Virus record (IMG/VR): IMGVR_UViG_2541047722_000016
Length of the DNA stretch: 7,864 bases
Origin: a virus
Taxonomy: Duplodnaviria; Heunggongvirae; Uroviricota; Caudoviricetes
Direction: 5' to 3' (one strand)
Part shown: positions 1 through 7,864 of the stretch, piece by piece
How the letters are laid out: each line of letters opens with the position of its first letter
Position numbering within the stretch: the stretch's first letter is position 1
Notes under the pieces: model-generated
The model's input: the letters and a program-made list of their open reading frames with translations, nothing else
The model's database searches: none
Told to the model about the DNA's origin: nothing
Position numbers and translations under genes: made by a program

Positions 1-204
1 AGCGGTGGTGAGCCCTCCATCACCGCCCCCGGTATCCCGCTCATGCTGGCGAACCCAGACACGCAGAGTCTCCGGCGTACAGCCAATCTTTGGAGCAATG
101 GAACAAATTGTCGCCCATTGTGAGTCATATTCGCTCTGACTTTCCAGAACCATACGGACTGCCCGTTGACGGACTTCGGGGGAAAAACGAGTATTTTTAG
201 TCAT
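1..204 (-). CDS. IS3-family transposase OrfA, N-terminal part (partial, runs off window)
   Basis: ATG at 204-202 on the minus strand, preceded by GAAAGAGGTAAACAGG. My translation: [68 protein letters not shown], an HTH-type OrfA N-terminus. It is absent from the ORF track because it is under the length cutoff and truncated by the window edge. Confidence 0.75.
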
Positions 205-258
205 CCTGTTTACCTCTTTCTCAGGAAGTTTAGTCTCCAGGATTCCCGGGGCGGTTCA
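1..258 (-). mobile_element. Left end of an IS3-family insertion sequence (IS629/IS1203-like), continuing off the left edge of the window
   Basis: Minus-strand reading from 258 gives a terminal inverted repeat starting TGAACCGCCCCGGGAATCCTGGAGAC (IS3-family ends begin TG). About 50 nt inside it lies a GAGG Shine-Dalgarno and an ATG opening orfA. The IS629 assignment is from memory of the IS629 end and OrfA sequence, not a search. Confidence 0.75.
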
Positions 259-477
259 CAGATGCCATTCATGACCTTTGAAATTCGCTTTGTATGGCTT
301 TCTGGCGGCATTCAGGAGAAGGTTTTCCCACAGGGTGCGAAGATAAACATCTTTCGCCCATGACTGTTTCAGAATGCTCCGGTACAACGGAATGTAACCA
401 GTTTTCTGGTTCTCCATCCTGTTGCTCCTGCGCTCGTGTGCGGCGCTGAAATCGTAGATTTTTGCTGTATTGCTCAT
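256..477 (-). pseudogene. Lambda O-like replication initiator, N-terminal 73 codons only; truncated by the IS insertion
   Basis: ATG at 477. The N-terminus MSNTAKIYDF resembles lambda O (MTNTAKILNF, from memory). The reading frame runs straight into the IS terminus at 258, and its TGA stop (256-258) is the first three bases of the IS inverted repeat (TGAACC). Confidence 0.5.
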
Positions 478-479
478 AA

Positions 480-752
480 CTACCTGCCTTGACGAAAGAC
501 CTTAAGAACATCGTTAAACTGACTTACGGATATGTCTTCTTTGAGAAGCTTTTCCAGAAATGCGTTTGGAATGAACGTATATCCCTCCTCTTTTGGTAGA
601 GACGGGAGCAACGCCCTCGCCTCAGCCTTCAGAAGCTCAGTTCTGGCAACTTTCACAAAAGAGATTTGAGTTCTTTCATCAATGGAACGAAGGAAGCGCA
701 AACGCTTAGCTTCTTTGTGTGTATCAGGTGGATTAAAGCCTTTGTTTCGCAT
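480..752 (-). CDS. Hypothetical protein (90 aa) between cII and the O-like gene
   Basis: Internal ATG at 752 of track ORF 480..1025, with GAGG 7 nt upstream (minus-strand ACGAGGTAATTAT-ATG). The upstream part of the track ORF overlaps cII in another frame and is rejected. No family recognised. Confidence 0.45.
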   Translation of the reverse strand: MRNKGFNPPDTHKEAKRLRFLRSIDERTQISFVKVARTELLKAEARALLPSLPKEEGYTFIPNAFLEKLLKEDISVSQFNDVLKVFRQGR

Positions 753-763
753 ATAATTACCTC

Positions 764-828
764 GTTGGATGTTGTTAAAATTCCATTTGTATTTGATCAG
801 AACGCTCGGTTGCCGCCGGGCGTTTTTT
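764..828 (+). ncRNA. oop: oop-like antisense RNA overlapping the 3' end of cII, with its intrinsic terminator
   Basis: Plus-strand hairpin CGCTCGG-TTGCCG-CCGGGCG (803-822, one G-U pair) followed by TTTTTT (823-828), lying inside the cII 3' coding region as in lambda. A perfect TATAAT at 752-757 overlaps the start codon of the downstream minus-strand gene, as the lambda Po -10 overlaps the O start. The 5' end is inferred, not seen. Confidence 0.5.
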
Positions 829-1068
829 ATTGGTGAGAATCGAAGCAACTTGTCGTGCCAATCGAGCCATGTCGTCGTCGACAACACCCCATTCAAGAAC
901 AGCAAGCAGCATTGAGAACTTTGGAATCCAGTCCCTCTTCCACCTGCTGATCTGCGACTTATCAACGCCCACAGCTTCCGCTGTCTTCTCAGTTCCAAGC
1001 ATTGCGATTTTGTTAAGCAACGCACTCTCGATTCTTAGAGCCTCGTTGCGTTTGTTTGCACGAACCAT
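775..1068 (-). CDS. cII: CII transcriptional activator (lambda cII-type, 97 aa)
   Basis: Internal ATG at 1068 of track ORF 775..1155 gives MVRANKRNEALRIESALLNKIAMLGTEKTAEAVGVDKSQISRWKRDWIPKFSMLLAVLEWGVVDDDMARLARQVASILTNKKRPAATERSDQIQMEF, near-identical to lambda CII as I recall it. RBS AAGGAAAT lies upstream. Confidence 0.9.
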   Translation of the reverse strand: MVRANKRNEALRIESALLNKIAMLGTEKTAEAVGVDKSQISRWKRDWIPKFSMLLAVLEWGVVDDDMARLARQVASILTNKKRPAATERSDQIQMEF

Positions 1069-1085
1069 ATGTAAGTATTTCCTTA
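1046..1085 (+). promoter_or_regulatory. PRE-like promoter with CII recognition repeats TTGC-N6-TTGC, reading rightward toward c2
   Basis: TTGCGTTTGTTTGC at 1046-1059 on the plus strand, inside the first codons of cII on the other strand, followed by AAGTAT at 1073-1078. This is the lambda PRE arrangement. Confidence 0.6.
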
Positions 1086-1101
1086 ACAAATAAGAAGTTA
1101 T

Positions 1102-1119
1102 GCGCATCAACTTATGCGC
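1102..1119 (-). promoter_or_regulatory. Stem-loop between nutR and cII (tR1-position hairpin)
   Basis: Minus-strand GCGCAT-AAGTTG-ATGCGC, a perfect 6-bp stem. There is no clean U-tract, so if it terminates it would be rho-dependent, like lambda tR1. Confidence 0.3.
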
Positions 1120-1126
1120 GTTGTAT

Positions 1127-1170
1127 TCCCGCATTTCGGCGGGAATGAGGACCATGACTGTTAAAGAGCA
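1127..1170 (-). promoter_or_regulatory. nutR-like site: boxA plus boxB hairpin
   Basis: Minus-strand TGCTCTTTAACAG (boxA, plus coordinates 1158-1170), then 13 nt, then TCCCGC-CGAAAT-GCGGGA (boxB, 1127-1144). The same 18-nt boxB recurs downstream of PL. Confidence 0.6.
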
Positions 1171-1176
1171 ATTTGC

Positions 1177-1362
1177 TTATGCCGCTTTGCGGTAAGCGCT
1201 TTCTTGATACTTCAGGGCGCCAGCTGTAACGACTTCCAGTCGATAGGCGTCTTTCTCTGGGATGACTTCCTTCCACTGAGAGACTGCTGCGTCGCTAATG
1301 CCTAACGCTTTAGCTACAGCACGCTGGGTTCCGAAGTGGTCGATAACATCTTTCTTGTACAT
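1177..1362 (-). CDS. cro: Cro repressor (P22 Cro-type, 61 aa)
   Basis: Track ORF MYKKDVIDHFGTQRAVAKALGISDAAVSQWKEVIPEKDAYRLEVVTAGALKYQESAYRKAA with an HTH motif; GGAG lies upstream of the ATG. Divergent from c2 across an operator region. Confidence 0.9.
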   Translation of the reverse strand: MYKKDVIDHFGTQRAVAKALGISDAAVSQWKEVIPEKDAYRLEVVTAGALKYQESAYRKAA

Positions 1363-1376
1363 AGACTCGCTCCGAA

Positions 1377-1442
1377 ATTAAAGAACACTTAAATTATCCA
1401 CTAAAGGAATCTTAAGTCAAGTTTATTTAAGATGTCTTAACT
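1377..1442. promoter_or_regulatory. OR region: three 18-bp P22-type operators overlapping PR (leftward) and PRM (rightward)
   Basis: ATTAAAGAACACTTAAAT (1377-1394), ACTAAAGGAATCTTAAGT (1400-1417) and ATTTAAGATGTCTTAACT (1425-1442) all fit ANTNAAG-N4-CTTNANT. PR on the minus strand: -35 TTGACT (1415-1420), 16-nt spacer, -10 GATAAT (1393-1398). Confidence 0.65.
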
Positions 1443-2093
1443 ATGAAAACTCAATTGATGGGAGAGCGCATTCGCGCTCGGAGAAAAGAACTCAAGATCA
1501 GGCAGGCCGCACTTGGAAAGATGGTCGGCGTGTCTAATGTTGCCATATCTCAGTGGGAACGCTCTGAGACAGAGCCAAATGGAGAGAATCTTCTCGCCCT
1601 GGCTAATGCGTTGAAGTGTTCCCCTGACTATCTGATGAAAGGAGAGGAAAGTCTTTCAAACATTGCCTATCACAGTAGGCATGATCCAAGAGGGTCATAC
1701 CCTCTGATTAGCTGGGTGAGCGCAGGATGCTGGATGGAAGCTGTAGAACCATATCATAAGCGTGCAATAGATAACTGGTACGATACAACCGTAGACTGTT
1801 CAGAAGATTCGTTTTGGTTGGACGTGAAGGGAGACTCAATGACGGCTCCGGCCGGTCTCAGTATCCCTGAAGGAATGATAATACTCGTCGATCCTGAAGT
1901 AGAGCCGCGTAACGGGAAACTGGTAGTTGCAAAGCTCGAAGGAGAAAACGAGGCAACTTTCAAGAAGTTAGTTATTGATGCAGGCAGGAAGTTTCTAAAA
2001 CCACTTAACCCACAATATCCGATGATCGAGATCAACGGAAACTGCAAAATCATCGGCGTAGTTGTCGATGCAAAACTAGCAAACCTTCCATAA
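1443..2093 (+). CDS. c2: CI-type immunity repressor (P22 c2-type): N-terminal HTH domain plus C-terminal LexA/S24-like autocleavage domain
   Basis: 216-aa track ORF MKTQLMGERIRARRKELKIRQAALGKMVGVSNVAISQWERSE..., with the C-terminal DVKGDSM...GK motif of S24 peptidases. No SD precedes the ATG. Closely matches P22 C2 as I recall it. Confidence 0.93.
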   Translation: MKTQLMGERIRARRKELKIRQAALGKMVGVSNVAISQWERSETEPNGENLLALANALKCSPDYLMKGEESLSNIAYHSRHDPRGSYPLISWVSAGCWMEAVEPYHKRAIDNWYDTTVDCSEDSFWLDVKGDSMTAPAGLSIPEGMIILVDPEVEPRNGKLVVAKLEGENEATFKKLVIDAGRKFLKPLNPQYPMIEINGNCKIIGVVVDAKLANLP

Positions 2094-2119
2094 GGGGGCA
2101 TTCGCCCCTTTTTTTTTAT
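2094..2119 (+). terminator. Intrinsic terminator immediately after c2
   Basis: GGGGC-ATTC-GCCCC hairpin (2095-2108) followed by a run of nine T. Confidence 0.7.
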
Positions 2120-2160
2120 TTCCTTTAAAAATCAAAGCCAAACTTAAGTTACGAAAGAAA

Positions 2161-2213
2161 ATTTAAGTTTTCTTCAAAAATGCTCTTGACCATTAATTAA
2201 AGAGATCTTAAAT
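2161..2213. promoter_or_regulatory. OL/PL: PL promoter with overlapping P22-type operators
   Basis: -35 TTGACC (2186-2191), 16-nt spacer, -10 TTAAAT (2208-2213), reading rightward. Operator ATTAAAGAGATCTTAAAT (2196-2213) overlaps the spacer and -10; a second, weaker operator ATTTAAGTTTTCTTCAAA is at 2161-2178. Confidence 0.6.
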
Positions 2214-2259
2214 TTAAGCCATCAGCAGGACGCTGGAAGCCAAACGGAACAGATTGGCA

Positions 2260-2301
2260 GGCTCTTTAACATTGATGGGATTGTCCCGCCGAAATGCGGG
2301 A
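2260..2301 (+). promoter_or_regulatory. nutL-like site: boxA plus boxB hairpin
   Basis: GGCTCTTTAACATT (2260-2273), then TCCCGC-CGAAAT-GCGGGA (2284-2301), identical to the nutR boxB, about 60-80 nt downstream of the PL -10. Confidence 0.6.
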
Positions 2302-2614
2302 ACCAAAGAGTAGTTGGCTTTGGGGTGACGTGAAGTGCAGCTGCACGACGGCAACCGGAAGATAAGCACCCGGCGCGTCACCGCCAAAGTCAATTCCATA
2401 GGCGTTATGCAGCCGCCACCATATTCAAGAAAGCTGCACAAGAGGTAGGAGGATTTATGTGAATGCATAACTTCAAAACCGAGGTTAATTAAATCTCTCG
2501 ATCCGAGCATCGACCTATTAGGTGGCGAGATGCTCTTTCTGCCCCTCAGTTCGAGGGGCCAGAAACCACTTTGCAATCACTATCAATTCCAAAGTTGTTT
2601 CATCGGAGGTCAAC

Positions 2615-2913
2615 ATGACAGTAGTCATTACATATCTGGCTGACGATAACGCCAGAAATCGCCGCAGAGCACGCAGACAGGCTCAACGTGAACAGGCGAT
2701 GCAAGACAGCGACTGGCGCGAAAAATTGCGCTAAAGCTCTCTGGTTGCGTCAGAGCGGATAAAGCAGCATCACTCGGAATCCTTCGCTGCAAGAAGGCAG
2801 ATGAAGTCGAGAGTAAACAGAATCGTATTTACTACCGCAAGCCACGCAGTGAAATGGGTGTGACTTGTGTTGGTCGCCAGAAAATGAAATTAGGCAGCAA
2901 ACCACTTATTTGA
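2615..2913 (+). pseudogene. N: N-like antitermination protein, split by a 1-nt frameshift
   Basis: ATG at 2615 with GGAGG 7 nt upstream. Frame A gives MTVVITYLADDNARNRRRARRQAQREQAMQDSDWREKLR and stops at 2732-2734; it carries an arginine-rich motif. The frame one nucleotide behind is open from 2692 and ends ...NRIYYRKPRSEMGVTCVGRQKMKLGSKPLI at the TGA 2911-2913, matching the lambda N C-terminus as I recall it. Both frames are open across the A5 run at 2721-2725. Confidence 0.6.
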
Positions 2914-2921
2914 GGTGATAT

Positions 2922-3392
2922 ATGACAAAATCATGGAGCGTACCTTTTCCTGAATCAGAAACTGAACATGATGGAATGCCTGTTTTCTGGAGATTCCAAG
3001 CGACAGTTGAAGAAGATGGAATCAAAATATTCGCACTTCAATATATAGCTTTTCATCAGACAGAGCATTATGCATGGTTGGTTCCTGCGCATTGGATTGT
3101 TAATTTTAAACCAGCACCAAATCAGTGGTTACAGGAATGGAAACAAAGGAGAAATAGATATGCAATTAAGAAAGTAGCAAAAAATGCAGAAAGATCTTTT
3201 GCATTCCCGACGAAGAAACTTGCCATTGAAAGTTTATTGCGCCGGAAGAAATACCATTTGATGAGAATCAAACAAGATTTGGCTGTTGTATCAACTCTTG
3301 TTGATGGGATGAAGAATATTGATACATCAACACCAGGTATTGAATATAACTTTGGACACAACCAAGAAACAGAAAACTGGGTGTTTTATTAG
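2922..3392 (+). CDS. Hypothetical protein, 156 aa, AT-rich gene in the N-to-cIII interval
   Basis: Track ORF with GAGGTGA 6 nt upstream of the ATG. It starts 8 nt after the N stop. Visibly more AT-rich than the flanks (about 40% GC in a hand-counted sample). Acidic N-terminal half, K/R-rich C-terminal half, no obvious transmembrane segment, no family recognised. Confidence 0.7.
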   Translation: MTKSWSVPFPESETEHDGMPVFWRFQATVEEDGIKIFALQYIAFHQTEHYAWLVPAHWIVNFKPAPNQWLQEWKQRRNRYAIKKVAKNAERSFAFPTKKLAIESLLRRKKYHLMRIKQDLAVVSTLVDGMKNIDTSTPGIEYNFGHNQETENWVFY

Positions 3393-3406
3393 TACGAATA
3401 AGCACT

Positions 3407-3434
3407 GTGTATTCATTCCAACGAGTGAATACAC
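3407..3434. repeat. Perfect 9-bp inverted repeat with a 10-bp spacer
   Basis: GTGTATTCA (3407-3415), 10 nt, TGAATACAC (3426-3434). No T-tract follows. Confidence 0.5.
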
Positions 3435-3496
3435 GGAGCAATGTCGCTCGTAACTAAACAGGAGCCGACTTGTTCTGATTATTGGAAATCTTCTTT

Positions 3497-3520
3497 GCCC
3501 TCCAGTGTGAGGGCTTTTTT
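3497..3520 (+). terminator. Intrinsic terminator downstream of the AT-rich gene
   Basis: GCCCTC-CAGTGT-GAGGGC hairpin (3497-3514) followed by TTTTTT (3515-3520). Confidence 0.7.
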
Positions 3521-3586
3521 ATATGCATACCAATAACGCTTCACTCGAGGCGTTTTCGTTATGCAATCAAACAGAAGGAGCATCCT

Positions 3587-3757
3587 ATGCAACAGTTCGC
3601 TATTGCAGGGGCGGCATCGGTTCGCCCTTTCAACCCGATTTTATCGGTACAGCATTCACGAAAAAACATTTTAACCGGAGCAGACTTTAAACAACCAAGA
3701 ATGAAAAGCTTGCTCGAAAAGCTTTGGGATATTTTGAAACAACAAGGCCGTCCATGA
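3587..3757 (+). CDS. cIII: CIII-like small protein (56 aa)
   Basis: Internal ATG of track ORF 3482..3757, with AGGAG 7 nt upstream. The N-terminus MQQFAIAG and the C-terminal SLLEKLWDILKQQGRP resemble lambda CIII as I recall it. Its position matches cIII on the lambda map. Confidence 0.45.
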   Translation: MQQFAIAGAASVRPFNPILSVQHSRKNILTGADFKQPRMKSLLEKLWDILKQQGRP

Positions 3758-3912
3758 GTTTTACGGATAACTGGTCAGACGAAGAATTCATTCGTCAGAT
3801 AAAAGAATTAATCGGTAACGAAGGAGATATTCATGTCACTTGCAACCACAGTGAAGGAGAGCAAGTTACAGAGACGCATGTACACGCAGAAAGCTCTCTG
3901 GTATCGCCATAA
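3754..3912 (+). CDS. Hypothetical small protein (52 aa) in the kil position
   Basis: ATG at 3754 overlaps the cIII-like stop (ATGA). Product MSFTDNWSDEEFIRQIKELIGNEGDIHVTCNHSEGEQVTETHVHAESSLVSP. No family recognised. Confidence 0.4.
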   Translation: MSFTDNWSDEEFIRQIKELIGNEGDIHVTCNHSEGEQVTETHVHAESSLVSP

Positions 3913-4013
3913 TGGTGACCGCGAAGGAATGCGGGTATGCCTTAATTTGTCCCGAGTCGAAGTATTAAATCAGCGTTATTTCCTTGGGCCGTGTCCATTC
4001 TGAGAGCAATCAT

Positions 4014-4619
4014 ATGAGCAAAGAATTTTACGCAAGACTGGCAGCTATTCAGGAGAATCTGAACGCGCCAAAGAATCAGTACAACTCATTCGGCAAATAT
4101 AAATACAGAAGCTGCGAAGATATTCTTGAAGGCGTTAAGCCGTTACTGAACGGTCTGTTTTTATCAATCAGCGATGAAGTTGTGTTGATTGGTGATCGGT
4201 ATTACGTGAAAGCCACGGCAACTATTACCGATGGCGAAAACAGTCATACGGCAACCGCTCTTGCACGAGAGGAAGAAAGCAAGAAAGGAATGGATTCTGC
4301 ACAAGTTACGGGAGCTACAAGCTCTTATGCACGCAAGTATTGCCTCAATGGTTTGTTCGGCATTGATGATGCGAAAGATGCAGATACAGACGAGCATAAA
4401 CATCAGCAGAACGCAGCAGCAAAGCAATCAAAACCATCACTTACACCTGAACAGGTTCTAAAAGCATTCACTGACGCAGCAATGCAGAAAAACACCGTAG
4501 AAGAGCTTAAACAGGCGTTCGCCAAAGCGTGGAAGATGCTCGAAGGGACGCCGGAGCAGCACAAAGCGCAGGACGTTTACAACATCAGACGAGACGAATT
4601 AGAAGGGGCAACTGCTTAA
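4014..4619 (+). CDS. erf: Erf-family single-strand annealing recombinase (P22 Erf-type)
   Basis: Internal ATG at 4014 of the track ORF (which opens at a TTG). Product MSKEFYARLAAIQENLNAPKNQYNSFGKYKYRSCEDILEGVKPLL... matches P22 Erf as I recall it. Confidence 0.85.
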   Translation: MSKEFYARLAAIQENLNAPKNQYNSFGKYKYRSCEDILEGVKPLLNGLFLSISDEVVLIGDRYYVKATATITDGENSHTATALAREEESKKGMDSAQVTGATSSYARKYCLNGLFGIDDAKDADTDEHKHQQNAAAKQSKPSLTPEQVLKAFTDAAMQKNTVEELKQAFAKAWKMLEGTPEQHKAQDVYNIRRDELEGATA

Positions 4620-5002
4620 TGGCACATTCGATTACAGTAAGACTAAACAAACCCGCAAGAGAGTTTCAGGGCGGGGAAAATATCGGATTCAACATCCGTG
4701 CTGGCGTTCAGTATTACGATCGCCAGACAAAAAAGAAAGAATGGACAAACTACAGCGCCGTTGTATTTGCCAAGCCGGGAGCGCAAGCGGATTACTATCG
4801 TAGCGTTCTGGTTGAAGGAGGCATTGTAGAAATTACCGGAGAAAACATCAGGGTTGATGTTTATCAGGGGCAAAATGGTCAATCAATCACTCTTGAATTA
4901 CTGAATGCAAAGATTGGATTTGCAACTTCAGGAAACAGCCAACAGCAGCAAAGTAGCAATCATCAAAATAATCCTGAATACGACGATTCCATCCCATTCT
5001 GA
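4619..5002 (+). CDS. SSB-like OB-fold protein with an acidic C-terminal tail
   Basis: ATG at 4619 overlaps the erf stop (TAATG). Product MAHSITVRLNKPAREFQGGENIGF... ends ...NPEYDDSIPF, which resembles the bacterial SSB C-terminal DDDIPF tail. Confidence 0.65.
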   Translation: MAHSITVRLNKPAREFQGGENIGFNIRAGVQYYDRQTKKKEWTNYSAVVFAKPGAQADYYRSVLVEGGIVEITGENIRVDVYQGQNGQSITLELLNAKIGFATSGNSQQQQSSNHQNNPEYDDSIPF

Positions 5003-5025
5003 TTTAGAAAAATAAGGATTTAATT

Positions 5026-5322
5026 ATGCCAGCGCCTTTGTATGGTGCGGATGACCCGCGCCGCTGTTCCGGCAATTCCGTATCGGAGGTGCTGGATAAA
5101 TTCAGAAAAAACTACGATCGAATAATGTCTCTACCGCAGGAAACGAAAGAGGAAAAGGAATTTCGCCACTGTATATGGCTTGCAGAGAAAGAAGAACGCG
5201 AGCGAATTTACCAGACATCAATCCGACCATTCCGCAAAGCCACATATACCCACTTCCCTGAATATATCGACCCGCGCCTGCGTAATTACCGCTCACGCTA
5301 TGGCGCTATCAGTAATGACTGA
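5026..5322 (+). CDS. abc2: Abc2-like anti-RecBCD protein (98 aa)
   Basis: AAGGA lies upstream of the ATG. The 98-aa length and the position just after erf match P22 abc2; the sequence match is recalled, not verified. Confidence 0.5.
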   Translation: MPAPLYGADDPRRCSGNSVSEVLDKFRKNYDRIMSLPQETKEEKEFRHCIWLAEKEERERIYQTSIRPFRKATYTHFPEYIDPRLRNYRSRYGAISND

Positions 5323-5416
5323 GGAATTTACCATGAGAGGACTTGCTTAAGAGAAAGAGTTTCGGTTCTGTTAATGACAACAAATATCTGAATGCGATGT
5401 GGCGGAGTGGGAAGAA

Positions 5417-5935
5417 ATGAAACAAATGTCACTAATTGAGATGGATGGTTTTCTGAAAGGTAAATGCATCCCAAGTGATTTAAAGGTTAACGAAACAAAC
5501 GCTGAATACCTTGTCCGTAAGTTCGGTGAACTTGAATCAAAACTGGAAACGGCGTTGCGGGAGTGTAGTTCTGCTGGAATCACGATTGATAACCTTGAGG
5601 CTAAATGCGCGAAGATGGCTGCTGAAAATACCTCACTTAAGCAATCTGAGAAGGAATTTAATGACTTTTGTCGTGAGGAGTTTAGCGAATGGGAAGATGA
5701 TGTTACTGAAACCCCAGCCACCGATGCTTTTCTGGCTGAAGTGCGGGCGCAGGGGGTGGATGCTGCTATAGAAGCTGCAAAAAATCTGGTGGCCCAAGAA
5801 TATGAGTATAAGGATTTCAAAGCGGCGCAGAGTGATTGCTGTATGCACCCTGGTTCAGACCTGGTAGGGAAGGTTGAAATGACTGAGTGGTTAGTTGACT
5901 TTGCTGCCCAGCTTCGCAAAGGAGGCAACCAGTGA
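5417..5935 (+). CDS. Hypothetical coiled-coil protein in the ea region (172 aa)
   Basis: ATG at 5417 inside track ORF 5399..5935 (which opens at a GTG), with GGAG about 11 nt upstream. The central part is E/K/A-rich and predicted coiled coil. Confidence 0.5.
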   Translation: MKQMSLIEMDGFLKGKCIPSDLKVNETNAEYLVRKFGELESKLETALRECSSAGITIDNLEAKCAKMAAENTSLKQSEKEFNDFCREEFSEWEDDVTETPATDAFLAEVRAQGVDAAIEAAKNLVAQEYEYKDFKAAQSDCCMHPGSDLVGKVEMTEWLVDFAAQLRKGGNQ

Positions 5936-6231
5936 CTGTATGTCTTATTGATAAACGTCGACGTGGGCAACAAATACCATCTGTTGAAATGCCGAATCAC
6001 ACATGGTTTTGCGTACTTGATATCGATGGTATGGATACGTTGGTTGACACTCGTCATTACTGCGATACCGCAACAGCTACTCCGGCGAAAGCAAAGAAAA
6101 TGGCTGCTCTGATAGAAAACTGGACTCCACCTGATGGTTGGTGCAATGGGAATGATCGAGATTGGCACGAAAAAATGAAGGGCTATATCTGCGATTTTTT
6201 ACGTAAATGCAACGGCTTCAGGGGGATGTGA
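5932..6231 (+). CDS. Hypothetical protein (99 aa), GTG start
   Basis: GTG at 5932 with GGAGG 6 nt upstream; it overlaps the preceding stop (GTGA). Several Cys residues; no family recognised. Confidence 0.5.
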   Translation: MTVCLIDKRRRGQQIPSVEMPNHTWFCVLDIDGMDTLVDTRHYCDTATATPAKAKKMAALIENWTPPDGWCNGNDRDWHEKMKGYICDFLRKCNGFRGM

Positions 6232-6232
6232 T

Positions 6233-6805
6233 ATGACCAAAATTAACTATCAGGCACTGCGTGAGGCGGCAGAACGTGCAATTCCGGCAATGGAACGCCT
6301 GTTAATGTTGCCAGTTGATGATGATTTGTTAAGTGAACAGGAACTTAAGGATTACGGTGTGGATATTGATGCGCTCAACGCCTTCAAATTTCTGACCGGA
6401 CCAGAAACCGTGCTGGCGCTGCTGGATGAACGGGAAAGAAACCAGCAATACATCAAACGCCGCGACCAGGAGAACGAGGAAATTGCGCTAACGGTAGGGA
6501 AGCTGCGCGTTGAGCTGGAAGCTGCAGAGAAGCGCATTGCAGAACTGGAAGCCGAACCTGTAAGCCAAACTTACAAGTTGAACGAGCTGTCGGGCAACTA
6601 TCCGGTAACTCCGGATGGTTGGATAAGCTGTAGTGAGCGAATGCCCGCTCAAGATGATTGGATTTTAATTTATTCAAAGCACGGCGAGTATATGGCAGGA
6701 CAGGTACAAGGGGAATACGTGGAGTTGAGCGACGGCACTTTATCGTGGTTAGGGAACGCCTTGTACTGGATGCCTCTACCGGAACCGCCGCAGGAGGTTA
6801 ATTGA
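6233..6805 (+). CDS. ead/Ea22-like protein with a DUF551-like C-terminal domain
   Basis: ATG 1 nt after the preceding stop. The N-terminus MTKINYQALREAAERA is typical of Ea22-like proteins as I recall them; a central coiled coil is followed by a C-terminal ...DGWISCSERMP...WMPLPEPP. Confidence 0.6.
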   Translation: MTKINYQALREAAERAIPAMERLLMLPVDDDLLSEQELKDYGVDIDALNAFKFLTGPETVLALLDERERNQQYIKRRDQENEEIALTVGKLRVELEAAEKRIAELEAEPVSQTYKLNELSGNYPVTPDGWISCSERMPAQDDWILIYSKHGEYMAGQVQGEYVELSDGTLSWLGNALYWMPLPEPPQEVN

Positions 6806-7089
6806 TGGTCTCCTTCGCGAAATATACGATTATTGACTGGATAGCATTCATTCAGGTTTTGCTCATCTGGTTTTATATGGCTTACAGGAGTGGACAGTGG
6901 ATTGTCAGTGTAGCCTGTAGCAATGGATGGCGTTGGTGGAACCGAAAGAATAAAAAAGCGCTGGCCTTGGCTTCGTTTTACGAAGCATTCAATCTTAACA
7001 GTCTTCAGCCTGGTTTTGTCGTTGTAGTCACCACTCAAAGCGGCATGACGATACAAATTCACAAGCCAAAGGAGGAAGGTCGTGGCTAA
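6805..7089 (+). CDS. Small putative membrane protein (94 aa)
   Basis: ATG at 6805 overlaps the preceding stop (TGATG), with GGAGG 8 nt upstream. One hydrophobic segment (IIDWIAFIQVLLIWFYMAY) near the N-terminus. Confidence 0.5.
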   Translation: MVSFAKYTIIDWIAFIQVLLIWFYMAYRSGQWIVSVACSNGWRWWNRKNKKALALASFYEAFNLNSLQPGFVVVVTTQSGMTIQIHKPKEEGRG

Positions 7090-7366
7090 CCTGCAACTTG
7101 CCGTTAAAGGTGAATACTTCGATGCCATGATTCGCGGAGAGAAAACGGAAGAGTATCGCCTGTGTAATGACTACTGGAATAAGCGAATTATGTTCCGCGA
7201 GTATGACCGCCTGATTATCACAAAGGGATATCCGAAGCGCGACGATTCCAGCCGCAGAATTGACGTCCCGTATGACGGATATGAAATCAAGACAATCACA
7301 CATCCGCACTTCGGCGATAAACCGGTAAAGGTGTTCGCTATAAAGGTGAATATCGACAATGAATGA
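7082..7366 (+). CDS. ASCH (PUA-like) domain protein, GTG start
   Basis: GTG at 7082 with GGAGG 6 nt upstream; overlaps the preceding gene by 8 nt. The product contains GEKTEEYR, fitting the ASCH G-x-K-x-x-E-x-R motif. Confidence 0.5.
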   Translation: MANLQLAVKGEYFDAMIRGEKTEEYRLCNDYWNKRIMFREYDRLIITKGYPKRDDSSRRIDVPYDGYEIKTITHPHFGDKPVKVFAIKVNIDNE

Positions 7367-7438
7367 TAATCCTCGCACTCGCGGGGATTTCTTTTATCTG
7401 AACTCGCTACGGCGGGTTTTGTTTTATGGAGATGATAA

Positions 7439-7606
7439 ATGCACTTCCGAGTCACAGGTGAATGGAATGGAGAGCCATTCAACAGAGTTATCGAAGCAGA
7501 GAACATCAACGACTGCTATGACCACTGGATGCTGTGGGCGCAGATAGCACATGCAGACGTAACTAATATTCGAATTGAAGAACTGAAAGAACACCAAGCC
7601 GCCTGA
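7439..7606 (+). CDS. Small hypothetical protein (55 aa), not in the ORF track
   Basis: ATG at 7439 with GGAG 7 nt upstream. Product MHFRVTGEWNGEPFNRVIEAENINDCYDHWMLWAQIAHADVTNIRIEELKEHQAA. The stop lies inside the terminator hairpin. Confidence 0.4.
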   Translation: MHFRVTGEWNGEPFNRVIEAENINDCYDHWMLWAQIAHADVTNIRIEELKEHQAA

Positions 7607-7620
7607 TGGCGGTTTTTTAT
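7597..7620 (+). terminator. Intrinsic terminator
   Basis: AGCCGCC-TGAT-GGCGGTT hairpin followed by TTTTTT (7613-7618). Confidence 0.6.
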
Positions 7621-7663
7621 TGCCTGATTTGCAGGTTCGATTCCCTATTCGGAGATAGCACTC

Positions 7664-7864
7664 ATGCAACACGAACTACAACCTGATTCACTGGTTGATT
7701 TGAAATTCATCATGGCCGATACTGGCTTCGGTAAAACCTTCATCTATGACCGGATTAAGTCCGGCGACCTGCCAAAAGCCAAAGTTATCCACGGGCGAGC
7801 AAGATGGTTATATCGTGACCATTGTGAATTCAAAAATAAGCTCTTAAGCCGCGCCAATGGGTAA
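7664..7864 (+). CDS. AlpA-family / excisionase-like DNA-binding protein (66 aa)
   Basis: ATG at 7664 with GGAG 9 nt upstream. The HTH-like core DLKFIMADTGFGKTFIYDRIKSGDLP is typical of AlpA/Xis-type regulators. The stop coincides with the last base of the window. Confidence 0.6.
   Translation: MQHELQPDSLVDLKFIMADTGFGKTFIYDRIKSGDLPKAKVIHGRARWLYRDHCEFKNKLLSRANG

Follow-up and report, generated by a model that had tools for sequence, protein, structure and literature searches.

An IS629 insertion divides replication-initiator gene O of a CUS-3-like P22-type prophage

The window (the whole stretch of DNA analyzed here, 7,864 nucleotides of the Caudoviricetes record IMGVR_UViG_2541047722_000016) begins inside an insertion sequence (IS) and passes at 258/259 into phage DNA, which continues from 259 rightward. 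It is the exact reverse complement of positions 2614-10477 of L003 (scaffold KE699353.1, GCA_000456885.1), and its left edge is the start of a 1195-N scaffold gap inside the IS copy. The following features meet at the boundary.

1..258, minus strand: IS629 (IS3 family), left end, on the orfA side; 100% identity with the initial 258 bp of full 1310-bp copies in L001 (NZ_CP070111.1) and L003.
1..204, minus strand: first 68 codons of IS629 orfA, with its ATG at 204..202; from translation, with a match to Pfam HTH_Tnp_1 (E = 3.9e-8).
234..258, minus strand: terminal inverted repeat IRL, 25 nt, TGAACCGCCCCGGGAATCCTGGAGA; 23 of the 25 positions match the other IS end.
256..258, minus strand: TGA stop codon of truncated O, formed by the opening triplet of the IS inverted repeat; from translation and sequence.
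259..261, minus strand: CTG, one copy of a 3-bp target duplication and also codon 73 (Leu) of O; the second copy lies on the far side of the IS (L003 11775-11777), and the intact gene has a single one.
259..477, minus strand: replication-initiator gene O, 5' fragment with the first 73 of its 315 codons and an alternative annotated start at 417; 100% identical to the N terminus of CUS-3 O.

On the minus strand the junction reads ...GGC ATC TG followed directly by TGAACCGCCCCGGGAATCCTGGAGAC..., the latter being the IS part from 258 leftward. The ATG at 477 opens 73 codons (477..259), which end at the TGA at 258..256. An earlier note on this DNA had described an O-like frame of this length running into an IS repeat at 258 and stopped by the IS's own TGA; translation and the boundary matches bear out the first point, and the second holds as well, since this TGA opens the inverted repeat. 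When window positions 1-1160 were compared by megablast with 5,426 complete Escherichia coli genomes, hundreds of genomes matched at 100% identity starting exactly at 259 and extending rightward, never leftward, and the exact junction of the window had no match among the 5,426. The same junction was found in an independent read-based assembly (Logan SRR800516). The in-frame stop supplied by the IS is real but carries no special meaning, because IS629 starts with TGA at both ends and one frame in three ends there.

The earlier note had pointed leftward for the second IS end, a 3- to 4-bp target duplication, and the remainder of the gene, and all three are present in the scaffold. Past the N gap in KE699353.1, the DNA continues as 102 bp of IS ending in the same inverted repeat, with the terminal 14-mer of IRL recurring at L003 11761-11774, and then as CTGCAACCCGGTCAACTGG..., the continuation of O. 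This part resumes at O nucleotide (nt) 217, a 3-bp overlap with the stub, so that CTG stands on both sides of the IS and the remaining 242 codons follow immediately; uninterrupted O reads GGCATCTGCAACCC, and the interrupted copy reads GGCATCTG-IS-CTGCAACCC. The element thus follows nt 219 of the 948 in O and points the same way as the gene. The severed 3' part (732 nt) has no mismatch to CUS-3 and runs on into the helicase gene. When the 5' stub is joined to the 3' part and one CTG is removed, the result is a 948-nt open reading frame (ORF) with no internal stops, identical to CUS-3 gene O.

The ends of the element, TGAACCGCCCCGGG..., are IS3-type 5'-TG/CA-3' termini of ∼25 bp, present at both ends, and the orfA ATG lies 51 bases past the TGA on the minus strand. 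What is sequenced of the O copy (258 + 102 bp) is 100% identical to complete 1310-bp copies, one at L003 18069-19378 and one in strain FDAARGOS_1301. The complete sister copy in L003 is 99.5% identical over 1310 bp to elements annotated by their depositors as "IS3 family IS629" (OrfA, OrfB) in LC567824.1 and LC567828.1, which gives a name to the IS3-family element that the earlier note had recognized. Its product is a 404-amino-acid protein with HTH_Tnp_1 and rve domains, and RefSeq labels such copies "IS3 family transposase, programmed frameshift." A simple search of the IS for an A6G/A7 slippery motif found none; the programmed -1 frameshift is taken from the RefSeq annotation. Of the orfA/orfB layout, the window shows orfA codons 1-68, and the remainder of the O copy falls in the scaffold gap. 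The element in O is IS629, the sole gap in its identification being this unsequenced interior. The terminal 13-mer did not name the IS in the literature; it led to IS6110 papers only, the end sequence being common within the IS3 family. Positions 731-2040 of AF017626.1, a 2.7-kb record of phage 21 "int: integrase," match this IS629 variant at 100% identity, so the phage 21 integrase gene in that record is IS interrupted too.

For IS629 in E. coli O157:H7, Rump et al. (2011; PMC3271280) reported target duplications of 3 to 4 bp and a preference for prophages, which contain 62% of the copies. Both duplications seen here, CTG at the O copy and AAAG at the sister copy in the terminase gene, are within that range. 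The element is the same as in the O157:H7 prophages (PMC3271280) and shares its duplication length; here, however, the host is a CUS-3-like P22-type prophage and the target is gene O.

Intact O is a 315-amino-acid protein, 100% identical to CUS-3 O ("phage replication protein"), and the full uninterrupted allele occurs in ∼272 complete E. coli genomes. Its gene belongs to the pR operon, where it follows cII and directly precedes a gene for a DnaB-type "replicative DNA helicase." The Pfam family PF04492 (Phage_rep_O) matches residues 20-132 of intact O with 56.9 bits (gathering cutoff, 28.7), and matches the 73-codon stub with 33.3 bits, over profile positions 1-48 of 95 only. RefSeq starts the protein at the ATG at 417, 20 codons later and 53 codons before the IS, whereas the CUS-3 depositors place the start at 477. 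The 73-codon reading appears to be the better of the two, because it agrees with the CUS-3 annotation and because lambda O aligns from residue 1 (MTNTAKILNF versus MSNTAKIYDF, with about 8 of the first 10 residues identical). No homologue of O with a solved structure was found.

Likeness to lambda O extends to the N-terminal position of the Phage_rep_O domain, the conserved first ten residues, and the location of the gene after cII, although identity is only ∼32% over 69 residues. Inside intact O, nt 428-555 hold six to eight direct repeats of 12 bp, of the CCGCACATGA type, followed by a stretch of ∼38% G+C. The lambda record annotates four ori iterons at the equivalent place within O, and in both phages the repeats are followed by AT-rich DNA; the period is 12 bp in CUS-3-type O and 18 bp in the lambda iterons. 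Both the repeat pattern and the likeness to lambda suggest that this iteron-like cluster is probably the origin of CUS-3-type phages. The partner gene of O is also different, encoding a DnaB-type helicase as in P22 and not a P-type loader as in lambda. The cluster lies at L012 8964-9106 (CUS-3 O nt 428-570) and at L003 11986-12112, and it also encodes a histidine/alanine-rich linker.

A further ∼440 complete E. coli genomes, many of them O157:H7, share only O nt 572-948 (L012 9108-9484), at 95 to 97% identity, and a sharp mosaic boundary lies in O directly after the repeat cluster. Lambdoid initiators are usually built of two modules, an origin-specific front and a helicase-facing back, and the sharing of nt 572-948 alone would fit such a build. 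A mosaic boundary at the insertion point itself was ruled out, as 275 of the 287 complete-genome matches run straight through it. Seven unrelated short contigs from isolates and metagenomes (L005-L011) stop no more than 2 nt from the insertion point (window 257-262); they were rejected as further IS junctions, since they read ...CTGCA, as the intact gene does. Their clustering probably arises from the way they were retrieved, by an exact-product lookup for the 53-amino-acid form, because only contigs cut at that codon yield that exact product.

Upstream of the stub, the minus strand carries cro, cII, a small conserved ORF, and then O.

480..752, minus strand: conserved 90-codon ORF (orf90) between cII and O; WP_001244621.1 in RefSeq genomes, with no Pfam match.
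775..1068, minus strand: cII, intact; lambda CII family protein WP_000251072.1, Pfam Phage_CII.
1362..1177, minus strand: cro; from the minus-strand order cro, cII, 90-codon ORF, O stub.
1393..1420, minus strand: pR-like promoter TTGACT-16-GATAAT upstream of cro, from a consensus scan; it would drive cro, cII, orf90, and the O stub.

CUS-3 (CP000711.1) is a P22-like phage (Lederbergvirus) of E. coli K1 strain RS218, and CUS-3-like P22-type prophages are typical of extraintestinal E. coli. The prophage in the window resembles it closely: O is identical once the IS is removed, the order cI, cro, cII, O, helicase is the same, and the recombination/ea region is 99.9% identical. Unlike this prophage, CUS-3 has no IS, and it has an intact N gene and full sets of nin-Q-lysis and terminase genes. 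The two also differ between N and erf, where ∼0.8 kb (window 2924-3754) replaces the ∼2.2 kb that carries ral, cIII, and kil in CUS-3. The ∼0.8-kb segment of the window includes a 156-codon ORF (2922-3392).

Over 6.9 kb, a single indel separates the window from a near-identical prophage remnant in FDAARGOS_1301 (NZ_CP070111.1). It, too, carries IS629 in O in the same orientation (L001 4949-6371), but 113 bp further in, after nt 332; on the far side of the IS lies a truncated injection-protein gene, which points to a deletion of ∼19 kb, and N is intact. No deletion would turn one of these arrangements into the other, and the two insertions are thus independent events. Among the 5,426 complete genomes, FDAARGOS_1301 has the only other IS629 end adjoining this cII-O segment, and there was no sign across them of a general IS629 hot spot in the segment.

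We consider it very likely that the locus records a simple IS629 insertion into O of a CUS-3-like prophage, from which we infer, strongly, that the prophage has lost self-replication. One copy of IS629 transposed into O of a P22-type prophage of this kind, with CTG duplicated in the process. With the IS-initial TGA in frame, translation from the pR operon ends at residue 73, partway through the N-terminal Phage_rep_O domain, and the IS parts the promoter-proximal stub from the last 242 codons, the iteron-like cluster (O nt 428-555), and the downstream DnaB-type helicase gene. Lambda O binds the iterons through its N-terminal domain and uses its C-terminal part to recruit the helicase or its loader. 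The 73-residue stub would do neither, neither binding the origin nor recruiting the helicase, so that the prophage, judged from what is known of lambda O, would be unable to fire its own origin and would not replicate itself after induction. The severed part of O is free of secondary mutation, which suggests that the insertion is recent, and precise excision would be expected to restore O.

Replication could nevertheless have been kept despite a real insertion, with O supplied in trans or with the 3' fragment and the helicase gene expressed by read-out from the IS, but we regard this as unlikely. Nothing is damaged in the 3' part of O, the iteron cluster, or the helicase gene, even if the IS cuts them off from the pR operon; in-frame internal starts exist, with GTG occurring first at codon 80 and ATG first at codon 105; and another resident prophage of the same origin specificity could in principle provide the protein. 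However, any internal restart would lose at least residues 1-79 and with them over half of the Phage_rep_O domain. The frameshift in N should also keep early transcription weak, and the 20 kb examined contain no second O gene of this type.

That O in this prophage lineage is a preferred or selected target of IS629, and that a scarless insertion serves as a reversible off switch for replication instead of marking decay, we think quite improbable. The idea draws on the two independent insertions, 113 bp apart and oriented alike in near-identical prophages, and on the intact target duplication and the unmutated remainder of O; two insertions in one lineage are too few to argue for target preference or selection.

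It is highly improbable that the junction is instead the scar of an IS-mediated deletion or of IS-IS recombination, with the rest of O and the genes past it gone. Exactly this is found in the near-identical FDAARGOS_1301 prophage, with IS629 at O nt 332 and a fragment of the injection-protein gene beyond, but in KE699353.1 the far side resumes at O nt 217 and reads without mismatch into the helicase gene. A scaffolding artifact, in which the contigs flanking the N gap were misjoined through a repeated IS, carries a similarly small probability. IS629 is multicopy (the scaffold has a second copy 6 kb off), and the 1195-N gap is longer than a 1310-bp element predicts, giving the IS a nominal length of 1555 bp with the N included. 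On the other hand, scaffold gap lengths are estimates, and a misjoin would not leave a perfect 3-bp duplication with gene O resuming exactly where it broke off and in its original orientation. An extra insertion within the gap of the O copy is possible, the sequenced part being 258 + 102 bp. Finally, there is next to no chance that the 73 codons make up a complete small gene of their own that happens to adjoin the IS, for although an ATG and a stop bound this ORF and gene calling yields a 73-amino-acid product with a Phage_rep_O match, the same DNA is part of a 315-codon gene in CUS-3 and the ∼272 complete genomes, the stub covers only the first 48 of 95 profile positions, and the missing 242 codons lie directly beyond the IS with the CTG duplication; the full-length O of CUS-3 and the rejoined 948-nt ORF exclude it.

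The simple insertion into O is one of several lesions in this prophage, another being in the N gene.

2615..2734, plus strand: N-like antiterminator gene, of which a 1-bp deletion at 2706/2707 leaves 39 codons; compared with N of FDAARGOS_1301 and of CUS-3, both of 99 codons.

A single A has been lost, which leaves the arginine-rich N terminus and removes the remaining 60 codons; the N frameshift of the earlier note is therefore genuine. The second IS629 (L003 18069-19378, with its 4-bp AAAG duplication) interrupts the large terminase gene of the same prophage, and an IS5-type transposase gene (L003 15393-16587) stands where ∼5.4 kb of CUS-3 is missing (ninX to Q, the lysis genes, and beyond). 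The cI, cro, and cII genes encode proteins identical to those annotated in many genomes. With O split, N frameshifted, IS629 in terminase, and the IS5-associated loss of nin-Q-lysis, the prophage is decaying and defective at several independent steps, with its immunity region intact. The earlier note had suggested a domesticated prophage that keeps immunity and accessory genes; the retention of cI, cro, and cII stands and the damage is multiple, but "domesticated" implies selection and claims too much.

The main gain is for annotation: a single pseudogene accounts for both the "replication protein" of 73 (or 53) codons and the ORF of 243 codons on the far side of the IS. In this CUS-3-like prophage, replication, antitermination, control of late genes, lysis, and packaging should all be scored as defective. 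The locus is a further case of prophage erosion by IS629, from outside the O157:H7 lineage to which most descriptions refer. Such damage is a known and well-documented kind of event, and the splitting of O is ordinary and raises no new question.

Two further observations concern the remainder of the window. On the plus strand at 799-836, opposite cII and overlapping the cII 3' end, there is a strong terminator-like hairpin with a T run, at the place where an oop-type antisense RNA is expected; an Rfam scan of the whole window, this hairpin included, gave no family above threshold. At the right end, the match to CUS-3 stops at the annotated 16-bp attR core (window 7629-7644, ending at 7644). 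Beyond it, an ORF at 7664-7864 on the plus strand matches the TorI excisionase/Tor inhibition protein over its full length (PDB 1Z4H; E = 6.6e-43), which places the excisionase outside the phage as delimited in the CUS-3 record; past this ORF, the scaffold continues with LysR-type and GntP-type host genes.

Follow-up and report, generated by a model that had tools for sequence, protein, structure and literature searches.

The nutL and nutR boxB hairpins of an HK620/CUS-3-type lambdoid prophage remnant and their match to the arginine-rich motif of N

The stretch of DNA that was analysed (the window, 7,864 nucleotides) is, judged by its sequence, a CUS-3/HK620-like prophage remnant of the P22-like (Lederbergvirus) type from E. 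coli. The window is near-identical to prophages of ATCC 11775, of the APEC O1/O2 strains and of others, and its PL-N region is 93% identical to that of phage CUS-3. Positions 259-7864 differ from FDAARGOS_1301 by one base only, a deletion in the N gene, and the IS sequence at bases 1-258, which is the end of an IS3-family element, is also common to both. In FDAARGOS_1301, the IS3-family element adjoins a replication gene and an injection-protein gene that are both truncated, and this junction indicates that the lineage carries a prophage remnant beside torI/dsdC, without most of the late genes. When positions 259-7864 were compared with the ATCC 11775 prophage, a second length difference of 1 nt was observed besides the N deletion. 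The DUF4752 gene is annotated as frameshifted in ATCC 11775; in the window (6802-7089), as in FDAARGOS_1301, its reading frame is uninterrupted.

The early region has the same architecture as that of lambda, with promoter, boxA, boxB, N as the first gene of the PL operon, and nutR between cro and cII. A consensus scan identified a PL-like early leftward promoter on the plus strand (2186-2214; TTGACC, 17 nt, TAAATT), whose position equals that of the pL annotated in HK620, and a PR-like early rightward promoter on the minus strand (1393-1420). A prophage repressor gene, P22 c2-like and of the LexA family, lies between the two nut sites (1443-2093, plus strand). The cro gene (1177-1362, minus strand) was called as an open reading frame and is annotated as a Cro/CI family regulator in identical prophages, and cII (775-1068, minus strand) is the first gene past nutR and the tR1 region. 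The N antiterminator gene (2615-2913, plus strand) is preceded by a GGAGG ribosome-binding site ahead of its start at 2615; it was identified by its translations, by alignment with intact alleles and by PHROG 271, and is inactivated in the window. Two intrinsic-terminator-like hairpins were found further along the PL operon by a terminator scan (3497-3560, plus strand), and are likely to be barriers that an N-modified polymerase would have to read through.

The 18-mer TCCCGCCGAAATGCGGGA is present at 2284-2301 on the plus strand, with an exact copy at 1127-1144 on the minus strand; the preliminary description had listed an identical boxB at nutL and nutR, and that is what the two exact copies are. 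No further copy was found in the window at three or fewer mismatches, and none is expected (0 in 200 shuffles). The boxA sequence GCTCTTTAACA occurs exactly 5' of both copies (2261-2271, plus strand; 1169-1159, minus strand), with boxA-boxB spacers of 14 nt and 16 nt. In full, the nutL boxA is GGCUCUUUAACA (2260-2271, plus strand), an exact motif match that is the same as the start of the annotated HK620 nutL, and the nutR boxA, likewise exact to the motif, is UGCUCUUUAACA (1159-1170, minus strand). Through GCTCTTTAACA, both sites thus have a boxA (consensus CGCUCUUUAACA) close to the 5' side of the hairpin, and the same layout was seen in all relatives. The nutL site (2260-2301) lies between the PL-like promoter and N (2615), and the nutR site (1170-1127) between cro and cII behind the PR-like promoter (1420-1393), each in the transcript sense. 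Given the promoter positions (2186-2214, plus strand; 1420-1393, minus strand), both loops have the sequence CGAAAU when transcribed from the early promoters.

The nutL boxB hairpin, UCCCGC-CGAAAU-GCGGGA, is assigned by its motif, fold, conservation and stem covariation. The nutR hairpin is assigned by motif and fold, and is identical to the annotated nutR boxB of HK620. The predicted fold of the 18-mer is a 6-nt loop on a stem of 6 bp (−9.7 kcal/mol, z = −2.9), and at nutR two more flanking U-A pairs lengthen the stem to 8 bp. The folding of a longer nutL context was unexceptional (z = −0.75). A search of the whole window against Rfam in E-value mode returned no nut or boxB family, the sole match being a chance hit to RsmY (E = 0.19). 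As had been stated at the outset, the loop differs from that of lambda, with the six nucleotides CGAAAU in place of GAAGA (lambda nutL) or GAAAA (lambda nutR). The phage phi21 boxB also has a 6-nt loop (CUAACC), so the length of the loop in the window has precedent.

A second hairpin (CCAAAG...CUUUGG) and a GU-rich, boxC-like tract lie 3' of the nutL boxB (2303-2332, plus strand). Both are kept in the window, phi21, lambda and P22, despite their differing boxB elements; the tract reads UUUGGGG in the window, phi21 and lambda, and UUUGGAC in P22. In the CUS-3 annotation, the second hairpin (2303-2332) is part of the 'bsq5 boundary sequence'.

To compare the hairpin across relatives, a divergent set was assembled from a protein search, which detected the same motif in Cronobacter, Salmonella and metagenomic proteins, from Pantoea and Phytobacter loci, and from 80 IMG/VR loci; a scan of species-representative genomes contributed 5 loci. 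In another set, of 80 loci picked by close similarity of N, the nutL boxB was conserved in 76. As boxB is invariant within E. coli, the loci of close relatives are uninformative, and only the roughly 17 variants of other hosts contribute covariation. Across the 17 distinct boxB variants of the class (for example, UCUCCAC-CGAAAU-GUGGAGA), 86.8% of the cells pair, and compensatory changes are present at four of the eight pairs. None of 500 shuffles reached the covariation score of the stem, and slid registers scored far lower. The stem is variable, while G, A and U of the loop are the same in all 17 variants. Lack of conservation of the hairpin beside boxA in relatives had been named as grounds for giving up the assignment; instead, the hairpin is conserved there, with compensatory changes in its stem. 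In the Pantoea-type phages (L224, L226-L245), the nutR boxB stem keeps an internal mismatch (GCUCCCGC-CGAAAU-GC[A/C]GGAGC), and the nutL boxB is without it.

These patterns bear on whether the repeats are boxB elements at all. As perfect 6-bp inverted repeats present in two copies that flank the immunity region, they could be proposed to act as DNA, as palindromic sites for a phage or host protein. However, at both sites their asymmetric centre is always CGAAAT on the transcribed sense strand, which a symmetric site would not need, the UG pairs found in seven cells among the variants suit RNA pairing and not DNA pairing, and the operators are located elsewhere in the HK620 annotation. We regard this proposal as having almost no chance of being correct. 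It is also very improbable, if slightly less so, that the hairpins serve mainly in another RNA role, as intrinsic terminators, as sites of processing by RNase III or another enzyme, or as stabilisers of the transcript. Stable G+C-rich hairpins in 5' leaders would suit such a role, and RNase III processes the N leader of lambda. Against this, neither hairpin is followed by a U tract or called by the terminator scan; furthermore, a boxB that is recognised by a protein would be predicted to have a fixed boxA partner, a loop that is conserved while the stem varies, and a strict match to the N motif, all of which are seen.

The cells of the alignment that do not pair are nearly all at the loop-closing position: most variants have C·U there, one has U·U and four have A-U. 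In the folds of the four A-U variants, the stem reaches 8 bp and is capped by GAAA or GAGA as a tetraloop (A-GAAA-U, A-GAGA-U). One phage type has A-GAAA-U at nutL and C-GAAA-U at nutR, and the same N. As A-U takes the place of C·U around GAAA or GAGA in relatives, the six loop nucleotides are best taken as a GNRA tetraloop with C·U as its closing mismatch. The boxB of the window would then be a 6-bp G+C-rich stem topped by the C·U mismatch and a GAAA (GNRA) tetraloop, a geometry that is predicted from the variants. The pentaloops of lambda and P22 mimic the GNRA fold by extruding one base, as seen in published NMR structures.

The element itself is already known and annotated. The record of phage HK620 (AF335538), which we take to date from 2001, contains a 'putative N-utilization leftward' nutL and a 'putative N-utilization rightward' nutR. 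Its nutL (boxA, spacer and boxB) and its nutR boxB are base-for-base equal to those of the window; the first base of the nutR boxA differs (CGCUCUUUAACA in HK620, UGCUCUUUAACA in the window). The novelty is therefore low, the sequences being identical to those annotated in that record. Phages CUS-3, HK140, HK630 and mEp213 have nut sites and N of the same type. HK620 and the window differ in the immunity region, which is 434-like in HK620 and P22 c2-like in the window, in the C-terminal module of N, which is H-19B-like in HK620 and phi21-like in the window as in CUS-3, and in the frameshift that is present in the N gene of the window. The N-terminus of HK620 N is identical over the first 30 residues, and over about 55 when compared with the repaired window allele.

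The putative cognate N gene, with its arginine-rich motif, sits just 3' of nutL (2615-2913) and is frameshifted in the window. Residues 1-30 of N are MTVVITYLADDNARNRRRARRQAQREQAMQ, and the motif NARNRRRARRQAQ occupies residues 12-24 in the open reading frame translation (2648-2686, plus strand). As the preliminary description had stated, the motif differs from that of lambda (NARNRRRARRQAQ versus DAQTRRRERRAEKQAQW). Its alignment to the motifs of phi21 (TAKSRYKARRAEL), P22 (NAKTRRHERRRKL) and lambda needs no gaps. The intact N of the HK620-type motif is represented by WP_000219332.1. Repaired N matches PHROG 271, 'anti-termination protein N-like', over residues 1-98 (E = 2.9e-36); its score against Pfam PF25694 (N_peptide) was 19.4 bits, below the cut-off of 27.9.

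N is a patchwork. HK620, HK140 and mEp213 have residues 1-64 in common with it, phi21 N is 92% identical to it over residues 37-99, and residues 63-99 align to residues 75-110 of lambda N in the antitermination complex 6GOV, so that the C-terminal polymerase-binding segment of lambda N has a homologue in the window. In other phages, the same N-terminus is joined to an H-19B-like C-terminus. N thus appears as a three-part mosaic in the window, L001, L003, L004 and L205, with an HK620-like, motif-bearing N-terminus, a middle part (LARKIALKLSGCVRADKAASLG) in common with phi21, and a C-terminus that is either lambda/phi21-like (...GVTCVGRQKMKLGSKPLI) or H-19B/P22-like (...LPNVAIYAAGYRKSKQLTAR), depending on the phage. 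As the C-terminal modules vary within each motif class, boxB tracks the motif and not the remainder of N.

The motif and the boxB were then compared among named phages. The motif DAQTRRRERRAEKQAQW accompanies GCCCU-GAAGA-AGGGC in lambda, Sf6 and HK544; NAKTRRHERRRKL accompanies GCGCU-GACAA-AGCGC in P22, SH2026Stx1 and ENT47670; TAKSRYKARRAEL accompanies CUCAAC-CUAACC-GUUGAG in phi21, mEp235, mEpX1, VT1-Sakai and HK629; and NARNRRRARRQAQ accompanies UCCCGC-CGAAAU-GCGGGA in the window, CUS-3, HK140 and HK620. In lambda, the loop has 5 nt, the stem is GCCCU and the boxA is a variant one (CGCUCUUA), whereas the window has a hexaloop or C·U-closed GNRA tetraloop. The window is not of the lambda type: its stem is UCCCGC, its loop CGAAAU and its motif NARNRRRARRQAQ, as against GCCCU/AGGGC, GAAAA or GAAGA, and DAQTRRRERRAEKQAQW. 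P22 gp24 has the same layout, the consensus boxA and a related motif core (NAKTRRHERR), and the repressor and cro of the window are P22-like; P22 differs in its GACAA pentaloop and in the R-R-H-E of its motif. The nearest system is phi21, which has the consensus boxA GCUCUUUAACA and, as in the window, a 6-nt loop on a short stem, and whose motif is equal in length and register (TAKSRYKARRAE versus NARNRRRARRQA). While the loop length agrees, the window is not of the phi21 type either, since it combines a GAAA-core loop (C-GAAA-U) with R-R within an R-R-R motif, and phi21 combines CUAACC with Y-K. By these sequence comparisons, the class is closest to phi21, as a sister, and is no wholly separate design.

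A comparison of boxB and N motifs across lambdoid phages had been proposed as a check, and it came out as predicted. In a set of ~300 loci, the R-R-R motifs (NARNRRRARR, and also DTAKNRRR[A/L/E]RR) all occur with a GAAA-core loop, and the R-Y-K/R motifs of the phi21 type all occur with CUNNYN loops, namely CUAACC, CUAACA, CUUACA, CUAGCA and CUGACA. Counted as distinct combinations at nutL, the classes of motif and loop agree in 20/22 for R-R-R and in 10/12 for R-Y-K/R; the loops of the other four are unrelated, and the script seems to have picked the wrong hairpin in these cases. At nutR, the agreement is complete (23/23 and 10/10). No combination of a motif of one class with a loop of the other was found at nutL or nutR among the ~300 loci. 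Furthermore, the MTVVITYLA backbone occurs with both motif types and the loop switches along with the motif, so the association amounts to more than one deep split.

The start of N is ~330 bp from nutL, so the two are expected to be inherited jointly, and linkage together with shared descent explains part of the association. The nutR site is 1.15-3 kb away from the N/nutL side; in the IMG/VR loci with both boxB copies (L005-L204), nutL and nutR are 1152 to 2990 bp apart. The identical boxB pair encloses at least seven unrelated repressor types, the lambda cI, P22 c2-like and HK620 types among them. nutR is therefore the stronger evidence, as it lies beyond the swapped immunity modules and is still matched to N. 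In L152 (IMGVR_UViG_2718218171_000002; ~4530-4590, minus strand), nutR has the nutL version of the boxA-boxB spacer (CATTGATGGGATTG) within nutR-like flanks, which suggests gene conversion between the inverted nut sites.

It had been suggested that matched divergence of boxB and motif would indicate a distinct specificity class. The comparison supports this suggestion in the form of co-occurrence, and we consider a distinct class to be well supported as a prediction. The same sequences could also be genuine nut sites that form no separate class, the differences in motif and loop being neutral drift and N being interchangeable between these sites and the boxB of phi21, lambda or P22. Such drift would fit the motif core xA(K/R)xRxxARR held in common with phi21 in the same register, a loop that is also of six nucleotides, and the literal GAAA within it, given that lambda N recognises a GNRA-like fold, as established by NMR work on lambda N-boxB. 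A paper whose title is cited in PMC8022706 is, by that title, concerned with P22 boxB requirements that overlap those of lambda. However, neutral drift does not sit well with the absence of mixed motif/loop combinations at either nut site among the ~300 loci, with the switch of the loop along with the motif type on the MTVVITYLA backbone, or with a nutR that is matched to N despite free exchange of the intervening immunity module. We consider it unlikely.

Our preferred reading, to which we assign a probability of roughly 85%, is that the hairpins are the nutL and nutR boxB elements of an HK620/CUS-3-type lambdoid prophage, and that they would form a motif-loop specificity class of their own, sister to that of phi21. 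In an intact phage of this type, polymerase from PL or PR would transcribe boxA, the putative binding site of host NusB/NusE, and then boxB ~15 nt later. The arginine-rich N-terminal helix of N (NARNRRRARR) would bind the boxB RNA hairpin, and the tethered N, together with the Nus factors, would turn the polymerase termination-resistant. The modified polymerase would be expected to read through the tR1 and tL terminators, and through the terminator-like hairpins of the PL operon at 3497-3560; in the HK620 record, tR1 directly follows nutR. We infer RNA binding, antitermination and specificity of the nut/N pair from sequence comparison.

Whether the class also has a recognition mode of its own is a further step, and one for which we put the chances at even. 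The HK620-type pair would then be a fourth natural mode of recognition between N peptide and boxB, orthogonal to the other three, in which R-R-R reads a C·U-closed GNRA tetraloop; motif position 17 (R17 here, Y17 in the phi21 type) and the identity of the loop (GAAA or CUNNYN) would together be the specificity switch. Arginine-rich peptides are known for promiscuous binding, and a difference in sequence therefore does not have to imply exclusive specificity. Structures have been solved for the lambda, P22 and phi21 classes. The phi21 N peptide-RNA complex is PDB entry 1NYB, and no solved structure matching the motif of the window was found in the PDB. Full-text searches of the literature turned up no binding, antitermination, structural or specificity study of this motif or boxB class. 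The same line of reasoning has been used for phage epsilon34, where a new BoxB specificity was deduced from a divergent N-terminus of N (PMC2629481). In a paper on phage L, an identical boxB and a similar N-terminus are equated with the same specificity (PMC8022706).

N itself was suspected of being broken, and it is. Relative to the intact alleles of CUS-3, ATCC 11775 and FDAARGOS_1301 (300 bp, 99 aa), the gene has a 1-nt deletion at 2706/2707, one A of GAAC being lost within CAAGAACAG. The frame shifts after codon 30, and the first frame stops at 2732-2734, after 39 codons; the product would be a 39-residue peptide with 30 native residues, including the motif, followed by nine that are out of frame. 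The C-terminal part goes on in the −1 frame to 2913. The intact allele is present in about 145 related loci, and among the loci fetched the deleted allele was seen only in the window and in L097. Programmed frameshifting was considered and rejected, since the gene lacks a slippery site and the intact allele is by far the commoner. A selected decoy peptide consisting of the arginine-rich motif alone was also considered unlikely, with the deleted allele in 2 of ~146 loci.

In lambda N, segments outside the arginine-rich motif bind NusA and the polymerase. Cut to 39 residues, the N of the window is without the equivalents of these segments, and the prophage would thus be predicted to be incapable of antitermination on its own. 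The nut sites of the window would accordingly be orphan cis elements of a decaying prophage. As N is inactivated in this remnant, the early operons would not be fully expressible even if the prophage were derepressed.

Pairs of N and boxB serve as textbook examples of how a peptide recognises RNA, and they are in wide use as tools for RNA tethering. The comparison adds a rule that can be tested, in which R-R-R goes with a GAAA-core loop and R-Y-K/R with CUNNYN. If the fourth recognition mode proved true, it would provide a new orthogonal RNA-tethering pair, as well as a natural series for the evolution of arginine-rich motif specificity. The residual interest lies in the clean motif-loop rule and in the tetraloop reading, and the practical point for the window is small.

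Of 5426 complete E. coli genomes, 521 contain the nutL segment (2250-2400), as do 32 phage records, and the exact boxB occurs in at least 120 IMG/VR contigs; the class is thus carried by about one tenth of complete E. coli genomes. An E. coli-type nutL-N-nutR module with 97% protein identity was also identified on L221 (JAJXBQ010000254.1), a 4.2-kb contig in a Segatella copri MAG, where it is most likely a binning contaminant.

Follow-up and report, generated by a model that had tools for sequence, protein, structure and literature searches.

N-type antiterminators and N-defective prophages

The closest described counterparts of the gene considered here are the N proteins of lambda, of phage 21 and of the HK620/HK140/CUS-3 type (phrog_271), with which it has an arginine-rich motif (ARM) at the N-terminus and the first position in the pL operon in common, and from which it differs in that its reading frame breaks after codon 30. 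In lambda N, the regions that bind NusA and RNA polymerase lie beyond the ARM, and lambda genetics shows that, when N is lost, delayed-early transcription is blocked and the prophage stays locked in. The locus also resembles the N-defective (cryptic) lambdoid prophages and the classical lambda N- mutants in that N has been lost and decay continues by IS insertion and deletion. It differs from these in carrying a very recent single-base lesion, unaccompanied by any other substitution over 6.7 kb relative to intact siblings, and this lesion recurs in other prophage backgrounds. The DNA analyzed here, hereafter referred to as the window, is a stretch of 7,864 nucleotides from the IMG/VR record IMGVR_UViG_2541047722_000016.

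The pL operon and the identity of its first gene

Judged by homology, the gene encodes a transcription antiterminator of the N type and belongs to a lambdoid prophage of E. coli that is P22-like/CUS-3-like; this prophage adjoins torI/dsdC in related genomes, and close relatives of the region are numerous among phages. When the missing base is restored (see below), the predicted protein matches phrog_271 with E=2.9e-36 and shares 68% identity with phage 21 N (E=2e-46), to which it is nearly identical from residue 33 onward; its residues 63-99 align with residues 75-110 of lambda N in the antitermination complex PDB 6GOV (E=0.0012). The ARM is of the HK620/CUS-3 type and not of the lambda, P22 or 21 type. 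The repaired protein misses the gathering cut-off of the Pfam family PF25694 (N_peptide), scoring 19.4 bits against the required 27.9; this is a short and divergent family, and the PHROG and pairwise matches constitute strong evidence for the predicted assignment. The features of the window to which we refer are the following:

1-258, minus strand: end of an IS3-family insertion sequence, which interrupts an O-like replication-initiator gene
259-477, minus strand: N-terminal fragment of the O-like replication protein (PF04492, Phage_rep_O), cut by the insertion sequence
1443-2093: repressor gene, then a terminator at 2092-2111
2186-2214, plus strand: pL-like promoter (TTGACC, 17-nt spacer, TAAATT), downstream of the repressor gene and its terminator
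2261-2301, plus strand: nutL, with boxA GCTCTTTAA at 2261-2269 and a boxB-like hairpin (TCCCGC-CGAAAT-GCGGGA) at 2284-2301
2605-2609, plus strand: Shine-Dalgarno sequence GGAGG of N, present in all homologues aligned
2615-2734, plus strand: ORF1, the truncated N of 39 aa, with a match to phrog_271
2706-2707, plus strand: site of the 1-nt deletion in codon 31; intact genes read GAA-CAG or GAG-CAG (Glu31-Gln32), the window GACAG
2707-2913, plus strand: remainder of N in the -1 frame (QRLARKIALKL...GRQKMKLGSKPLI), comprising the central part and the C-terminus that binds RNA polymerase
2721-2725, plus strand: A5 run, composed of native codons; AAAAA or AAAGA in intact relatives
3497-3560, plus strand: two tandem terminator-like hairpins (tL1-like), found by pattern matching

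N is thus the first gene of the pL operon and is preceded by nutL, the boxA of which has the same sequence as the element labelled 'putative Nut boxA' in HK140 and mEpX2 and agrees with the boxA-L of phage 21. The tL1-like hairpins sit between the gene that follows N (2922-3392, phrog_1636) and the erf/anti-RecBCD recombination genes; this pair is likely to be the first target of N-mediated antitermination and is a plausible equivalent of tL1. A scan of the whole window with Rfam at gathering thresholds returned no matches.

Several further properties of the operon were noted. At 2531-2559, the leader of N contains another boxA-like motif (TGCTCTTTC) and, behind it, a GC-rich hairpin with a stem of 7 bp (GCCCCTC-AGTTC-GAGGGGC) that is located 55 nt before the N start codon; an RNase III site and a second nut-like element are both possibilities for this putative structure, and a related prophage locus (L010) carries a different hairpin at the matching position. 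Database entries of 65-aa 'hypothetical proteins' (for example HK630 gp43; P0002 and P0008) that correspond to the nutL region (~2225-2330) appear, when inspected by eye, to be translations of boxA/boxB, and their clustering with the unrelated 39-aa ORF1 looks like the product of spurious ORF calls and a clustering artefact. Between 2900 and 7864, no sigma-70 promoter-like site is found on either strand, compared with 8.6 +/- 2.7 expected from shuffled sequences; the pL operon appears to be depleted of internal promoter-like sequences.

A split N gene that lacks one base of codon 31

ORF1 extends on the plus strand from the ATG at 2615 to the TAA at 2732-2734 and encodes a polypeptide of 39 aa (MTVVITYLADDNARNRRRARRQAQREQAMQDSDWREKLR). 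Its first 30 residues are those of authentic N and include the ARM (NARNRRRARRQAQRE, residues 12-26); the last nine (DSDWREKLR) are read out of frame until the TAA stop codon is encountered. Against the phrog_271 profile (anti-termination protein N-like), residues 1-31 match positions 58-88 with E=1.4e-7. The -1 frame is open from 2692, directly after the TGA at 2689-2691, up to the TGA at 2911-2913, and it encodes the N-like remainder (QRLARKIALKLSGCVRADK...KPLI). Since the ORF listing of the window contains no plus-strand ORF of at least 25 aa that ends at 2913, this downstream part lacks a usable start codon of its own and is not translatable alone. No uninterrupted frame therefore connects the ARM with the NusA- and RNA-polymerase-binding regions; translation ends at the TAA at 2732. 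A first-pass annotation of the window had described this arrangement, and a renewed reading of the ORFs bears out its coordinates, its two-frame layout and the -1 direction of the shift.

The same annotation had located the frameshift in the A5 run at 2721-2725, and the addition of one A to this run indeed yields, upon translation, the 99-aa fusion protein that it had predicted. However, alignment with homologous genes places the single missing base elsewhere. In one alignment set, the window was compared with the intact N genes of vB_EcoP-611R6, HK140, CUS-3 and Gally; a second set also included those of E. coli ATCC 11775, phage 21, VT1-Sakai and mEpX2. Exactly one gap separates the window from the intact genes, which read ATGCAAGA[A/G]CAGCGACTGG where the window reads ATGCAAGACAGCGACTGG (pattern match over the loci); this gap falls at 2706/2707, 15 nt upstream of the A5 run. 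The run itself is native: it reads CGA-AAA-ATT (Arg-Lys-Ile) in the intact frame and forms an A_AA.A tetramer in the frame of ORF1, and it is present as AAAAA in 611R6, HK140 and ATCC 11775; in CUS-3, Gally and UTI89 it is AAAGA, a synonymous change of the Lys codon. Counting the A residues in intact homologues, the check that the annotation had itself recommended, hence speaks against a lesion in the A run.

Restoring one A at 2706/2707 gives a 99-aa N protein that is identical to WP_000219332.1, annotated in ATCC 11775. The ancestral junction is accordingly ...AMQEQRLARKIALKL... and not ...DSDWREKIALKL..., and a look-up in ~15 billion proteins for the fused product with the latter junction found it absent. 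Over 7.6 kb, the window aligns with the intact ATCC 11775 prophage at 100.0% identity, with a single gap and 0 mismatches over 6.7 kb. Because the one gap is all that separates the two sequences, the deletion is very recent. Taken together, we consider it very probable that a recent and genuine deletion of one A of codon 31 (GAA to GA-) at 2706/2707 has inactivated N.

Possible ribosomal frameshifting at the A5 run

A different fate of the gene is conceivable if ribosomes that translate ORF1 were to change frame. A -1 slip of tRNA-Lys on the A_AA.A tetramer (2722-2725) would produce a full-length N (...DSDWREKIALKL...), in which case the split gene would still function as an antiterminator, perhaps at a reduced level. 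The direction of the shift is right for such an event, and the tetramer is the only site within the 2692-2731 overlap of the two frames at which re-pairing is possible, namely at AAA 2723-2725 preceded by A2722. With dnaX, the orfAB genes of IS3-family elements and A_AAA_AAG sites equipped with stimulators, the window has in common the overlapping frames, the need for a -1 shift and an A run in the overlap. Unlike the programmed -1 sites of E. coli, it possesses no X_XXY_YYZ heptamer (read in the 0 frame, the sequence is C GAA AAA T). It has neither a hairpin or pseudoknot to act as a stimulator nor a Shine-Dalgarno-like element upstream (where the segment reads GACTGGCGCG), and its two-frame layout is not conserved. 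The 75 nt of RNA downstream of the tetramer (2726-2800) fold with -17.6 kcal/mol, less stably than shuffled sequences with their mean of -20.65 kcal/mol (z=+0.93). In E. coli, tetramers that lack a stimulator shift at background level (0.147% versus 0.112%), and among the tetramers that do respond, A_AA.A gives the weakest response even when it is combined with a strong pseudoknot (PMC4066793).

The comparative data bear on this possibility as well. The deletion allele persists in several prophage backgrounds, and every deletion allele found has AAAAA and none AAAGA, a weak argument for slippage given that it stems from exact-product look-ups and small numbers. On the other hand, intact genes differ from one another at a synonymous position of the A5 run (AAA/AAG); the extra base is present, and N is a single ORF in frame, in each of the 26 phage-collection records in which the 202-nt N module is covered, and the same is true for 38 of the 40 listed prophage copies. 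Moreover, an A5-to-A4 allele, which the very same slip would rescue to the exact wild-type protein, occurs on one contig only. The slip that the first-pass annotation had named as its less likely option is thus, beyond the direction of the shift, not supported as a programmed event, and a programmed or functionally sufficient slip is, in our view, highly improbable. Any slippage at the A5 run is an adventitious leak and not a mechanism; basal slippage at A_AA.A would provide trace amounts of a near-full-length N with six altered residues. The annotation of the locus is corrected by these findings: the missing base lies at 2706/2707 and not in the A run, and there is no recoding signal.

Distribution of the deletion allele

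When a 371-nt query was compared with 5,426 complete E. coli genomes, 231 of these covered at least 80% of it. Among the 40 of these matches that were listed, only FY26 and NCTC11151 match the query over 371 nt at 100% identity; in the remaining 38, the match spans 372 nt, and these are hence intact. FY26 and NCTC11151 possess one copy of the N module each, and PGAP/RefSeq marks N in both as a 'frameshifted' pseudogene, compared with an intact 300-nt CDS in ATCC 11775. Because the best 120 matches of a homologue search did not reach the short truncated products, the census of carriers was taken by exact look-ups. These located the exact 39-aa product in 60 index blocks, which correspond to 26 contigs of NCBI, ENA and Logan. 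Carriers of the deletion allele include FY26, NCTC11151, GCA_000456885.1, GCA_000460295.1, GCA_948144355.1 and others, and scaffold KE699353.1 of GCA_000456885.1 matches the window over its full length at 100% identity. When the deletion allele was searched for as an exact pattern, one match appeared in IMG/VR, one in the JGI metagenomes (of the same type as L010) and none in species-representative genomes. A literature search for reported N frameshifts or N pseudogenes retrieved nothing specific.

This distribution leaves hardly any room for the idea that the real N gene is intact and that one base was dropped during sequencing or assembly, a possibility that the first-pass annotation had raised as a homopolymer error. 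Single-base indels are the commonest assembly error, and one of the carriers, NCTC11151, stems from a long-read sequencing project. But the indel is at an A2/GAG site outside the A5 homopolymer and is not private to one assembly: the identical allele is present in two complete genomes that different laboratories produced, and also in several draft and metagenome assemblies of independent origin, some of which are drafts of the same prophage. Nor is a systematic error tied to the sequence context likely, since the same context is read with the extra base in at least 38 of the 231 assemblies (among the matches listed). With no homopolymer at the site, and with the allele in assemblies from several projects, a sequencing error is therefore very unlikely.

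The remaining option of the first-pass annotation, that N is a pseudogene, is supported by these data: the window has one base fewer than every intact relative, there is no downstream start codon, and RefSeq labels the gene as frameshifted. The lesion is best explained as an ordinary, recent 1-nt deletion that leaves a dead N gene in a decaying prophage, and RefSeq already flags the gene accordingly.

Recurrence of the deletion in other prophages

The identical 1-nt deletion (GACAGCGACTGG, GACAG junction) is found in at least five other prophage contexts, whose flanks are unrelated, and on at least six haplotypes of a 200-nt module. The loci concerned are L010, L011, L012, L013, L016, L018, L019 and L025, with the gene at 6001-6120 in L010-L019. 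In L010 and L025, N is preceded by another leader and followed by ral, and the repressor/cro/cII module is the same as in the window; L011 and L013 possess an HK140-type C-terminus, and the pairs L012/L018 and L016/L019 have another repressor. The N modules of L010/L025 and L016/L019 agree at 100% identity, although their flanks differ. In its pL operon, the metagenome-assembled locus L011 contains N twice: an intact gene of the lambda type at 4445-4777 (PF11438; phrog_271, E=1.5e-26) and, 1.2 kb downstream of it, the frameshifted HK620-type N at 6001-6120. L011 could hence be a viable carrier of the defective module. For the L010- and L012-type alleles, a search of complete genomes for intact siblings retrieved only intact copies at ~98-98.6% identity, which does not prove an independent origin of the deletion in those backgrounds.

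The frequency of this particular lesion was judged against 19 control frameshift products, which were looked up in the same manner. They comprised indels of the A5 run, a deletion in an AAA run, an insertion where the window has its deletion, this deletion placed on the AAAGA background, and ten single-base deletions nearby whose products are likewise 39 aa long. Of the 19, 16 were absent, and the other three were present on one, two and one contigs. The recurrence of the deletion is not predicted by a purely random one-off lesion and counts, in this respect, against the explanation that we favour. The private markers of the window allele, GCG at 9 nt upstream of the deletion and GCGGAT at 51 nt downstream of it, are common to its intact siblings. 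The window allele arose either independently or via a conversion tract of less than 59 nt.

The deletion site coincides with a mosaic joint of N genes. The N gene of mEpX2 diverges directly after ATGCA(A/G)GA, and those of phage 21 and VT1-Sakai are homologous from CACTGGCGCG onward, which places the joint at ~2700-2715. In-frame indels of database proteins cluster at the same position: P0037 is without Gln32, P0040 is without five residues, P0041 has a duplication of four amino acids, and P0051 is a doubly shifted and compensated allele. The data suggest two candidate explanations for the recurrence, either the spread of a defective module by recombination or trans-complementation, or a mutational hotspot. 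That the joint of the specificity (ARM) module and the conserved core at 2706/2707 is such a site-specific hotspot, or bears the mark of a circulating defective module, with repeated loss of N and an independent and very recent origin of the window copy, is a tentative and in our opinion rather doubtful reading. If the recurrent deletions are independent, they would point to an unrecognised mutational hotspot at a module boundary of N. The recurrence across prophage backgrounds is a minor curiosity, and the sole part of this analysis that might repay further work.

Specific causes of the deletion were also considered. The deletion affects positions 1-2 after an AAG motif, a location that would suit an escape from CRISPR interference; this idea was rejected, as no type I-E spacer was found. 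A query composed of 20-nt repeat flanks and the spacer had no place with at least 80% coverage in the 5,426 complete E. coli genomes, and in a repeat-spacer-repeat query, which included a second candidate with an ATG PAM, generic arrays ranked first and masked any signal. A templated deletion at a quasi-palindrome was rejected too; when the intact and the deleted allele are folded as single-stranded DNA, the site falls in the loop of a hairpin that is weak and imperfect (z about -1). A search for repeats retrieved nothing relevant, and an upstream AGACAG hexamer that matches the deleted allele is a 6-mer picked post hoc.

Predicted consequences for antitermination

We infer the loss of N function from the domain map of lambda N and from homology. 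Translation from the ATG at 2615 yields only the 30-residue boxB-binding arm with nine missense residues, and the NusA- and RNA-polymerase-binding parts of the protein (2707-2913) would, by analogy with lambda N, not be made. Transcription from pL (2186-2214) and pR would then not be rendered termination-resistant at nutL (2261-2301), and transcripts would end at terminators, for instance at the two tL1-like hairpins (3497-3560). The delayed-early genes would consequently stay off, and the prophage is predicted to be non-inducible and incapable of complete lytic growth.

The peptide that is still encoded might, in principle, have a function of its own. ORF1 keeps its ribosome-binding site, its start codon and the full ARM, and the same truncation is over-represented in comparison with the 19 control frameshift products; ARM-only peptides retained by selection could compete for boxB and thereby dampen antitermination in the prophage itself or in superinfecting phages whose nut specificity is the same. 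There is a precedent for the exclusion of other phages by an ARM protein in Nun of HK022 (PMC4124055). But pL is repressed in a lysogen, so that the peptide would not be made at the time at which exclusion is needed, and any of ~80 upstream or neighbouring deletions would yield similar ARM peptides and are not seen. We give scarcely any credence to a functional ORF1 peptide.

Decay of the prophage

In the genome from which the window derives, the loss of N was followed by a further lesion, the IS3-family insertion in the replication gene (1-258). At locus L017, a 100% match to the whole window, both halves of the replication gene flank the insertion sequence; this insertion is a second, independent lesion of the prophage. 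FY26, NCTC11151 and L015 carry the N deletion but not the insertion sequence, and L014 and L005 combine the N deletion with an IS-associated deletion that joins cro to the virion-injection genes. Given the existence of carriers that have the N deletion and lack the insertion sequence, the loss of N predates the further lesions in this lineage. FDAARGOS_1301, a sibling with an intact N, has suffered an IS3-mediated deletion of its own. This succession of events fits a prophage that is decaying under relaxed or host-favourable selection. It may represent an early step of prophage domestication in E. coli of the K1/ExPEC type, in which the loss of N is followed by the insertion of an IS element into the replication gene and then by larger IS-mediated deletions.

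Not all of the damage to the prophage is as young. A DUF2737 fragment (~5337-5420) and an ead/Ea22-like gene (~6233-6544) are annotated by PGAP as partial pseudogenes in all siblings, those with an intact N included, and these two lesions are therefore older than the N deletion. Among the sibling prophages, L009, L014 and L005 exhibit different IS3 junctions, with IS-associated deletions that reach the virion-injection genes. The IS3-family element at the left end of the window belongs to a family whose copy in FDAARGOS_1301 carries a real programmed frameshift, annotated as such by PGAP.

Follow-up and report, generated by a model that had tools for sequence, protein, structure and literature searches.

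The gene between N and cIII of an Escherichia coli lambdoid prophage is HK97 gp45, an early-left cassette gene shared with Shiga-toxin phages

We analysed a stretch of 7,864 nucleotides (hereafter the window), which comes from a lambdoid prophage of extra-intestinal E. coli and covers its immunity and early-left region. The AT-rich gene that lies in it between N and cIII is the gene annotated as gp45 in phage HK97 and p19 in phage 933W, a member of PHROG 1636. The gene is genuine and strongly constrained by purifying selection, and our confidence in its anatomy and identity is high. Our reading of what it does is tentative: the product of this single-gene early-left cassette may be cytoplasmic, bind nucleic acid or another polyanion, and modulate the host or counter its defences.

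Results

The open reading frame and its setting

On the + strand, the window carries cI, the cI terminator, a PL-like promoter, a nutL-like site, N, the target open reading frame (ORF), non-coding DNA that contains two hairpins and a terminator, and a cIII-like gene (Table 1). An Erf-type recombination module follows 3' of the cIII-like gene, and cro and cII are on the opposite strand. We take the nut site to be nutL-like from the lambda nut consensus, and the cIII-like gene to be cIII from its resemblance to lambda cIII; the region just upstream of the latter matches the lambda sequence immediately before cIII.

Table 1. Features of the early-left region, in positions of the window
Feature	Position	Strand	Description
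cI	1443-2093	+	cI terminator 2094-2118 downstream
PL-like promoter	2186-2214	+	TTGACC, 17 nt, TAAATT; just past the cI stop and cI terminator
nutL-like site	2262-2300	+	boxA GCTCTTTAACA; boxB hairpin CCCGC-CGAAAT-GCGGG; read from sequence
N antiterminator gene	2615-2913	+	arginine-rich motif NARNRRRARRQAQ; frameshifted
Left linker	2863-2921	+	last ~17 codons of lambda-type N plus Shine-Dalgarno
Target gene (gp45)	2922-3392	+	156 aa, ATG start, 18.6 kDa, pI 9.3
Boundary element, non-coding	3402-3522	+	lambda 33921-34046, between ral and ea10
Hairpin 1	3407-3434	+	inverted repeat GTGTATTCA / TGAATACAC, 9 bp
Intrinsic terminator	3497-3520	+	GCCCTC-CAGTGT-GAGGGC followed by T6; 6-bp GC stem
Second terminator-like hairpin	3535-3560	+	weaker; upstream of cIII
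cIII-like gene	3588-3758	+	MQQFAIAG...SLLEKLWDILKQQG; next PL gene

A sequence-only reading of this DNA had described the gene as a 156-aa ORF with a good Shine-Dalgarno, starting 8 nt past the N stop, richer in AT than its surroundings and followed by a 9-bp inverted repeat and an intrinsic terminator; its product was described as acidic in the N-terminal half, basic in the C-terminal half and devoid of a membrane segment. Each of these observations was reproduced. The Shine-Dalgarno GAGGTG (2912-2917) overlaps the N stop codon TGA (2911-2913), with 8 nt between stop and ATG, and both the repeat and the terminator are present downstream. The GC content of the gene is 36.7% (45.5% for the whole window), and its GC3 is 29.3%, against 40-56% in nine other ORFs of the window. 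The pI of the protein is 5.1 over residues 1-60 and 10.3-11.1 over residues 61-130, and the last 26 residues are acidic again. No membrane segment was detected, the highest 19-residue Kyte-Doolittle mean being 0.56.

The window is 100% identical to the corresponding DNA of strains FY26 and NCTC11151. Relative to strain ATCC 11775, it shows one substitution and two indels of a single base each, the second indel lying near window position 6953. In the ATCC 11775 prophage, PGAP annotates three pseudogenes (L003 6580-8333, approximately window 5340-7090): a DUF2737 fragment, a truncated Ea22-like gene and a frameshifted DUF4752 gene. The prophage adjoins torI and dsdC. When the whole window was searched against Rfam, the only match was RsmY at 7259-7390, inside or beside an ASCH-domain gene; with 19.7 bits against a gathering score of 57 (E 0.19), this match lies far below the gathering score and is most likely due to chance.

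The ORF is HK97 gp45 and encodes a constrained protein

The target protein matched PHROG 1636 over its full length (E 1.1e-111, residues 1-156 against profile positions 1-156 of 156). At the amino-acid level it is 98.7% identical to HK97 gp45 and 99.4% identical to 933W ST933Wp19 (NP_049479), to phi24B vb_24B_11c and to the BP-4795, Min27 and Stx2-86 proteins, which are placed after N; H-19B carries a copy that is 98.7% identical and unannotated. The flanks match in HK97 and 933W as well, where the gene also follows N and precedes the same terminator. With 98-99% identity over 156 residues and the same position, we found no substantive difference between the target and the HK97, 933W or phi24B genes, and we refer to it as gp45 below.

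The gene had been put forward as the best candidate for an undescribed function, and this stands in part. As a sequence, gp45 has long been catalogued, the ORF having been annotated for years (as gp45 in HK97 and as a hypothetical protein in 933W); only its function is undescribed. All sources that list family members give them as hypothetical and without a name, and our search of the literature found no paper or experiment on gp45 function. The statement that no family could be recognised also held. The target protein matched no characterised family in Pfam, NCBIfam or the PDB sequences, its PHROG matches were all to families of unknown function, and searches of Pfam, NCBIfam and PHROG revealed no homology to ral, sieB or gene 17. 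PADLOC 2.0 returned only Cas1_II, at chance level (E 0.018, 12 bits). A Pfam search with 52 family members and six further hits likewise yielded no domain, except for repeat-domain matches in the spurious hit P0059. We considered whether the larger hits P0059 and P0080 are domain fusions and rejected this, as both are repeat or low-complexity artefacts.

gp45 is encoded in 83 phage records. Among 5426 complete E. coli genomes, the full module is present in 563 (~10%) and a part of it in 2240. Across the 27 alleles found in 81 viral contigs, the variable codons comprise 20 synonymous and only 2 non-synonymous ones, showing that the protein is constrained. Orthologues that are 55-84% identical occur in Pectobacterium, Brenneria, Cronobacter and Rosenbergiella, with 40 invariant alignment columns. 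An exhaustive profile search extended the family to 87 cluster representatives at E <=1e-3 (clusters at 50% identity), mostly of 130-160 aa; a genome scan for related loci returned only 7 loci.

gp45 is predicted to be expressed from PL together with N

A consensus scan detected no sigma-70-like site between PL and the gp45 ATG, which leaves the PL-like promoter as the sole such site upstream of the gene; the scan is a simple one, and a weak or non-sigma-70 promoter in 2735-2921 would be outside its reach. We also found no terminator on the + strand between PL and 3497, the intrinsic terminator at 3497-3520 being the first one downstream of PL on that strand (scan of 2100-4000). Because there is no promoter-like site after PL and no terminator before the gene, gp45 should be co-transcribed with N. 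Judged from this anatomy, gp45 should therefore be an immediate-early PL gene: it would be carried on the same transcript as N, would not require N antitermination, would be translated from its own Shine-Dalgarno and would remain silent for as long as cI represses PL.

In the window, the upstream N gene is disrupted by a -1 frameshift, which the sequence-only reading had overlooked. One A is lost near 2706 (GCAAGA-CAGCG here; GCAAGAACAGCG in ATCC 11775), so that the first frame ends after 39 codons, at 2734. An intact N of 99 aa is found in ATCC 11775 and in the functional phage 611R6; the 611R6 record annotates it as 'antitermination protein N', and the gp45 gene of that phage starts 8 nt after N. 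Several other genomes carry a frameshifted N allele that is 100% identical to that of the window. We considered a programmed frameshift and rejected it, since the ORF of the relatives is intact with one more A. If the frameshift is genuine, PL transcription in this prophage is expected to end at 3520, with gp45 as the sole intact product. The prophage appears to be decaying and, given this together with the damaged N, gp45 may not be usefully expressed here.

A strong GC hairpin (2541-2559, GCCCCTCAGTTCGAGGGGC) also lies in the long N leader, about 55 nt before N starts. It has no T-run and is reminiscent of the lambda N-leader hairpin that is sensitive to RNase III.

gp45 is a cassette between two conserved linkers

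The gene had been credited with its own terminator, and this proved incorrect: the inverted repeat and the terminator belong to a lambdoid element of about 120 nt that is present in 327 phage records, whatever the upstream gene. This non-coding boundary element is 96-100% identical across the 327 records (98% to lambda) and is far better conserved than the genes that flank it. Sf6 annotates it as 'bsq4; boundary sequence', and a terminator is annotated at the matching stretch in HK97 (as putative), HK620, HK106 and Sf6. The element is predicted to fold as RNA into three or four hairpins (folding z = -5.05 against shuffles), and in hairpin 1 a loop of 4 nt would cap a 12-bp stem that includes one G-U pair; Rfam holds no family that matches it. 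Besides the terminator, the element contains two conserved hairpins that are not terminators, at 3407-3434 and 3435-3476.

With 98% identity to lambda 33923-34045 and a terminator annotated in its relatives, the element is the counterpart of the lambda tL2 region and of Sf6 bsq4; its hairpin followed by T6 predicts termination. The name tL2 we take to come from Luk and Szybalski (1983). The surroundings differ: the lambda element follows ral and precedes ea10, whereas here it follows gp45 and directly precedes the cIII leader. This junction is seen when window 3525-3610 is aligned with lambda 33443-33522, the boundary element being joined directly to the cIII leader. The ssb-like gene ea10, which separates the element from cIII in lambda and 933W, is absent here and in HK97.

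On the other side of the gene, alignment showed that the left linker is identical in HK97 and 933W, save for one base in the intergenic spacer. In those two phages N ends before the linker, which is therefore non-coding. The window instead has a lambda-type N allele that reads into the linker in frame, its frameshift lying further upstream. The remnant of N that is thus retained upstream of gp45 in HK97 and 933W (VTCVGRQKMKLGSKPLI, then stop; window 2863-2921, L001 2505-2562, L002 2443-2500) is either the relic of a recombination joint or the carrier of an unrecognised signal.

The edges of homology among 80 viral contigs cluster at ~2860 and ~3520, and homology among carriers of the gene begins ~59 nt before the ATG. 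Together with the conserved flanks, this clustering identifies the gene as a cassette held between two conserved linkers. Such an arrangement agrees with the idea, cited in PMC3029335, that modules are exchanged by way of short conserved boundary sequences.

The partners of the cassette vary: it is found with lambda-type or H-19B-type N, with Erf or Red modules, and with or without ea10. The content of the slot varies as well. In lambda it holds sieB, ral and ea10; in H-19B, gene 17 is annotated in the interval, which also contains the unannotated gp45 copy; and in phi296, ral is found together with the gp45 gene. Only 83 of the 327 records with the boundary element carry the gene, the other 244 having no protein match to it, and the N-to-cIII interval is thus a site of variable cargo, as had been suggested.

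A predicted fold with a conserved basic surface

A first AlphaFold2 model computed from 22 close sequences was poor (pLDDT 64) and was superseded by a run on a 52-sequence alignment, which gave a pLDDT of 95.5 and a pTM of 0.81. The predicted fold is alpha/beta, in which a long three-stranded meander is followed by a short helix, then by a fourth strand and an amphipathic helix of 33 residues (strands 19-30, 33-46, 50-55 and 83-86; helices 66-74 and 98-130). The model has no relative in the PDB and matched none of the known DNA- or RNA-binding folds.

In BFVD, 12 matches were obtained at E <1e-3; those with a name are called 'Uncharacterized protein' and the others have none. These relatives come from phages of Erwinia, Achromobacter, Delftia, Rhizobium, Sinorhizobium, Tenacibaculum and Cellulophaga hosts and include Achromobacter phiAxp-3, Delftia RG-2014 and Erwinia phiEa2809, all three of which we take to be virulent phages.

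About ten positions are basic in 60-100% of the family (R24, K75/76, K83, K84, K87, R91/92, K98, R108, K109 and K117). In the model, the basic positions lie on strand 4 and on the exposed face of the long helix, away from its hydrophobic stripe. The conservation of charge is what suggests that gp45 could bind nucleic acid, and our confidence in this is low.

Homologues lie at different positions in the early region

Family members are co-directional with the early genes throughout, and their positions differ. In Pectobacterium and Brenneria the homologues are immediately upstream of xis-int, in Rosenbergiella the homologue comes before recT, and in a Vibrio phage it is beside a recT or recE module. 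Salmonella phage NX263 carries a 64%-identical homologue as the first gene of a small operon, and its annotation contains neither an integrase nor a repressor. As no partner is constant, gp45 probably works alone. A role in the lysogeny decision was also considered and was rejected because of the homologue in NX263.

Discussion

Taken as a whole, gp45 is an ordinary catalogued lambdoid accessory gene, in a known variable slot and before a known shared terminator, and there is nothing surprising in this. In our favoured reading, gp45 would be a soluble basic protein that binds nucleic acid or another polyanionic target and, working by itself at an early stage of infection or induction, modulates the host or blunts a host defence. 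This mechanistic step is the weaker part of the reading, and we regard it as somewhat doubtful. The job would be of the same kind as that of Ral, with which gp45 shares the slot. Like gp45, lambda Ral, which acts in restriction alleviation, is small and soluble and is the product of a PL-transcribed accessory gene between N and a tL2-type boundary, and by analogy it could serve as a model for an early counter-defence gene in this position. In contrast to gp45, Ral has 66 aa, and the two showed no sequence similarity in the Pfam and PHROG searches.

The gene had also been proposed as a defence function, that is, a moron expressed by the lysogen that protects the host from other phages or excludes superinfection. 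Several features are in keeping with this: the gene is AT-rich compared with its neighbours, it is variable cargo in the slot where lambda has sieB, it occurs in many prophages (~10% of E. coli genomes), and it is intact here where N and several other prophage genes are damaged. We nevertheless disfavour this explanation and consider it very unlikely, because no promoter-like site was found between PL and the gene, which belongs to the PL operon upstream of the first terminator, and because PADLOC gave no match. The terminator is shared, and the gene is on the PL strand and would by design be repressed by cI. To our knowledge, Sie proteins have a membrane or signal segment, and gp45 has neither. 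A close homologue is found in NX263, which has no annotated integrase, and structural relatives are found in Achromobacter, Delftia and Erwinia phages. As a weak negative, gp45 is not among the six phage proteins that the phi24B lysogen study reports from 2D-PAGE (PMC3342100).

Lambda and P22 SieB and P22 gene 17 are alternative cargo of the same interval and are not homologous to gp45. SieB resides in the membrane and has a prophage promoter of its own, whereas gp45 has no hydrophobic segment and no detectable promoter. With the morons of Juhala and Hendrix, gp45 shares the character of a single extra gene of deviating base composition that is present in some relatives and absent from others. 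It differs in that the defining trait, a promoter of its own, was not found in the consensus scan, and in that its terminator is shared. Hence gp45 behaves as a cassette embedded in an operon and not as an autonomous moron. Since the cassette is without regulatory signals of its own, it should be treated first as an early lytic gene and not as a prophage defence gene.

It is also conceivable, and we judge it unlikely, that gp45 binds phage nucleic acid as an internal factor of DNA or RNA transactions, helping in early transcription, recombination, excision or replication. The conserved basic surface would suit such a role, as would the inferred expression at the very start of the early programme and the genes found next to it: N here, xis-int in Pectobacterium and Brenneria, and a recT or recE module in Rosenbergiella and the Vibrio phage. 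Yet none of these neighbours is constant, the gene being found with both Erf and Red modules and with different types of N, and the model matched no known DNA-binding fold. Moreover, about three quarters of the related lambdoid phages lack the gene and develop without gp45, which makes it dispensable for core functions. That the ORF is a decaying or functionless hitch-hiker is scarcely credible, even though the host prophage is degraded and the highly conserved linker DNA on both sides could have carried it along: the excess of synonymous over non-synonymous codons (20 against 2), full-length orthologues of 55-70% identity in other genera with 40 invariant residues, a wider family of ~87 clusters at 50% identity and a confidently predicted fold all speak against it.

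Returning to gp45 as an early host-modulating or counter-defence protein, a bolder and rather unlikely extension is that it is the founding characterised member of a phage-specific fold family of immediate-early effectors, directed against host defence or reprogramming a host nucleic-acid process. Such effectors would bind DNA, RNA or a polyanion-binding host protein, and the family would span lambdoid phages, NX263 and phages of Achromobacter, Delftia, Erwinia and Bacteroidota hosts.

On the expression proposed above, gp45 would be part of the first transcript made by 933W, H-19B, phi24B, HK97 and many E. coli prophages on induction or infection. Should it prove to be a factor of counter-defence or host takeover, it would have consequences for the host range and spread of Shiga-toxin phages, and a counter-defence would have gone unrecognised in the major phages of this group and in ~10% of E. 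coli genomes; if it is neither, it simply adds to the conserved phage ORFs of unknown function.

As a minor observation, the distant family members of Pseudomonas phage Medea1 and Pantoea phage Nafs113 are preceded, a few genes upstream, by DNA methyltransferase genes (L097 86-4426; L098 2411-3926). This proximity, seen in two genomes only, is a possible hint at an anti-restriction neighbourhood.

Follow-up and report, generated by a model that had tools for sequence, protein, structure and literature searches.

Tightly packed genes in the early-left accessory region of a CUS-3-type prophage appear to be inherited one by one

Do genes that overlap end to end in a phage genome form a single unit, translated and inherited together, or are they separate pieces that share short junctions? 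The question is raised by bases 5417-7606 of a 7,864-nt stretch of viral DNA (hereafter the window), in which the original prediction had recognised a translationally coupled block of genes. These bases are the early-left accessory ("ea" or exo-xis) region of CUS-3, a P22-like E. coli prophage that is 100% identical to the window as far as base 7644; phiv205-1 is 99.9% identical to the window. The region has already been described as part of a published prophage sequence, and its genes are real, tightly packed and ordinary. What remains of interest is how such genes are joined and how they move.

The surroundings of the block are those of a lambdoid genome. All features given here lie on the + strand unless stated otherwise. 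The gene order is erf (4014-4619), an SSB-like gene, abc2 (5026-5322; PF11043, 207 bits), the six genes of the block, named g1 to g6 from left to right, and torI. Upstream, we found the lambdoid succession of cII-like, cro-like, cI, N-like (with an arginine-rich motif), cIII, erf and abc2 genes, cI being on the same strand as the block and cro divergent. The block thus sits between recombination genes and an excisionase on the strand transcribed from PL, which is the position of the lambdoid ea or exo-xis region, and it contains homologues of genes named in such regions (Orf55; Ea22, EaD and EaA; HkaH and EaE). The location first proposed for it, between a recombination module and an excision gene, was correct, with erf and abc2 on one side and the excisionase on the other. 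Its description as a variable 'ea' region, most of whose products have no known function, was also borne out. Scanning the full window for Rfam families and tRNAs gave no tRNA and a single Rfam match, to RsmY, which we reject as a chance hit (19.7 bits for a cutoff of 57, E 0.19). PADLOC returned no matches, so that no defence or anti-defence assignment is made for the block. An NCBIfam search of g1-g6 found nothing, and a PDB sequence search with g2-g5 found nothing significant.

The block holds six genes. Each of these ORFs matches a Pfam or PHROG family with E-values from 1e-21 to 1e-66, and most variable columns of the alignments are third codon positions (counts at positions 1/2/3 are 10/10/24 for g2, 7/9/16 for g4, 18/9/46 for g5 and 9/5/17 for g6). 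Just ahead of the block lies a pseudogene of hkaI, a DUF2737 gene (5333-5420), which starts at ATG 5333, encodes MRGLA, meets a stop at 5350 and continues as an out-of-frame 3' remnant. Relative to HK620 hkaI it has suffered a clean 77-nt deletion between TTGC microhomologies. The remnant covers positions 28-54 of the 54 of phrog_1117 (2.5e-14), and PGAP labels the pseudogene 'DUF2737, incomplete'. Its TGA (5418-5420) overlaps the ATG of g1 in the motif ATGA; since the DUF2737 gene is now a remnant, this former fifth overlap junction is dead.

The first gene, g1 (5417-5935, 172 aa), is HkaH-like (phrog_614, 8.8e-66) and rich in charged, helix-type sequence, with no Pfam domain passing the cutoff. 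Its identity to HkaH of HK620 is 73%, and its residues 60-113 are 64% identical to EaE of P22. CUS-3 annotates it as hkaH and PGAP agrees on the start. An earlier GTG, at 5399, is not favoured as the start, as homologues, CUS-3 and PGAP all take the ATG that overlaps the DUF2737 stop. The second gene, g2 (5932-6231, 99 aa), encodes a DUF7739 protein, matching positions 1-95 of the 98 of the Pfam model with 77.6 bits; a BFVD fold search gave no named match. The third, g3 (6233-6805, 190 aa), is itself a mosaic, with an Ead/Ea22-like N-terminal part (PF13935, 104.3 bits for a cutoff of 27) and a C-terminal DUF551 domain (PF04448, 43.5 bits for a cutoff of 22). Its first 104 residues share 53% identity with lambda Ea22; P22 EaD aligns with residues 62-123 (63% identity) and P22 EaA with residues 119-186 (43% identity). 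PGAP breaks this gene in two; the ORF is intact. A check for an internal duplication found no similarity between g1 and g3. The fourth gene, g4 (6805-7089, 94 aa), encodes a DUF4752 protein (PF15944, 114.3 bits, positions 2-84 of 84); like DUF7739 in g2, the model scores above its gathering threshold over its full length. The N-terminal helix of g4 is hydrophobic (Kyte-Doolittle mean of 1.82 in a 19-residue window, residues 8-26), and the product is probably a small membrane protein.

The last two genes are also assigned. The fifth, g5 (7082-7366, 94 aa, GTG start), belongs to phrog_625 (1.3e-51). Its match to the Pfam ASCH family (PF04266) reaches 14.3 bits for a cutoff of 21.2 and involves residues 6-28 alone, so that the sequence itself falls short of family membership. 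The AF2 model (pLDDT 83) folds as a PUA-like beta-barrel, as ASCH proteins do. Its best 15 Foldseek matches in the PDB are all ASCH-type or small uncharacterised structural-genomics proteins (PH0355, 3iuw, PF0470, ZmASCH, YqfB), the best few having probabilities of 0.9-0.98 with E-values of only 0.03-0.3 and TM-scores of 0.5-0.6. The sixth, g6 (7439-7606, 55 aa; phrog_676, 3.7e-40), is the homologue of lambda Orf55, with 98.2% identity to the lambda ORF 29121-29285. Lambda Orf55 is reported to be expressed and has been modelled as T7 Gp2-like (PMC8614690). Any function given here to the products of g1-g6 is a presumed one.

Several other ORFs compete for the same bases and were set aside. ORF 7359-7547, an alternative sixth gene, has no Pfam, PHROG or NCBIfam family and spans a conserved hairpin leader. 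The antisense ORF 7028-7378 is annotated in CUS-3 (ECRS218_0062) and matches phrog_20945 (3.8e-65). Among 38 alleles, most of its variation hits the first codon position in its own frame (46/9/18), equivalent to the third in g5, and we therefore regard it as a shadow ORF. The antisense ORFs 5371-6168 and 6670-7128 have no meaningful matches.

How are the genes joined? We read the four junctions between g1 and g5 from the sequence and then recomputed them, and all stand where they had been predicted. The TGA that closes g1 ends at 5935 and the GTG of g2 is at 5932, a 4-nt overlap (GTGA). The stop of g2 (6229-6231) is separated by 1 nt from the ATG of g3 (6233). The TGA of g3 (6803-6805) and the ATG of g4 (6805) share 1 nt (TGATG), with AGGAGG at 6792-6797. 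The GTG of g5 (7082) precedes the stop of g4 (7087-7089), for an 8-nt overlap. The two GTG starts do have the GGAGG sites ascribed to them, present as AGGAGG at 5920-5925 and 7070-7075, each 6 nt before its GTG. Hence, the gaps of -4, +1, -1 and -8 nt are as short as those of coupled operons, and the gaps of +72 nt (g5/g6) and +57 nt (g6/torI) are not. A packed block of five to six genes had been proposed; g1 to g5 indeed overlap or abut, while g6 stands 72 nt apart.

Both GTG starts are very probably genuine. At the g2 position homologues start with GTG in 45 contexts and with ATG in 16, and at the g5 position with GTG in 40 and ATG in 15. The residues just past the two starts are invariant among homologues, and in the structure models they form the first beta-strand. 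The geometry of the junctions is also kept beyond this prophage. In all 21 distinct contexts of g4 the gene starts with ATG and overlaps the upstream stop by 1 nt. The GTGA junction of g2 lies behind g1 in 23 contexts and elsewhere behind DUF2737-type proteins, whose ends (...RKGG(N/K)Q) resemble the tail of g1. The 8-nt overlap of g5 lies behind g4 in 14 contexts and, in some 25 further ones, behind DUF551-type or other proteins ending in ...QEVNRG. The records of Sf6 and CUS-3 annotate 'boundary sequences' at such junctions, e.g. bsq3, where the g3 homologue of Sf6 begins.

This arrangement might mean that g2-g5 can only be translated by ribosomes terminating on the gene upstream, which would lock the production of five proteins together. 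The overlaps would suit termination and re-initiation, and they persist next to varied partners in 46 of the 55 g5 contexts and in 53 of the 61 g2 contexts. Yet, a separate AGGAGG or GGGGG site stands 6-7 nt ahead of each downstream gene. Further, the 80-nt RNAs around the junctions fold no more strongly than shuffled ones (z = -0.47, +1.6, +0.38 and +1.0), so that masking of the ribosome-binding sites by structure, as in coupled operons, is not predicted. Finally, g1 now follows a dead pseudogene and must initiate alone. As no start site is unusually structured, obligatory coupling is unsupported, and as every gene owns a good Shine-Dalgarno site, independent initiation is equally possible. 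The conservation of the junctions could stem from shared ancestry of the junction DNA alone, without selection for coupling. What stands of the claim of translational coupling is thus the overlapping and abutting geometry; obligatory coupling we regard as conceivable and rather doubtful.

Are these genes inherited as a unit? Of 5426 complete E. coli genomes, 3860 contain pieces of the block and 113 contain at least 80% of it. Among phage records, 578 have pieces and 2 have at least 80% of the block. The number of phage records per gene varies 16-fold, from 20 (g2) to 332 (g5), and 160 related loci display more than 100 distinct gene orders. One could still imagine a single co-inherited functional module, a coupled operon whose six products cooperate in fixed stoichiometry, given that four successive junctions overlap or abut with strong Shine-Dalgarno sites, that internal promoter-like sites were not found and that the full order is kept at 100% identity in the 113 E. 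coli genomes. But these genomes, each with 80% or more of the block at a single site, add little independent evidence: the best 25 matches to the 3' end of the block plus torI are all 100% identical. Outside them, each gene is found without the others. Lambda, P22, HK620 and Sf6 all lack g4 and g5, lambda nevertheless has g6, and two terminator-like hairpins stand between g5 and g6. We consider a co-inherited module very improbable and largely refuted by the independent inheritance. The original prediction had taken the block as cohesive and had itself named independent inheritance as evidence to the contrary; this is what the synteny and count comparison reveals, and judging from these comparisons g1-g6 travel independently.

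The sixth gene forms a cassette of its own, which has terminator-like hairpins on both sides and is shared with lambda. Two hairpins with T-rich tails lie between g5 and g6, at 7368-7389 (-13.7 kcal/mol, z = -4.5) and 7400-7419 (-11 kcal/mol, z = -3.4). A third closes the block (7596-7618), as had been proposed: a stem-loop at 7596-7615 followed by T6, with 8 pairs (5 of them G-C), a UGAU loop that holds the g6 stop codon, -13 kcal/mol and z = -3.1 relative to shuffles. The three + strand sites display the rho-independent pattern of a G+C-rich hairpin and a U-tract and all fold better than shuffles. The pattern scan found 5 instances on both strands for 2.5 +/- 1.5 in shuffles, and the hairpins are pattern matches, i.e. 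predicted terminators. The same sequences are the predicted t3, t4 and t5 of lambda, in this order, which are ARNold predictions and not mapped 3' ends (Bloch et al. 2014, PMC4195576, Table 4). The 72-nt leader with its two hairpins is kept ahead of g6 whichever gene precedes it. Leader, gene and trailing hairpin remain together while both flanks vary, and in 26 distinct downstream contexts a mosaic breakpoint lies right behind the closing T-tract. The gene immediately 3' of the cassette is TorI, lambda Xis or an AlpA-like gene in about two thirds of the loci. One might speculate that the succession of terminator, orf55 and terminator is a conserved transcriptional gate for the excisionase and that Orf55 itself takes part in the decision between excision and induction, although we hold this to be unlikely. 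The cassette stands directly ahead of at least three unrelated types of recombination directionality factor (RDF), namely TorI, lambda Xis and AlpA-like proteins, in otherwise mosaic surroundings.

What lies beyond the cassette? The gene that follows (7664-7864) had been called xis. The excisionase position is right and the identity is different: the protein is 100% identical to HkaC of HK620 and gp18 of Sf6, i.e. TorI (torI/hkaC), the RDF of the KplE1/HK620/Sf6 module, and TorI is also its RefSeq name. Its role as RDF has been described (PMC2951348, PMC3509656), and transcription of int and of the RDF is uncoupled in KplE1, HK620, Sf6 and CUS-3 (PMC2951348). Between orf55 and torI, the region 7619-7657 is homologous to that of the pI ('phage integration') promoter in the feature tables of HK620 and Sf6. 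It contains a putative cII site, TTGCctgatTTGC (7620-7632), with a spacer of 5 nt instead of the 6 nt of lambda pI. The promoter ahead of torI is a putative one; should it be active, torI could be expressed by a second route. The same region includes the 16-mer TTGCAGGTTCGATTCC (7629-7644), identical to positions 47-62 of the argW tRNA, which the CUS-3 record labels 'attR core'. We reject it as the end of the prophage, because HK620 and Sf6, as free phages, carry this 16-mer too and the core CTGCAGGGGACACCAT is found beyond torI. In lysogens with the same sequence, in HK620 and in Sf6, this KplE1 core lies 74 nt past the torI stop, outside the window. In CUS-3, Int comes after attL. The arrangement is that of a KplE1/HK620-type recombination module: a TorI-type RDF, the CTGCAGGGGACACCAT core 3' of it and intS beyond the core.

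How might such a string be expressed? No sigma-70-like promoter match was found on either strand between 4900 and 7864, where shuffles give 4.2 +/- 2.2. A single transcription unit over the block is plausible. These genes, or at least orf55, could alternatively be 'morons' with promoters of their own, expressed from the repressed prophage in the host's interest: the orf55 cassette, which has terminator-like hairpins on either side and travels whole, resembles moron architecture, and homology with HK620 predicts a promoter just 3' of it, ahead of torI. This is at odds with the absence of sigma-70-like matches within 4900-7864, with an orf55 leader made of two terminators and not a promoter, and with published accounts that count orf55 and the other lambda exo-xis genes among the early genes read from pL (PMC8614690, PMC4195576). 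A moron origin of the genes is therefore quite improbable.

We think it highly likely that the block is the promoter-distal accessory part of the PL (early-left) operon in a P22-like prophage of the CUS-3 type at argW, made of independently exchangeable one-gene cassettes and not a module dedicated to several proteins acting together. This explanation starts from the gene identities, the junction geometry, the mosaic inheritance, the conserved hairpins and the torI/att arrangement, from which we infer a single PL transcript, read-through by antitermination and any re-initiation of ribosomes at the overlaps. The genes g1-g5 would be five cassettes set head to tail through short conserved junctions, each with an upstream stop, a strong Shine-Dalgarno and a downstream start. 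The junctions would act as compact translation-initiation signals, since the same ones recur elsewhere with different partners, and probably also as sites at which recombinants arise or survive. The orf55 cassette, the sixth, would be self-contained, with two hairpin terminators ahead of the gene and one behind it. After loss of the repressor, an N-like antiterminator would carry PL transcription past the string and the three terminators into torI. Excisionase would then be made only during induction, as a consequence of antiterminated read-through, and stray or unmodified transcription would end ahead of torI. With the att core past torI, and with intS under its own promoter at the other prophage end, the PL transcript would not include Int. 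N-type antitermination is presumed here, given an N-like ORF (2522-2734) that is short and aligns with the N family along no more than 43 residues.

The closest relatives of this arrangement are hkaD-hkaI of HK620, genes 19-24 of Sf6 and ECRS218_0057-0063 of CUS-3, which occupy the same place from abc2 to hkaC/torI, on the same strand and with the same tight overlaps. Sf6 gp22 is 92% identical to g2. HK620 and Sf6 also lack a full-length orf55, and hkaI is a pseudogene here. The CUS-3 record ends at 7644, hence without torI. Lambda's exo-xis region (orf60a, orf63, orf61, orf73, ea22, ea8.5, orf55) has the same operon position and shares orf55 and the three hairpins, with 93% nucleotide identity over the stretch compared (7560-7632 in the window). 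Yet, orf60a, orf63, orf61, orf73 and ea8.5 have no homologues here, and lambda lacks g1 and g2 as well as g4 and g5. The ea genes of P22 (eaE, eaF, eaD, eaI, eaA, eaG, eaC) resemble the block in position and overlapping packing; both phages belong to the same genus, Lederbergvirus. P22 shares domain-sized pieces only, g1 with EaE and g3 with EaD and EaA, and its antisense aI RNA was not found by the Rfam scan of the window. Lambda and P22 have the order xis-int-attP, whereas this prophage has its att core between RDF and int. KplE1 (CPS-53) of E. coli K-12 shares the TorI RDF and the 16-nt core CTGCAGGGGACACCAT in argW and, like this prophage, has intS at the opposite end with its own promoter. 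But KplE1 is a 10-kb remnant without immunity region, while here the module ends an intact-looking PL operon.

As a discovery this has little weight, the prophage being published and the region a textbook mosaic part of lambdoid genomes. The lineage gains clean gene calls: the GTG starts, the rejection of the antisense and alternative sixth ORFs, and the DUF2737 pseudogene. The GenBank record of CUS-3 is seen to stop at a tRNA-like 16-mer and not at the functional att core, so that it misses the excisionase. There is now a quantitative record of junctions of stop, Shine-Dalgarno and start reused as exchange points. The orf55 cassette with its three hairpins is a testable candidate for an insulator ahead of excisionase genes. 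In KplE1-type prophages the integrase has its own promoter, and a silent torI would keep the prophage stably integrated. If the cassette does act as a gate, the three hairpins would be, in these prophages, the main barrier that silences torI until N-type antitermination.

The six genes g1 (5417-5935), g2 (5932-6231), g3 (6233-6805), g4 (6805-7089), g5 (7082-7366) and g6 (7439-7606), all on the + strand, make up a mosaic ea/exo-xis region, ordinary and already described, in a published prophage. Between 5300 and 7700 the window matches the E. coli K1 prophage CUS-3 (CP000711) at 100% identity up to base 7644, where that record stops, and phage phiv205-1 at 99.9%, both being Lederbergvirus, i.e. 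P22-like. Ahead of the block, the + strand also carries a LexA-type cI repressor gene (1443-2093), an ORF whose product has an N-like arginine-rich motif (2522-2734), cIII, a gene for the Erf recombinase, another that is SSB-like, and abc2 (5026-5322), and the cro-like and cII-like genes are divergent from them. Given this layout, the early-left (PL) operon runs along the + strand, and the block is its promoter-distal part. No promoter-like site was found in 4900-7864, against 4.2 +/- 2.2 in shuffled sequences, which fits a single transcription unit. The N-like ORF is short, and its match to the N family spans only 43 residues (motif NARNRRRARRQ). The segment 1-5400 is matched in at least two pieces in several E. 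coli genomes, and in one genome the match begins only at base 259, which points to a breakpoint, from mosaicism or insertion, close to the end of the window with the replication genes (1-258).

The compact architecture that had been noted was observed as described, and its interpretation was borne out only in part. Sequence reading and recomputation both recovered all the listed junctions: a GTG at 5932 within GTGA, with a 4-nt overlap between g1 and g2 (Shine-Dalgarno AGGAGG, 5920-5925); a single base between the g2 stop (TGA, 6229-6231) and the ATG of g3 at 6233 (GGGGG, 6221-6225); a 1-nt overlap, TGATG (6803-6807), between g3 and g4 (AGGAGG, 6792-6797); and an 8-nt overlap between the GTG of g5 at 7082 and the g4 stop at 7087-7089 (AGGAGG, 7070-7075). 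A pattern scan also recovered the terminator-like hairpin closing the block (7596-7615, followed by T6), with a folding energy of -13 kcal/mol (z = -3.1). Since all six ORFs match Pfam or PHROG families and, among distinct alleles in related loci, variable columns fall mostly at codon position 3, these are genuine genes rather than chance ORFs. The GTG starts of g2 and g5 have strong comparative support. The start position of g2 is GTG in 45 and ATG in 16 distinct sequence contexts, and that of g5 GTG in 40 and ATG in 15; the residues just past it (V3, L5, D7, K8, R9 and R10 in g2; L4, A7, E11, Y12 and F13 in g5) are invariant or nearly so, they build the first beta-strand of structures predicted with confidence (pLDDT 83-84), and the family profiles align from position 1.

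The original prediction named independent inheritance as evidence against a block. Synteny comparison shows just that, as the genes do not travel together. Fragments of the block are present in 578 phage records, only 2 of which hold at least 80% of it, and in 3860 of 5426 complete E. coli genomes, with 113 reaching that coverage. By tblastn, the number of phage-collection records varies from 20 (g2) through 67 (g4) and 86 (g6) to 332 (g5, including Ralstonia and Klebsiella phages), and more than 100 distinct gene orders occur among 160 IMG/VR loci for which g5 or g2 served as anchor. Lambda, P22, HK620 and Sf6 all lack g4 and g5; lambda has g6, Sf6 has g2 and HK620 has g1.

The same junctions recur with different partner genes, and the persisting unit is thus the linker made of stop, Shine-Dalgarno and start, with the flanking genes exchanged. 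The GTGA junction of g2 is preceded by g1 in 23 contexts and elsewhere by DUF2737-type or other proteins ending in ...RKGG(N/K)Q, as g1 does. The 8-nt overlap of g5 is preceded by g4 in 14 contexts and, in about 25 others, by DUF551 or other proteins ending in ...QEVNRG. As g3 here ends in ...PPQEVN, g4, which always has a 1-nt overlap of TGATG/TAATG type, looks like an insertion between a DUF551 gene and g5. At junctions of this kind, "boundary sequences" are marked in the Sf6 and CUS-3 genome records, and bsq3 of Sf6 spans nt 1-31 of the g3 homologue. Overlap with a neighbour is virtually absent for g6 and torI (gaps of 35-158 and 57-121 nt, respectively). Translational coupling had been proposed as well, and the geometry of the g2-g5 junctions is compatible with termination-reinitiation. 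Yet each of the genes is preceded, at 6-7 nt, by a good Shine-Dalgarno site of its own, and in no case does the 80-nt junction RNA show more structure than its shuffled controls (z -0.47 to +1.6). Obligatory coupling of g2-g5 is therefore rather doubtful, and it is safer to speak of tightly packed genes, possibly with facilitated re-initiation.

The first gene must initiate independently, because it is preceded by a pseudogene. Its ATG at 5417 forms an ATGA overlap with the stop of a DUF2737/hkaI gene (5333-5420) that is inactive in the present lineage: 77 nt have been cleanly deleted between TTGC microhomologies, so that only MRGLA and a stop remain, followed by a tail in another frame. This deletion is common to the CUS-3-like subset, in which abc2 and g1 are 97 nt apart, versus about 174 nt elsewhere (tblastn layout).

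None of the six proteins has a PADLOC or NCBIfam match, and g2-g5 have none in a PDB sequence search. The g1 protein (phrog_614) is HkaH-like and in part EaE-like, with no structure lead; g3 fuses an Ead/Ea22-like N-terminus (53% to lambda Ea22) to DUF551; g4 is a DUF4752 protein with a hydrophobic N-terminal helix; g5 falls under the Pfam ASCH cutoff and has an ASCH-type fold by structure search. For lambda Ea22, one study reports a pro-lysogenic role (PMC7093339). Two annotations deserve correction. RefSeq/PGAP splits g3 (2374-2889 in L007, a lysogen with the same sequence) into a truncated or partial Ead/Ea22 pseudogene and a separate 55-aa ORF; the frame of 190 codons is intact and uninterrupted, and the split is probably spurious, the domain-mosaic protein having been compared with relatives that are longer. 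On the - strand, ORF 7028-7378 (CUS-3 CDS ECRS218_0062) was rejected as a gene, its substitution pattern marking it as a non-coding shadow of the ASCH-like g5. Since it matches a PHROG family of its own (phrog_20945, 3.8e-65), that family appears to be built from mis-annotations.

A sixth gene exists, at 7439-7606, though it does not abut g5 as the original prediction implied: a 72-nt spacer separates them. The alternative ORF 7359-7547 was discarded, having no family match in Pfam, PHROGs or NCBIfam. The g6 protein belongs to the lambda Orf55 family and is 98.2% identical to Orf55 itself, which is reportedly expressed and, from a T7 Gp2-like model, a speculative RNA polymerase modulator (PMC8614690). 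The spacer holds two + strand hairpins with T-rich tails, at 7368-7389 (-13.7 kcal/mol, z -4.5) and 7400-7419 (-11 kcal/mol, z -3.4). Their sequences and that of 7596-7615 are those of t3, t4 and t5, three terminators predicted in lambda (Bloch et al. 2014, PMC4195576, Table 4). In related loci leader, orf55 and trailing hairpin are kept together as a cassette between variable flanks, with breaks immediately 5' of the first hairpin and directly past the T-tract. In Sf6 (L005 3997-4044) the last 16 orf55 codons and the terminator hairpin remain, directly 5' of the pI/torI region; there the gene is lost, yet the cassette keeps its terminator end. The same C-terminal 25 residues are shared, at 64% identity, by P22 EaG and HK620 HkaD. 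Between this cassette and torI, about one quarter of the loci (L054, L055, L134, L140, L152 and others) carry a 114-aa gene (MSDLSMKVLKWQSTG...) with no Pfam match, a further uncharacterised cassette at the same hot spot.

An excisionase does lie downstream of the block, as predicted, but it is TorI/HkaC rather than xis: the product of the ORF at 7664-7864 shows 100% identity to its HK620 and Sf6 counterparts, and TorI is the recombination directionality factor of the KplE1-type module (PMC2951348, PMC3509656). The functional 16-nt att core, CTGCAGGGGACACCAT, lies outside the window, 74 nt beyond the torI stop, and is found in identical lysogens, HK620 and Sf6. The CUS-3 record stops at a different 16-mer, TTGCAGGTTCGATTCC (7629-7644), labelled "attR core", and therefore leaves torI out. 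We ruled this 16-mer out as the prophage end, since its presence in free HK620 and Sf6 makes it part of the phage itself. It corresponds to positions 47-62 of the argW tRNA, upstream of torI, and CTGCAGGGGACACCAT to positions 62-76, downstream of torI and 309 nt past TTGCAGGTTCGATTCC. The torI cassette seems to have cut a once continuous tRNA 3' segment in two (segments at 7629-7644 here and, in other loci, at L003 1-31, L004 4070 and 4379, and L007 3713 and 4022). HK620 has an annotated pI promoter and cII site, both of which TTGCAGGTTCGATTCC overlaps. The putative cII site, annotated there by homology, reads TTGC-N5-TTGC here (7620-7632), whereas the lambda pI site in related loci is TTGC-N6-TTGC (TTGCGTGTAATTGC). 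Activation by cII of the putative promoter in front of torI is thus uncertain.

As the core lies beyond torI, and intS follows attL at the opposite end of the prophage, read-through from PL can reach torI and not int in the prophage. Transcription of int and of the directionality factor is uncoupled in KplE1, HK620, Sf6 and CUS-3 (PMC2951348). In the likeliest proposed mechanism, once cI is lost, the N-like protein would modify polymerase at PL, and transcription would then cross the accessory cassettes and all three hairpins before entering torI. Unmodified transcription would halt at the hairpins, and the excisionase would stay off.

Follow-up and report, generated by a model that had tools for sequence, protein, structure and literature searches.

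The overlapping DUF4752 and ASCH-like genes described here are best explained as independent accessory genes in the pL exo-xis operon of a lambda/P22-like E. coli prophage, brought side by side by cassette exchange (probability roughly 0.72). They lie in a stretch of 7,864 nucleotides from the IMG/VR record IMGVR_UViG_2541047722_000016 (hereafter the window), and they would be neighbours because the slot 3′ of the Ea22/DUF551 gene is a hot spot of such exchange. The ASCH cassette carries its own 5′ junction, a ribosome binding site followed by GTGGCTAA, which gives a stop codon to any gene placed upstream and hence an 8-nt overlap with every upstream neighbour; DUF4752 is a 277-bp cassette that is present or absent between two GGAGG-containing junctions. 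As to the products, the ASCH-like protein models as a minimal PUA-like barrel that probably binds RNA or a nucleoside/nucleotide in a cleft lined by the GxKxxExR motif and acts alone, early in infection or induction, perhaps as a host-takeover or counter-defence factor. The DUF4752 protein would be a small N-out/C-in membrane-anchored protein that is under weaker constraint and often inactivated.

Setting, gene models and expression

The window is taken from a lambda/P22-like E. coli prophage and covers its immunity and early-left region. The minus strand carries cII/cro, and the plus strand a LexA-type cI, the Erf recombinase, the Abc2 anti-RecBCD protein, several 'ea' genes, an Ea22/DUF551 gene, DUF4752, the ASCH-like gene, a 55-aa gene and a TorI-type excisionase. 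Many E. coli chromosomes match bases 6233-7864 with 100% identity, and there the prophage adjoins dsdC, the KplE1/CPS-53 site. In E. coli MS8345 (L001, 3596-7030 and 9058-9573) the same prophage contains IS4 and IS3 insertions, the latter splitting erf, and RefSeq divides the 190-aa Ea22/DUF551 ORF of the window in this strain into a truncated pseudogene and a short ORF. The insertions, the split erf and the truncated gene therefore indicate that the prophage is probably defective in at least some hosts.

All features of the region under study lie on the plus strand. The upstream Ea22-like/DUF551 gene (6233..6805, 190 aa) matches Pfam Ead_Ea22 (1.1e-29) and DUF551 (5.9e-11), and its 3′ end (…PEPPQEVN and stop) holds the ribosome binding site of the next gene and constitutes a conserved mosaic junction. 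A GGAGG at 6793..6797 is located 7 nt 5′ of the ATG of the DUF4752 family gene (6805..7089, 94 aa; Pfam PF15944), and this start codon shares one nucleotide with the TGA stop of the Ea22/DUF551 gene (TGATG). The 3′ end of DUF4752 in turn holds an AGGAGG (7070..7075), 6 nt 5′ of the GTG of the ASCH-like gene (7082..7366, 94 aa), a start codon backed by homologues with an ATG at the same position. The overlap GTGGCTAA (7082..7089) thus comprises the ASCH start and the stop codon of the gene upstream. The RefSeq annotation of an E. coli chromosome with 100% identity has precisely the same two coding sequences, a DUF4752 family protein (WP_001621581.1) and an ASCH domain-containing protein (WP_000002106.1), and both have PHROG counterparts to which no function is assigned, phrog_667 for DUF4752 (1.6e-37) and phrog_625 for ASCH (1.3e-51). 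Both genes are already catalogued, and ORF calls, sequence and RefSeq agree with the two overlapping 94-codon frames, the 8-nt overlap and the GTG start behind a strong GGAGG of the original prediction. Comparison of close alleles gave dN/dS ratios of 0.44 for DUF4752 and 0.09 for ASCH, from which it follows that both genes are coding and that ASCH is far more constrained.

The place of the pair is that of the exo-xis genes of lambda and Stx phages (ea22, orf60a, orf61, orf63, orf73 and ea8.5), between the recombination genes and xis and in the same early pL unit. These genes influence host physiology and the choice between lysis and lysogeny (PMC7093339, PMC3824215, PMC10789677). The upstream gene in the window is an Ea22/DUF551 relative; DUF4752 and the ASCH-like gene are not among the genes studied in these three papers, and no homology of either to the studied exo-xis genes was found. 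The papers retrieved for DUF551 concern Ea22 and YfdS only.

A scan of both strands of 5000-7864 for sigma-70-like promoters found none, against 4.1 expected. Since the two genes lie within the pL operon and have no promoter-like site of their own, they would be expressed on infection or induction and not in the lysogen, which argues against a defence role exerted by the prophage. Two terminator-like hairpins with T-rich tails (7368-7389 and 7400-7419; consensus scan) directly follow the ASCH stop within the pL operon and may represent either terminators suppressed by N or the borders of cassettes. The 55-aa gene further downstream (7439..7606; phrog_676, lambda p35-like) and a strong terminator-like hairpin detected by the same scan (7596-7615) form the end of the accessory block before torI/xis. 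Between this hairpin and torI, the string TGCAGGTTCGATTCCCTATTCGG at 7621-7645 resembles the T-arm and 3′ end of a tRNA and may be a relic attachment site or module boundary. A permissive Rfam search (565 nt) and ARAGORN returned nothing credible, and no tRNA, around the ASCH 3′ end or the tRNA-like GGTTCGATTCC.

Independent occurrence and the anatomy of the junction

The view of the pair as a specific and unusual partnership would have failed if the two genes occurred independently of each other in other genomes, and this is what was found in E. coli, in GenBank phages and in IMG/VR. Across 5426 complete E. coli genomes, the DUF4752 gene is present at about 601 places in 546 genomes and the ASCH gene at about 1928 places in 1536 genomes. 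The contiguous pair occurs in 266 genomes and accounts for about 14% of the ASCH copies and about 44% of the DUF4752 copies. Phage records in GenBank contain ASCH in 333 and DUF4752 in 124 cases. ASCH without DUF4752 is found in virulent Salmonella Jerseyviruses, Ralstonia RSA1-type P2-like phages, a Brucella phage and a P1 variant, and it also stands alone in Stx phages of the 933W/Min27 type; DUF4752 was missing from all five diverse ASCH contexts and, in IMG/VR, from 54 of the best 80 ASCH loci. Conversely, 71 of the best 80 DUF4752 loci in IMG/VR have ASCH, a sample biased to the query's own mosaic lineage.

In diverse contexts DUF4752 is followed by ASCH only once in eleven, in Kosakonia sacchari, where DUF4752 is 47% and ASCH 80% identical and the overlap is the same. 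Elsewhere its neighbour on that side is a 112-aa Zn-ribbon protein overlapping by the same 8 nt (Enterobacter and Cronobacter), a 199-aa unknown protein (a Klebsiella phage), DUF5448/Eaf (Salmonella phage SPN1S), a small ORF and then a DpdA-like transglycosylase (HK106) or Ant, and an Stx1 phage has nothing adjacent. The two genes thus do not stay together and adjacent across lineages beyond one mosaic lineage; a preference for adjacency or a facultative interaction is conceivable from the 71 of 80 loci, which carry close alleles, and from the Kosakonia pair. In the Enterobacter/Cronobacter loci (L161-L165, 3278-3616) the DUF551-DUF4752 block lies outside exo-xis, in the part of the nin region flanked by DnaB and NinB, and the 112-aa protein is Cys-rich (CGKCG…CPCxGDSQC) and has no Pfam match. 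HK106 (L173, 2776-3708) encodes a 92-aa DUF4752 variant ending in …KPKEEK, a 29-aa ORF and a queuine tRNA-ribosyltransferase (DpdA-like), with no ASCH; a slot of this type often holds DNA-modification or anti-restriction cargo.

The overlap itself belongs to the 5′ end of the ASCH gene. The same 8-nt overlap is present in 72 of 79 ASCH-anchored IMG/VR loci, and the upstream gene is DUF4752 in only 25 of them. The ORFs upstream of ASCH are mostly Ea22/DUF551 variants ending in …PQEVNRG and a stop, with Lar-family and other genes besides, and many unrelated upstream genes end in …RG, …HG or …NG before the stop. The TAA of the upstream gene is made by codons 2-3 of ASCH (GTG GCT AAC), and this is why the overlap travels with the ASCH cassette. 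Moreover, short overlaps of 1-8 nt occur throughout the operon, so that the tight coupling read from the overlap is not specific to DUF4752 and ASCH. The 8-nt overlap therefore loses its value as a mark of special coupling, since it arises with any upstream gene. A substitute membrane partner upstream of ASCH was not found: 2 of 59 other upstream ORFs marginally reach the hydropathy threshold, and both are DUF551 variants.

The exchange of cassettes can be followed directly in two Stx phages. In other phages the junction sequence CCGCAGGAGGTTAA leads into DUF4752 or into ASCH, and phages PA28 and Min27 are 99% identical up to this sequence. After the junction, PA28 (L174, 2777-2817) continues with DUF4752, only the first 41 nt of ASCH and then an Ant cassette, and Min27 (L179, 2500-2540) with ASCH directly behind DUF551. 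The comparison is a clean example of cassette exchange at a GGAGG junction.

DUF4752 also has a recurrent site of +1/-1 frameshifts, an A6 homopolymer at 6952..6957, revealed by comparison of IMG/VR loci. Six of the 26 ASCH-linked DUF4752 copies in IMG/VR (L087, L094, L095, L097, L100 and L113) have an indel exactly at this tract, beside an intact ASCH gene that is about 99.5% identical. The resulting 73-aa or 55-aa products form protein clusters of their own (P0135, P0141, P0144, P0136 and P0149). These indels could reflect real pseudogenisation, phase variation or homopolymer sequencing error. Programmed frameshifting at the tract was rejected as the default reading, the variants being genomic indels and not a slippery-site context.

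The DUF4752 and ASCH-like proteins

The DUF4752 protein of the window is an ordinary full-length member of its family (PF15944; PHROG 667), with E=2.7e-33 and 114.3 bits against a gathering threshold of 27 and coverage of model positions 2-84 of 84. Its homologues were found in prophages and phages of Enterobacterales only. Residues 8-26 (TIIDWIAFIQVLLIWFYMA, encoded at 6826..6882) are its most hydrophobic 19-residue window, with a Kyte-Doolittle mean of 1.82 (threshold about 1.6), and the neighbouring proteins score far lower. The flank on the N side carries a net charge of +1, and the next 25 residues carry +6; there an aromatic/basic belt (WRWWNRKNKK) directly follows the hydrophobic helix. 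Segment and charge pattern recur in 22 homologues, the most distant of them 39% identical. The position-independent Hessa sum of the segment is marginal (about +2.7 kcal/mol), and AlphaFold2 (AF2) places a long helix here (pLDDT ~85) within a model that is poor as a whole (pLDDT 63, pTM 0.30). The single transmembrane segment originally proposed is therefore probable from hydropathy and the positive-inside charge pattern, and the belt behind the helix predicts an N-out/C-in topology, so that the protein is probably a single-pass anchor. In temperate phages of enterobacteria DUF4752 most likely serves as a small accessory protein anchored in the membrane, one that is dispensable and often decays. 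No paper mentions DUF4752 in a literature search by name, and a contig scan with a DUF4752 alignment confirmed only 3 loci, its patterns being too strict.

The second protein had been called ASCH-like, and here fold and motif agree with the call while the profile score does not. Against Pfam ASCH (PF04266, PUA clan) the protein reaches 14.3 bits, below the cut-off of 21.2, with E=0.068 and residues 6-28 only. Eight of 104 diverse relatives (5/64 and 3/40) match PF04266 at E<0.01, the best at 1.3e-4, and 3 of the 104 weakly match the related DUF3850 (PF12961). Searches of PDB sequences with the single protein and with a 64-sequence profile gave no ASCH hit and no significant match, and an NCBIfam scan of this and the DUF4752 protein gave none either. 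The AF2 model (pLDDT 83.6), by contrast, is a PUA-like beta-barrel that is superimposable on solved ASCH domains, which are its top matches among solved folds. The ASCH family is defined by an octapeptide, GxKxxExR. In the window it reads GEKTEEYR (codons 19-26, 7136..7159), within the region matched by Pfam ASCH; among 64 diverse relatives of 40-80% identity K21 is invariant, and G19, E24 and R26 are at least 90% conserved. The term 'conservative octapeptide' has been used for ASCH (PMC9599836). An ASCH/PUA-like assignment is accordingly reasonable on the model, though by sequence the protein barely qualifies, and it probably binds a ligand, as fold and motif together suggest.

Compared with solved ASCH domains (3IUW of E. 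faecalis, PH0355 2Z0T, E. coli YqfB 9KYF and ZmASCH 5GUQ), the protein is only 12-22% identical, and in contrast to PF04266 its family has conserved GYP and THPHFG motifs of its own. Phage proteins of DUF3850, a phage-rich ASCH-like family, are among the BFVD fold matches of the model, yet the window protein itself does not match DUF3850, and the kinship lies at clan level only. The family comprises 671 clusters at 90% identity and 753 at 50%, and members of phrog_625 occur in both temperate and virulent phages, with hosts among Enterobacterales, Ralstonia and Brucella. A Pfam scan of 50 longer family representatives detected no informative extra domain and no Lar; two Ead_Ea22 hits look like merged gene calls. 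One metagenomic protein (P0250, 364 aa) has an RT-like N-terminus (…DRIVHHLLY…, …LDLANFFVSID…) that runs into a truncated ASCH-like C-terminus; it has no Pfam hit at E<=0.001 and is probably a chimeric or merged gene call.

Alternative readings and significance

It is very unlikely that DUF4752 and ASCH form a coupled two-component module in which a reader of modified nucleic acids steers an effector in the membrane, with abortive infection or superinfection exclusion as examples of its use. PUA-superfamily domains do act as sensors of type IV restriction enzymes (PMC12191111), the overlap with its internal ribosome binding site would suit such a module, and the contiguity in 266 E. coli genomes, in 71 of the best 80 close DUF4752 loci and in Kosakonia would be expected of it. 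About 86% of ASCH copies in E. coli and about half of the DUF4752 copies nevertheless occur without the other gene, the overlap is generic to ASCH, and PA28 and Min27 carry the one or the other as alternative cassettes. Frameshifted DUF4752 copies stand beside intact ASCH, and ASCH is conserved in virulent and non-enterobacterial phages that lack a membrane neighbour. Furthermore, neither protein has a hit at E<=0.1 among the PADLOC-DB 2.0 defence models, and a promoter-like site from which the pair could be expressed in the lysogen is missing. A further, unlikely reading would be that the ASCH family is an unrecognised stand-alone counter-defence or host-takeover factor that binds modified nucleic acid or nucleotides and cooperates facultatively with DUF4752 in the lineage of the window.

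Unlikely, with a small chance of being right, is the proposal that the ASCH-like protein by itself is an anti-restriction or anti-defence factor that binds or masks modified nucleic acid or sequesters a nucleotide, DUF4752 being unrelated to it. The patchy and very wide spread of the gene in early regions of temperate and virulent phages and its strong purifying selection would fit, and the slot elsewhere holds Ant, a DNA methyltransferase or a DpdA-like transglycosylase. A Lar-family gene (Pfam 1e-8) overlaps ASCH from upstream in 6 of the best 80 loci (e.g., L119), a minority that could be an accident of the same hot spot. A 168-aa viral 'Restriction alleviation protein' (BFVD A0A8S5UN54) matches the ASCH model (TMq 0.74, 27% identity), although its name is an automatic annotation. 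The absence of Lar and of any informative Pfam domain from the 50 longer representatives speaks against the proposal, as does a literature search on the ASCH domain in phages, in which no paper on this family was found. The whole case is circumstantial, and anti-restriction a weak lead. A YqfB-type N4-acylcytidine amidohydrolase that salvages modified nucleosides is most improbable. YqfB relies on the catalytic residues Lys21, Thr24, Arg26 and Glu74 (PMC9599836), and K21 and R26 of the ASCH-like protein are conserved in register with the first and third of these. The nucleophile Thr24 is, however, replaced by a conserved Glu24, on which ground this candidate was rejected, and the 94-aa minimal barrel has no apparent counterpart of the helix segment that carries Glu74. 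Alignment of the family profile with YqfB by hhalign takes in only the octapeptide (YqfB residues 11-26, E=0.11) and lacks significance.

With the two genes read as separate accessory genes that adjoin through cassette exchange, the DUF4752-ASCH pair carries little weight, and what looks like a 'membrane protein coupled to a reader' is a side effect of lambdoid mosaicism. The case also advises caution: where phage genes are tightly packed in an operon, a short overlap is no sign of partnership. The residual interest lies in the ASCH-like family alone, which is strongly conserved, recurs very widely in the early regions of phage genomes and may belong among the host-takeover or anti-restriction functions.
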